A DNA stretch of 63,739 bases, counting the filler, from Neolecta irregularis DAH-3 (Eukaryota), in assembly GCA_001929475.1 (NCBI GenBank). It is 13 parts of 13 records of this genome, joined end to end, with 100 filler letters (N's around TTAATTAATTAA, not from the genome) between each part and the next. Parts side by side here need not be neighbours in the genome. Positions count along the whole stretch, not along the records: positions 16,550 to 23,601 come from LXFE01003272.1; 12 more parts are not named here. One strand, given 5' to 3'. The notes beneath the pieces were generated by a model that saw only the letters and a program-made list of their open reading frames with translations, made no database searches and was not told the origin of the DNA. Position numbers and translations under genes: made by a program. This document shows, in pieces, positions 1 through 63,739 of this stretch (position 1 is the stretch's first letter; each line of letters starts with the position of its first letter).

Positions 1-1013
1 AAAAAAGTGAATTGAGCCAATCAATCAAGGACTTTTACTAAAAAAACGTCCTGAATAATGGTTAGATGTTACACTTGGCGAGATGCTTGATATAGCAGAG
101 AAGATTCGTGAATTCAAGTTTGTCAAGAGAGGGACAGCAACAATGGGCTGCCGTCACTGGAAGTTAGTATTATATACAATATTAAAATTTACATGTGCTA
201 ATGATGTGACCTAGACTCATCTTTCATCACCTTCTTGTGGAGGCAGGATTGGTAGAACCTATCAATGATGATTTCCTAGGCGACCTAGTAGGTATTCTAA
301 CCAACCGCTTTTCTCCAGTAGAAGTGACAGGTGACTCAATTAGCACAGAAGTCTTGGTTCATGTGCACCACAAGGCCATTGAGAAGGGTATCTTTGGTCC
401 AGACATCATTCTACCTGACTTTCCATCATCTATATTCGCCAACTGATCATAGCAATTTGGCAGCTTAGCCTCGCACCATGGATGAGGGAGTCTTGGGAGA
501 TTAGGTTCACAGATGTTTGTTAGGGTGAGTTTGGTGCACGCTAAATTTCATAAAATGTCGCTATTAACAAATTGTAATTTCAGGCGCATGTTTGGTGCTT
601 AGGGTTAGCTTATTAGCCTAACCCTAACCCTTTTTGGAGTATTATGCCGAACTTAGTCCCGAACAAATTAAACGGACAATCATTTTCTTCCATAGGATTT
701 TCGTAAAACGAGGGCAAGAAGCTCTCATGTTTCGACTCGACTTTTGCGAGCTTTTGTACCGCGTGTCAGAGATAAAGCAGGCTTCCCGAGCAGTAATCCG
801 GCGCGCAAAGAGGTAGAGAAATTTGAACAGCATTATGTGAAGAAACTTGTGGGAAATCTCTCCCACTCTCCCGCCCTGATTACCGAGGTGATCCAAGGTT
901 CTATGAGTTGATTTAACGGTCAGCTTTTATTCTCAAAATCGCGAAGCGATCTCTACTTTCTTCAACACGGGTACGATAGAACAGTCCAATCTAGAGCGCC
1001 AAAGTATGACTTC

Positions 1014-1433
1014 TTGGCGATACATCTAGTAACTCTTAGACATCCCGCAGAACTTGAAGTTCGTCCAAGTGTCCCAGAGGAGCAGCAATTAGCTGTCGCT
1101 ACTGCTGTTCTCATTGATTGCGACAAGAGCGATATTCTTGATTGGCTCAAGGGTGTCTTGTCACAGGCTAAAGCTGAGCGTCTGAACTGGGAGGCTGCTG
1201 CTGCCGCTCAAAAATTACTTGATAATGAGACGTCGGATTTGGATCCGGGAGTACACCTTGTGCAATTGCCACCATTCATTCGTAAGTTGCTTCTTTGGAT
1301 GTTCCCAACATGCAGATATTACGATGAACAGAAGCAATTTATTTTTCAGGATGCGAGGCTTTGTCTATTATTAACTATGCAAGTATCTTCTGAAAGCAAA
1401 TTTCTTCATGTTGCCACTCATGCCTATCAATAG
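1014..1433 (+). CDS. Hypothetical protein (probably an internal or terminal exon of a gene beginning near 630)
   Basis: 139-codon ORF with globular-looking composition; no family recognised. Confidence 0.3.
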   Translation: MAIHLVTLRHPAELEVRPSVPEEQQLAVATAVLIDCDKSDILDWLKGVLSQAKAERLNWEAAAAAQKLLDNETSDLDPGVHLVQLPPFIRKLLLWMFPTCRYYDEQKQFIFQDARLCLLLTMQVSSESKFLHVATHAYQ

Positions 1434-1472
1434 GTTCAAATAGATATCTGATAGCGATTAATGAGAATAACT

Positions 1473-1889
1473 TTATACGGAGTCCGTGGCTAATTTGATT
1501 TGTTTGCAGCGACGGGGTTTTTGGTCCTTGGTGTATATGAGATTGTCTTCTGTACAGAGGTAAAATTCGGTTCTGCCGGCCAGACTTAAATACGTGTATC
1601 CACCATGGGCCGAAGGTCCAGCATTTACGGCGCTCTGTTCTGTCGAGCTAAATGAGATTATGTCTCCATTTATATACGCATGAGCCCCAGGATTCGAATC
1701 GGAGTGCAGATGTCCATTGACAATAAAGTATTTCGCTGAATTCGGTCCAATACACGCCAAGTTCTGCTCTTGATCGACCACAATAAAACAACCTGGGGAT
1801 TGAAACGGTGTGAGGGTAAAATGTTGATGAAAATTCGCTTCGGCAAATACGAAGAAAGCGAGATTCGCAAAGAGCGGGAGCAACTGCAT
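1473..1889 (-). CDS. Small secreted protein (138 aa, 4 Cys), cell-wall/effector-like
   Basis: Starts MQLLPLFANLAFFVFAEA (signal peptide with AxA cleavage site); intronless; C-terminal FYLC...Y...C..I.L pattern as seen in small fungal cell-wall proteins. Confidence 0.65.
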   Translation of the reverse strand: MQLLPLFANLAFFVFAEANFHQHFTLTPFQSPGCFIVVDQEQNLACIGPNSAKYFIVNGHLHSDSNPGAHAYINGDIISFSSTEQSAVNAGPSAHGGYTYLSLAGRTEFYLCTEDNLIYTKDQKPRRCKQIKLATDSV

Positions 1890-2352
1890 TGTGTTTATAG
1901 TCCAAAGGTATAGGAGAGAAGCAACCTTCTCATGCCGGTATTTATGCTTCGAATACCCCACCGCCGGGTAAATCCGAATCCACCTATCCCACTTTACCCA
2001 CCCAACCATATACCCCTGTAGAAAGATGGATTAGGGGTGCTGAAAGGCTGAAAGCTACTAACCTATTACAATTAGCTAGAGTAATCATCATATAGATTTC
2101 CCACTTGATCTTTTAACGTGAGTCTCCAACCCATTGAATCGGGGACTATAATGTAAGCGTTTATGTCTTGGTGGTATAAGGGAACACTGGATGAATGGAC
2201 GATCGAGCAAAGACTGAATGAGGTATATTAACAGGTAGGGCAATGGATACCGTTTCATGGTGTAACGGTTAGTGTTTACCTAAGGGGGAATGTGACAGTT
2301 AAGCCTGATATTGTGGAAGCGGGTGAGTGCATATGAGCATGGTATGAAGAAG

Positions 2353-2470
2353 AGTGTTCCTAATCCACTAGACCATCAGATTGATAGGTCTGGTCGGTCT
2401 AAACCAATTTTAGTCCAGTCTGATCTAGTCTATATAGACTGTCTATTTGGTCTAGTCGATTCGGAACACT
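2353..2470. mobile_element. MITE with 23-bp terminal inverted repeats (hAT-like AGTGTT end)
   Basis: agtgttcctaatccactagacca ... tggtctagtcgattcggaacact (21/23 complementary); related partial copy at about 59441-59522 shares the TIR and ggtctggtcggtctaa. Confidence 0.6.
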
Positions 2471-3015
2471 GTGAAGGATATAAGTAGATTAGCCTAAAAG
2501 CAATGGAACAGGGTAGGAAGTACACTGATTTACTTCAGGGTTAGGGTTAGGATCCCATGTCAAAGGTTGCTCAGATTTGGAGAACTGGCAGAAAGATTAA
2601 TTTGGAGGTTAAATATGGCGGAAAGGAAGGTTTATTGATGGGTGTTGTATGCCAGTTGTGATGGAGTGAATATATGAAAGATGGATATTTGTGGATTCGA
2701 AATAAACAGTATGATAAAGTGACTGATCTGTATATATCGATAATCTGATTAAGCAATGCATCCATCATTGAAAACGAAGCTATCGAGGAGAATATATTAG
2801 CAAGGGTGGGTGAAGCTTCTCTACTCCTTTATGACAGTGTTGCGAGATCACTGTATTACGTTATAAATAGAGACAATCTGTATTACGTTATTGATTAGCA
2901 AGGATGAATTCTCGATTAGCTATGGACGCTATTTGACATACATTCTGAATATTACCTGAGAGGCGAGGCTATGTTGAAAAACAAGGGTCAAGGTGAGAAA
3001 ACTTGTAGTAGGTCA

Positions 3016-3100
3016 AGATGGGAATAATTACAACAGGGCAGATGGGAATAATTACAACAGGGCAGATGGGAATAATTACAACATGGCAGATGGGAATAAT
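3016..3100. repeat. 24-bp minisatellite, about 3.5 copies
   Basis: agatgggaataattacaacagggc repeated. Confidence 0.9.
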
Positions 3101-3271
3101 AGATTTGTAATCAATAATAAACTTATAGGATCCAGATGAGAAGAACTTGGTAAGGATTGTATGCTAGAGGGATCAATTGAAGCTCGCGATAAAATGTGTT
3201 ATTAACCACATGGATTTGCAACCAAGAATACACAGCATGGAACCAAAGCAACAAGAATACAGAGTGATATA

Positions 3272-4634
3272 TTAATCCGAGGCGGAGAATACAGAGGGGT
3301 GGGGGTTAAAGTAGCTCTGACCAAGGGTATAAGACCTGCGCAATCCTGTGTTTTCGAGATGTATGTTCTGTGCGGTTGCCTCATCGTAGGAAGGAGGGGG
3401 CTCGTCGAGGGCTGTTGGCTGGTGGTGTTGGAGGGCGGGGGAGACCAGGATTGGGGAGGGAGGGGCGGGCGGAGGCTGGGCGGGGCGCTGAAGGGGGACG
3501 AGCTGCTGTGGCGGGGTTATTCCGGAGAGGACGCGGAGGTCCATTGTAACAGAGACGGTCTGGAGGTCAGGCGGGGGCGAGAGGGGCAGACCTCTGGCGG
3601 CGAGGATGCGCGGGCGAGCCCGACCTGGATCTCGAGGACGTAGGAGCGGGCGACGCCGCAGGTGGAAAAGGAGGGCGGCAGGGTGTCTGGGAGGACGAGG
3701 TCCTTTGCGAGGACGTGCCTGGGGACGGCGACGGGCGCGGGGGAGGGCGGGAGCGGGTAGTCGATGTTGGGGAGCGCGTAGAGCGGCAGCGAGCGGACGG
3801 ACTTGTGGCGGGCGGTGGCGGAGGAGAGCACGGTGACGCAGTGGACGACCGCGGCGAGGGAGCAGAGGCGGTACGCGGCGAGGCGCGGGCCGTCGACGGC
3901 GAGGTCGAAGAGCAGCGGCTGGGCGGGGACGAGCGCGACGGGGACGCGGGTGCGCACAAGCACGCGCAGCTGGTCGGCGAGCGACTCGTCGACGGGCGTG
4001 CCGGCCGCGCGCATGGCGTTCATGAAGCCGGAGAAGCGGCGCGAGGGCGCGCGGGCGGCAAAGGTGTGGGTCGCGGCGAAGGCGTGGGGCTGCGGGGCGG
4101 GCAGCGGCGGGTCCCACGGGATAAACACAAAGGGCGCGAGGGCGCGCGGGTTGGGCTTGTAGAACTGCGGCAGCTCGACGGTGGCCTTGACGAAGAAGAG
4201 CACCGCCGCGCCGCGCGTGTCGTTGAGGCTCGGCGGCAGCAGCGCGGGCAGCGGCGGGTGGCGGTGCACGGTGGCGCGGCACTGGGCGTAGATGGGCAGC
4301 TTGAACGCGAAGCGCAGGCTCAGGCGGCCGGGCGGCAGGCGGCGCGGCGGCGAGTGCGCCTGCAGCGTGTGGGCGACGAGCAGCACCTCGAGCAGTCAGC
4401 CAGGCGGCCGCGGCGGGCGGTGATGCGTGCCTTGTGCTCTTCGGCGTGGCGGTCGAGCCTGCCGGGGCGCTGCTCGCTTGGCGCCTGGAAGTACGTGCGC
4501 ACGACGCCCTCCAGCTTGGCCACCACAGCGGCGACGTCCTGCGGCTGGCGCAGGTCCAGCACGACGCAGCCGGCAATCTCGTCGAGGCACGAGTACGCCT
4601 GCAGCGGCGCGTCGAGGGCGACGGTCAGCTGCAT
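3272..4634 (-). CDS. Alpha-arrestin (arrestin-N domain, PPxY tail; Art10-like)
   Basis: Exons 4634-4431, 4386-3592 and 3559-3272 join in frame: Y..LDEIAGCVVL, KLEG, EEHK/VLL, FAFKLP, LPPSL, FFVKATVE, FVFIP, LPPSFSTCGVARSY, C-terminal PPPSYDEA. Confidence 0.85.
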
Positions 4635-4720
4635 CTGGCGGACTCGAGCTGCCAGGGTGACCGTCACGAGAGGGTGGACTCTGACCGTCAGCGAGTGACT
4701 CGGTTGCGGTGGGTGGATTG

Positions 4721-4820
4721 NNNNNNNNNNNNNNNNNNNNNNNNNNNNNNNNNNNNNNNNNNNNTTAATTAATTAANNNNNNNNNNNNNNNNNNNNNNNN
4801 NNNNNNNNNNNNNNNNNNNN
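4721..4820. other. Artificial contig linker (44N-TTAATTAATTAA-44N); one of 12
   Basis: Same 100-nt all-frame-stop linker at 4721, 6649, 16450, 23602, 25623, 53666, 54916, 56431, 57648, 58922, 60862 and 62111; 10-N gaps at 45320, 55505 and 61814. Confidence 0.97.
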
Positions 4821-6648
4821 TTCTTCATAACTAGCATTTATTTCCTTTATCTTAGTATCACTTAGGTTTTCCACCTCATACCGCGCAGTCGGTAGGCGTA
4901 TCAAAGTAGGGGAAGGGCGGGCTCAAGTGGGGGAGGTTGCTGGAGATAGCAGGGGCTAGCAGCAGCGTGGGCGGGGGATCAAACGCCAGCAGTGGATCAA
5001 ACACCGGGTCGGGCATGCCTGCCCAGCTGTTGCTCTTGCGGATCTGTGTGGACGGGCAGGCGATGAGCATGCGGTAGGCGTGTAGAAACAGAGCTTTCAC
5101 CTTGGATAGCGACACTGCGAGGTCATCGGGGAGGGCAAGGGGGGTGAACAGGGCAGTGTCTGCCAGGGCGCTCATGATGGGGCGGCCGAGGGGCAGCAGG
5201 CCAGGCATACTGCATGCACTGGGACAGGGTGCAGGAGGCGAGCCGGTGGGGCCGAGGATGACGACGCAACAGGGGAGGGGCAACCAGTGCAGGCAAGCGT
5301 AGGCATGTGCCGTGGCCAAGCCGCTGTATGTGAAGCGAGACCGTCGTCGTCTATGTCAACTAGACCTCGACGACCTCGCGCGCCCACCGACCCCCTCAAC
5401 TACTGCTGTGTATTCCTCCGCTGTTTATTCCTTCTGCACCGCCCCTCCAACCTCCAACACCATCCCTCTGGCTTCCGTCACCACCCCTCCAACCTCCAAC
5501 ACCACCCCTCCGGCTTCCGTCACCACCCCTCCATCCTCCCCCGTCGCCTCCTCAGCCTTTTCGCCCCGCCTGCCATGCCCTTCCCTGACAACTCCATCCC
5601 CTGCTTGTCCTTCCCTGCAGACCAGCCCGGCGTCCTCAACCTGTCCTGGCTCAATCTCTGTGGCGGTGTTTGGAGTCTCACGAATGAAGAAACTCATCAG
5701 TTTATTGACTTTTTATCAAGGCCGTTATTACAATTCCCGAGTTGCTTTATCTTCTTGTTCCAGGTCTTGGGGTGCAGTGAGGCGATGGGGACTTGGTGTG
5801 TACAAAATAGAGATACCTATTTCCTACCTAAGGGCCGGTTTATATACATCATACAATAGAGACCTAAAAAAGATTATTTTTATCTGCCTGGACCGTGAGA
5901 TCCTTTGAACTGTAGCTGGTTCAATCCCATTCTGCGGGCCAGCGCGGACTGAACCGGTGTGAGTGACTGTGTGCACGCGGGGACGCCGGCACGGTCGGGT
6001 GCCAGTGTCTCGATGTGGATTTTGAGCTGCGACCGGCGCACAGCCAGCGACGGTGGCTTGTTCTGGATGGCTAGCATCGCCGCAGCCACGTCTGGCGGCG
6101 GCGCATGAGGAGGCGGCTGCTCCGGGTCGGCCGGTCTGAAGAGTCACTGCCGGAGGGTTGAGGTCCAGTCGCGGGCAGCAAACGGTGGGGGCGACTGGGG
6201 GGAGCGCAGAGAAGGGAAGCGGGAGTGCAGCCGTGGTCATGATACAGCCATAGCGAGACGCATAAGAGAGGCGATGTGGTTGGATGTGAGGGTGGTTGTA
6301 GTCGGCCTTGGAGGCGAAGACGGCAAGCAGGTCGAGGATGTAAAGCAGCAGCTAGCGGTACGCGGTGGGCAGTGCGAGGATGAGGCGGCTGTACTCGAAG
6401 ATGCGGCTGTGGTGGTCGAGCGCAGGGTTGCCCAGCGGGGCACGTATGGCAGCATAGAGATCAGTTGGCACCTGCGGCTCAGGAAGTGGCGTAGGCGGGA
6501 TATCAGTGCGCCTGAGGGACAAGCCCTGCAGCGCAAGGGCGAGGGGGGAGGAAGAATTTATGGTGACGGGGAGCGCGGGAGAGCGCTATGAGGTGGAAAA
6601 CCTAAGTGATACTAAGATAAAGGAAATAAATGCTAGTTATGAAGAAAA
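4821..6648. mobile_element. Contig bounded by perfect inverted repeats of at least 60 bp (putative non-autonomous TIR element with captured DNA)
   Basis: 4821-4880 is the exact reverse complement of 6587-6646; both run into gaps; GC-rich interior with no transposase. Confidence 0.6.
6241..6490 (-). pseudogene. RhoGAP domain fragment (Sac7/Bag7-type) with internal stop and frameshift
   Basis: Manual translation LPEPQVPTDLYAAIRAPL...EYSRLILALPTAYR*LLLYILDLLAVFASKADYNH/(+1)LTSNHIAS matches the RhoGAP C-terminal half (LPEP, LP..R.LLLYILDLL..F, N.MT..N.A). Confidence 0.8.
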
Positions 6649-8402
6649 NNNNNNNNNNNNNNNNNNNNNNNNNNNNNNNNNNNNNNNNNNNNTTAATTAA
6701 TTAANNNNNNNNNNNNNNNNNNNNNNNNNNNNNNNNNNNNNNNNNNNNAAAATCTTCGCCAGTTCCGGGATCTCGGAATGTACCATCAGGTAAGCCCATC
6801 TTTTGAGCATATTCACTACTAGTATGTCATCAAGACTCATGGTCAAAGAGGTTAAATAGCAGAACTCATGTAAAAAACCAACCGTTACTAATGGACATCT
6901 GAGTAACACACAAGAAACCCAATTCATATATATCAGGGAGAATAACACCGGCCTTCTTGAAATGCTTCAATGGTACTGGAGATTGAGATTTTTCTGTCAT
7001 TGTCTTCACAACATCTTATATCTGTAATTCAAGCAACTCTCTTGGACGCAACCCTTAGGATGATCAACTGGACCTGATGAAACCCAAGATAAGATTGTCG
7101 TCATTCACAAATTTGGGTAGAGTGTCAGACGAATCGGACACGGATCTATCTAACTACTTTGTCACAACCCTTACAGATAGCAGATCACGTTGCACGAACG
7201 AAGAAGTGAAAAGGCTGGAATTGCCCTAGATATAGTTTGGTCGGATGGCAGGCAGGCAGATTTCTGGCTTGAGGGATAATACAATATCAATCTGGAAGAG
7301 GAAAGGGGGATTGAGATCTTGTGGATGAGACATGTTAGTGTACGCCACCGAAACAACAAGCCAATTCATACAAAACAATGAAGTGTAGTCACCGTCCGCA
7401 CTGTTTACCATTTCCGGGATGGTACTTGCTTGTCCCCAACCTCAAATACACCATCACCAGATCCATTATCTTCTCCTGGTCCCAATTAGCGTATGAGATA
7501 CCTGTCAGTATATCAATGCCTAACTGCTAGACACTTTTGGCAAGCAATATCGCACTTTCGTCCCTATTTTTGAGGATTTCAAGGCCGCTCGTGTCTCTCC
7601 ATCTTGCAGTTAGTCTATTATTATTCAGTTCAGCAATTGTTCACGGTGTAATTCGCAGGCTGTGGAGTCAGATATTCACTATTGTTTGCGGATTCGGTTA
7701 CCTTGTCGTAGGAGCCAACCTATCTGGATATCTATTTGTAAAAAATGGAGAGCAATTAAGGCTTGTTATTCCATTTTATGCAACGTACCTCCTCATTCTT
7801 CCCATTCTGGTGCTTTCTCAGTGCATCTGTTAATTTACTGATCGAATAGCCAATCTACATGCATATAACTCCGCCTATATCGTCTTCTGCCAGTCATAAG
7901 ACCCTCTTATCCAATACTACATCCCGAGTTCTCGACCCTTGGGACTGGGAAGCCGGCAGTATCATTAGAGAACGGGTGAACGCCAGCCTCGCAATTATCA
8001 CGAGAAGCTGTACTGACGGCACGATTGTGACACTCGGAACGCTTCGGGAAGACAAGGAAGAGGATGGGTATGATGCTTGCATGTAATCTAAATGGGGGTT
8101 CGCCTCCTGGGGCTGGTGCTTAGGCTTGTTTATGGGATTTCATATATCACAAAATTGTGTAATAGGGAGGGGCTCATGCTAATTAGGTTGAGCATTGTAT
8201 AACAATCATGCGGTTAATATCAACGCGATAAAGTAATATCAACGCATAAAGTTGATTGGAATGTACAAACCAACAAACTGGCTGTGAAAGAGTGGAGTTA
8301 TAATACTGCCGTTAATTAAAATGAACTGATTTTGCTAATGAAATTTGGTGACAACAGGCCAAAGACAGTCCGCTCTCCACCAACATCGCAAATACCCTAG
8401 AG

Positions 8403-8631
8403 ATGGTATGTGTGACTTTTGGCCTTATTTCTCAATCCCAAGGCGTCTAACAAGTCATTCCGAACAAAACAGAAGATTGGCAAAGCGCTGAAGCAAAATC
8501 GACCTATTCCGTCGTGGATCCGTATGAGAACGAATAACACCATTCGGTACATGTCATGAGCAGAAAATAACTAAGGAATTAGATACAACGCCAAACGTCG
8601 GCACTGGAGAAGGACCAAGTTGAATATATAG
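8403..8631 (+). CDS. RPL39: 60S ribosomal protein eL39
   Basis: Exons 8403-8405, 8443-8546 and 8583-8631 give the 51-aa [51 protein letters not shown]; absent from the ORF track. Confidence 0.98.
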
Positions 8632-9029
8632 GTCGTGTATCATGGCATATCATGTTCATAAAACGAGCTTTCACAAACTGTTGCCGATCATCATTATCTT
8701 GATAGGAGTCTCAACAACGCGTTTCCTTTGAGGGCATTTATCGCTTTCAACTACGGACTATTTTCTCATATCTAATTCTCAATCCTACTTGAATGCCAGC
8801 TTTACCTCCACCAGAAACCTTTACCTATGTTGTTTTTACTTGTCTATTTGCAGGGCTCTGACTGAGATATCTAATGACAAAGTAAGGCGCACCCGGATAT
8901 TTTGTAGGTTGCTCGGACATCACTGAGATTTAGTTGTACAATCGATTTACAAAACTACCTACTTACAACTGCCAAAAATACTTCTAGTCAAAATGCCCAA
9001 TCTATAACCATGAAATGAAAGTTTGATCC

Positions 9030-12000
9030 TTAAATATGTTTCCCTGCTTTAATTCGTTCGAGCAATTTCTTTGCCTCATCGTCGTTCTTTCCTTGAACCA
9101 TCCATGTAACAATACGACTGCCATTCATGACACTCAACATTACACCGGTCTTGCCGACTCTTTCACACGCTGTTTCTCTCAACGATGCGTCGATGATGGT
9201 CACACTTTTATTGTTTTGTTTCTTCCCAGTTACAATTATTAGATGCGATGCCTTTGCTTCGGACGTTCCGTGAAACTGTAGCCTTGCAGTACCGAGCGTT
9301 TTCCACATACCCGCATCTATTCTTAAAAATATCTTTATTTTTTCTTCCGATAGCATGACTGCAGAGGATGATAGTGCTGGTAGAGATTGCTGATTGACAA
9401 AACTGGGAACGGTGACATTTGTGGAAGCAGTCGAATAACTCGCCAGCGAGGAGCTACTTCCAAAACTCAACTTCCTTGGAGCAGCAGTCCATGACATCGG
9501 AGGCTGACTTTCAAGCGGCATGGGAGTCAACGCGAGTTTTGTCATATTTAAAGACTGAAGAAGGAGATCTGCTTCTTTCGAAGTGCCTGCTCGAAAGAGG
9601 TAGAGTTCTTTATTTGAGCCGATATCACAGCCTACATGGATCAATACCCAGGTTCTATACGGAGTAGAGCATAACATACCTATACTCACGCTAGTCAAGT
9701 CTACTCGCTTGACAGAATTGGTTGGTAGCATATCCGCGTTGACTAGCATGTCTCCTGTATCAATGTGCATTACTTGCATCACACCATGACCAACATCGTG
9801 TCGAATTGTAACTGCGGTACTTCCGCTCACGAGCCGCCGCCAATCTCCTTCTCTCCAGAAGAATGCAACTGCTGCAATAAAGCATAGTGTCTGACAAGCT
9901 TGTCTACTTCGACTATTTTCACTTTTTATTCCCTGTTTTCTTTCAGATTCTGATGGTGCTATATTCTTTCGGTTTGGTGATCCAGAGGTGCGCGATCTTG
10001 GAACGGAAGGCCTTTCAAGAGCGGAATGTGGGAGAGAACGCGACGAGTCGCTAGATAATAACGACTTCAAGCCAAATTCCAACAAAGGCAGTTGAGGGGG
10101 CTCGGAAGGGGAAATATGAGGAAGTAAAGACGGAGGAGCGAGTCGGCTACGATCCGGAGAAGGTGCTCTGCGCGTAGGATATCTAGAAGGTTCGAGTCGA
10201 GGAGATGAAAAATCGACAGGCTCTCCAGGTTGCAATGGTTTGACTGTTCCTCTGTTTGGTGTTCGGTGTGGCGGTCTCGGAAAAGTACTCGATTTTGGAG
10301 TTGTTGAAAGTTCTTCCACAGTATCGGGCGGTATCCGAAGATTGTCTTTATGTTCAGTAACAGCATTCTTGCAGCATTCGCGAATATGAACAACCCATGT
10401 CTCAACTGGACTTTCTGAGCTAAACTCTATCCTCTGTTTCCCAGAGATGAGCAGTTCAAAGACTTTTGCCGTTTCATTTTGCGTGGAGACACAAATGTTG
10501 GCCCCAAGAATTGGACTGAACATCAGATATCGCTGGTGTGATTCCCGGTTGACGATTAGTATTGAATCATGCAAGACTACAATTTCGACTGGTGATTGAA
10601 GGACTCGACCGGTTGACACATGGACCATACTCATACGAAATTTGGCCATTGATTTTATACTCTTATCAGCCAAAGACTTCTTCAAGTCAGAAGTCTATGT
10701 TTCATAAGCATTGACTGGTGCATAACCGACGTACCGTAGGTGCCAATGAACCCAATTCACAAGCCTTTGATGTGTCAAGAGTAGATAACTCTGGGAAATC
10801 ATTGACTCTTTCCTTTTCTGCAGTGATTTTATCTCTTGCAAGATGTACTAGCTGCCTAAACAGTTCGTAGAGTGGGTGATCCGGGCAAACACTCTGGCTA
10901 TCAAAAGATTTCATTAGGATGATTGATACCTTGCAAAGGCGAGTATAATAGCGCATTCTTACCAATGGGCGCTTGAAGAGCCAGTCTAACGGTCCAAGCC
11001 GAGAAGGTGCCAACGACACGCCCATAAGAATACGGTTGATTCTAGCGCGCACCTCAACGTTCTTGGAGTCATACACTAGGTCGACACCGAAACCGTACAA
11101 GTCGATATACGAGTGGTAGGACTCCCGGAATTCCTTGCCCTTAAAGATTAGTGCTTTTACTCGGATTTTCTTTAATAAAGAATACCCAACTATGAAGAAA
11201 TTGTACAATCTCATTATCCGGTGTTACTTCGAGTTTCTTCAGGTAAGTTCGGATCAGCTATTCTAGGTTGAACCTTCTCCAATTTGATATGGATGTCCAA
11301 AAGCTGACAAACTGCCTGAAGAATCGGAAGATCCAGTTCTAATGCAACAATCTTGCAGAAAACAAGGTGATCAACGAATGTCTTTTCTGTTTCTCGTAGA
11401 TCTTTGAAAGACTGGACATCTGGAAAATTATCTAACCGTGATAAGAGATCGAGGTGGGAAAATGTCCAAGTTGGCCCGGAACACTTTTAATTAAGCCAGG
11501 TAGATGATAGACTTGATACACTTGATAGCGTTTGTGATGAACCCGGGGATCCCTTGTCGTTAGATGTCAATCCATGAACAACAGTTACAAGATCAAGCTG
11601 TGTCAACGAAGAAATCGGAACGGCAAGTTTGCGCTACATGGTTAAACCAATACATTTGACTTGTAAGCACATACCGTCCTGATCATCCCATGATGTTCAG
11701 CACCCATTGACACTAGTGATAACCTCTTCCAGATCGGATAAGAAAGAGTAGATTTGGAGTTTTCTGCCGAGTATCCAGGTTGGACAGAGGCTGGGTGTAA
11801 CGCGTTTTCTTTCGGGACATTCTGGACGCGCAACGCCAGGCATTTCTCGCGATTTGGCGCGTCGACGCAACTAAGTTGACTCAGAATGCCCGAAATGCTG
11901 CTGCGTTCTCTTTTTATTGAAGACATTCGCTGGATAAGTTACACATGGTCAAATTCATAAAGTGAAATGATATAATTCAGAAACTCGATTTGAAATTTCT

Positions 12001-12050
12001 TGTCAGTAACAATAGAGACATCCGTGGGATGAATTGCCATGAAAACAACA
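9030..12050 (-). CDS. Gef2/Nod1-like protein (degenerate DH domain plus PH-like domains); 5' end approximate
   Basis: LDWLFKRPLVRMRYY resembles the DH C-terminal helix; PH-like segments in the 551-aa ORF (W..LG..RL, CERVGKTGV, WMVQ.K...EA). Confidence 0.5.
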
Positions 12051-12383
12051 ACCATTATTGGTAACGAACGAAAATAATTAACCAAAGATTGCCCAGTTTT
12101 GCATAGTAAATTTCTTGTCGAAATTTCGAGAGGTTGACAAAACGTAGGTTGGTTAAAAAAACGCTTTTTGGATTTTTGAGTTGGACAGATAGAGCATATC
12201 CTGCTCCAGCTACAGGGAGCAACTAAAGTCAGACTTGCTTGAATGGACTTGGTAAGTACTATATTTGTGGGACGCAACAGATTTTCATCCCCCTGACCAC
12301 CTTCCTTTTAAAAATGCCTTTTCCTGCTCCGTCCTGCCAAAAGCCTAGGGTTTACGCACACGCATCAGCTACTTTTCTGTTGA

Positions 12384-12755
12384 ATGGAAGAAGGCGAAAT
12401 TATCAAGATGATACGACGCATTCTGTACAAGGCACCACTTGACCACTCAATGGTTTACGCACACGCAGTAGCTACTTTTCCGTTGTACAAATACCAATCA
12501 GCAACACCGGAAACGTTAGACGTGGATGGCTTTAGAAAGGAAATGTCAAAGATATCAGGGATAAGCCAGGCGTTCGAGCTTCTGAACAACCATTGGGTGG
12601 TTCTGAAATGGAATTTTGAAAAGGATATGGGCACAAATTATTTCACGGTTGCCTCAACTAAAGCCTTGGAACAGAGTGTCCTTGATATTCCCGCCTTCAA
12701 TAATTATTTGAATACAATTTCAACAGAACTCGGAATAGCCCAGCCACAGCAATAA
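12384..12755 (+). CDS. Hypothetical protein, 123 aa
   Basis: Uninterrupted ORF, no recognisable motif. Confidence 0.35.
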   Translation: MEEGEIIKMIRRILYKAPLDHSMVYAHAVATFPLYKYQSATPETLDVDGFRKEMSKISGISQAFELLNNHWVVLKWNFEKDMGTNYFTVASTKALEQSVLDIPAFNNYLNTISTELGIAQPQQ

Positions 12756-13059
12756 GGACCTACTATGGTGTATATTAACTGTGCAAAGTGATAGAAGTAA
12801 TGTAAATGATTATTTAAACAGAGCCTGACCCGCTCAACGGGCAGGCATTAACCGTAATTAAGCGTAGTTACTCCTACTCGAGTACCCATTCTTAAACAAC
12901 CCCCAACCTAGGTCTGAGCGGTGAAGCAAACACATGATCAGTTTACACTCACAGCAGTTGTCCTCTGTTTGTCGACCTGATAGCCTTAAAGTATACTTCC
13001 CTTGCGTATACTACACCAAAAAAAGAGATATACAAGAAAATGCGTCCCGAAAGTAAAAG

Positions 13060-13913
13060 TCAGAATTCAAAAAGAGAATGATCTTGCTGTTGTTGGTACA
13101 GAAAGTTTGTGTTTTCGGCTGCAGTTAGGATTGGAGTAAGTGGCATATCGTTCGGCCAATGCGGTTTTGGTGTAGGATAACTTTCCCAAGCAATTGGAAA
13201 TGCACAGCTCGCCTCAGGATTCTCAGCATTCGCAGGGTCCGGCCAGTGTGCATATGGCATCTCGTCGAACATCCAAAGATTATTCGACTGTGTCTCAGTA
13301 CATGGTGATGGGTAATGGCAAGCTTCATGGATATTTGGTGTGGACGAGCTTAGCGCGTTGTACCAAGGTTCTTTGCCTTTATATTCTATCCATCGAGCTT
13401 TTTTAGCATTCCGATCTTGTTCTATCCACTTCCATTCTCTGGTTAATGTAGGTGTGGTTATAGAACTAGATGGCAAAGATGTAGATCCACCGCCCGACAA
13501 TGGACTGAAAGACGAGGACGGATTGAAGGAGAGATCAGCGAACGAAGATTGAGGACTGATAGACGAAGGAGAGTATTCGGGGTATCGGAACGGGTGCTCT
13601 ATGACCGGAGAAGAAACATGTTTGCCAGCGGTTGAAAGTTTTGATAGCTTTGGTAGAAACATGCAATTGTGCAGCGCTTTAAGACATCCTAAGCAATCAA
13701 TACAATGTGTTTTTGAGGCCAAAAAACATTACCTTGACATTTGCCATCCTCCACAATGCCGGAGCACCTCATTTTGCGTTTGCGGCACCGTTGACACTGA
13801 CATTTTAAGCAATGAACGGCGATGCAGAGTTAACTTACTGCACTATTTATACGCACTTGTCTCCGTTTAGCAGACGTGGGCTTTACCTCGTTAGAGTCTG
13901 GCGTATTGTTCAT
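13060..13913 (-). CDS. Zn(II)2Cys6 binuclear cluster transcription factor
   Basis: Removing introns 13838-13797 and 13732-13689 gives MNNTPDS...RINSACQRCRKRKMRCSGIVEDGKCQGCLKALHNCMF, followed by a Ser/Pro-rich tail. Confidence 0.9.
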
Positions 13914-14436
13914 TGTTTAGGAACAAGCGGTTGGGAAGGGACTAGCTGATATAATTAACGAAATACTGATGGGACAGGTTACCGTAATTGACAGGTCAGG
14001 AGTTTCTGCGTGTGGCGGCCCCATCAAACTATATCCAGCGCATCGTGATTTGGGTTTTACTTATCACGGCCCGGAATGGATCTATTATCTCCTTCCGGAA
14101 CTTTTTTGAGGAACAACTTGGAAGATCTCGCTTTCACCGAAAACGGTCCAACAGCTCGACCATTTCATGTCTTCCGGGGTAGCAGGGATTCTTTCTAGAA
14201 AGTCAAGTATACGCTCTGAGAATATTTCTATTACAAAAAACTCTCGAAACAATTGGCGCAAATGTTCCTGGTTATATAAAACATGCTCATTCAAGGTGGA
14301 TTCCTGAATAGCAATCTGAATCTTCTTTTAGATTATGTGCAAATGCTGTGGGGAATGTCTTCCTAATAATCCCCTGGACGTGGTTGGTGGTGGAAGAATT
14401 AGTTGCAAAAATATTTCTTCATCCGGCCGTGATGCA

Positions 14437-14726
14437 GAGAATCCGTATCAGATTCTATACAGATTCGGTACAGATTCGATACAGATTCATTAATCTGAAT
14501 CCGTATCAGATTCGATACAGATTCGGTACAGATTCGATACAGATTCATTAATCTGAATCCGTATCAGATCGGATTCGATACGGATTCTATACAGATTCAT
14601 TAATCTGAATCCGTATCAGATTCTATACGGATTCGATACAGATTCTATACAGATTCATTAATCCGAATCCGTATCAGATTCGATACGGATTCATGAATTC
14701 ATATTTCTTGAATCGAATCAGATTCA
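14437..14726. repeat. Higher-order array of 11-mers (gattcgataca) with inverted gaatccgtatc units, period about 58 bp
   Basis: Directly visible; each unit contains the near-palindrome cagattcattaatctg. Confidence 0.85.
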
Positions 14727-16316
14727 ATAATTTGGGTGAAAGTTAACCCTAAGCCCATGGGTCCATATGAAGCTATTCATGGTAGGATACATCCAGAAAT
14801 GTTTTTAAAGTGGAATGGCATATTGAGATAGTATCTATACTTTGTAGTAGCAGGTTATAGAGTGGCGACTATTCCCAGACTGATCTCAGCATTGATATAT
14901 TCTAAAAGATATTCAAATAATATATGATATTAACCTTTAGGTACAGGAACTACTTTCTATAGACTCCATCTCGTCACCCACTGGGCGTCTTGCAGTCCTA
15001 ATAAGGTTAGAATAGGGCAAAAACTTAGTTGCAGCAGCAGCGATAACAGGCAAGAAAGATGAGAGGCAAAAGAGATGGGCGGGCGAGGTGCGGGAGGCGG
15101 GCAGGACGGCAGGGAAGGTAGCGGAGGCACGGGAGAGACGCGCAGGACACGCGGGATGAGCAGGACGCGTGGGATAGGCAAGGCGGGAGGAGCGCGCAGG
15201 ACCGGCGAGGCGAAACGGGACGGGACGGGATACGCGAGACTGGCGAGGCGGGATGGAGAGTCAGGAGGAACAGGAGGGACAGCGAGACTGGCTGGTGAGG
15301 CGGGCAGGCAAGCCAGGTAGGACGGTGGATATGGATGATACAGAGAGCCCTCTGCGGATGACTAAACCTTAATAGGATATTACTATTGATATCTTATTTT
15401 GATAAACTCTGTGGAAGAGGGACTTGATTTTAAAGCTTGGCAGATGACAGAGAAAAATGTAATTTTGTGAAATGAGAGCATCGCTGCATCCCATCCCGGT
15501 TTTGATGGGAAGGAGAAAGAAAGGCTATCGTAATGAAGAATACAATTGACTGAACCATGCAGAGAAGCAAAAATTGCCTTGCATGACATTTTCCTTGTGT
15601 GGCTACGTTCAATATATCTCCACCGATCTCTGGAACACGACCTGCTAGAAGAATTGCTGTTTGGGCTCTGATCTCAAAGTGACACGGTGGCAGGTTAGAA
15701 TGCACGCTTGCCAGTCCACTCGACTTGTCTCGCAGTCTACACCCTGGAAATTTACAGGAGTGAATCTCGGAACTGCTCCTCGTCTCGTCTTCTTTGGTCC
15801 AGCCCGGGCTAGGAGATGAGGCGACGGGCGGGTGCGGGGCGAGGTGAGGTGTTTTGCGAGGGCGGCTATGCGGAGTACTTGGAGAAGTAACTACGTATAT
15901 TGAATATCAGGTGGAAGCCTTCTCCGCTAGTCAGGCCAGGCGCTACTTATATACAGACTCGGCACTTGTACTGCTATTGTTCTGCCGGGTAGCGACGCCT
16001 GTGACCGGCCCGACTGGGATGAGCGGCGCCCCTTGTTGCTGCTCCCTGTGCTCCTTCCGGTGTGTGGGCGGTGGCGGTGGCAAGCTGGTGGCAGGTGCAG
16101 CGGTGGGGTAGCTCTATGTATATTATATAGAGGGTACGGATGGGTTGGGTTAGGGTTATGGATCAAAACAATTAATTGACGAGTCAATGTTCCTTGACCA
16201 GAAGAGAACAGCATTTGTTTTCGAGACTGGCAATCTATAAGAACTACAAAACCTTATAATCGTAATGTCCATTATTGGTCAGGAGGATTCTGTACTCCAG
16301 CCTTGATCTCACCTTT

Positions 16317-16449
16317 TGTAACGTGTTGAGCTCTTGTGTACAAATAAGACTAGGTTATATTCCTTAATCTAAGCTTGTAGACTTTTCTAAATACAATTGC
16401 CGTTATTTCTTTTCCGCCACTTGCTTCATTGGTAAGATATATCCGGTAA
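16317..16449 (+). mobile_element. LTR-like repeat (TGTAA... family), truncated by gap
   Basis: tgtaacgtgttgagctc...aataagactagg, similar to 54132-54295 and to the minus-strand copy ending at 35469. Confidence 0.55.
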
Positions 16450-16549
16450 NNNNNNNNNNNNNNNNNNNNNNNNNNNNNNNNNNNNNNNNNNNNTTAATTA
16501 ATTAANNNNNNNNNNNNNNNNNNNNNNNNNNNNNNNNNNNNNNNNNNNN

Positions 16550-18018
16550 CGAGATAGAAAACTTAAGGGAGCCATTAAATCAATCAATCGAGCTTTGCTA
16601 ACGACTATCGGCGCGTGCGGTGATGTTGCAAGGAATGTATGCTTGACTAGTACACCTCATCCGCTACACTCTGAAATACTCGAGTTTGCTACAAGATTGA
16701 GCAAGCATCTAGAGCCTGCGACTTCAGCATACCACGAAATTTGGCTTACAGATGATTCTGGAAAAAAGCAACAAGTTGCTGGAAATGCTGTCGTCGACAT
16801 GGAGCCTCTCTACGGACCTACTTATCTTCCGAGAAAATTTAAATTGGGCATTGCTATTCCGCCATCGAACGATGTCGATGTTTACACCAATGACGTTGGA
16901 TTTATTGCCATTGTCCGTGATGGTAACCTTTCTGGTTTTAATGTTACAATTGGGGGTGGAATGGGCATGACCCATAACAACATGAAGACTTATCCGAGGC
17001 TTGGAGATTTGATTGGATTCGTTAGTCCAGATCAAGCAATCGACGTTGCCGAAAAAATTATGCTCGTTCAGAGAGACCATGGAGATCGAAAAAATCGGAA
17101 ACATGCTCGCTTAAAATACACTATCGATGACCACGGCGTCGAGTGGTTTGTAAAGGAGGTCGAGAAGAGGTTAAATTATGACCTTAAGCCTGCTCAACCC
17201 TTCTCCTTTGATAGCAATGTTGATAAATTCGGATGGCGGAGAACGGAGGATGGAAAATATCATTTCTGCATGTTTATCGAGAATGGTCGAGTTTGTGACG
17301 AAGCCAGATTCAGTATGAAAGCTGGTCTCAGAGAAATTGCTTCATACTTTCAACACGACGAGGAATTTCGGTTTCGACTGACTGCAAATCAGCACCTCTA
17401 TCTATGTAATATATCTGAGGGTAAGTTAGTTGATGTAAAAAATCTGCTGGCAAAATGGGCGCTCGATAATCTGGCACACTCGGGGTTGAGGTTGAGCAGT
17501 TCAAGTTGTGGTACGTTAATTTGAATGTTCACACCTGAAGTGTTAGTTGCTCTTCCAACCTGTGGTCTTGCGATGGCGGAAAGTGAGCGATACCTCCCGC
17601 TATTAGTTTCAAAAGTCGAAAATATTCTCGAAGAGGAGGGACTGCGTCACGATTCAATTGTTATGCGTATGACGGGATGTCCGAATGGGTACAATATTCT
17701 TTGTTCTATTTCTTATCCCTCTAATGAATAAGCTGTGCACGTCCGTGGGTTGCTGAAATAGCATTCGTTGGCAAAGCACCTGATACATATAATATGTATC
17801 TTGGTGGTGGTTACTATGGGCAGCGACTGAACAAATTGTTCAAGGCCTCAATCTCGGAAGAACAGATTCTCGAGTCGTTAAAGCCACTCATCAAAAAATA
17901 CGCAACTGAACGCAAATATGGCGAGAGATTCGGGGATTGGACAATTAGGGCTGGAGTGATCCAGGCGACTTTGAACGGACAGGATTTCCACAATGGTGTA
18001 GCAGAAGATGAGGAATGA
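16550..18018 (+). CDS. MET5: Sulfite reductase beta (siroheme) subunit, 5' end lost in gap
   Basis: [55 protein letters not shown]; introns 17511-17546 and 17689-17732. Confidence 0.96.
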
Positions 18019-18048
18019 TAAAAAGATTGCTATACCATTTGGTCGTAT

Positions 18049-20263
18049 TTAGTCAGTACTGCCATGAGGAATGCTTCCATCTTGTTCCAACAAATGCATG
18101 ATCATTTTGGTGTGAAACCATTTCTTTTCAGGCGTAGTCCACCACGTGACTACCGCCAATATGGTCACCCCAATAAAGATGACCGGACAGTAGTTAAAGG
18201 TACCCGTTGTAATGGGAAAGAAAACAGGAGAGCAAAGAACACAACACATGAATGTGGAATATACAAATGCAATGATGCGAAATGGCATGGAAAATCTTCC
18301 TAGAGACCATCGTGGACTTTTGAAAGATGTTGGTGTAATGAATGCTCGACCGACTGAAAAATTAGCTGCGTTGCTTTTCCGCATAAAAATGAGTATTACA
18401 TGCAATGAGAGCCCAACAAGCAAATGTTGGCATTCCTGCGGCAGACACGAGGCTATTAAATGCGACGGGACTAGCCAAAACTGTGACAAGTAAAATAGAT
18501 CCTACTGCCCATATAACGTAGATTGCATTTCGAGGCTGTCCGTTTGGTGCGACTTGGCGGATGTAACCAGAAAACGGCAGGATTCCATCTCGGGCAATTG
18601 CATAGACCAATCGGGATGCAGCAACGGTAGATACAGCTCCGTTCTGGGAGTTAGATATGATGTAATGACATGGATTACAAAGATGATGGCAATCATAATA
18701 ATGACGTTCATAGCAATATGTCCATGTTGACCTAGAGCAAGTGCATAGAACTGAACCATTGGTTGTGGAGAATTGAGACCAAATAATCGATCAAGTGAAG
18801 GCTGAACAGTTACTTTAGGGAAGAACTATGAAACATACGGTGCAGAAAAGCAGAAGCATAACAAATGGAAAACCGAGGAGACAACTCATAAATGCACTCC
18901 ACCAGATACCACGTGCAGCGATGAGACTCTAAAAGGTCATTGGAGATCATGCGACTAGAGAACATACAGCATTATGCGTTTCCTCGGCTATATGACCAGA
19001 AGCATCGAAACCCACAAGGGAACCGCCCACAGCAAAGAAACTCAACAACCAATTCCACACAGGTGGGGCTCCGGTTCCATTAAACGTTTTGGTGAAGACA
19101 AACTTTGCGTTTTGGAAGCCATACGTTCGAGAAACCCCAATCGGTAGCCATATTACATTAAGGAAGAAGTCAAGCATGATTAAGGCCGTAGCTCCGCGGA
19201 AAATCAACTTGTAGCGACCAGGTGAGATCAAATTGAGTCCTATCATGATTGCAAGAATCAATTCTGCTCCAGCCCAAACTGCCATTCGAAATTTGAGGTC
19301 GTTTGGGTCGTGAGGGAACGATTCGTCGTTGAAAATAGCGAGTTCCTATTCAATGAGTATACAAATTATTGTAAGAGGCATACGGAAAGTGCGAAATACA
19401 TGACAACTTGGGCAAGACTCGCGACAAATGTCGCCCATGCGGTAGTAGACCCTGGTATCTGAGCATCATTGACACTTGGTTCATACACCAAGCAGCTAAG
19501 AAACCAAACAGTCGACCGTATTTTAAGCCTCCCACAGATGCTGCCCAGCTGCAACGTTAGCAATTAAAAACCAATGACAGAAAGCTCACAAATAGGTAGA
19601 CCCAGCAACAGGTAACGCTGAACATATCTCCGCGAGCACTGCGGCGGTAATCAAAGTCATAATCGCAACGATAACATATGTCGACCTATCATCAGCTTCT
19701 TTTTCTGGAATTCCTGAGAACCAGTATGCGGCAGGACCTCCGGCAGAAACGCCAATACTGAACAAAACTCGAAGGCCGGAAAAGACATAGACTGCAGCTA
19801 ATGATAAGCGATGTGACGCGTTTAGACATACCGAAGCTAGCAGCGAAACTTTCAATTAGGCCGAAAGCACGCTTCAGAGTCTCTTGATAAGTTTTCAATC
19901 TAAAAGGCGACTATACCGGGATGTAGCCTAGCACGTGCTTGAAAGAAAGTCAGCTCACACTCCAACGCACAACGCAAAAGAAAACAACGACAAATCCTTT
20001 CGCACGCATTATCGTGTATCAAGTTCAATGGGTATAATCTCAGCCTCTTCAGAAGCACCCCAATGTCATTGCTTTTTATAGCGTTGTTTGAAGGGCAAAC
20101 CTGATGATGAAGAGCTAATACTTGCAAGGCAAGAAAGAAAGAATTGACGGTATCACTCCGCAAAAGATCTTACCAGTTGACGCTCATCCTCGTCAGGAAT
20201 TGGCAGTGCTTTGAGGGTGGTTGGGAGCATCTTGACGTTGTTTTTCACAAGGACAGAATCCAT
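18049..20263 (-). CDS. APC-superfamily (ACT-type) permease, probable Thi9-like thiamine transporter
   Basis: Spliced start MDSV...DEDERQL/HVLGYIP/TLKRAFGLIESFAASF; GGPAAYW, LAEICSALPVAGS, GFDASGHIAEET, YAIARDGILPFS, F.LGRFS. Thiamine specificity inferred from the intronic TPP aptamer. Confidence 0.9.
19984..20072 (-). promoter_or_regulatory. TPP (thi-box) riboswitch in intron 1 (20173-19938)
   Basis: Minus strand gcaatgacattggggtgcttctgaagaggctgagattatacccattgaacttgatacacgataatgcgtgcgaaaggatttgtcgttgt: P1 gcaatgaca/tgtcgttgt, P2 gggt/accc, P3 gcttc/gaggc, UGAGA motif, P4 cttga/aaagg, P5 cacg-AUAAUG-cgtg, GCG. Confidence 0.95.
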
Positions 20264-20953
20264 GGTACAGAAGAGGTGTATAAAATTATACAATGTCGCA
20301 CATATATTTGTGTAATGAATAGATATGACCGCAATATCCCTACCACTTGCGGTTAGTGGCTTGCATAAATAAGGGCAATTAGGTATATAAGGCGGTGAGA
20401 CACTTATCCCTAGCTTACGTTGTTATAACTTGAGCTAGGTAAGCACCATGGAGATTCTAATAACACCTGCTTATAACGAATGTGGCGTTCAAGGGTGTTG
20501 AATGCATTATAAAGCGGTAGAAGGAAAATATGACATTAAACAAAGAAAGTGATATCATGTTATGTTTGATTAAAAGCCTCGCTTGACTTTTGAGCTCGTT
20601 AACACATCATTAGTCCTGCCTTGTAATTCTGATTCTGACAGTTGTTGTTTCAATCAGTCCATTAGTTATATATCTGTGAATTGATTTCCTTTTGTTCTCA
20701 ATTCTTTTGGAGATTTGTTGCAGATCAGACGCCATGAACTTTTCGCCGTGAAATTCAAGAGTATGTGCAACATACTTTTAGATATTATATCAAGTCTGCA
20801 TATGATACATTTCTGTTCATTTAGGTTTCAGTTATAAGCTATATATGTTTATCAAGGTATCACAAATAGTCACTCCATATGGAAATTCTTTTCGAAATAT
20901 CAACATCTTGTGAGGATAGAATATGTTCAAACCAAGTCATTAAAAAACAGAAA

Positions 20954-21533
20954 TCAAGCCTGCCAGACTCGTCTAATCATCTCTGTGATGCCAACCTACA
21001 ATTAGTGTAAAGAAAGAAGAAGAGACGAGCGTACGTCGTTTGTTTCAAATTCGTAGAGACCAAGTAAGACTAATCCGGTTGCTGTTTTTAGTAGAATACC
21101 TGCAGTTTTGGCGGTTTTGGGGTATATGCGCTTGGGGATGTAGTCTGTGAGCATAGAATCGAAGCCGCTATGGGAGTGCTTGTGAGTAAGTGTGAGAATT
21201 TGCTTTTGGGGGTACAATGACTAGGGTTGATGCTAGGATGGCATCAACGACGGGATAAACAGAGCCAGCTGCGAATGGAGCAGCGATTAGCGGAACGAGT
21301 GCAACGCTGATGAGGCGTTCAAATGTCCAGTGGTAAGAGCCGTGGGCCTTGTTTGGGGGAGGACTGCAAGTCAGCGGGGGGGAAGTAAAGTAATACATTG
21401 GGGTCGCGTCGTTTACTGTGCCCTGGATAATTTGCGGCTGTACTGGAGCAATGCGGGAGATTCGCGATGTGTGCAGTCCTGCGAGTAAATTGATATTGAG
21501 GCGGGATAGAGATATGCGAGAGGGGGGCGGCAT
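20954..21533 (-). CDS. SDH4: Succinate dehydrogenase cytochrome b small subunit (CybS)
   Basis: Presequence, GTVND, HGSYHWTFER, HSH.GF....DYIP, GLYEFETNDVGITE; 3 short introns. Confidence 0.95.
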
Positions 21534-21637
21534 GGTGAGTATGATTGGCAGTGGATGATTCAGATCGCTGTTACTAGTGATATGAACTCGATTATTCTTA
21601 TTCTAAATATTCTACTTTGAACTCTATTGTTTTTGAT

Positions 21638-23320
21638 CTACTTGGATTTAACTTTAGGTCTGAATTGATACAGAGAAAGTAAAAACCTTTTTTCAAATAA
21701 TGCACTAGGGTATTAATTTGAAATTTGTATAATGTATACCCGAGGATGATATAAACCAGACCTAGAGCAATTCCGAGCACGAGAAATTTTAAATCTCCAA
21801 TTTCCCCTGCGGACCATTTTGTGGAAAAGGATCTAGCCAAAGTTCCGCAAAAGATGGAGAATATAGTTAAAAGTTTTAAATCCCAGATGTTTAAAAGTGA
21901 TGATGAATCCGAGGGATCGGAATCCGAGGAATCGATTGAATCCTGGCTGTCCATCAATTCATTCACATCCGCCTCGAAATACTTTATTACAAACCTTGCA
22001 CTCCAAACAAATCGAATTGAAAGAGATATTGCATTCATTAATACCAATCCTCTGGCACCTAAGTGGAAATACTTTACCAAAATCCAGCCTGAAGCAGCGG
22101 ATATACAAGAACAAGCAACAAACAACCTATTTTGTGATTTCAAAACATGACGATCAGCGACGGAAGAAACAAAAGCTTCTGCGATGCCGTTGTAGGCCAT
22201 TATTGAGAGGTAGAAGATGTAGTAGTGGAGGATTGGAACAAGTTGTTTGGACCAATTTTTACCCAGAAACTGAACGAATAGAGGGAGGTATGGGATTGCA
22301 AAGGCGAAAAGGATGCAGGACATGTAAAAGTAGATGCGGAGTACTGTTTTTAAGAGGAATTTTGCCTGTTTACGGGCATTTTTGGAGTTTGTAGGGAGGG
22401 ATTTTGCGAAAAAGTCTTTTGAGGAATCTTCTATTGGGGCTAGGAATAGACGGGCGAGGATGGAGCCTTTTTAGGTTAGGAGAACAATAAGGAGAGGTAC
22501 CATAGTTTGAGGCGACAGCAAAAGCGCCCTGATCTTGGGGGGAAGCGATGAAGGAGAAGATGAGTCTATCGCCCTGAGTGAGGAAGAGTTTTACTACAGT
22601 TTGAGCGAGGAGGGGTTTTGCGAGGGCGAGGGAGGGGGAGTGAGGGTACGGGAAGGAGGGCGAGGACTGGGCCGAGGGCGAGAGTGGCGAGAAGGAGACA
22701 AAGCAGTATTGACGCCGTGCAGAGGAGGAGTGGAGGTGGAGGTAGAGGACGAGAAAGGAGAGGAGGGCAGCGGCGAGGTCTGCAGCGGCAAAAGGGAGGG
22801 GGGAGCGGGAAAGGGAGGGGAGAAAGTGGAGGGCGAGGGGGAGGAGGGCGCGGGGGAGGAGGGCGGCTGTTTCTGCGCGGGCACGGAGGGGGTAAAGGAG
22901 CTGGGCGTGGAGGACGGCGTAGAGCGGTTCTGTGGCGAGCTGGAGGAGGAGGCCGGCGAGGAAGAGGGCGAGGGCGGGCAGGAGGAGCGGCAGGGCGGGG
23001 GCCGGAGCGGTGCAGGCGAGAGCGAGGGCAGCAGCGAGGGCGAGGGGGGCGCCGAGGAGCGGGGCCAGCCAGGCGGTGTTTATGGCGGGCTGGATGCAGG
23101 GCAGGGCGAAGCGCTGGAGGGCGCCTCGCAGGGGGTCGCGCGAGAGGGCGAGGACCAGGGCAGCGAGCAGCTCCAAGCGGCCAGCAACGAAGCCGTAGAC
23201 GTCCGCAGGCGTGCGGCGCAGGACGAGGGCCGTGCAGCACAGCGACACTGCCCGCGCAAGCAGCTGCACGCCCATCTGCTGTGCCAGGCCGTGGCATGCG
23301 GCGGCGAGCGAGGGTGCCAT
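21638..23320 (-). CDS. RFT1: Oligosaccharide translocation protein Rft1
   Basis: QLLARA..., RLELL..LSRD.LR, K.FLTQGDRL, QGAFAVASNYG, MAYNGIAEAFV, GLVLMNAISLSIR; ends EKRFLL...KSK. Confidence 0.93.
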
Positions 23321-23714
23321 CCAGTCCAGTCCACCTCGAGAGTCCTCCACTCGGACTCTAGACACTCCATCCCGACTCCACTCACCCACCCTCTTCTCGT
23401 CCACTCTCCTCCAGAGACTATCTAGGCTCTAGACACTCGGACAGTATCTAAGACACCCAGACAATATCTACTCCCTAGACCCAGACAGTATCTACACTCT
23501 AGACACCAAGCCAGTAACCCTAACCCATCCACTCATCCACTCACCCACTAATCATTCACCCACTACCCATCCCCCCACTCATCATGTCCTGCCCGCATCT
23601 CNNNNNNNNNNNNNNNNNNNNNNNNNNNNNNNNNNNNNNNNNNNNTTAATTAATTAANNNNNNNNNNNNNNNNNNNNNNNNNNNNNNNNNNNNNNNNNNN
23701 NTGTACTCCACGAC

Positions 23715-23880
23715 TAGAGTCAAAATAGTAGTGTAATATATCTGCACCAAGTAACTGCCACGACCTTCTTGACTATCCAAAACAAGACGTAGATTCAAAA
23801 TAGTAGTGTAATATCTGCACCAAGTAACTGCCACGACCTTGTTGACTATCCAAAACAAAGACGACTAGAGTCAAAATAGT
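23715..23880. repeat. About 75-bp tandem duplication
   Basis: caaaatagtagtgtaata(ta)tctgcaccaagtaactgccacgacctt(c/g)ttgactatccaaaaca occurs twice. Confidence 0.85.
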
Positions 23881-23896
23881 CAATTTGAAACGTACG

Positions 23897-24723
23897 TGAC
23901 AAGACCGGAAAGTATCGCTAGGGCGAGGGGAGCCGCCCATCCACTAACATCAGCATAGCCAGATTATCGAGTTACGGAACAATGCTGACTAAATCGCAGT
24001 AAGCTTTAAGGATATATGCAGCTCTTTCTACATAAGCAGCATATTTCCCCGACAATGGATGGAAATTTGAATTCCAGACGGGGACTTTTCTCCATAGCTC
24101 GTCAGTGTACAGGGCTACGATAGCGTCCGTGGTGAATGGTCTAATTGGCAAGTAGCGAATATCGCCTGTTCCCGAAGAAATGTGGTAAAACACTTTGTAA
24201 GCGGGGTGTATGCGGATGATTACCTGGCGGATTGCGGAGCAGGAAGCGGGTGCTGAGGATTGGATTTTTGTCGCAGAGGACGCGGCCGAATCTGTATTCT
24301 GGATACTGTGAGCTGATGTTGAACGAGGCGTCCTAGTTTTAGCGAGGCGGATGGGCAGGATACGTTGAAGGCGTAGTCCATCATATCGCAGGAGATGCAT
24401 TTTGACTCTGAGGTGAACTCGAGGATCCACTCTTGGGGCCGGGCAAAGAGCAAGTGCAGCCAATTGGAGTCTGTGATGTTTGTGATTTTGGAAGAATTGA
24501 GGGCGTTGGGGGACAGGCCTAGTTCGTGGAGCGACTTGCGGGGGCCGAATGCTTTTTCTACAGTTTTGTCGATGATGCCTGCGAGCCCGTGTCTCTGGGA
24601 AAAGGCAGGGGAGGGTGAGGAGGGGGTAGAGAGGGTGGAGGGGGTGGAGGGGGAGGAGGTAGATAGGGTAGATAGGGTAGATAGGGTGGAGAGGGCGAAT
24701 GGGACAAGCAGGAGGAGGTGCAT
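23897..24723 (-). CDS. Secretory-pathway thioredoxin-fold membrane protein (CISC motif); last exon lost in gap
   Basis: Signal peptide MHLLLLVPFALS, NITDSNW, EWILEFT..KCISC, W...PVW....HPL.G, TM segment PGWAAPLALAILSGLV. Confidence 0.7.
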
Positions 24724-24876
24724 GGGAGATTCCTCGACGCTTAATAATGAGGTGCATGGAGTCCTCGACGCATAATAATGAGGTGCATGGAGTCCTCGAC
24801 GCATGATAATGAAGTGAGTCCTCGACGCATGATATATATACGAGGTGCATGGAGTGAGACAATTCCTCGACGCATG
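24722..24876. repeat. About 31-bp minisatellite
   Basis: tcctcgacgcataataatgaggtgcatggag, about 5 imperfect copies. Confidence 0.85.
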
Positions 24877-24909
24877 GGACATATTCACACTCTAGAATAA
24901 TATATAGGC

Positions 24910-25622
24910 TCATTCTGCAGAGTCGACGTCGCAGTCTGAGACGTCGCAGTCGCAGTCGCAGTCGCAGTCGAGGGCGGGGGCGTCGCTGAGGGTCAGCAGC
25001 GGGTATCTGTGGTCGAGCTGCGGGTCAGCCAGCGGGGCAGCAGGGCGCACCAGGGCGACGCGGCGGCGGAAGTCGCGCCAGTCGTGCAGAGAGGTGATGA
25101 GGAAGGCGACGAGCATGCTGGGGTCCATTTCGTGGAGGCGCAGCCTGCGCAGGCGGCGCGGGTGGCACGAGGCGAGCTCGGCGGCGGTGTATGCGGCAGG
25201 GTCGGGCTTCCAGGGCAGCGCGGGCTGGCAGTGGTGCGGGTCGAGATAGTACAGGTAGTCCGCCTGCGTGGCTACAAAGTAGTGCGCGGAGCCGGGGCGG
25301 CCGCTGGGGTCAGCTGCGATCTAGGGCGAAGGTACCCGGCGATGCCGATGGCCTGGGGCAGGCGCAGGCATTGCTGGGGTTAGCGGGGAGGAGGGGGAGG
25401 GGTACCTTGGGTTAGCGGGGAGGAGGGGGAGAGTACCTGAGTACCTTGAGGGGTTCGTGGTAGACGGGCGTGATGGTGTGCGGGCCGAGGCGGTGGCCGA
25501 CGAGGATGAGCGTGGGGCGGAAGGTGTCGGGAGGGATCGAGTTGGGTCTCTCGGGCTGATCCTCGGGCTGATCCTTAGGCAGTCCCTCGGGCAGTCCCTC
25601 GGGCTGATCCTCAGGCAGAGGC
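24910..25622 (-). CDS. ATG4: Cysteine protease Atg4, C-terminal half (5' end in gap)
   Basis: FRPTLILVGHRLG, GIAG/GRPGSAHYFV..Q.DYLYYLDPH, SCH.RRLRRL...EMDPSMLVAFL; introns 25444-25374 and 25335-25304. Confidence 0.93.
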
Positions 25623-26102
25623 NNNNNNNNNNNNNNNNNNNNNNNNNNNNNNNNNNNNNNNNNNNNTTAATTAATTAANNNNNNNNNNNNNNNNNNNNNN
25701 NNNNNNNNNNNNNNNNNNNNNNGATACTGCTCCGTTACCGTTTCTAGATTTGAATTATTAGGGTGCGTTCGCTAGCCACCATTTTAACTGAAAATTATGC
25801 ATGATATTAGGTAATTTTGACAAATTCCAACTTTTTTTAGTACGCCCCAGCTCACCAATATATTCACCACTCTAAAACCACAACAATCGCGACAAACTTG
25901 AGCTACGGCCTGCACGTGTCACGTCATTCCCTCATCAAATCGAAGTAAATAATCTGTCTGCTGGATTAAAGCTTCATCCATTCTCTTGGATGATTGGTCA
26001 GATTTACCATCTGCAGATGCGTGATTTCATCATGTGATTCGGTAGCAGTTATGGTATCAGTGACCCGACCCAAATGAAACGACCAATACACGAGAAGGGT
26101 TA

Positions 26103-26845
26103 TCAGATTTGGGCCTTGTATGGCAAAGTAATACGAATTGGACTGATTCGAATAATGATTTTTGGGCCCGTACAACTTGAGAAAGATCTACACAAGCTGA
26201 TCAAAGTAGAAGTTTTAGGATATGGAAGGGTCCATGACTTGAGTGCCGATATGATGAGTGACTGTTGATCGAGATTATGCCATAGCAAAGCTTGTGTTAG
26301 AACACTCGGGGATCTAGGCCCGAAATCTGTCTCTGGTAGTGTAGCACTATCTTCGCAAAACGAAATAAAATTGCCGCAAATCTCTTTTTCTTTGGGACCA
26401 TCGAGTGACTGGTAAACTGTTTGTTTGCCTAATTTACCCAACCAGAATCAAGGGGTAATTATGGAAAAGGTTATAGAATTTCGGAAACAGGGGTCACAAA
26501 ATCGTATCCACAGATGACCCCAGAACATAAGATGAATTTACAAATCTCGCCTTCATCCTTAAATAGCGACCGTAACTGATTGATCGGTTCATCCAAGTAT
26601 GTTAGGCTATTTACGATTTCTGGCACTGTATGACCAAAGTGGTAGCAGTAGAGGTCTATTTTGACATATGTCAAAAGGAAAGAATGGCAGGAATATAGGG
26701 TATTGACACATTGTGCAGCAGAAACTTCTTCCGGGGTTTCCGCTTGAAAGTTTTCCATACTCTCGTCGCAGATCGTCGTAAAATGAACAGCGGTGTTTCG
26801 CCAGTTATTATACACAGCTTCTGTTGAATTACTAGGTCCCAGCAT
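26103..26845 (-). CDS. Hypothetical multi-exon protein
   Basis: Consecutive same-strand ORFs of 124 and 112 aa separated by intron-sized gaps; no family recognised. Confidence 0.3.
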
Positions 26846-26900
26846 AAGCAGTAATATTGACTTGTCTCTATCGTCCCTTCGTTTCCAAGTACCAACCCCA

Positions 26901-28551
26901 TTAGCATGATCGATAAAGCCCTACTTGGACACCACGTCCACTGCTCAGAGTGATTCCTTTCTTCAGCACACGTGGTTCAAAATCACGCTGTTCGATTGTA
27001 TCAAAAGTCTGTAGCATTCTGACCAAGAGATAACCCATCTCCGTTAAGGCAAATTGTTGGCCAAGACAAATTCTTGGTCCGGCACTGAGATAGTAAGCAT
27101 ATGGCATGACAAACCAGGTTTTCTCTGAAACTTACTTGAAAGGAAGATAGATCCATGAAGTAGACGTTGAGGAGTTGAGCCAACGCTCGGGCCGGAAAAT
27201 ACTCGCATCAGGACCCCAAAGGTCCTCGCGCGTATGCATCGTATGGATGGTAAAGTTGATAGTAGTGCCTTTTGGGCAGATTACTGGTTCATTGCCATCT
27301 GGACCGCCTCCTCGAGGCAGAGTCGTTTCTTTCATTGAGGCTCGAACATTATGAGGAACAGAAGGATATAATCTCAATGCTTTGTAGATGAACACCACAT
27401 CTTTGAAAGAGAGAGCTTACTCTCGCTGATCACGGCCTGTAAATACTTCATTGATTTAAGATTATCAAAAGTAGGCTTTTGACCACGTAATTTCGAGACT
27501 TCGTTTCTCAGTAGTGTCCATATAGGTTGGCTACGAGCAAGCTCGTAAAACGTCCAACTTAATGCGGTGGCAGTTGTATCTCGTCCTGCGAGAAGTAGGC
27601 TCATAATTTGATCGCGGATAACTTTATGATCTGTAGTATATTCACAAAGCGCAGCAGTGAAATGATAAGAGTTGTCGTTATTTGATCCCCTGCCGAGTTT
27701 GATTGATTCCTCGATGTAGGGTTTCAAAAAGTCTTCCAGCTAGTACAGTCAGGCGAGATACTATGAGCCGAACCTTGTCAAGATTTTTCCTGTAGCCAAC
27801 TGTAGATGCGAGAAAGTAGAGGCGACCGAGACTGGCTCTACGAGCTGTAGTTAGCTGAACTGCATCAAATACAACAGCAAATTCATTCTGCGCAAATCAG
27901 CAGAGATGCTGGATTCTCTGTATGTACCTCGTCATTTTTCAAACTTCCAACACTGTCACCCGTAAGATACTCGGTAATAATATCCAACGCTAGTCTCATA
28001 AACAAGCCAAGTAAATCGACAGTTTCGCCATCCGGTATATGATTCAGCAACAGTTGAAAATGTCGTTCAAAGAAATCCAAATGCGATATTCGTTCGCGCG
28101 CGAATAGAGGTCGAAGAAGGTGACGAGCCGATTGCCATACTATTTTATCGGCATTAAAAATCCCATCTCCGAGAAACGGGTAAAAAGCAGCATTAAAAGC
28201 AGGTCCTTTTCCAAAATCATCGTATTGGGTCGCAAGCATAGCCTTGATCTAGAGAAATAAGTCTAAAGAATCTAAATATCCCACGTTTTCTGGATCATCT
28301 GTAAAATAAAAGTCGATACCGAGCGCCCTGAGATTAAAAGTATGTCCATATTCCGAGTAAAGACTCTGCATGGTTTCGTAGAACGTATCGTCGTATAGCG
28401 ACCGATAAAACCTGTATAAACCGTCTAGGCCCAAAGGATATCTATTTCGATATCTTGGAAGATCAAGTGCCGTGACCTTGCGTCGAGATAAGCCACGACT
28501 AAACCAAATGAACCAAGTTAAGCATAGAACGGCACATATGGTGATAAGCAT
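26901..28551 (-). CDS. Cytochrome P450, CYP52-clan (alkane/fatty-acid hydroxylase-like)
   Basis: N-terminal anchor, LGDGIFNAD, LLAGRDTTA, ESLRLYP, LPRGGGPDG, FRPERW, YLPF/SAGPRICLGQQFA. Confidence 0.95.
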
Positions 28552-28811
28552 GATAATCGGATGAGAGAGAGGTGGAGCTACGCCCTAAATACCATCGAGG
28601 AGTCGATGATTCAGGGTTCTAGAACGGCAGAAGGGTCGTACAATGTTTGTAAACCATGATAAGACGTTCTAGAAACAGCTTTTTACTTGATCTTTGGCTT
28701 CTAGGCTTTCCTAGAAAGACCAGATCTCGTCAGTTCTTGATAGCGATAAAACAAGCACAAGGAGCACCGTTAAACCAGTCGGAAGCCTGGCGATAGAGAA
28801 TCAAGAGTTTA

Positions 28812-29501
28812 TTAATCGAGGTCATCGTCCGAATATATGCCAAGCAAAGCGCTGAGCCCGCTGGAAGGTGTCTTTACATCAGAATTCTGCAGAGGACTCT
28901 CAGTGTTATCAGCTTCCTTCTGTGATGTTGCCTTTCGCTTCTTTACAATCAGGCCTTCTAGACCCACCGCTATTTTCCTCTTTCCGGTATTCTTCGTCCT
29001 TGATATATCCGCCGGTTCTGGCGACTTAAGTTCGTTTGTAGAACTCTTCAATTCCACTTGATCGCGAGCCCTCATGTATCAACGATTCGATCCAGTCAGT
29101 ACGAACAAACCGACGAAACGAATCCAGAGCAGACTCTTCTTCCTTCATCTGTTCTGCCTTGGCCGCTTTTTGTTTCTCATTGATGGAATCAAGAAAATCA
29201 ACTTCGTCATCGTCCAGACGTTTGACTAAATGCTCTGCCGGTCAGTCAGCCAGACCCCATGCATGTTGAAAGAAGAAACATGCGAGTCGCAAATGCCAAG
29301 TATTGAGAAATATAACCTACTGAATCGCATGGCCTCTGCCATTTCCTCATCCTTTTGTAACTGATTTAAACGCAACTGGTCATAGAGACTAAGCCTTTCG
29401 CTCTGTTTTTGAGCATTAATTTTTTCTTCCTCCTTCTTTTCGAACGATTCCACGTTCGACCGTGCACGGTCCCAAGCATTCTGTTCATTTGTGGACGTCA
29501 T
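28812..29501 (-). CDS. FYV6: FAM192A/Fyv6 splicing factor
   Basis: SLYDQL..NQ..KDEE..E..RF/KHLVKRLDDDEVDFLDS; ends LSALLGIYSDDD. Confidence 0.85.
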
Positions 29502-29755
29502 TCTGGAGGATGGGAGTGAGATCGCAAGTATATTCAGTTATGAGTGCAGGTTGCAGATGTCCCAAAGTGGTCGCACAAAATTCTCGAGTGGTTTGCGGAA
29601 GGCAAAAACGATAATCTTTAGGACTGGATCACTTTCTTTGGAAGCCAATTTGACATCTAAATATTCAGGCCGCTCGTTTCTAAAACCTGACCATAAATCA
29701 CGTGCGCCATTTCGCCGATAAAAATTCTTATCGTACACACCGACGAGTCTCCATT

Positions 29756-31893
29756 ATGCCGCCGATTGCACCTGAACGACTATTTGGTAAGAAACGCAAA
29801 TCGGCCCATCTTGAACCAGACTCAAATGGTCATAAGTCTGTGAAATTGGATGAACTCTCATGGAAATCGATATCAATGCCCGATAGAATGGATGATGTTG
29901 AAGGGTTCATGGAACTTGAGGAAATCGATGATGTTGCTGTACATTTCGAAGATGTTAAAGGAGGGCGGAAGGCAATTTATATGGTACCTATTGACTGCGG
30001 TTCATGGTTCATGTCTAGCCAGTGAAGACACCAAATGGGAAGAAGACAACGGAGAAACTTACGAAGAAAAATACAGAACGTAATTCAGCACTTCGGAAAC
30101 AGAAACGTACGATAGAAAGGCAAGTTATCAGAGAAGAACGCACTTCAGGCCTAAAGGTATCAAATTGCTTTAGTTCGCTACCCAAAGATCACAGTATCAT
30201 CCATTCCTTTACATTTTATTAACTACCAGCAATCCCCCTTCTTCCTAATTGGTCAAGCATCTCGCTTCATTCCACTCTCCTTGCTGCGCTTCATGCCTTA
30301 GCTTTCAAAACACCGACTTCCATTCAAAAACTTTCAATCCCACAAATACAGGCTGGCCACTCCCTTATTGGTAAAGCTTCAACAGGCAGCGGGAAAACCC
30401 TCGCTTTCGCCCTTCCAATCCTTGACTCGATCATTTCTTCGCCTCATAAGTCGCCGGCTGCGTTGATTATTGCCCCTACCAGAGAACTTGCAAAGCAGAT
30501 ATATGAACATATCGAAGAAGTTGCAAAATATTCCGCTATCACAAGCATTTGTATTACAGGTGGTCTCAGTATTCAGAAACAACGCCGGATATTATCAAAG
30601 AACCCCAACATTATCATTGCTACTCCAGGACGTCTATGGGAAGTGATAAACGACGGAGAGGGCACGATCTCACAATTTTCCAACGTAAGATTCTTAGTTC
30701 TGGACGAAGCGGATCGTCTTCTTCAAGACGGTCATTTCAAAGAGGTTGAGGAAATTTTGAATGTCTTGAAGGGAGAAAGGCAGACTTTAATATTCTCGGC
30801 AACATTACGGAAAGAATTGTTGGGCAGTTTGAGCAGTTTCAAGAATAATCCAGCTGGAAAAGAAGGGACTTTGGGTATAATTACTTATGCTTGTGTTGGC
30901 TTATATTCAGAATATCTATTGCAAAAACTGGATTTTAAAGAGACCCCTAAATTTGTCGACGCGAATCCTACTGAATCTCTCGCGAAAGAAATCACTGAAG
31001 GAGTTATTGAGTGTGGGAACCTAGAGAAGGCATATATCCATCTCGCTAGATCACCTGATTGATATCTAGGATCTCTACCTATATTACTTTCTCCTTCGAT
31101 ACCCAGCCCGCTCCCTCGTTTTCACAAACAGTATTCATAGCGTCCGCCGTCTAGTCTCTCTCATACAAAACCTTAACCTCCCCGCAATCGGATTACACAG
31201 TCAAATGATCCAGAAACAACGTATGCGCTCACTTGAAAAATTTAAAGAACGGAACTCCTCGATTCTGATTGCAACCGATGTAGCTGCAAGAGGACTTGAC
31301 GTCTCGAATATTCAACATGTGATACATTATCATATACCTAGAAGCACGGATATGTATATCCATAGGTCGGGTCGTACCGCTCGAGCGAGTGAGCTGGGAT
31401 TGAGCGTAATGCTTGCTTCAGCTAATGAGATGTCCTCTCTTGCGAAGATGATGGGTAAACTCGACCGGAAATTGAGGGATGTTAGAACATTCCCGGTCGA
31501 TCGGAGTATCATTAATAAAATTAAAAGAAGGGTTGAGCTAGCAAAGAAGCTTTCTGATGAGACTTTATCTCAAAATAGGCAATCTTCGAAGAATAACTTT
31601 TTGAAAGAAGCTGCCGAGGATTTGGGTATTAATTTGAAAGAACTCGATCCGTGAGTTCAACCAATTTAACGACATATATAACTGGTAGAATGAAGAAGGG
31701 AGCGTCTAAATCAGAGATTGGGCGATACAAAGCTGAGTTGGCTGGGCTGTTGACTGTTTCGATTACGCCAGATTTAAGCTTGAAATATCTTACCAGCGGA
31801 TCAGTGAATTTGGGCGAAATTTTAAGTCGAGGGGAAGGATTGGTTGGGTTTCTTGGATTTAAAGCAGAGGATGCACGTAAAGTAATTGGTTAA
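29756..31893 (+). CDS. MAK5: DEAD-box RNA helicase Mak5/DDX24
   Basis: GFMELEEIDDV, ASTGSGKTLAF, PTRELA, DEAD, FSAT, EK/DLYLYYFLLRYP, TDVAARGLD, HRSGRTARA. Confidence 0.95.
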
Positions 31894-31944
31894 TCCGAGA
31901 TTTTTCACAATGGCTGGACCAATAAACTGTAATTGGAGAACTAT

Positions 31945-32256
31945 TGTAAGAACATAGGTTCTTACAGATGACGTGGATATGTTATTAGTTTAACGGTCAT
32001 TTAAGGAACTCTATAATAGAGGTGGGTTACGGCGACATAACCAAGTTCACTTACCTTGGTTAGGTATACTCATGTATATAGAAGTTCACTTACCTTGGTT
32101 AGAATATATACTGGGTCTTATTTGTAAGAGTGAGACCTCAGTACGAATAAGACTAGGATATATTTCTAGCTTAAGATATGAGAGTCTTCAACGGGGACAT
32201 ACCTAGCTTAAGATATGAGAGTCTTAGCTAGATAGTCCATATCCGCTTCCCTTACA
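31945..32256. mobile_element. Nested or inverted copies of the short LTR-like family
   Basis: 32123-32256 runs tgtaag...cttaca with gtacgaataagactagg; 31945-32122 has the inverted motif (ctgggtcttatt, ccaagttcactt). Confidence 0.5.
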
Positions 32257-32896
32257 TACTATACATAACTCCTTAAAATATTGCAACGTTCCTGCACGAT
32301 ATCCTTGTTTCATCCTTTTCCTGCATTTAAGGTATACAAATATGTATACCCCTTTTCTATGTTATGCGTGTGAGGTATACCAAACGGTATACCCTTACAT
32401 TATTCGTACTTCAGGCAAACACTTTCAACTATTGTCGACGGTCATGAGCTGGTGACATCATGAGATGCCATGCCTTCTGTTTCACGATTGCCACAATGTT
32501 CAGGGATATGATCACACTTTGCATCAGCAAGAATAATTTCGTCGCTGTAGCGGATGGCAATACATCTTGCTTCTCACTTATGATCATAAAAGTTTATTAA
32601 ACCATTTTTAGTCCATATACTTGTATATAATGGCTTATCCAGGTTTCTTTATCCAACCTCCTGGATCTCACTAATAAAGACAAGTTCTCGGTTCACAACA
32701 AATGAGGTAGATTGAATAAAACAAAGACCGTTTCCTTACTACATATGTTTGCCGTTTTTTCAGTCTATTTTTATAAGGGCCCAATAGCTTCCAGATTCCG
32801 ATGTTTTAGCGGCTAGAATCATTTCGATGATTGATCGACTTCACTCGATGATTAACCTCACATTCCACATCACAATTTACCACCAATTGACCACAA

Positions 32897-34769
32897 ATGG
32901 ATGCAAATGAATACGAGCTGGAGCGCCAGCGGAACATCCAGCGAAACCAGGAATTGCTCCAGTAAGCGTCATTCATTTTGGCTTCTTACCTTTCCAAGAC
33001 GCCTCGATCTGGGAGTTGCCGTCAAGTCTCCTCGGACTGCCTCCCCAAAACCAAGTCAACCAAAACCGAAAAAGAAGCAGATAGAAAGGCGGAAAAGTGG
33101 GCGTCTTCATCGCCCAGTAGTACAGGCGTCACGCGCTCTCCTCGATCTGAGAGTTGCCGTCAAGTCTCGTCGGACTCCCTCCCGAAAACCACGACAACCA
33201 AAACCGAAAAAGAAGGAGATAGAAAGGTGGAAAAGTGAGCGTCTTCATGGCCCAAAAGTACAGACGTCACGCACTCTTCGTTCCAGCTCTCGATTGCAAG
33301 ATATCGAAGCGTATTCTGTTGTAGCGAAGCGCAAGGCCGAGACGGAAGGGGATGTCCCCGTTCAAGCCAATAGGCCCAAAAGGCGAAGGATTGAAGGCGA
33401 TCTTCTACTCAAGAATATCATGCAAGTTGGAAAAGATGGTCGCGGATTAGATGAACTGTGGAAGGATGCCGAGAGTATTCTCAACCATGTTACAGGAACA
33501 CAGAATGCCTTGCAATACATCAATTGCTCTGAAACAGATAATTCTGCTGCGAGGGATCTTGCGACAATTCGTAAAGCAATGGGCAAATTACGTCTGTTCG
33601 ATAAATGGACCCCCAATGAAATTAAAATTACCCCGGATCGGATCTATTCATTACAGATGTTCCCTACCCCTGATCGACGGATAGTATTGGCTGGAGACAA
33701 ACTTGGAAATCTAGGAATATGGGATGTTGATGGGTCACGCTCAGATCCTGACAATGAAGATGACGAGAAGGCCACGGAATTACCTCTTATTCACCAATTT
33801 AAACTTCATGCCTCTACTATTTCGTCTTTTGTAAATGATCCTCATTCTATTCAGAAGTTGTATACCGCCAGCTATGATTCTACGATACGGTCCCTCGATC
33901 TTGTGACGGGGGTGTCCACTGAAATTTACGTACCGGAACTTGAGGATGGGGAAGCTTGGGGACCATTATTAAGTGGCGTTGAGCTGTACCCGAATGGCAA
34001 TATCATGATTTTCTCCAATACTAATGGTAGTGTAAGTATTTTTTATTTGAAGACAACTCAAGACTTTAGATTGGTCGTCGTGATCTTCGACAACCTCCAG
34101 CTTCGACAAATTTGTATGATCTTCACGAAGCAAAAATTGGTGGCATTTCATTACATCCACTGGCGCCTCATCTCCTCGTTACATCATCCTTAGACCGAAC
34201 CATGAAATTATGGGATCTCCGAAAAATATCAGGGTCCAAATCCTGGAAATCGTCTTCCTCGATTGGGGAGTATAATTCGCCATTGAGTGTCAGTTGTGCA
34301 TACTGGAATAAAGACACTATTGTAGCAACCAGTTATGATGATACCATTAGGATCTTTCCTCATCAGAACTCAGTCCAATGGCCCGTCGACCATGATCTTG
34401 GGATAATGAAGCCGGAATATACCATAAAACACGATAATCAAACTGGAAGGTATTTTTCTGTCAGAAACTTTGCTAAATGACAAGATGGGTCACAATATTT
34501 CGGGCACGCTGGCACCAGAATCCAGCAAGTGGACTTCAAAAATTTGTAGTCGGAAATATGAAAAGGTCAATCGACATATACTCAGACACTGGGGATCTTC
34601 TCGCACAACTCTCCGATCCTGAGAAAATAACAGCCGTGCCAGCTGTTTGTCAAGTATGGGAGATTTCTACTGGCTTAAGCTCATATCTCAGTTTCATCCC
34701 ACGCAAGAATGGCTCGCAGGAGGAACGGCTTCTGGGAAGATATGCGCATTTTTCCCATCAAATGATTGA
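32897..34769 (+). CDS. CMR1: WD40 DNA-damage-binding protein Cmr1/WDR76
   Basis: MDANEYELERQRNIQRNQELL, IKITPDRIYS, AGDKLGNLGIWD, HDNQTG/RWVTI, TAVPAVCQ/FHPTQEWLAGGTASGKI. Confidence 0.95.
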
Positions 34770-35109
34770 GCTTCATTGGATATGCCCAAGACCATGATAC
34801 ACAAGCAACAGTGCTACGTATCCCACGCTCGTATTTCGGCATATGATTTATATATGGGTATATAGGGTATTTCATGTATCTCATTATTGGGGGCAGTATA
34901 CTAATTGTATCTGTACTTTTCGTCTTTCTCATTTTTGCGTTGCCTTTGCCAAGGTATCCATAACCTGTAGATGGTGTTACACAGATATCGGTAGTATACA
35001 TTCACAAGCTAAGAATTGCGGAACTATACCTTGGGGTTCGACCAAGCTGCATAGCTTGATTATCGCTCTTAACCCAGTTCTTGTGTTCTAAAGCAAGAGA
35101 GTCAAATCT

Positions 35110-35469
35110 AACGTATAAATGCTATATATGTCTTTCTATGCTAAGCGCTATCTATCGAAGATGGACTTAAGAGTTCGTTAACCGACAAGTAAATCCAAAT
35201 AAATAATAACATCGATAATATTAGGGATACCCGCATTCCACTTGAACTGTGTTATTTTAATTCAAAGACTCATTGATTGTAAGGGTATATCCCGGGTATT
35301 ACCTGGATATAGTCCCAATACATCAAGTAGCGGAGAAAGAAATAAGACACTAGATAGAAATGTATATAAAGGCTTCGTGCACATATCTTAGTCTAAGCTT
35401 ACACATCTAGAAGCTTTAGATTAAGTAAATTTAACCTGATCTTATTGTACTCGAGCTTCAACACTTACG
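35110..35469 (-). mobile_element. Degenerate LTR-like repeat (left end approximate)
   Basis: Reverse strand cgtaagtgttgaagctcgagtacaataagat...ttatttctttctccgctacttg, shared with the 16317 and 54132 copies. Confidence 0.5.
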
Positions 35470-35927
35470 TTGATCCTCCTTGTCTTGATTACTTCCTTCC
35501 ATATTTCCAAGTCTCCATTTTAAACATCCCAGATGCACGGTCTGCAGCCATTTCCACTGCACTAATTCGGTAGGCAGTCTATCTCGTTTGATAACAAGGT
35601 CTCTTCTTCGTTCTTTCCAGGATTTTAGTGAAGAGATGGAGTATCTGGGGAAGTAAGACTGTTGGATTTTTTGGCTGCAGAGATTGTGTTCAGAAGGGTT
35701 GGAATTATGGGATTCTGAGAATTTGGAGGCATGCGACAGAGTTGGTATTATTTCTTGGTTACTGTTGATGATGAAGTTAAATATAGGAACTAGGAGACTC
35801 TAGATTTTTTAAGCGTTAGTAACTTCGGCGTCACGTCATTTTTTGAATATATGCTTCGACAAACATCAAATTCGTAGTTTCAATAACCATCAAGACCTAC
35901 ACACCTCCACAACAAATCGCATTCATC

Positions 35928-36366
35928 ATGTCCCCATCTCCCTCTGCAGAAGAGCGGAAACCAGCATCCGATAATCAGTCAATCAATCTCAGGGTAACTA
36001 TATTCTACAACAAATGTCAGAGTTGACATTTTAGGTGGTCGACGCGGTATTATCCGTTTCGTGCTCTAAAGTCTTCTAACCCTCAGAACCATCAAGAAGT
36101 TGCCTTCAAAATCAAACGACATACGCCAATGAAAAAGCTGATGAACGCGTATTGCCAGAAACAAGGAAAGGCTCTTGACTCCGTCCGGTTCATCGCGGAT
36201 GGTACGAGAATCAACCCTGAAGATACCCCCGACTCTGTAAGTTGACTCTTCAATCTTAAAAGACTTGTCACAAATACTAACCGTACAGCTTGAATTAGAA
36301 GAAGATGATATGATACAAGTGGAAGTGATGCAAATCGGAGGTTCTACAATGAAATCTCTGAAATAA
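35928..36366 (+). CDS. SMT3: SUMO (small ubiquitin-like modifier)
   Basis: Four exons including a 12-nt micro-exon (36035-36046): INLR/VVDA/NHQEVAFKIKRHTPMKKLMNAYC.KQGK..DSVRF..DG.RI....TPDS/LELEEDD.IQV...QIGG-STMKSLK; absent from the ORF track. Confidence 0.95.
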
Positions 36367-36909
36367 AAAGATTTCAAATGTGTCTGGAGTTCCTTTCTTC
36401 TTAGAAAAATAGCATTATGAGCCTGGATACTCGAGCTGCATCGCTTACGATGAGGGATTATTCGGTTATACTTTATTGCTTCTCAGAAAAATGTATATCT
36501 TGTTGATTCAGTGAAGTCCCTCGCCACATCGATCTCGACATTGTCTTGGCTATTCATTGAAGCCATTTATGCCCATCATCACAGACTGATGAGATCTATC
36601 TTAGTTTTTTGTGAACTTTAACCTTTGGATCCTGATAATTTGAGAAAAATGTTTCGCTGAGTTCAATGTGGTTAAAAATAGTGATTTGATTTTAAAATAT
36701 ATTTTTTAGAACATCAACCGTGTCGCTATCTTATGGGCTAGCTTTTCTATAAGTAGGGCATATCTTGATATCGCCCTCCCTGCTATATCGTTCTGCAGAG
36801 AGAACAATCGGGTAATCACCCTGTTTTCCCTTCAGTGCAAACAAACACGTTCCGATAACCCTTTCAGTCCATCTCACGAAACACCAATTCAAATTGATAC
36901 TTTGCAAAA

Positions 36910-39270
36910 ATGGCCTGTATATCTTTAACTCTATCGTTGTTTCCTAACATGTTCAGTCGATGCTCCTCCGCAGGCAGCTCCTCAATGGAACCTCTCTCCT
37001 GAAGAAATAATCACAAAAACTAAGGAGATCATTGAAAAGACAAGGTCTTTAGAAGATAAGGTTGCTGCTTTGGAGAACCCGACCTTTGAAAATGCAATTG
37101 CGATTATGGCTCAAAATGATCAGTCAGGCGAAAGAATTGCCAGTGTTTTGGTTTTCTATCAGAATGTCAGCATATCCAAGGAGCACCGAGACGCAAGTGC
37201 TGAGTCTGATCGATTGCTCAGTGTGAGTCTTTCTAATAGCATAACATGACTTAGTTTATAGGAATTTAGCGTCGAAAGTTCTATGCGCGAAGATGTCTTC
37301 AAGAAGGTCCACCAAGTCTACGAATTAAAACCTCAATTAGAACCTGAATCCACGCGATTACTCGAGAAGACCGATCTCGATTACAGACGTGCTGGATTAG
37401 GCCTAAACAAGGAAGATCAGGAGAAGCTTAAATCTCTGAAAGTACGACTCTCGAATCTCTCAATCCAATTTTCTCAACGTCTTGGAGAAGACACTGGCGG
37501 TGTATTTTTGACTAAGGAACAGCTTGTGGGGCTGCCTGATGATGTCTTGAACAATCTGGCTACCAAAGAAGAGGATGGAAAGACTCTCTATAAGGTCACC
37601 TTCAAATACACTGATATCATACCCGCAATGAGTTACTGCAAGTTGGAAGAAACAAGAAAATGCCTCTTCACCGGGAATTACAGCAAAGTCCCAGAGAATG
37701 TAAATGTGTTGCATGAGGCCATAATTATTCGACGGGACATCGCCAAATTGTTAGGCTATAAGACCTGGGCTGATTTTGTATTGGAAGAGAAGATGGCTAA
37801 GAACACGACGACTGTCATAAATGTATGATTCTCAACATTCCTGACTGACTTGTCTAGCTCTTGGACGATCTGAGAGACGCGCTCACACCCACTGGGACGA
37901 AAGAAATGGCGAGACTTTTAAAATTCAAGAAGGTTCATTCTTTCATTATCAATTGACTAAATTTATAAGGAGGATGTGAAAAACGGAAATGCAAAAGACG
38001 GAGATGTTTTATATGTATGGGATTATCAATATTACGACCGTCTGTTGCTCGAGTCCGAATATCAAGTTGACCAGCAATTGATCGCGGAGTATTTCCCTAT
38101 GGGAAGAACGGTTGTGGGAATGCTTCGTGTTTTCGAAACAATTTTCTCACTCAAGTTCATTGAAATTACTGATAGTAGCCGAAGTGTTTGGCATGAAGGT
38201 GAGATTCTCTCCGCGATTTGGGTTGCTGAACACTAGATTGCAAACAATTTTCTGTTTGGGGATCAGACACTAAGGATTTTCTTGGGTGGTTGTATCTTGA
38301 TCTTTTTCCGCGAGATGGAAAATACCAACACGCCGCAGACTTTAATTTGGGGCCCGGATATACTGATTGGAACGGCAATCGAGTGCACCCATGTACTGCG
38401 CTTGTTTGTAACTTCACCAAACCGCAAGTTATTCTCAGAGGCCGTTAATAATTTGATCAGCACACCAGAGAAACCATCCCTTCTCAAACATCAAGAAGTC
38501 GTTACTCTCTTCCACGAGACGGGGCATGCGATACATGATATAGTTTCCGTCACTAAATACGGAAGATTTCATGGATTGGAAGTACCTCATGATTTCATAG
38601 AAGCACCTTCGCAGATGCTAGAGAACTGGTGCTGGAATAAGAAGGTATTACAGGAATTGAGTCATCACTATGAACGAGGAGAACCTCTCAAGGAAGAATT
38701 GATCGACAAACTTGTAGCTTCGAAAAATGTGGACATCGGCTTATCAACTTTGAGACAGTATTTCTAAATTAAGAGATCAAAATTGACTGTCTAGGATATT
38801 TTATGGAATGTTCGACATGAAAATCCATAATTTGAGTGGAGATGAGGTCGCTGATACAACGAAACTGTATAACACTCTCCGCCAACAAATATCTCTAGTG
38901 GAAAACGGGAATGTATACTATTTGGCCACTTATTCCCGCTAAAACCAAGGTATCAACGCCTGGTGAAGCATCTTTCGGGCATATGATGGGTGGTTATGAT
39001 GCTGGCTACTACGGCTATCTTTACTCTCAACGAATATCTGCTGACATGTTTTACACAAAATTCAAGGCTGATCCAATGAACACGATCGTCGGTACCGAAT
39101 ATCGTGATAAAATTCTTGTACCAGGTGGAAGTCGTGAGATAATTGATAATCTGAAGAGCTTCCTAGGACGAGAACCTAACGATACGGCGTTCCGAGAGGA
39201 CCTAGGAATTTCTCAAATGACCGAAGGAACATGTGAGGGGAAAACTGAAGCTATCGAGATTTTGGATTAA
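36910..39270 (+). CDS. PRD1: M3A metallo-oligopeptidase (saccharolysin/thimet oligopeptidase)
   Basis: APPQAAP, MREDVF, TLFHETGHAIH (HExxH), DFIEAPSQMLENW, FGHMMGGYDAGYYGYLYS. Confidence 0.93.
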
Positions 39271-39852
39271 GTATGCTCTTGTGCAAGACCATTCAAGTAT
39301 ATCTGACGGAATATCGTGATTGTTCCATATTTATGAATATATAAAATTTATACCTCTTTTGAATCTCTTTGAAATTTCACATATCAGTGTCAAAGCGCAA
39401 TATCTTCGTCCGCCTATTTACTTTCTTAAAGCTGGATATAATCTTTCATAGCTTGATATTCCCTTTGTAAAATATTGCTTCTGGCACAACTGTTGTAGCG
39501 AAACCTCTTGCTTCATTTTTGATTTTCATTATGGGACTCGGAATTAAACCTCCATACACTGCTCGATAAAAGAAAAAGTCAAGATATTATAGATGGGACT
39601 TTCAACATATACGACAACCAATTGTTTTGGAGCGTACAGTATAATAGTCGAAATTTGCAATAATATTTGGTCGAATCAATAATGGAGATCATAAAAGTTC
39701 GCCCATGATCACGTGTTTTTCCAACAAACGCATCTCTTATTTAGAAAAAGCAAAACAAGAGCGCTGTACAAAGCCTGTAAAAAGAACAATTGAAACAAAC
39801 GGCCTCCGCCCATGAATGGAAATGTCGTGTACTTTGAGAGATATTTTGGAAT

Positions 39853-42800
39853 TTAAGAGTTGATTGCGGCGGCTAGAACAGGTGTCTGACTGATCAAATT
39901 GGGAAACTGAGAGTTCAAGTTTTGGAGGAGGGTGATTATATTTTTCCTTGTTGAATCAAGGACTGGGTCGTTTGGAGAGGAAAGGACTGATTCAAATACG
40001 GGGAGAAGTTGTTCTGTCAAAGACATGATATTCGAGTCATTGGAGTGGTAGAGAGTGATGATCATCTCGAATAGTGGTTCGTTTTCGAGGTAGTCATCTT
40101 CCAGAGGAAGATGTTGGACAATTACCGGAAGTACTTGATCGAGTGGGACGCAAGCTGGTCTCGCAATGATCATTCGAGAGAGACAACCAATGGCATTATC
40201 TTTAGCGTTTCGACATTGATTTCCCGGTTCGAAGAATGACTGAAGACGTGATAGCAACGGAAGGTACTGACTAGAACGTCAAAAGTGGAAATGGAAGAGT
40301 TTCGGTATACCCTGAAAGATCTTCCTTTGTACGAAGACAAAGAAGACCAAGTGAGTAAGCGGCATTACTTCGAACTTCAGCTTCTTCATCTTCCAAAGCG
40401 CCAACGATCATTTCTAGAAAATCCTGTATCCGTCAATCGGTGCTGTTTTTAAATATACCTTGGTGTATGGTGTAACACCCTCTTTTAGACCATCAGCGAT
40501 ACCACCCAACGAAGCAATCACAAATGCCCGCTCTGAGAGCGTCTTTCGAGACTAGTACTGTTCAGTAGCGCCAACTTATACACATACGCCGTAATAGTGT
40601 GCAATGTAGGGCAAAAAGGTCTTGACGCCCTCGGAGAAGGAAGGCCCAAGGGCTCTACAAAGGGCGATAACAACATCCGTAGCGCAATCAATAGCCAAAG
40701 TTTCCGCTTCAGCGGATTCAGCATCGAGGGGAACATGGTCTTCGGCATCACTCTCCTCAGCTTCTCCTAAATCATCTAGTTGAAAAGGTGCTCTTCTTTG
40801 TAAAATTGAAAGAACGAGTTCGCCGACTTTCTCAAGGTCTAATCAGATTAGAACGCTAAACATTTGAATAAAAAGAAATACTGTTGCCGAGGATGGAAAC
40901 TCCGCAAAGTTTGATCATTTCAGACATATTTCTAAGGATTTCAATAACAACTGCGCTATTTCCTGTTAGCGACGTCCTGTTGAGGTAAAATGGTAAAATA
41001 AAGAGGGTAGATTCTCAGATATAAAGATCGTTTCTCGCCACTTACAACTTGTGTTGTCCGAGTGAGCTGGGTAGAGATCAACCTGTCATCACAGATACCC
41101 AACATCCAAAAAGAAAAAGAATAAAGGTAAAATAACAAACCCGTCATCTTCATCTTCAAGCATAGCCCAGGTAGCTTGCCTCACTACCTCTGCAACTTGA
41201 TCCACGTTCCCATCAAGAGGAGGTTGCTATTACCTGTTAATTCCATACTTGACGATATTTAAGGAAATTACCGAATACCCGGGCGACCAGTCAGCAGGTG
41301 AACTCATCTCGTATAGAACTCCAGTAATCCTCCACAAAGACCCAATTGCATTTTTACGTAATCCTTCATATATATGAGTCGTACAACTCAACAATTTGTC
41401 AATAGCAGGTTCTAAAAACGGTTCAAATGAAATTTTTGTGTGGGCAAAGATTTCGGCGATGACATCTGCAGCGACTTCTTTTTCCATGGCAACAGCCGAA
41501 TGAACAGCTGTTAATTTTGCAAAGAGGTCCGAGTTAATTGAATCTGATCCGTCTAAATCTACGAAATCGTCTTCTCCTGCTAATTCAGATTCGATACCAT
41601 CGGCAAGTTGACTTTCTTGCGCGTTGCCGTCGTCGTCGTCGCTGTTTGTTTCGCTTTGATCGAGGGATTCGAGGAGGTATGGCATCACCATTGGCAAATA
41701 TTTACAGAAATCAAAACAAAAAGTTTTTGCCAATGTTGAAAAAAACACAAATGTTTGTTCTCGAAGTCGGATATTTGTATATCGAAGACCGTCCATTGCC
41801 ACATTTATTGATGTTTCTAAAAATGGTTGAAATCCTTGGGCGCCGATTGCACCGGCTATTGCACCTACTGTTCCAGTTACATTTCCACGAAGTTCAAGTT
41901 CTTCTTCAGATTCGTGGAGTTGGCAGAATGGTGATAACGAATGCATTGTTCTTTCAAAATATGGCAAAAAGCATTCTTGAGCAGAGGAAGCGATACTTCC
42001 GATAGCAGCTAACTTGGTCAAAAAAAGGAGGCGTGTCTGAGGGGGGAGGAGACGTACAAGCAGCTATACATTTAATCGAATTAGAAGCTTGGCTATCCAG
42101 AATTTCAATGGTTTTAGCCATTAAATTAGGAAGATAAACAACTATAACATCCTTTTTCAATGCGTCGACAACGGCATCCATTGCAGCTAATGCACTTCGA
42201 GTTGCATCTTCGCCGTGGTCATGCATATGTTCAAAGATAATTGGCATGAATAGTTCATGTTTATCAGCGATTTCCACTTCCATTTCGATAAACATAAAGC
42301 ATAAGCATTTAAGCCCTGCTTTTCGAACATTCATATCGGGATCTCGAAGACCAGTGAGTAATAACGGTAAAATTTCGTCGAGTCGTGAGATGGCGTGTTC
42401 AGAGGCTCCTTCAATTGATACCGCCAGTGCATTTTGTGCGGCTCGTCGATAAAAAGGGTTTGCATGGTTGACGTAATTTGGTAACGCTGCGATAAGAGGG
42501 AAAAAGACGTGGGATGGGGGTAAACTGTTACTTAGCACATCGATACACTGAATAGCTCGATGAGCTGGATTATCATCATCGGGATCTTCCTCATATTCTT
42601 CTGTCGCGATTTCCAATAGGGCAAGGGTAAGCGGCTCCCCAACTTTTAAAGAGGATACTTTTTGCCGTTTACTAGAGACGGTCAAGAAAACAAGACGAGT
42701 TGGTAGATGTACAATCGGATTGCGTTCATGAGCCATGATAAAGCCATACATCGCATACTCGGCTCCAATTTCTTTTCCTGGGCAATTTGAATCATCAAAT

Positions 42801-43686
42801 GAACCAGTTCTCCAATCGATTTATTAATTAATTGTCCATCCTAAAAGTTAAATCATCATTCGGCCAGAATGAAACAAACCACGAATAAAAAAGTATCAAA
42901 CACTTCGAAACAATTCTTTGCGATATTTTCATCACCTGATGAAACGACTTCTTTTAGAACGTTTACCATTGCAGGAAGCGCTTCTCGAAAGAGTTTGACA
43001 TTAGGTTTATCGCTTCCTCCATCTAACAATTCCGAGATTTTTCCAAGAGCAATTAAAGTATTCATTCGGACTTCGATACTCTCAGGGTCAACGATAGTCT
43101 GACTAAACAAAGCAAAACAATCAACAAGACGACTCATAAATGCATCATTGCAGATTTCAAATAAAGTGTAGAGGATATATGTTCCCATTTCTCGATCGGA
43201 AGATTTTGAACTGAGACAAGCTTGGTGCAAAAATTGAGGGAGATCGTTCCATGAATCTGATTCTCGTTGAGCGATGGCGCTGATTACTCTTGCTGAAGCA
43301 TGCTTTACTAAACCAACTTGTTCAGCGAGGGTGGATTGTAATATTGAGGTCTTGATGTGTGATTGGAGGTCTACTGGGATTTTTGACCAATGAGGGAGAA
43401 TTTGTTTTCGGAGCTCGACAGCAGCTAATTGACGAATCTAATAATTAAACTGGGGAAAGAAAAGAAAGAGACTTGAGTTGCTTGGGAAGATTGCATGATT
43501 TGAGCTAGAGCAGGAAGACATTTTGCGTCTTTAAAGATTTGTTCGCGCAGTTTTTTGGTTGCGCTTTTGACTAGGCCTGTATCGCCTATTGTTGCCTGAT
43601 TTAACAGTTGTTCCAGGTCGTTGACATATGATTGCTACTTTATTCAAAAACGGCTACAAGGAAGAAAGGGATAGAGGTACGTCCAT
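39853..43686 (-). CDS. KAP123: Importin beta-4 (HEAT repeats)
   Basis: IRQLAAVELRK, SAVAMEKEVAAD, H.YEG.RK.AI, DNAIGCLSRMI, LPLEDDY.EN; many short introns. Confidence 0.92.
41005..41100 (-). ncRNA. Intronic box C/D snoRNA, snR71/U29-like (predicted guide for LSU rRNA Am2946, yeast numbering)
   Basis: In the 185-nt KAP123 intron (41140-40956): box C GTGATGA (41092-41086), D' CGGA, C' GTGGCGA, box D CTGA (41018-41015), terminal stem gggta/taccc; 11-nt guide acccagctcac complementary to conserved LSU GUGAGCUGGGU. Confidence 0.88.
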
Positions 43687-43988
43687 GTCCAGTGGGAGGG
43701 CAAGATAGGAAAAAAAAGGTTTGGCGCGAGTAGGGTTTTTTTTTGGTCAACGCCTGGCTCGCGGCAAGGTTTTTAGACTGCCGGTCTAATTATGCATCAA
43801 TGTAATAATCGAGTATTCGCCACTATGACAAAAATGAAGGAATAAAGAGCGCAAACATTTTTACCACAAGAAACATCATATATGCAAATCTATGGAAAAA
43901 GGAAAAACATAGAGCTGCCGGCAAGTGAATCCAGAGATATTCACCCCAAATATATAAACCAAAAACATAAACGAACAGGTTCACTATT

Positions 43989-45111
43989 TTAACGCTGACG
44001 AGAAAAGGGGTTTATTTTGTTTAATTCGTCTTCAACGACGAACTCTGGGCAGACAGCACCTTTAGCCGAGCACTATTATTAATCAGATAGGTTAAAAGAA
44101 AGACATACTACTACTTTACTTCGCAAGTCCTCGCAAATTTGATCAATGTCTACCACTTCATAGCCTGGTAGTTGTGTGACTTTTTGCCAGATGCTTGAGC
44201 AGGAAAGGTAATTGATTTTTGATTCTTCCTCGCCGATGAGGGCATTGTCGAGATCCTGGTCATCAAAGTCGTCAAAGACAAGGTTCGCGGACGCAAACAA
44301 TGGATCGTTGAAGATATCTGCGGTGTTTGGCATTACCGGGTTTGGATTGTTCACATTTCCGCATGCCTCGGAGAACCGTTGGCAAAAGGCGTTTTCTGAG
44401 CGTATTTTTGTGGGAAAGTCTGTGTCTGTGGCTGCAGTTTCTGGGGAGGTATGGGTGCTGCTGAGGCTATCGCAGCTTGAATACTCTGTTGTTTGGGTGC
44501 CTTTGCGGACTGGCGCGGGGGCGGCCGGGGTGGGAAGGAAGCGGGGCGAGATGTCTTGGGTGGCGGGGACTGCTGAGGAGGGGAGAGGGCACTCAAAGGT
44601 GAAGGGAGTGCCTTTGAGGAGACGCAGTTCTACCTGCAACTTGTCTACCTGAGACTTGAGGAGGCAGTTTTCCGAGCCGATGGAGGAGTTTTGGGCTTCC
44701 AGCTGAGCGACGCGGGATTCGAGTTCCTTGACATGGTTTTCCTTGCGCTCGCGAAAGGCTCTCTGGGCGGCGCGGTTTTGGGCCTTTCGCTTCTGCAAGG
44801 GTGAGCGGGGTGCCTGACGGGGACGGATACCGAGTCGGGATCGTTCTTTGAGGGTCTGCGGCCCTGTTTTTTGCGGGAAGCGGAATGGTCTGGGGACGGG
44901 TAGGACTCTGGAGGGGCGTGAGCGGGGAGCGGGCGCGGGAGGCACCTCTGCGTTTCTGGCCGGGCGGGAGCAGGGCGGGTTCCGGGTCGTCTGCAGGCTT
45001 TCGCTTCTCGATGCCGGAGGGCGCGAGGTCGAAGAAGGCGGGATCGTGGGTGAGGACGCGGGAGAGCAGATCCGCAGAGAGGGCCGGGGGAAAGGCGAAC
45101 AGCGGGTCCAT
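43989..45111 (-). CDS. YAP1: AP-1-like bZIP oxidative-stress transcription factor (Yap1/Pap1)
   Basis: KRKAQNRAAQRAFRERKE.HVKELE; n-CRD FC..FSEACGNVNNP; c-CRD CSSIW...DIDQICEDLRSKVV/CSAKG. Confidence 0.93.
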
Positions 45112-45189
45112 GGGGAGAGGGCGGTGCGGGATGGGCGGCTCGGATAGGCGGCGGCGGGAGGCGCCGTGTGGCTGCTGGTGGCGCCGGGG

Positions 45190-45385
45190 TCTGTTGGCTG
45201 TGTATTCGTGTATTCTGCCTGTCTGCTGTGTGTATGCTGTCTATATGCACTGTCTGTCTGGGTTGCTGTTTATATGCATGACTGTCTTCTGTCTACATGC
45301 ATGTCTTCTGTCTACATGCNNNNNNNNNNCTACATGCATGTCTCTATATACATGCATGTCTCTATATACAATCTGTCTGTATCCC
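45190..45385. repeat. Low-complexity (ctgt/catg/tata) intergenic repeat with N gap
   Basis: Directly visible between the divergent YAP1 and SPF30 genes. Confidence 0.7.
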
Positions 45386-45606
45386 ACTCTGCGTTTCTAC
45401 TCGCTCTCCTGTATCAGCTCTCTAGCTACTCCTACAGTCACCTATATTCACTCTCACCATAGTCGCTCGCCTGTTTTCACTCACCTCATACAACTCGCTC
45501 CACTCCTCACAAACTCCACTCCATTCCCTCATCCAACTACACTCCACCACACCCTCCCCAACTACACTCCACTACACCCTCCCCCACAAACACCTCCCTC
45601 CCAGCC

Positions 45607-46359
45607 ATGTCCAAGAACGAGCACGAGCAATACAAGTACCAACTCTCCCAGGTCGCTGCTGCCCTCCAGGCCGATCTCCACAACCCGGAACTGCTCGCAC
45701 TGCAGTCAGAACTCCAAGATATCATCGCCCTCACCGCACCTGCAAAACTCCCAGAGCGCAGCCATTCCCCACCGCCCGCTCCTGCTCCTGCTCTTTTCCG
45801 CCCCGGGGACATAGTCATGGCCCGCTGGCTCACCGGCGACGGCTCCCTCTATCCTGCACGCATCACCAGTCTCAGCGGCAGCCTCACAAATCCAGTCTAT
45901 ACAGTCCTCTTCCTCAACTACAACAACACAGAAACCCTTCGCTCTGAACACGTAAAACAAATTAGCGAATCCCGCAAACGCGCCCTAGAAATAGAAAATT
46001 CCCTCCCCTCACCAGCTATCCCTCCCCCTCCAAAACCAGACGAAAACACAGCCCCAGCACCTCCCCCAATCAAAAAACAAAAAGTGAAACCAAAAAGCGA
46101 ACTAGACGTGGGCAAAAAAGCTTGGCAGAAATTCGCTACCAAAGGCGTAAAAAGTCGCGCTGTCGGAAAAGTCCAGAAAATAGGTGAAAAAAGCATTTTT
46201 AAAAGTCCAGAAGATGGTCTAGGCCGCGGTACCATTCCTTCTTCTCTTAACATTTGTAATTAATTCATAGTCGGTGTCACCGGTAGCGGCAAAGGAATGA
46301 TCAAAGAAATTTCCACTCGCGGGAAACATGTCTTTGAGAAAAAAACCGACGACGATTGA
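45607..46359 (+). CDS. SPF30: Tudor-domain splicing factor Spf30/SMNDC1
   Basis: YKYQLSQV..AL..D..N.EL..LQ.EL, Tudor GDIVMARWLTGDGSLYPARI, WQKF, SIFKSPE...GR/VGVTGSGKGM. Confidence 0.93.
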
Positions 46360-46686
46360 AAAAATTAAAAAGATAAACATTTTTAGTGGTTCTTTTGTTC
46401 ATTTTGTATTATATATGCTAAAGTTGAAGGATCTTTACTGCACATCAGACCTTTTCCTCGACTTGTTCTCGCTCACGCGTGAGTATCTCTTTATCCGGTC
46501 TACTAAACTTTACATATTGGTATCGATCTGACAAGAAACTTGCAGAGAACGCCTTCAAGGTGTTACGAGACTTGTTTTCTCCGTAAACATGTTGCTCGTT
46601 ATTAGCGCATCTTGTCTTTTTATCCACATGACTACTTACTCGTCATTCTAGAATACCTACATCACAAACAAGTATCAATACCCAAA

Positions 46687-49600
46687 TTACTGTCCTGCTA
46701 TAAAGGTATTCAACTCTGCAGCTTCTGTCACGCCTGCAACCATATGGTGACTCAAACCGCCGACTTGAGCCCCACACTCTGGACATGTAGCCTGCATTCA
46801 GTTTATATACTTGTAGAAAAAGGATACCATTTCCATTGGTCTTCCGCATTCTCCAATTGAAAACTTCAATGTTGGAATAAGATTCTCATGTGGATACTTA
46901 CTGGATGCTGGTTTTCACAAAAGTACCAGCTGACTCCACCGTGTGGATCACCTCTCATCGCCTGCAGTATTTCCAATCGTTCGCTCATCGATACTTGCTC
47001 TACTAATTAGTTGAACCATAAATACAGCGGTACCGTAAAACTCGTCCGAGAGCGAACGTTCAACTTGTTCGATCTGATCTGTAAAGATTTGGAGGATGCC
47101 CGGATACTCCTCAATTCTAGAAGCGATATGAACAAGTTCTCGTTTTCCTTCTATTCTTGCCGCACTCCGAGTTTCGAATGACGCAGATTTGTTTCTGAAT
47201 AATAACACAAGTAAGCGAGCTTTTGTAAGACGAATTAGAACTTCTGGTCGAGGTAATTTTCCTTTTTGGGCTTCCTGCAAGACATGATCTGCATATTCGG
47301 CCGATGCTTCAAGTCCATTACATAGAAATTCTCCTGTGATCTCGGCTATCCAAGGTTCCAGAATCAAATGGTTTAAATTTTTCATCTTTAGAAGTTCCAA
47401 GGCTGTTGTCAGGTACGCTTGCAGACGCAGACATTTTCCTTGGACTGCAAATTTCAAGTCTGGAGGACGTACTTCAATGTACTCGGTAAACCCATCCTCT
47501 GAATCCTGTAAAATAAAACTTATGCAAGCTTGGTATAACTTTTGTTGAGGCTGCGATTCTTCAATGGCACTATGAATATATTTTTCCAAGGATTTTTGAA
47601 AACGAACCAGCGGAAGTAAATGCCTCTCTAAAAGAGATCTGGCTTTTTCTACTGTTCGAAGGGCTCGTAATTGTACATGGAAACGGATAGAATTCGTTTC
47701 CATATCTTGTACTACTTTTTCAAAGTTCTTTGAAAGAGAAACGAATCCAAGTGCGAGATCTTCATAGTATTTCCGATGAATCCCGTCTGTTATAGCTCGA
47801 TTGTTTATTCGACCGTATCTTTTCACACCGACTAGAGATCCACGACAGGAAGGACAATTCTGTAGTCTTTGAAATGTACTGTCCATGTATTTTAACGAGG
47901 TAGCTCCAAGCTGATTATCTACTTTATATGCGAAATCCATTCTTGCGATTTGGTCAAGCGATTCTGCGGTAAATATATGACCGCATTTTAAAATCAAAAC
48001 AGGTTGCATGTCGAGATCGATATGCTCAAATGTTTCAAAAAGGATCATATCGACTACAAAATTCTTGAGTTCGTCTGAACAGCATATTTGACAATATGTG
48101 GCCAAAGGACAGATTTCTCCACAGAATGTTGGACAACGATGGCCACAGGAGAGTGTTTTTTCGCATCTTATGTCGCATGGTAGTCGATTACATGGAGCTC
48201 CACATGGCATAGAGCAAGTGTGACCATGTTGGCAGGACCACGAGCACGGTTCGACGCACGGAGCACAAGATTTACTACAACGTGACCGACACTTTGAATG
48301 CTCACATGAGATTGTGCAACGTAATTTGCAGGGAGGACAGTCTGTTTCTAGATGGCAATTTTCAGCACAGGAATGTTCGCATGATCCGTGAAGGCGACCA
48401 CAGGGGACTTTGCAATGCAAATGTTGTCGTGTAATACCGGAAGCGTTGCGATCGACTGTACATTCGAAGCATCTAGAGGTACAAACGTGACCACATGGAA
48501 GAGTCGATCCACAGAGCTCGAAGCAGTTGAAGGAACTTGAATTCGTGTCTCGAAAGCACTCTGTTTGGATAACATGCTGACAACCGGGGACTTTCTTCTC
48601 TACGACTTCCCGACATGTAACGCTGTCTAAAGTCCAAGTCATCCAACATTCTGGAGATTGAATCCAATGACCACAAGGCAATTGTACAGAGTCCACGATC
48701 TTGGAGCATTTTCCGCATGCATCGCTACATCTTTGCATACAGGGATGACCACATGGTTTGTGCAATTTGAGACAAGCTTCGAAGCATGCCGTTTTAGAAT
48801 GTAGAGCCTCGTCGTGGCATTTCAAAGTACATGCATGGCCACAGGGAAGTTTTCCACCGCAGGGGAGATTACAACCACCTTCTGGCGCTTTGAGATAAAA
48901 GTCCTCTGGTTTTTCTGCGATGGTGATACATTCCAAATGACGAGGACAAGCGAGATGAAATCCTTTTTGGATTCGGTTTCTCATTTCTAGCTGACGAATT
49001 ATGGAAGCCCAGAAATCTGATTTCCGGGCGAGATTTACATTGCCAACGATATACATTCCATGCATTGCTCGTGAAAGAAGAACGTTGACCCGATTGAATG
49101 ATTTGAGAAACCCAATATTTCCGTTAGGATTGGATCGAACGAGAGATACGAGTACCACTTTGGCTTCCTCGCCCTAAGTAGGAAGTTAGTCTGTTAATCT
49201 CAGATATGACAATACTTGAAAGTTGTCAACAGTTGCAAGGCGTAATTGTGTCAATGCGGAGCATTTATCTGCTGAAATCTTTCTTTCTACTTCATCAGGA
49301 GAATCATCTCGAGCATTGAGCGTCTCGGTAGTTAGATCACGCATACGATCCTGGGCTTCGTTGACCAGCACTTGATCTCGATCATTGATCGCAATCGTAT
49401 ATATAGATCCTAATTCTTCACGCAAGGCTAGGAGTTGACCAACATATGGAGTCAAAACCGCAATATCGTTCATGGAATATTTAAATTGACGTAGGAGATG
49501 TTGTACTAGTGCACCTATAATCTTGACTTCGAATTTGTTATAATGAGATCGATCTGTCTGCCCATTCTGGTCTGAACCTCCTTCAGGAGATTCGTGAGAC

Positions 49601-52600
49601 ATCCACTCAAGATTATATCGCATTCCAGAAACGTCTGGGTAGTCAAAGGTTCTTGGGTCGTCTTGAAGATCAGGATATAAAGTATTCCGAATGAGCTGCG
49701 AGATTTCGGGACGCATGCGTCTTTGTACACGAAGAGTAGTCGTTGGAAATTCCAAGGGTCTTCCATTGTCTTCGTCGTTCCATTTCTTGTTACAAAGACG
49801 TTCAAACAGTGATTCGTCAAGTCGCAGTGACTTTCCTTGCCTGCTCTCAAGAGACAAATTGAAATTGTTAACTTTTGGGCGAAGCTAGGGTGTAAGTGAA
49901 GGCTACTATTATGAAGAACCTGCTGATGATCTCCAATAAGAATAGCGTGCTCGATTGATGGGCAGAATGAAGTAAGAGTATGTGCCTCCAAAACCTCTCC
50001 AGCTTCTTCACAAATAATAATCTTGGATCGAAGAGAATTGACGAGCGTTGTATAGCGAGCCATACCGTTAGTCGTCAAGCCTATGACATCCAATTTGCTA
50101 AGACATGACCGGTTCGCTTCATCTCGAAGTTCCGATAGCTGAGACTGATGCTTTTTCAACTCATCATTCGCTTGTTGGAGATCGGTTTGCCACTCATCTT
50201 CCAGCTCTACTTTCCATGTATCCACAAGTCTTTGTCGTTCCATCCTTGACGTTTCCCAAATGTCGTCAACAAGCATTAGTTGCTCAATAGGCCGATTAAA
50301 TCCAACATACTCAGGTATTTTCGGCAGAAAAGGTGAATCTTGGATTGAAAGATTTTCAATATCAAGTTCTTTGTCCTGGATTGAATATTCTGTAACATCC
50401 AGGTTATTAAAAATATCGAAGAAGTTGGATTGTCTTGGTTCTTTCTTTTTTAGGGTAGTAGTCTTTGGACCTATTGGCGATAAGGGCTGTTCATAAACTT
50501 GGATATCTGCGCCTTTAATCCAAAAATCAAAAGCATTGGTTGCATTCTGGATTTGGAATCCGTCTCCATCTAAAGGATGTGCTAGCTGGTAGAATAAATG
50601 CGGAAATTCGACACTTAGGTAATCCGAAATAGCTTCCCACGAGATATGCCCACTTTGCAGAGATTTGGCTTTATGTTCAACAGCTGCAACTGATTTTTCG
50701 ATCTTTCGCATTGTTTTCCAGATCTTGCGCCTCCCTGTAGCGGGTGATCTAACATCCTGAACCAGATTTCGAAGGTTGTAAGGCATCAAGCGTTCGGATT
50801 TCGAAGATCCTCCAATTCGACCAATTTTTTCGATTCCCCGATTGAGTAGATGTTCCAAAAACTGGTCTAAAGCGTGGTTCGTGAAACATCTGTAAAGCTT
50901 AGCGAAATAATCGAATTTGCATACACGCAAATAATCGGTCCACCGCCAATCTCCTTTTTCACAGAAAGTAACAAGCTGACGATTGCCACACCCACAAAGG
51001 ATTTTCCTGTCCCTGGCGGCCCTTGGATAATACAGAGCTCTTGACGAACAGCCGATAATACAGCCATTTGCTGTTCTTTATCGAGTGTGGTGTGAGTTTT
51101 GAGGAGCTGAAGGAAAGTTATATCTCGTGAAGAAGATGGGGCCATCAAGCTTTCTCTGGAGCCAGATATCTTTGCAATATCAAATTCAAGTATTTTCTCG
51201 CGAGCATAGAATGGAGGCGGAACCTCAACCATCTTGCCAACACCCCTGACATTCAGACCACAGAGATAATCATAGAAAGGAGCTTCCTCCGGATGCCGAT
51301 TCTGTAGGCACTCTAAAAACGGACGATATGATTCGTAAAGGATACCCGGATACTCAACGACACATTGTTGTCGGTAAGCATCAAGTTGATTTGTGAGTAT
51401 ACGAAGTAAAAGCATTTCATCATACTCACATCGAGTTCCGCTACTGAGTAACCGAATTGATACAGTACAACGATCCGGACTCGAAATAAGCTTTTTGATG
51501 TCCTTGAAAGTGACCGAGCAAAATATGACCTCGGTATCTGGCGTTTTGTCGGAGTCGTTAAGAATAAGACACATAAGATTCCCATTACTCAGACTTCGGG
51601 TTCGTTCCCAAAATTTCTTACTAGCGGTCTTATTACTGTTGACAGGAGATGCAAACGAGATCTCAAATGTCATCCCCAGGGATTTATGGAATCTGACACC
51701 GTTTATTCTAACATCGCGAAACTCATGAAATAGAAGACTGTTTTCAGAACCACGGTGCTTTTTTACGATTTTAACTGAGTGACGGATGTCATGTACAGCA
51801 CCGGCTACAGCTTCTTTCAATGGACCGACCATATCTTCACGCAATAACCGAAACTGGATGTCATACAGGCGAGACATACCATCCTGTAAAAAGTGATCCG
51901 AGTTGCTAAGCATTGAAGGCATATATGCTTCTCGAACAGATAGAATCTCCGAGCGGGTTGGGAGGATGTTGATCTGATTGATTCCGACAAGATCGTTATC
52001 GTGACGAGGACCCGCATCCGATAAATTGCCCGGCAGATCGACCAGGCTGGCTATTGCTAGGATGGTGCCAGTAGGAGTGACGAACTTAGATTCCTGCTCT
52101 GCAAGTTTCTGACTCAAGCGAAGCATCTCTTGGCCGTTTGAGACCATGCGATTGAGGATTTTAAGATTGCTATGCAGCCGAGTTGAAGTCGTTGTCGCTC
52201 TCAAATCTAACAGCATGATTTGAATACCGATGAACACGGAGATATGCTCGGCGAACGAATCCTGAAATTTTGCACCCGAGTTACGTTTAACAATTTGGAG
52301 CAGAAAACTAACAAGAAGATCTAGTGCTTCGTGAGCAATTGGAGATTTTGAATTTGTTGAGGTCTATGGGATTAGTATGTTTCCATAAGAAATTGTTACA
52401 TAATGAGATAATGCTGAAGTGAGTTTTTCGAGGAAAGGGACTGCCCTGGCGCCGCTCTCTCCATAGATCGAAGAATACAAGTTCCCGAGCTGAAAGACAA
52501 CTGTTCTTTTCAACAACTCTTCATGAACGAGGATCTTGAGGAATGAAAGGACTACAGATTCAAATTCGAGGTCTTTAGTACGGAAAAGTGCAACGGAGAT

Positions 52601-53101
52601 CTTTTCGGCAGAAATAGGCATTTCAATGATCTCTAGAATACGTTCCAGACCTTGGGCGCCAGGAGTTCCCATAGAGTCAACGAGCTCCATCTTTTCTTCG
52701 TGATGATCGGGAGCATCCAGAAGAGCAAGGGCGCTACTAACGAATTCCCTGACCTGGGATGCAGACATGAAGGGTCTGGCCGCCCTACGAGTGTACTTGC
52801 TCCATCGCGAGATAACTTGTTCAAGAGATATGTCTGTTGAGGTTAGAATATTACGCAATTGATCTTTACTGGATATAGAGCTCAGATCATGCGAAAACGG
52901 GCAGGAGAAGCCAGTCTTGCAAATTTCATTCTGTAGATATTGACGGCACACGACCCGAGTTTCATTGTTCCTCGGGTGCCGAGGGAATTCCGAAGACTGT
53001 TGAGATCGATTGGGTAAGTCATGAGAGTATTTGCAATCTTTTCCTTTATTGCATGTTCCCTTTGCTTCAAATGTGCAAAATTGCGTAATTCGACTGGACA
53101 T
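46687..53101 (-). CDS. ZNFX1/Hrr1-like SF1 RNA helicase with NF-X1 zinc fingers, N-terminal CCCH fingers and C-terminal RZ finger
   Basis: Two CCCH motifs, RHDND, FRLLRED, IQGPPGTGKS, CFTNHALDQFLE, EEAGE, LIGDHQQ, SLFERL, TVDNFQG, NRVNVLLSRA, CGH repeats, WYFCENQH...IGECG.PM...CPECG..VGG..H. Confidence 0.92.
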
Positions 53102-53343
53102 TATAAACCTAGTTATTAGCGCGCGTGTAATAACCCAACGACCAAAAAACCAGAAGATTGAGAATACTACAATCAAGAGAGGTTTGATTCAACAGGGGAT
53201 GCAGATTGGAATTCTTGTACGATATATTTCCTTGAAGATTTCCTCAGGATTTCTATGCGATATGAAACGTGTTTGTTGCTTATCACAAATTCTGACCAGG
53301 GACCCCTGCAACTAGTGCAACTGCGCGAAGACATTATCTTATT

Positions 53344-53665
53344 TACGGACATTAATATTTGGGGTAAGCTCAAGGGTGATGAAACGGGCACCACCCTGAA
53401 CCGGCCATCTTTCCAAAAAAAACATAAATTTCAAAACACCAAATTTCTCCAACCCCAGTGATTAAAAATGGAAACTAATGAGCAGATGGTACAATTAGAT
53501 ATCACAGATTTAGATGATAGAAGATTTAATTCCAAAAAAGCAGCTGTAGCTGCATATAGAATACTGTGTTCCACTTTTGTTGGTTGCATCCAACGTCTCA
53601 CAAATCACCACACAAGCCACGAAAATAAACATAAATTAAGACCAACACAAGAACAATTCCTTGTT
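53344..53665 (+). mobile_element. Fot1/pogo-like transposon 5' remnant
   Basis: ORF 53468 resembles the pogo HTH N-terminus (S.K.A..AY.I..ST......H...HKL.PTQE.FLV), degenerate, runs into gap. Confidence 0.65.
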
Positions 53666-53929
53666 NNNNNNNNNNNNNNNNNNNNNNNNNNNNNNNNNNN
53701 NNNNNNNNNTTAATTAATTAANNNNNNNNNNNNNNNNNNNNNNNNNNNNNNNNNNNNNNNNNNNNATCTATCATTTCGTTCGACTCCTACTCGGCCGGAT
53801 TCCCAGTCGTCGTCTAAAGAGAGTGTCGTAAGCTTGGACAACTTCATTTTTGGTGCCCACACTACGTCATCGTCACCCAACTTAGATATCACTTTCCCAA
53901 ATCAATATTGCCTAGAGTCTTTATTTTTC

Positions 53930-54832
53930 AGCGGGGAGCCTCATCCTATGGCGGTCGTTTACCTTAGAATATCCTCGATCATTGGAAGTGTGCGGAGGCC
54001 TGAGGAGTCACTAGGTAGCTTCCGGGTTTTGAGGATTCCCTGTTTCCCTTTTTTTGTTTCTTATAACCCTCTGCCTGTGAGGAAAGCCTGCTCTGTTAAT
54101 TTTCTGCTCTCTCAGATAGAGGAATATAACCTGTAAGTGTTGAAGCTCGAGTTCGAATAAGACTGGGTTTATTATACTAGCTTAAGTGACTGAACTTGGC
54201 TAGGTAATGAACGCCTATCTACTTTATATAATACAAATTAACTTGTCGCAATATTATTTCAAGCCTTCCTTCCGTAATGGTAAGCTCTACTTACATAACC
54301 CACCCCATTTCTAGAACTTGGACATTTCACCTGTGTGTAAAGTTCCTGTACAGAGTATAGCATAACATCAAAATAAAGCCAGATTTGGCTTATTTTCAGG
54401 GATGATGGATGCTATCTCAAATTAATGGGGACTAATACAGAACCTAGTCGATGATTTATGGAAATCATAATACGATATAGCACTAATTTCTATGGAAATC
54501 ATAAAACTTACGATGATAGCAGTAGGGTTAGGGTCAGGGTTTTATCTTCTACCTTCATCTGGACCTACGCCCCTACAGTCGCTGAGTTCATCAGCAAACC
54601 GGAAGGAGGGAGAACCTCATCTTGGCGGTCGTTTACTCTAGAATATCATCGATCATTGGGAGTGTGCGGATACCTGAGGAGTCACCAGGTAGTTCCCAGG
54701 GGTTGAGGATTTCCTGTTTCTCTCTTTATTGCTTATTATAGCTCTCTGACAACATGGAGGAAAGCCTGCTCTGGTATATATAACTACCTATTTTTCTGCT
54801 CTTTCAGATAGAGGAATATAACCCGCCCCATT
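53930..54832 (+). repeat. About 200-bp diverged direct repeat (about 53930-54131 vs 54608-54823)
   Basis: Shared cctcatc..tggcggtcgttta, cgatcattgg.agtgtgcgga, cctgaggagtcac, gaggaaagcctgctctg, cagatagaggaatataacc. Confidence 0.85.
54132..54295 (+). mobile_element. 164-bp solo LTR (TGTAAGT...ACTTACA) with 5-bp TSD TAACC
   Basis: TAACC at 54127-54131 and 54296-54300; the paralogous repeat near 54820 lacks the insert. Confidence 0.88.
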
Positions 54833-55179
54833 CTCTTCTACGCATCCTCAAAGGCAGACAGAACTCTAGACATTTCAGATAGTAGCAACCTTTGTGTCAT
54901 TTGGCAACAACAACANNNNNNNNNNNNNNNNNNNNNNNNNNNNNNNNNNNNNNNNNNNNTTAATTAATTAANNNNNNNNNNNNNNNNNNNNNNNNNNNNN
55001 NNNNNNNNNNNNNNNAATTGATTGTGCACTCGAGATCATTACGAGATTGAAGGATTGAAGGAAGAAACTCGACAAAGGATCCTGAATGAAGGGTTTTGCA
55101 TTGGTGATGTCACGAGATTGTGTCACGAGATTGTGTCACGAGGGTGATTGGAGGGAGGCATGAGATATGATATATTATT

Positions 55180-56430
55180 CTATACTCCAAAGGCAAACTC
55201 GTCAACCGCAGGATCCTGAATAAAAAGCAGCTTTTGGTCGTTCCAAAAGGGATTGTATTCATTGGGCTGGGGCATGGTCGAGGTTTCTGTTTCTGGGGTT
55301 TCCGACTGGTGTAGCCAGTATGGGACTTTGAGGTTTAATACATTATAGTCTGCGGGGGAGGGGTGATTGAATACTGGAGAGGGATGATCGAGGGAAGGGT
55401 GATTGAATACTGGAGAGGGATGATCGAGGGAAGGGTGATTGAATACTGGAGAGTGATCGAGGGAAGGGTGATTGAATACTGGAGAGGGGCGATCGAGGGA
55501 AGGGNNNNNNNNNNTGGGTGATTGAATACTGGAGAGGGATGATCGAGGGAAGGGTGATTGAATACTGGAGAGGGGTGATTGAATACTGGAGAGGGGTGAT
55601 CGAGGGAAGGGTGGTTGAATACTGGAGAGTGATCGAGGGAAGGGTGATTGAATACTGGAGAGGGGCGATCGAGGGAAGGGCGATCGAGGGAATTGTGGTT
55701 ATATACTGGAGAAGGGTTGAACATGTCGAGCGGGGGCTGCAAATCCGAGGGAGAATAGTTGTACAGGGCCAAGGGGTCAAGGGTGATGGGGTGGTGTTCT
55801 ACGACGGTGCAGACAGCGTCTTGTTTGAAATCCATAATGATGATGGCAAGGAGTGCCGAGTCGTCGAGTCTGACTTCCTGCATCATTGTGAGACCTTTGC
55901 AGGGGTCTAGGGCTGGTGTGGATGCGGTCATGCCAAGGATGAAGTGGGACCAAAAGTCTTGGCAGAGGGGGATTGAGAGGAAGGCGGACGGGGAGCCATC
56001 GACGTATATGCTGTTGCGAGCCTTTACGGCCTCTGCCATGTCGAGGACCTTGCTTCCGTCGACGTATATGCTGCTGCGGACGGACCACTGTGGCTGAGAT
56101 TGGCGTTTTTTGTAGGAGAGTTTGAGGGTGGACTGTGCAAAGACGGAGGAGAGGCTGATGATTTCTGGGGAAATGTGGCACTGGAGGGCGGCGCGGATGT
56201 GGATGACGGGGGAGGGGGAGGGCGTATGCTCTAGTTCCTGAAACAGCAGGTTGAGGTCTGGCCAGCGGGCGGGCCAGGAGGGGATGGAGGCGAGGGGGGT
56301 TGTGGCGAGCGGGGGAGCGGCGTTCTTGTCGTATGCGATAAACTTTGCGTGGACGGAAGCGTCTGACCAGAGGTGGAACGACAAGAGGTCTGCCAAGGAA
56401 GGCGGGGGCTGGGGCGGGGAGGAGGAGGCG
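55180..56430 (-). CDS. TEA/ATTS (AbaA/Tec1-like) transcription factor, C-terminal region; N-terminus in gap
   Basis: L..IPSWPARWP.L, VIHIRAAL, W.V.SSIY.DG, PL...FW..F, LTMMQEV, AIIIMDF resemble the fungal TEA-factor C-terminal domain; the 10-N gap shifts the frame, true stop probably 55180. TEA domain itself not visible. Confidence 0.5.
55361..55720. repeat. Coding minisatellite (about 33 bp, PSLDHPSPVFNH)
   Basis: gggtgattgaatactggagagggatgatcgagggaa-type units, about 10 copies. Confidence 0.9.
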
Positions 56431-57208
56431 NNNNNNNNNNNNNNNNNNNNNNNNNNNNNNNNNNNNNNNNNNNNTTAATTAATTAANNNNNNNNNNNNNN
56501 NNNNNNNNNNNNNNNNNNNNNNNNNNNNNNGAGATTCCAGCTGCAAGATTTGACCTATCTTTTCACATGTCATCTGAATAAGCTCATTAATATGTGAATT
56601 ACCACTCCCGATGTCTGCAGGCGCTCCCACTGAGGCTTTATCAAGTCCAGACTTTAAGCATAAGCGTTCGAGGCCATTGCATTTCATCGACACTGCAACC
56701 AGTACATGTGATAATATCACGCTGTGAAGCAGAAATGTACTTTCGTGAGTTGAGCAGCTTTGAACAAAATTACCATTTTTCAAATTTCACCTTGTCAGTC
56801 CGAAATACTATGTATGAGGGAAGTTAAAAAAACCCCTCTGAAAGGTTTTCCCGTATGAAACAAGAGAATAAAGATTGTCGCGGGGCCTTTAACCTTCGGC
56901 TAAATTTTTATTTTTTAAGTCTCCATATATTTTGCCTCCTCCGTTATAGATTTTCCCATCCTGAGGTGAAGGAAAATGCCTAAAGGAGGTTTTGAAATAT
57001 TAACCTTTTTTAACTCCTTATAGTCCATTAATATTTGGTGTTAAATTTTTGGGCCTTATGTTGCAGGTGTTGCGGGAGAGGGACTTTGAGGATTTCTCTT
57101 CTCAGGTGTCGCGAAAAAAGAAAATAGGTGTGTACCAGATTCTTTGGGAAGAAATTGGGAAGATTCGATTAAAAAATATTCCAAGACAGTGGTGTACCAA
57201 ACGGGCGC

Positions 57209-57270
57209 TTAACATTTGAATTTGCCAAATTGCCAAATTTCATGAAATTTGATGCGTGTCAAATGCACCC
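57209..57270 (-). mobile_element. PIF/Harbinger-like terminal sequence (TA|GGGTGCATTTG...)
   Basis: Related ends at 523 (tta|gggtgagtttgg..aaatttcat) and 25761 (tta|gggtgcgttcg). Confidence 0.4.
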
Positions 57271-57747
57271 TAGGTTTAATTGTCTAATCTATATGTAACT
57301 CCCTGGGGCCACACCCTGGACATAACTCAAGTTAGGTATCTGTTGTTCCTTAATATACCCTATTATTTAGGGTTTAGATTCAGCCACTTGCCGTATTGGT
57401 AAGAATATACCTCGAATTCTTATTGTGTCATCCAAATTCTCCCACAATCATCTATACTCGTTTTCACCATGTTCCCCTCACACCCTTCTGAACGAGTTTT
57501 ATATTACAACTATGATTTTGATATATGACAATAGGATGATTGGTATGGTGGCGGTCTCAAGCCAGTGTTATATATTTCTCAAAGCTCCTCCTAATGGTGC
57601 CATAATCACAGCAGTATTCTCTCTCCTACCCCTTCTCAGAACAAGGTNNNNNNNNNNNNNNNNNNNNNNNNNNNNNNNNNNNNNNNNNNNNTTAATTAAT
57701 TAANNNNNNNNNNNNNNNNNNNNNNNNNNNNNNNNNNNNNNNNNNNN

Positions 57748-58397
57748 AAGTAGGCTTCTTGGTATGTGAGTTGTAGATGTTCCAAGTTTGGAACGTTTGG
57801 TACCAAGTTTGGAACGTTTGGTACCAAGTTTGGAGCGTTTGGTACCAAGTTTGGAGCGTTTGGTACCAAGTTTGGAACGTTTGGTATGACGTCTTCATCT
57901 TTCTCATTCTCTTTCTGTTTCTGTTTCTCATTCTCATTCTCATTCTCATTCTCATTCTCATTCTCATTAATCCTGCCTTCTGATAGCAATATTCTATTTT
58001 TCAAAACCCGCACCCTCTTTTCTCTCTCCTTTTTAAAAAGCAGTCTCTGGGCACGGCGGGCAGCGGTAACTTCTTCAGCAGTCAAGGAAGCGTCTGCGGG
58101 GAGGAGACCGCATGCGCGCTTGAATCTGGTGTGCCAGGTGGGATCGCTCCTGCTGAGGGAGCCTTTGCCAAAGAACCCGCGAGCCCACAGGCCGGCGGCG
58201 GAGGGGGGGTGGGAGACATGGACGGAGCGGGAACCGGGGTCGAGGGAGGCGACATAAGAGGGATAGGCGGGGCGGGGCCGGAAGACGCGCAGCAGACAGG
58301 TCAGGAGGCGGAACGGAGGGGCGAGGGCGATGGGAAGGGCGTCGGGGTGGCGGGCGGAAGCGTCACGGGGAGGGCGCGGAGGGAGCGCAGCGGGCAT
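57748..58397 (-). CDS. SEN2: tRNA-splicing endonuclease subunit Sen2, N-terminal part (3' end in gap)
   Basis: RSVHV.....LW.RGFFGKGSLSRSDPTW, LTAEEVT..RR..R..FK.ER, LEHLQL..QEA; internal (EN)n and VPNLVPN repeats. Confidence 0.92.
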
Positions 58398-59021
58398 GAC
58401 GACGGTTAAAGCGGAGTAATGATGAGTAATGATGGCAGAGTGAGGGAGGCGGCGATCGGCGGGTGATCTGTGCGCGTGGCACCGGTGGCGCGGGCGGTGC
58501 GCTGTCCGGTCGGTGTTGCGGTAGCGGTAGCGTAGCGGTAGCGGTAGCGGTAGCGGTCGCGGTCGCAGCATCGCAGCATCGCAGGCATCACAGCACAGCA
58601 CAGCACAGCGCATCGCAGCGAGGCGCGATGACGCAGCGCAGCGCATCGCCACCGCCACCCGGCGGGTGCATGGGGCGCCGGTGCCCCGCCGTGGCGATGC
58701 CCGTGCTGCGCGCAGCCCCGCGCCGATATATAGCGGGCAGGCGCGCGCAGAGCCGCCCCCACGGCCACGGCCATGGACGCGGACCTGCCCTCTGTGATCG
58801 ACAGGTAGCGCGCGTGCGAGAGCGAGGCCCCGGCTGACGGCGCAGCATCGTCCACGACGCCGAGAGCGCGCGCCGCCTGTGGGCTGCCGGCCTGGCGCAG
58901 CAGAGCGCGCAGCACCTCGACNNNNNNNNNNNNNNNNNNNNNNNNNNNNNNNNNNNNNNNNNNNNTTAATTAATTAANNNNNNNNNNNNNNNNNNNNNNN
59001 NNNNNNNNNNNNNNNNNNNNN

Positions 59022-59331
59022 CTCTGACATAGAACCTCTCTCCGAATTTGTCATATGTAGTGAGGATGCCGATGAAAATACGCACCGACTTTTGAGTCGA
59101 CTGTTGAACAGAGTCTTCAGCCGACTCTTGAACCGAGTCTTGAGCCGACTCTTGAGCTAACTCTTGAGCCGACTCTTGAGTCAACTCTTGAGAAGGAGAT
59201 CGAAAACTATAGTATCCGACAGGCAAATAATTTCGAAAGGCCAAGAGTGATAAAAGGAATAGAGAAAGGACAAATATGCAGGTTCGGACAGGCTTGAAAT
59301 CGCCTTGATGATGAAAAACTGGAAACTGCAT
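59022..59331 (-). CDS. Type II membrane glycosyltransferase (GT31-like), N-terminal part
   Basis: Single TM segment, QESA-repeat stem, RIFIGILTTYDKFGERFYVR typical of the GT31 first strand and helix. Confidence 0.6.
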
Positions 59332-60024
59332 AGCAGGGACAAGACGAAGGAAGAGTATGAATCCGGCAAACCACTATTGCATGAACTGGTTTGGCCATTT
59401 TTAGTCCTGCTAACTGGGCCATCACCCCTCCATCTGCTACTAGTGTTTCTAATCGACTAGACGGACCAGACCAGGGAGGGGGCCTTGGTCTGGTCGGTCT
59501 AATCACTAGACGGTCCAGACCATCTTATACATGCGAAAGAAATTCTCCTTGGGAGTTGTATTGCTAAGATTTTGTGATATTTTTGATATATATAAGGATG
59601 TATCTAGGTTCAGTGTGGTTAGAACTCCCTCAATGGCTCCAGCACCCTCGCCCACTCTAAACCCCTTGCCGGCTCCAGCCCCTTGCCCGCTCCAACTGCT
59701 TGGCCAGCTGCAGTGCCTTGTCTGCTGTAATGCCCTCACCCGCTGTAATATCCTCACCTGCTGCAATGCCCTCGCCCACTGCGACATCATTTCTGCTGCG
59801 ACGCGCTCACCCCCTGCAATACTGTCATCATCCTGGGCAGTTAAGCACTTCCATACATATGATGATATTGCATGAAAAATGTGTAACATCGAATTTGATG
59901 TATGAACCTATTTGATAATTATGATCCGATGCTGCGATACCGGGTTAATACAAGTCACGTTTCGTAGATTTCCTACTTTTCACAGATTTCCTCTCTTCGT
60001 CATCTTGCCCTTCTAACTGAAAGC

Positions 60025-60787
60025 ATGTCATTTGTACCAGGTATCCGTTTTTTGAGTTGTTCATCGCGACTTGCTCATAGTCTACCTGATCTTAAATACG
60101 ATTATGCGGCTCTTGAACCGTTTATCTCTGGGAAAATAATGAATGTAAAATCACGCTGTGGTGTCGCTGATGTTTGATTCATCATACAAAACATCATCAG
60201 GCTTACGTCACCAATCTCAACGCCGCTCAAGAGAAATACGAAAAGGCTTTTACAAGTAACGATCTTGCTGCCCAAGTTTCTCTTCAACCTGCGATTAAAT
60301 TTAATGGGGGCGGTCGTATGTCGGGGTTTGAGAAGATGGCTTATGGCAGATATCAATCATTCGTTATTTTGGGAGAATCTAGCGCCGAAGAAAAGTGGAG
60401 GTGGGGAATTACATGAATGTGCCGTTAAAAAAGCGATTGCCACTGAATTTGGGGGATTGAATGAACTTATCAAGAGATTTAATGGTGAGTTGGCTGGGAT
60501 TCAAGGGAGCGGATGGGGATGGTATGTGCCGGATAATATTTTGTTGATGTTAGGCTTGTAAAAGATGAAGGCAAGTTGCGGGTGATTACTACTGCGAATC
60601 AAGATCCTGTTTCTGCGGTGAAGCCATTGCTTGGTATTGATGCGTGGGAACATGCGTAAGATTTTATGTGGGCGGACTAATGATTAGGTATTATTTGCAG
60701 TATCAGAATGTCAAGGCGGACTATTTCAAGGCTATATGGGAGGTAATTAACTGGAAGACAGTGGATGAGCGATATGTAGCAGTTTAA
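60025..60787 (+). CDS. SOD2: Mitochondrial Mn superoxide dismutase
   Basis: Presequence then [64 protein letters not shown]; introns of 32, 34, 32 and 32 nt. Confidence 0.97.
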
Positions 60788-61062
60788 TGTAGATGTGATA
60801 GTGGTATTGAGGAAATAGAAGATTGACATCAATCAAGTCAGAGCCATCCAGTATTGGCAATNNNNNNNNNNNNNNNNNNNNNNNNNNNNNNNNNNNNNNN
60901 NNNNNTTAATTAATTAANNNNNNNNNNNNNNNNNNNNNNNNNNNNNNNNNNNNNNNNNNNNGGCGGGGAGGTCACAGGCGGGGCGGTGACGGGAGGGCAG
61001 CAACGGGCAGAGCGGTATCACCTTTACTTAGGATTAGGTTTAGGAAACCACCTTTCCAACGG

Positions 61063-61455
61063 GAATAATATTGTACTGGAGCTATATATGACCTTTCAGC
61101 ATGATCAAGTTTGCGGTCCAAAAATTTCCTATCGCGAAGAAATCCGAAAGAATTACCATCTGGTGATCCAGTCAGGCACGGGGGGGCAGGGGAGGCGTGG
61201 GTGGTGGGAACCTTTCAAGTTTTGGTGTTTCAAACCCAAAGATCTGAAGGAACGCGTTAATAGAGGCTAGAGAGGAAATAGAATAATATTGGACTGGAGC
61301 TATATATGACCTTTCAGCATGATCACGTTTGCAGTCAAAAAAGATTATAAAATTTCCTATCGCGAAGAAATCCAAAAGAATTACCACCTGGTGATCCAGT
61401 CAGGCACGGGGGGCAGGGGAGGTGTAAGTGGTGGGAACCTTTTAAAGTTTTTGTG
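61063..61455. repeat. Two diverged direct repeats of about 165 bp (period about 219 bp)
   Basis: aataatattg.actggagctatatatgacctttcagcatgatca...ggtgatccagtcaggcacggggggcagggg occurs twice. Confidence 0.85.
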
Positions 61456-63739
61456 GGGACTTGAAGTGTCTACCAAGGCGAATTGCCGTACTAACGCGAG
61501 TCGCTGGATGAACGCGAATCCCCAAGCCGCCACAATTACCTCCAGACCTTTGGGGGTAACTGCAGGATCGGCCAGAGGAAGCCGCCAGTGTCATAGCCTT
61601 GGCCATCCGGGCACATCAGACTAGCCACCAAGGACGTCACTGTGAGGCAAGAGACAAATGACGGTAGTGTGCAGATGTGCAGATTTGTATTTAAGTAGCG
61701 CCTACCTGACTAGCAGGGTAGACTTTCCCGAGATACTCAATATAAGATGTTACTACTCTATCAAGTAACTGTGATAGAGTACCCGACCTGAGTCTCATGC
61801 AGCACCAAGTCCANNNNNNNNNNCTGACTAGCAGGGTAGACTTTCCCTAGATACTCAATATAAGCTGTTACTACTCTATCAAGTAACTGTGATAGAGTAC
61901 CCGACCTGAGTCTCATGCAGCACCAAGTCCAAGATCGTGTGCTGTCAGTTTTGATGTATCAAACCCAAATATCCCAATGATCGAGTCAAGAGTGGGTAGT
62001 GAGAAAGTCCATCTTTTTTCCAACTTGCCAGAAACTCCCGCTTCAATCTCTGCGACTCGATCTTTGATATCTGGGGAAGCGGTCTCAGAGACTTTGGCCA
62101 ATAAAGCTTTNNNNNNNNNNNNNNNNNNNNNNNNNNNNNNNNNNNNNNNNNNNNTTAATTAATTAANNNNNNNNNNNNNNNNNNNNNNNNNNNNNNNNNN
62201 NNNNNNNNNNAATCCCGATAGACATTTCGATAATTGCAATTTGAGTGATTTTGACTTGAAGAATAGCTACTCGAGTTTCCAAGTCGAAGCCTAGTTGATC
62301 TGCAGTAAATTCATCTTGATCGACTTTTGCAAAGGAAAAGACAGCTTCACATGCTCTAGCGCAAATCAGATTATTAAAGAAAGGACTTGATTCGCTATTC
62401 AGACAGTATACTCGTCTATCTAAAAGAAACCATTGCAGCCCTTTTATCCTATCCGCAGAACACACGCTACGCCAAGTGGCTCGGAAAAACAAAGATAATA
62501 AAGTAAGTAAGTAAAAATAAAAGATAAGAGCTTCTCTAAACTAGACCCAGTGAGACAACCGGCCGCATTCCCCTATACGAGAGACCGATGGCGAGCCAGA
62601 CCGATCCAATGACCTAGTTCTTCAAAGTTAAAACTAGAGCGCGTAGTTGCTTTTGGCTAACCGCGTGCTGAAGACGTCAAAATTGCCGCGCAGGATAGTT
62701 GATTTGGACGATATTAGGTGGATAATGATTGGTGTTTTGAAAGAGTGGGAGGAGATAATGATTGGGGGTAGATGAGAATACTGGTAGATGGTAGTGGTGA
62801 GGGCGGAGATGAGGTTCGTCGCTGTAACGGGAAAGTGAAGAAAAAGAGTGTTTCCATGTTACTTGCGACAGGCTTGTACTTGGATCGTACAAAAATGCAG
62901 ACTGCGTCATATTGAGACTAGTGTCCCTTTTAAGAGCTACATGAGAGTTCCAATGACCAACTCTGAGTTTACTCCACTTCTATGACTGCACTCTCCAAGA
63001 CATTGAAAGTATTTGCTGGCCTTTTAGGTAATACACTTTAGAGAAAAATACCTAACTAATGCAACGAACCTACCATACTTGATTGGCGTTGCTTTCAAGA
63101 TCGTCCGATACAGGCCTGTCTTTTCTTTTCCATTCCATTGATATCTGGCATCCTCTTTTACTTGTCGTTCTTTCTATTAAATACGGTAAGAAACAGCGTT
63201 TGTTCGTATCTCGCAACCATTTCGATAATAGGCTTCATATGTTCGCCAGTCCTGGACATCCCTTCCCTGATGACAATAACACGATTTGGATATGGTATGA
63301 TGGCTATGAAAGCAGCAGATATTGTGCTTCTAAGACAGCCCCCGAAAATGAATCAGAATGAAATGCAGACTTTACATGACCGGCATCGATATGCGATGTA
63401 TCTGTTGATGGAATTTCGATACCAGAGTTTTGACATTGCTGTTCATAAGAAACCCCGGGATCCGACGCCGTGGTATGAACTAATAGCGTTTATGGCACTA
63501 GGACATCTACCTGGTCCATGCTTGGAATATCGCAGACCCATTCTCGTGGTTCCATATTTTGTTATTCTGATGGAAGGATTGCGTTATATATTGTTCCCAA
63601 AGAGTCTTCCACTCTTTACAAGTTTCTGGAAATCTAAGTCGCAAGCGGCACAATATAATACATCGTGGCATCAGCTTGTACGGTCCCCGATGATGTCTAT
63701 TGGATATTACCCTCTCGCGCGATTCGGACGGCCTCTTGG

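Follow-up and report, generated by a model that had tools for sequence, protein, structure and literature searches.

A complete TPP aptamer, which we regard as genuine on the strength of its sequence and which is predicted to bind TPP, lies in intron 1 of an APC permease gene of Neolecta irregularis DAH-3. It is likely to belong to a working fungal riboswitch of the THI9 class, in which the TPP-bound aptamer would cut the productive use of the distal 5' splice site and leave intron 1 in the transcript. The gene was analyzed within a window of 63.7 kb, by which we mean the whole stretch of DNA under study, and all coordinates given below are positions in this window unless the paralogue is named.

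Results

Structure and affiliation of the host gene

The permease gene lies on the minus strand (20263..18049) and was modeled with 12 exons encoding 533 aa; the joined model aligns to its homologues without gaps. Exon 1 (20174..20263) begins at ATG 20263, the first in the open frame, comprises 30 codons and ends in phase 0 with ...GAG CGT CAA CTG. Exon 2 (19917..19937) is a constitutive micro-exon of 21 nt that encodes HVLGYIP and is gap-free against the homologues (...LGYKQTL...), and when 20174 is joined to 19937 the conserved N-terminus is recovered, in which ...DEDERQL is followed directly by HVLGY.... Intron 2 (19881..19916, 36 nt, GTATAG ... CTTATCAAGAG) must be removed, because otherwise an in-frame TAG (19913-19911) follows exon 2. 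Exons 3-12 (18049..19880) are separated by nine further introns of 34-46 nt, with the end of the stop codon at 18049. An earlier gene model with an acceptor at 19911 also kept the frame open, but it was dropped since the model with the 21-nt exon 2 and the 36-nt intron is the one that is gap-free against the homologues. The original prediction had set an unusually long intron against a background of short ones, and within the permease gene this is confirmed: intron 1 has 236 nt, whereas the remaining 10 introns have 34-46 nt and are 5-7 times shorter.

One of the four exons scanned against Pfam matched AA_permease_2 (5.2e-14) and AA_permease (8.9e-11), and the other three gave no match; the homologues found carry precomputed PF13520 annotations and most of them also PF00324. 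The protein that matches best bears the name “Thiamine transporter thi9 [Neolecta irregularis DAH-3]”, and exon 7 is 100% identical to an N. irregularis DAH-3 protein named thi9. The Pfam match and these names bear out the earlier reading of the gene as an APC permease. By the names given in the sources, together with the statements of Donovan et al. (2018, PMC5997356), the host gene would be a THI9-class APC permease and a putative orthologue of S. pombe Thi9, a characterized transporter of thiamine, and the protein probably imports thiamine. In the public protein record the gene is represented by a fragment of 357 aa from which exons 1-4 are missing, so that the riboswitch is unannotated there.

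A complete TPP aptamer in intron 1

A search of the complete window on both strands returned one Rfam match, to the TPP family RF00059 (19977..20072, minus strand), which covers model positions 1-105 of 105 and scores 62.6 bits, above the gathering score of 54.3, with an E-value of 6.4e-10 that refers to both strands of the whole 63.7 kb. This search had been put forward as a check of the proposed aptamer, and its result, together with the cmscan alignment, agrees with the earlier description of a complete aptamer with a compact P3 and an unusual P5 inside the 236-nt intron. In the alignment, P3 is short and the optional second hairpin is deleted, while the P5 strands CACG/CGUG are paired and carry no non-canonical flag. 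All highly conserved consensus positions of RF00059, including the CUGAGA junction and the P4-P5 arm, are matched both here and in the paralogue introduced below. Folded in isolation, the 87-nt aptamer segment forms P1, P2-P3 and P4-P5. In the folds, the aptamer is enclosed by an extended P1 of 12 bp (19981..20075; 20075-20064 with 19992-19981); its counterpart in the paralogue has 15 bp with one mismatch, and the consensus fold contains one compensatory pair within the P1 extension.

Selection on the aptamer and intron retention in a paralogue

The window gene was compared with a transcript-like contig, L001, which represents a paralogue from a related organism of unstated thiamine status and supplies the RNA-level evidence used below. 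Its protein is 72% identical to the permease in the window and 89% identical to that of P0003, a public N. irregularis paralogue model. L001 carries a TPP aptamer in the equivalent intron (65.6 bits), and the aptamer core is identical at 79 of 87 positions (90.8%), as against 41.8% for 201 fourfold sites; in the flanking parts of intron 1 the identity is 45/97 upstream, which is about neutral, and 20/39 on the other side. The public model P0003 likewise opens with a translation of the 3' half of the aptamer. In this comparison of two sequences, the aptamer is kept under strong selection in both THI9 paralogues.

The downstream introns, including the counterpart of intron 2, are all missing from L001, for which reason the contig appears to be derived from RNA, a point on which its record is silent; intron 1 is intact between exons 1 and 2. 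All three contigs of the L001 protein cluster (1974, 1922 and 1735 nt) contain intron-1 sequence in the reading frame, and none of these three related transcript contigs represents the spliced form, an inner-donor product or a cassette form, although minor inner-donor or cassette products could be missed since assemblies report dominant forms. Retained-intron transcripts thus exist in the lineage of the paralogue.

Retention of this kind could also arise if an intron of such unusual length were removed slowly, with the aptamer as a relic that regulates nothing, and the fact that a switch helix could not be demonstrated (see below) is in keeping with such a reading. A relic, however, would be expected to decay to the level of the flanks (46-51% identity), whereas the aptamer core retains 90.8% identity against about 42% at neutral sites and matches every highly conserved consensus position of the family, so that we find this explanation scarcely credible.

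Splice signals and stop codons of intron 1

Intron 1 (19938..20173, minus strand; 236 nt, GTAAGA ... CTGAC ... AAG) is inserted in phase 0 after codon 30. The elements of the original prediction, namely exon 1, its donor, the pyrimidine tract, the AAG, the 20-nt segment and the cag/GTTTGC, were all found on the minus strand at the coordinates assigned to them. The productive 5' splice site, GU1 (20168..20173, ctg/GTAAGA), is followed by an in-frame TGA at intron codon 7 (20153..20155), and by a pyrimidine tract (20124..20143) with an AAG at 20123-20121, earlier read as a 3' splice-site tract. Next come the 20 nt proposed as a micro-exon (20101..20120), which begin with TAT TAG in frame and are unsupported as an exon, and a candidate inner donor, GU2 (20086..20100, cag/GTTTGC), located within a small hairpin GUUUG-N5-CAAAC. 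Behind the aptamer lie a donor-like GTGCGT, GU3 (19965..19970), 33 nt upstream of the acceptor, a distance close to the usual length of introns in the permease gene, a branch-like CTGAC (19949..19953) whose branch A is 12 nt from the intron end, and the 3' splice site AAG (19938..19940; AAG/C at 19938/19937). A branch-like motif is found 3-14 nt from the 3' end in all 11 introns of the permease gene.

Translation of the possible isoforms showed that every product other than that of full removal, whether it results from retention, from the donor at 20100, from the donor at 19970 or from cassette inclusion, stops within seven codons past exon 1, the TGA serving as the premature stop for the retained form and for both inner-donor products. 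Control of splicing, which had been proposed as the level at which the riboswitch acts, is therefore its only sensible output, as the unspliced and partly spliced forms all run into a stop no later than seven codons into the intron.

We propose that under TPP scarcity intron 1 would be removed in full (236 nt) between the donor at 20173 and the acceptor at 19938, giving the 533-aa permease. With ample TPP, the aptamer in its bound state would lower the productive use of the distal donor and the intron would be kept, with perhaps a minor share of transcripts spliced from the inner donors at 20100 or 19970. These nonproductive transcripts would be read into the TGA (20155-20153) after 36 codons and give no permease, and they would probably be degraded via nonsense-mediated decay. 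The direction of the switch, from TPP to retention, is most likely the one seen in Candida DUR31, on which this part of the proposal is modeled.

The inner donor and the putative cassette exon

Two other uses of the elements upstream of the aptamer have to be weighed against retention. TPP might move splicing from 20173 to the inner GTTTGC at 20100, as in the published “Type III” layout or in NMT1, in which case 73 nt including the TGA would be kept and the product would be unproductive. Several features agree with such a choice between donors: the spacing of GTTTGC to the start of the Rfam match is maintained (28 nt in the window, 29 nt in L001) amid otherwise near-neutral sequence in both paralogues; in each of them the two donors are separated by an in-frame stop (the TGA in the window; in L001, TAA 170-172 between donors at 119 and 182); and a weak donor is already in use elsewhere in the permease gene (GTTCTC, 36-nt intron at 19721). 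The complementarity between donor and aptamer that defines the NMT1 mechanism is nevertheless at chance level, since pairing of the inner donor with the P4-P5 strand was equaled in 124/1000 shuffles of the window sequence and 326/1000 of L001; moreover, the best partners of the inner donor differ between the two sequences, the top five in L001 do not include the aptamer, and what L001 and the other contigs of its cluster display is retention instead of splicing from the inner donor. We consider a TPP-driven switch between donors unlikely. The original prediction had named the 20100 donor as a fallback to the cassette; the position of GTTTGC is indeed kept in both paralogues, but its use is not seen in the three related contigs.

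The same prediction gave pride of place to a poison cassette, in which TPP would promote inclusion of the 20-nt exon 20120-20101 between an acceptor AAG at 20121 and the donor at 20100. An extra exon with a stop is under riboswitch control in Chlamydomonas THIC, the sequence elements described are present, and the inclusion product would end ...ERQLY-stop. L001 may even possess a counterpart, consisting of branch-like TTTAT/TCTAT, tgag, a 12-nt segment that starts with an in-frame TAA, and GTTTGC. Yet the cassette is 20 nt long in one paralogue and 12 nt in the other, its sequence differs and cannot be aligned with L001, and in the 53-nt piece upstream of it in the window the branch-like motif closest to the AAG acceptor is 32 nt away and the final A 23 nt away, as compared with 3-14 nt for the motif in the 11 real introns. 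It would also call for definition of a 20-nt exon in an organism where introns rather than exons seem to be the recognized unit, and the cassette form is absent among the three related transcript contigs, L001 retaining the whole intron. With an acceptor that has no branch-like motif nearby and an unconserved segment, the stop-carrying cassette did not withstand the analysis and appears very improbable.

Pairing and folding of the intron

Pairings that might connect the aptamer to the splice sites were compared with 1000 shuffles each in the window sequence and in L001, about 14 pairings being tried in all, and among them no alternative pairing of the aptamer with a splice site was conserved beyond chance in both sequences. 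The α-α' pairing, in which the 3' shoulder of P1 would contact sequence close to the first donor, was equaled in 505/1000 shuffles (window) and 540/1000 (L001), an “anti-P1” pairing between the P1 5' shoulder and the pyrimidine tract in 288/1000 and 359/1000, and pairing of the P4-P5 3' strand with the pyrimidine tract in 411/1000 and 305/1000, all of them at chance level. The 3' strand of P5-P4 pairs with the 3' splice site in the window at -15.3 kcal/mol (8/1000 shuffles), but the pairing is not shared by L001 (261/1000), and a long outer helix from 20100 to 19953 in the window fold is absent from the L001 fold. Pairing of GU1 with the pyrimidine tract is present in the minimum-energy folds of both paralogues but does not exceed chance, with shuffle counts of 76/1000 (window) and 157/1000 (L001), and was given no weight. 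One apparent compensatory change, A-U versus C-G at donor position +4, was observed in this GU1-tract helix. The hairpin GUUUG-N5-CAAAC around the inner donor has five invariant pairs and no covariation in the consensus fold and, taken alone, is weak (-4.4 kcal/mol, z -0.24). A switch based on P1 is disfavored, because a P1 of 12-15 bp would be stable without ligand. The folds in which the aptamer was forbidden were uninformative, because under this constraint its nucleotides stayed entirely single-stranded and could not pair anew.

A further pairing joins the GU3 segment to the 3' splice site (56/1000 shuffles in the window, 1/1000 in L001) and is seen in both local folds. It raises the possibility that the last 33-34 nt of intron 1 (GTGCGT 19970 ... 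CTGAC ... AAG 19938) form a terminal mini-intron of normal size whose donor and acceptor pair to give a hairpin, the branch site being located in the loop, and that the riboswitch sets whether the distal donor, the proximal donor or neither is used. Normal introns of Neolecta have about 33-46 nt. A donor-like GTRCGT does lie 33 nt (window) or 34 nt (GTACGT, L001) before the acceptor, and the public model P0003 splices at the equivalent of 19970. Via this proximal donor, an ATG inside the aptamer (20009-20007) is in frame with exon 2 in both sequences (39 and 36 nt), although such an arrangement has a chance expectation of about 1 in 9 and several AUGs precede it. The local hairpins do not exceed dinucleotide shuffles in stability (z -0.61 and +0.52), the value of 56/1000 is weak given the roughly 14 pairings tried, and in the minimum-energy fold of L001 the hairpin coexists with P1, so that nothing makes it ligand-dependent; furthermore, the mini-intron is kept in L001, and the proximal donor is therefore unused there. 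We judge a riboswitch that chooses among these donors to be exceedingly improbable. It is also rather doubtful, if a little less so, that the intron represents an architecture unlike the Neurospora and Candida types, in which a terminal mini-intron of 33-34 nt (GTRCGT, branch, AG), paired around its branch site, is placed behind the aptamer and the distal donor and TPP decides whether the distal donor captures the acceptor. If splicing of the mini-intron were the “off” form, the AUG of the aptamer, being in the frame of exon 2, could give rise to a permease with a replaced N-terminal tail.

Discussion

The reading that we favor, retention of intron 1 in response to TPP, places the window gene among riboswitches that have already been described. 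According to Donovan et al. (2018, PMC5997356), orthologues of Thi9 in other Taphrinomycotina, Pezizomycotina and basidiomycetes carry riboswitches; TPP riboswitches of the THI9 family were reported by Moldovan et al. (2018), as cited in PMC5997356 and PMC8786325, and the class is said to “remain to be experimentally characterized”. The window gene resembles this family in that its host is an APC permease named thi9 and in that the aptamer lies in an intron close to the 5' end, in sense orientation. Mukherjee et al. (2018, PMC5882874) reported this class, that of the amino-acid transporters, to be absent in Ascomycota, in contrast to the presence of the window gene in Neolecta. In the literature searched, no publication pairing Neolecta with “TPP riboswitch” was found; the locus may be listed in Moldovan et al. 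(2018) or in supplementary tables.

Among the characterized systems, DUR31 of Candida parapsilosis offers the most direct comparison. In the account of Donovan et al. (2018, PMC5997356), thiamine raises the level of unspliced DUR31 RNA and the use of the second donor is unregulated; as the one tested case of such a layout, it also argues against regulated use of the inner donor in the window gene. In both genes the intron interrupts the coding sequence near the 5' end, and a consensus donor is followed in turn by an in-frame stop, by a second donor that departs from the consensus, by the aptamer and by the sole acceptor; the retained intron of L001 matches the thiamine-induced unspliced output described for DUR31. 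The two differ in that DUR31 encodes a sodium:solute symporter and has an intron of 351 nt, whereas the window gene encodes an APC permease, has an intron of 236 nt and is predicted to be regulated.

The four layout features by which Mukherjee et al. (2018, PMC5882874) describe Type III riboswitches all recur in the window gene: the intron is internal and falls within 200-400 nt (here 236 nt), the aptamer is preceded by two donors, these enclose an in-frame stop, and an acceptor follows the aptamer closely (at 19938, the Rfam match ending at 19977). This agreement adds to the case for a choice between donors, but Type III is a prediction, described by its authors as not observed in experiments, and the inner donor of the window gene differs in being a positionally conserved GTTTGC that is a candidate only.

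In Neurospora crassa, the riboswitches of NMT1 and THI4 reside in 5' UTR introns and act via uORFs, and a P4-P5 strand pairs with the inner donor in the absence of TPP (Li and Breaker 2013, PMC3597705). The window gene shares with them the design of a fungal switch that turns splicing off, with the aptamer between inner donor and acceptor, but its intron lies in the coding sequence and the corresponding pairing does not rise above chance. The third Neurospora riboswitch, that of NCU01977, requires an intron of about 600 nt or longer and employs an α element, situated close to its first donor, as the pairing partner of the P1 3' shoulder (Li and Breaker 2013, PMC3597705). Here the likeness is that the riboswitch intron of a transporter gene is flanked by coding exons and that the first donor alone is productive; the α complementarity, on the other hand, is lacking in the window gene and in L001, and the intron has 236 nt.

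The riboswitch described here thus belongs to the THI9-family kind, which had already been described, and the Type III layout that it matches has likewise been published; general riboswitch biology is left unchanged. What the finding adds is an unannotated riboswitch and a corrected 12-exon gene model for Neolecta, an early-diverging lineage of ascomycetes. Its compact intron of 236 nt could serve to dissect how riboswitch introns in coding regions enforce retention.

The TPP aptamer and its host gene

When the entire window was searched with Rfam models, the TPP riboswitch family (RF00059) alone reached its gathering score, with a single match. This match, at 20072..19977 on the minus strand, scores 62.6 bits against a gathering score of 54.3 (E 6.4e-10) and spans model positions 1-105. 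This far-above-chance match confirms the complete aptamer that the original prediction had read from sequence. The Rfam alignment also bears out the compact P3 (5 bp and a 4-nt loop, with the optional second hairpin absent) and the CACG/CGUG P5 described there, and the isolated 87-nt aptamer segment folds into P1, P2-P3 and P4-P5.

Direct reading of the minus strand recovers the elements originally listed: the start codon ATG at 20263, opening the 30 codons of exon 1; the distal donor ctg|GTAAGA at 20173; a pyrimidine tract whose last bases, AAG, end at 20121; a 20-nt stretch opening TAT TAG (20120-20101); the inner donor cag|GTTTGC at 20100, followed by the aptamer; a branch-like CTGAC (19953-19949) and the acceptor AAG (19940-19938). 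The acceptor at 19938 agrees with the N-termini of homologues; a first model that placed it at 19911 was rejected, because these N-termini (...DDDELLLRRLGYKQTLVR... in Saitoella) fit another structure. Homologue alignment further defines exon 2 as a constitutive 21-nt micro-exon encoding HVLGYIP (19937-19917) and intron 2 as a 36-nt intron (19916-19881) with an unusual donor, GTATAG, and an in-frame TAG; in the gene model, intron 3 ends in cattag at 19798. The 533-aa product of the resulting 12-exon model shows a gapless N-terminal alignment to five homologues. Intron 1 is, as had been noticed, unusually long: 236 nt versus 34-46 nt in the other 10 introns of the gene.

Exon 7 shows 100% identity to the protein that NCBI and UniRef call “Thiamine transporter thi9 [Neolecta irregularis DAH-3]”, a 77%-identical paralogue from the same organism bears the same name, and one of the four exons scanned matches Pfam AA_permease_2 (5.2e-14). 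Both riboswitch and host gene are real and correctly placed. The public record of the gene (P0001; window 18049-19685) is a 357-aa fragment whose first residue is an internal Met encoded by the fifth exon and whose C-terminal end reads into the last intron. An intron at 19686-19721 (minus strand, 36 nt), needed to match homologues (...AAYW|STYV...), has the non-consensus donor GTTCTC; since its length is a multiple of three and it lacks an in-frame stop, retention would add 12 residues without truncation. The convergent neighbour (16502-18018, plus strand) resembles, by eye from a stop-to-stop translation, the haemoprotein subunit of sulfite/nitrite reductase, and no more than ~30 nt separate its 3′ end from the stop codon of the permease. 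The window contains 1086 N in 28 places over 4721-62210, mostly paired 44-N runs 12 bases apart, along with three 10-N runs; G+C is raised (0.52-0.60) around several of these places.

Probable retention of the riboswitch intron in a related paralogue

A single metagenome scan yielded a 1922-nt contig, L001, which carries a paralogue of the window gene from a related organism. A 40-nt leader and an exon 1 ending ...GAG CGT CAA TTG are followed by a 226-nt intron 1 that holds a TPP aptamer at 65.6 bits, after which the rest of the coding sequence is complete and free of introns. At the protein level, L001 shares 89% identity with P0003, the public model of the N. irregularis paralogue, which contains three local errors at the positions of window-gene introns; the most plausible reading of L001 is therefore a transcript of this paralogue's orthologue, from which all introns but the riboswitch intron have been removed. 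The 90%-identity cluster of L001 comprises four proteins, which come from three contigs (of 1974, 1922 and 1735 nt); intron-1 sequence lies inside the reading frame in all three, as read at the DNA level in one, and no spliced form occurs among them. Translation of the 3′ half of the aptamer accounts for the N-termini of P0003 (MRAKGFV...) and of the JGI protein P0002 (VRKDLSL...).

Intron 2 (19916-19881) is missing at the corresponding point of L001 and was therefore gained or lost after the duplication. An AUG lies within the P5 loop of both aptamers (window 20007-20009, L001 275-277), in frame with exon 2 via a donor-like GTRCGT (19965-19970; L001 311-316) over 39 and 36 nt, respectively, where chance would give such a frame in ~1 of 9 cases; P0003 begins at this AUG.

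Conservation of the aptamer and its flanks

The window gene and L001 share 72% protein identity, and their 201 fourfold sites are 41.8% identical. The flanking parts of the intron are 45/97 and 20/39 identical, near the neutral level, while the aptamer core, at 79/87 (90.8%), is under strong purifying selection in both paralogues. Conserved islands in the flanks comprise GTTTGC, 28 (window) or 29 nt (L001) 5′ of the aptamer, inside a GUUUG...CAAAC hairpin; a long P1 (12 bp in the window; in L001, 15 bp with one mismatch), including one compensatory pair; the donor-like GTRCGT, 33 or 34 nt 5′ of the acceptor; and the branch motif.

Splice products and candidate switch pairings

The productive junction is 20174/19937. 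On translation, the products of intron retention and of the 20100 and 19970 donors all read VRSFAE-stop (TGA 20155-20153), inclusion of the 20-nt cassette gives Y-stop, and the non-productive products of L001 likewise stop, at TAA 170-172. All alternatives to the distal donor thus reach an early stop, so that leaving this donor unused would switch the gene off; the non-productive messages would presumably be decayed.

The original prediction had proposed the stop-carrying 20-nt segment as a poison micro-exon serving as the expression platform. Its tract, acceptor and donor are present, but in 11/11 real introns of the gene 3-14 nt separate the last branch-like motif from the 3′ end, whereas the nearest such motif to the acceptor at 20121 is 32 nt away, and the last A before it 23 nt away. 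Nothing in L001 can be aligned with the segment; the best candidate there, 12 nt long, differs in sequence. The cassette form is not among the related transcripts (three contigs of the L001 cluster). We consider this platform very improbable.

Candidate switch pairings, ~14 in all, were scored against 1000 shuffles of the window and L001 sequences each, including two published schemes as set out in Li and Breaker 2013 (PMC3597705). The pairing of P4-P5 with the inner donor was equalled by 124/1000 (window) and 326/1000 (L001) shuffles, that of the P1 3′ shoulder with the first-donor region by 505/1000 and 540/1000, and those of the pyrimidine tract with the P1 5′ shoulder and with the P4-P5 3′ strand by 288/1000 and 359/1000 and by 411/1000 and 305/1000. 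The first donor and the pyrimidine tract pair in both minimum-energy folds, yet reach just 76/1000 and 157/1000. The best signal common to both sequences joins the GTRCGT segment to the 3′ splice site (56/1000 and 1/1000) and appears in local folds of both; the stability of these folds does not exceed that of dinucleotide shuffles (z -0.61 and +0.52), and no feature was found that ties the hairpin to the ligand. With ~14 pairings on two sequences, none of these results settles the platform. The element CUUUUGCG...GGAGUG, just 3′ of the first donor (20151-20166, minus strand), recurs, interrupted, just 3′ of P1 (19955-19981); being direct repeats and not complements, the copies could compete for one partner.

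Relation to known riboswitches

No paper combining “TPP riboswitch” with “Neolecta” turned up in a literature search, and the locus may yet be listed in Moldovan et al. 2018 or in the supplements of the papers cited here. According to sections of Donovan et al. 2018 (PMC5997356), citing Moldovan et al. 2018, riboswitches occur in Thi9 orthologues of other Taphrinomycotina, Pezizomycotina and basidiomycetes and still await experimental characterisation. Mukherjee et al. 2018 (PMC5882874) describe an amino-acid-transporter riboswitch class and a “Type III” layout, in which an internal intron 200-400 nt long has two donors separated by an in-frame stop; intron 1 of the window gene matches this layout feature by feature. 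The main rival reading, that TPP governs the choice of the inner donor, is unlikely; the donor motif itself is conserved between the paralogues and belongs to that layout. In C. parapsilosis DUR31, the one tested case with the layout, Donovan et al. 2018 (PMC5997356) report that the second, non-consensus donor is used whatever the thiamin status, with unspliced RNA rising with thiamin, an outcome that agrees with L001. The window riboswitch belongs to an already described class; in this gene, TPP probably acts by promoting retention of intron 1, which would introduce a premature stop.
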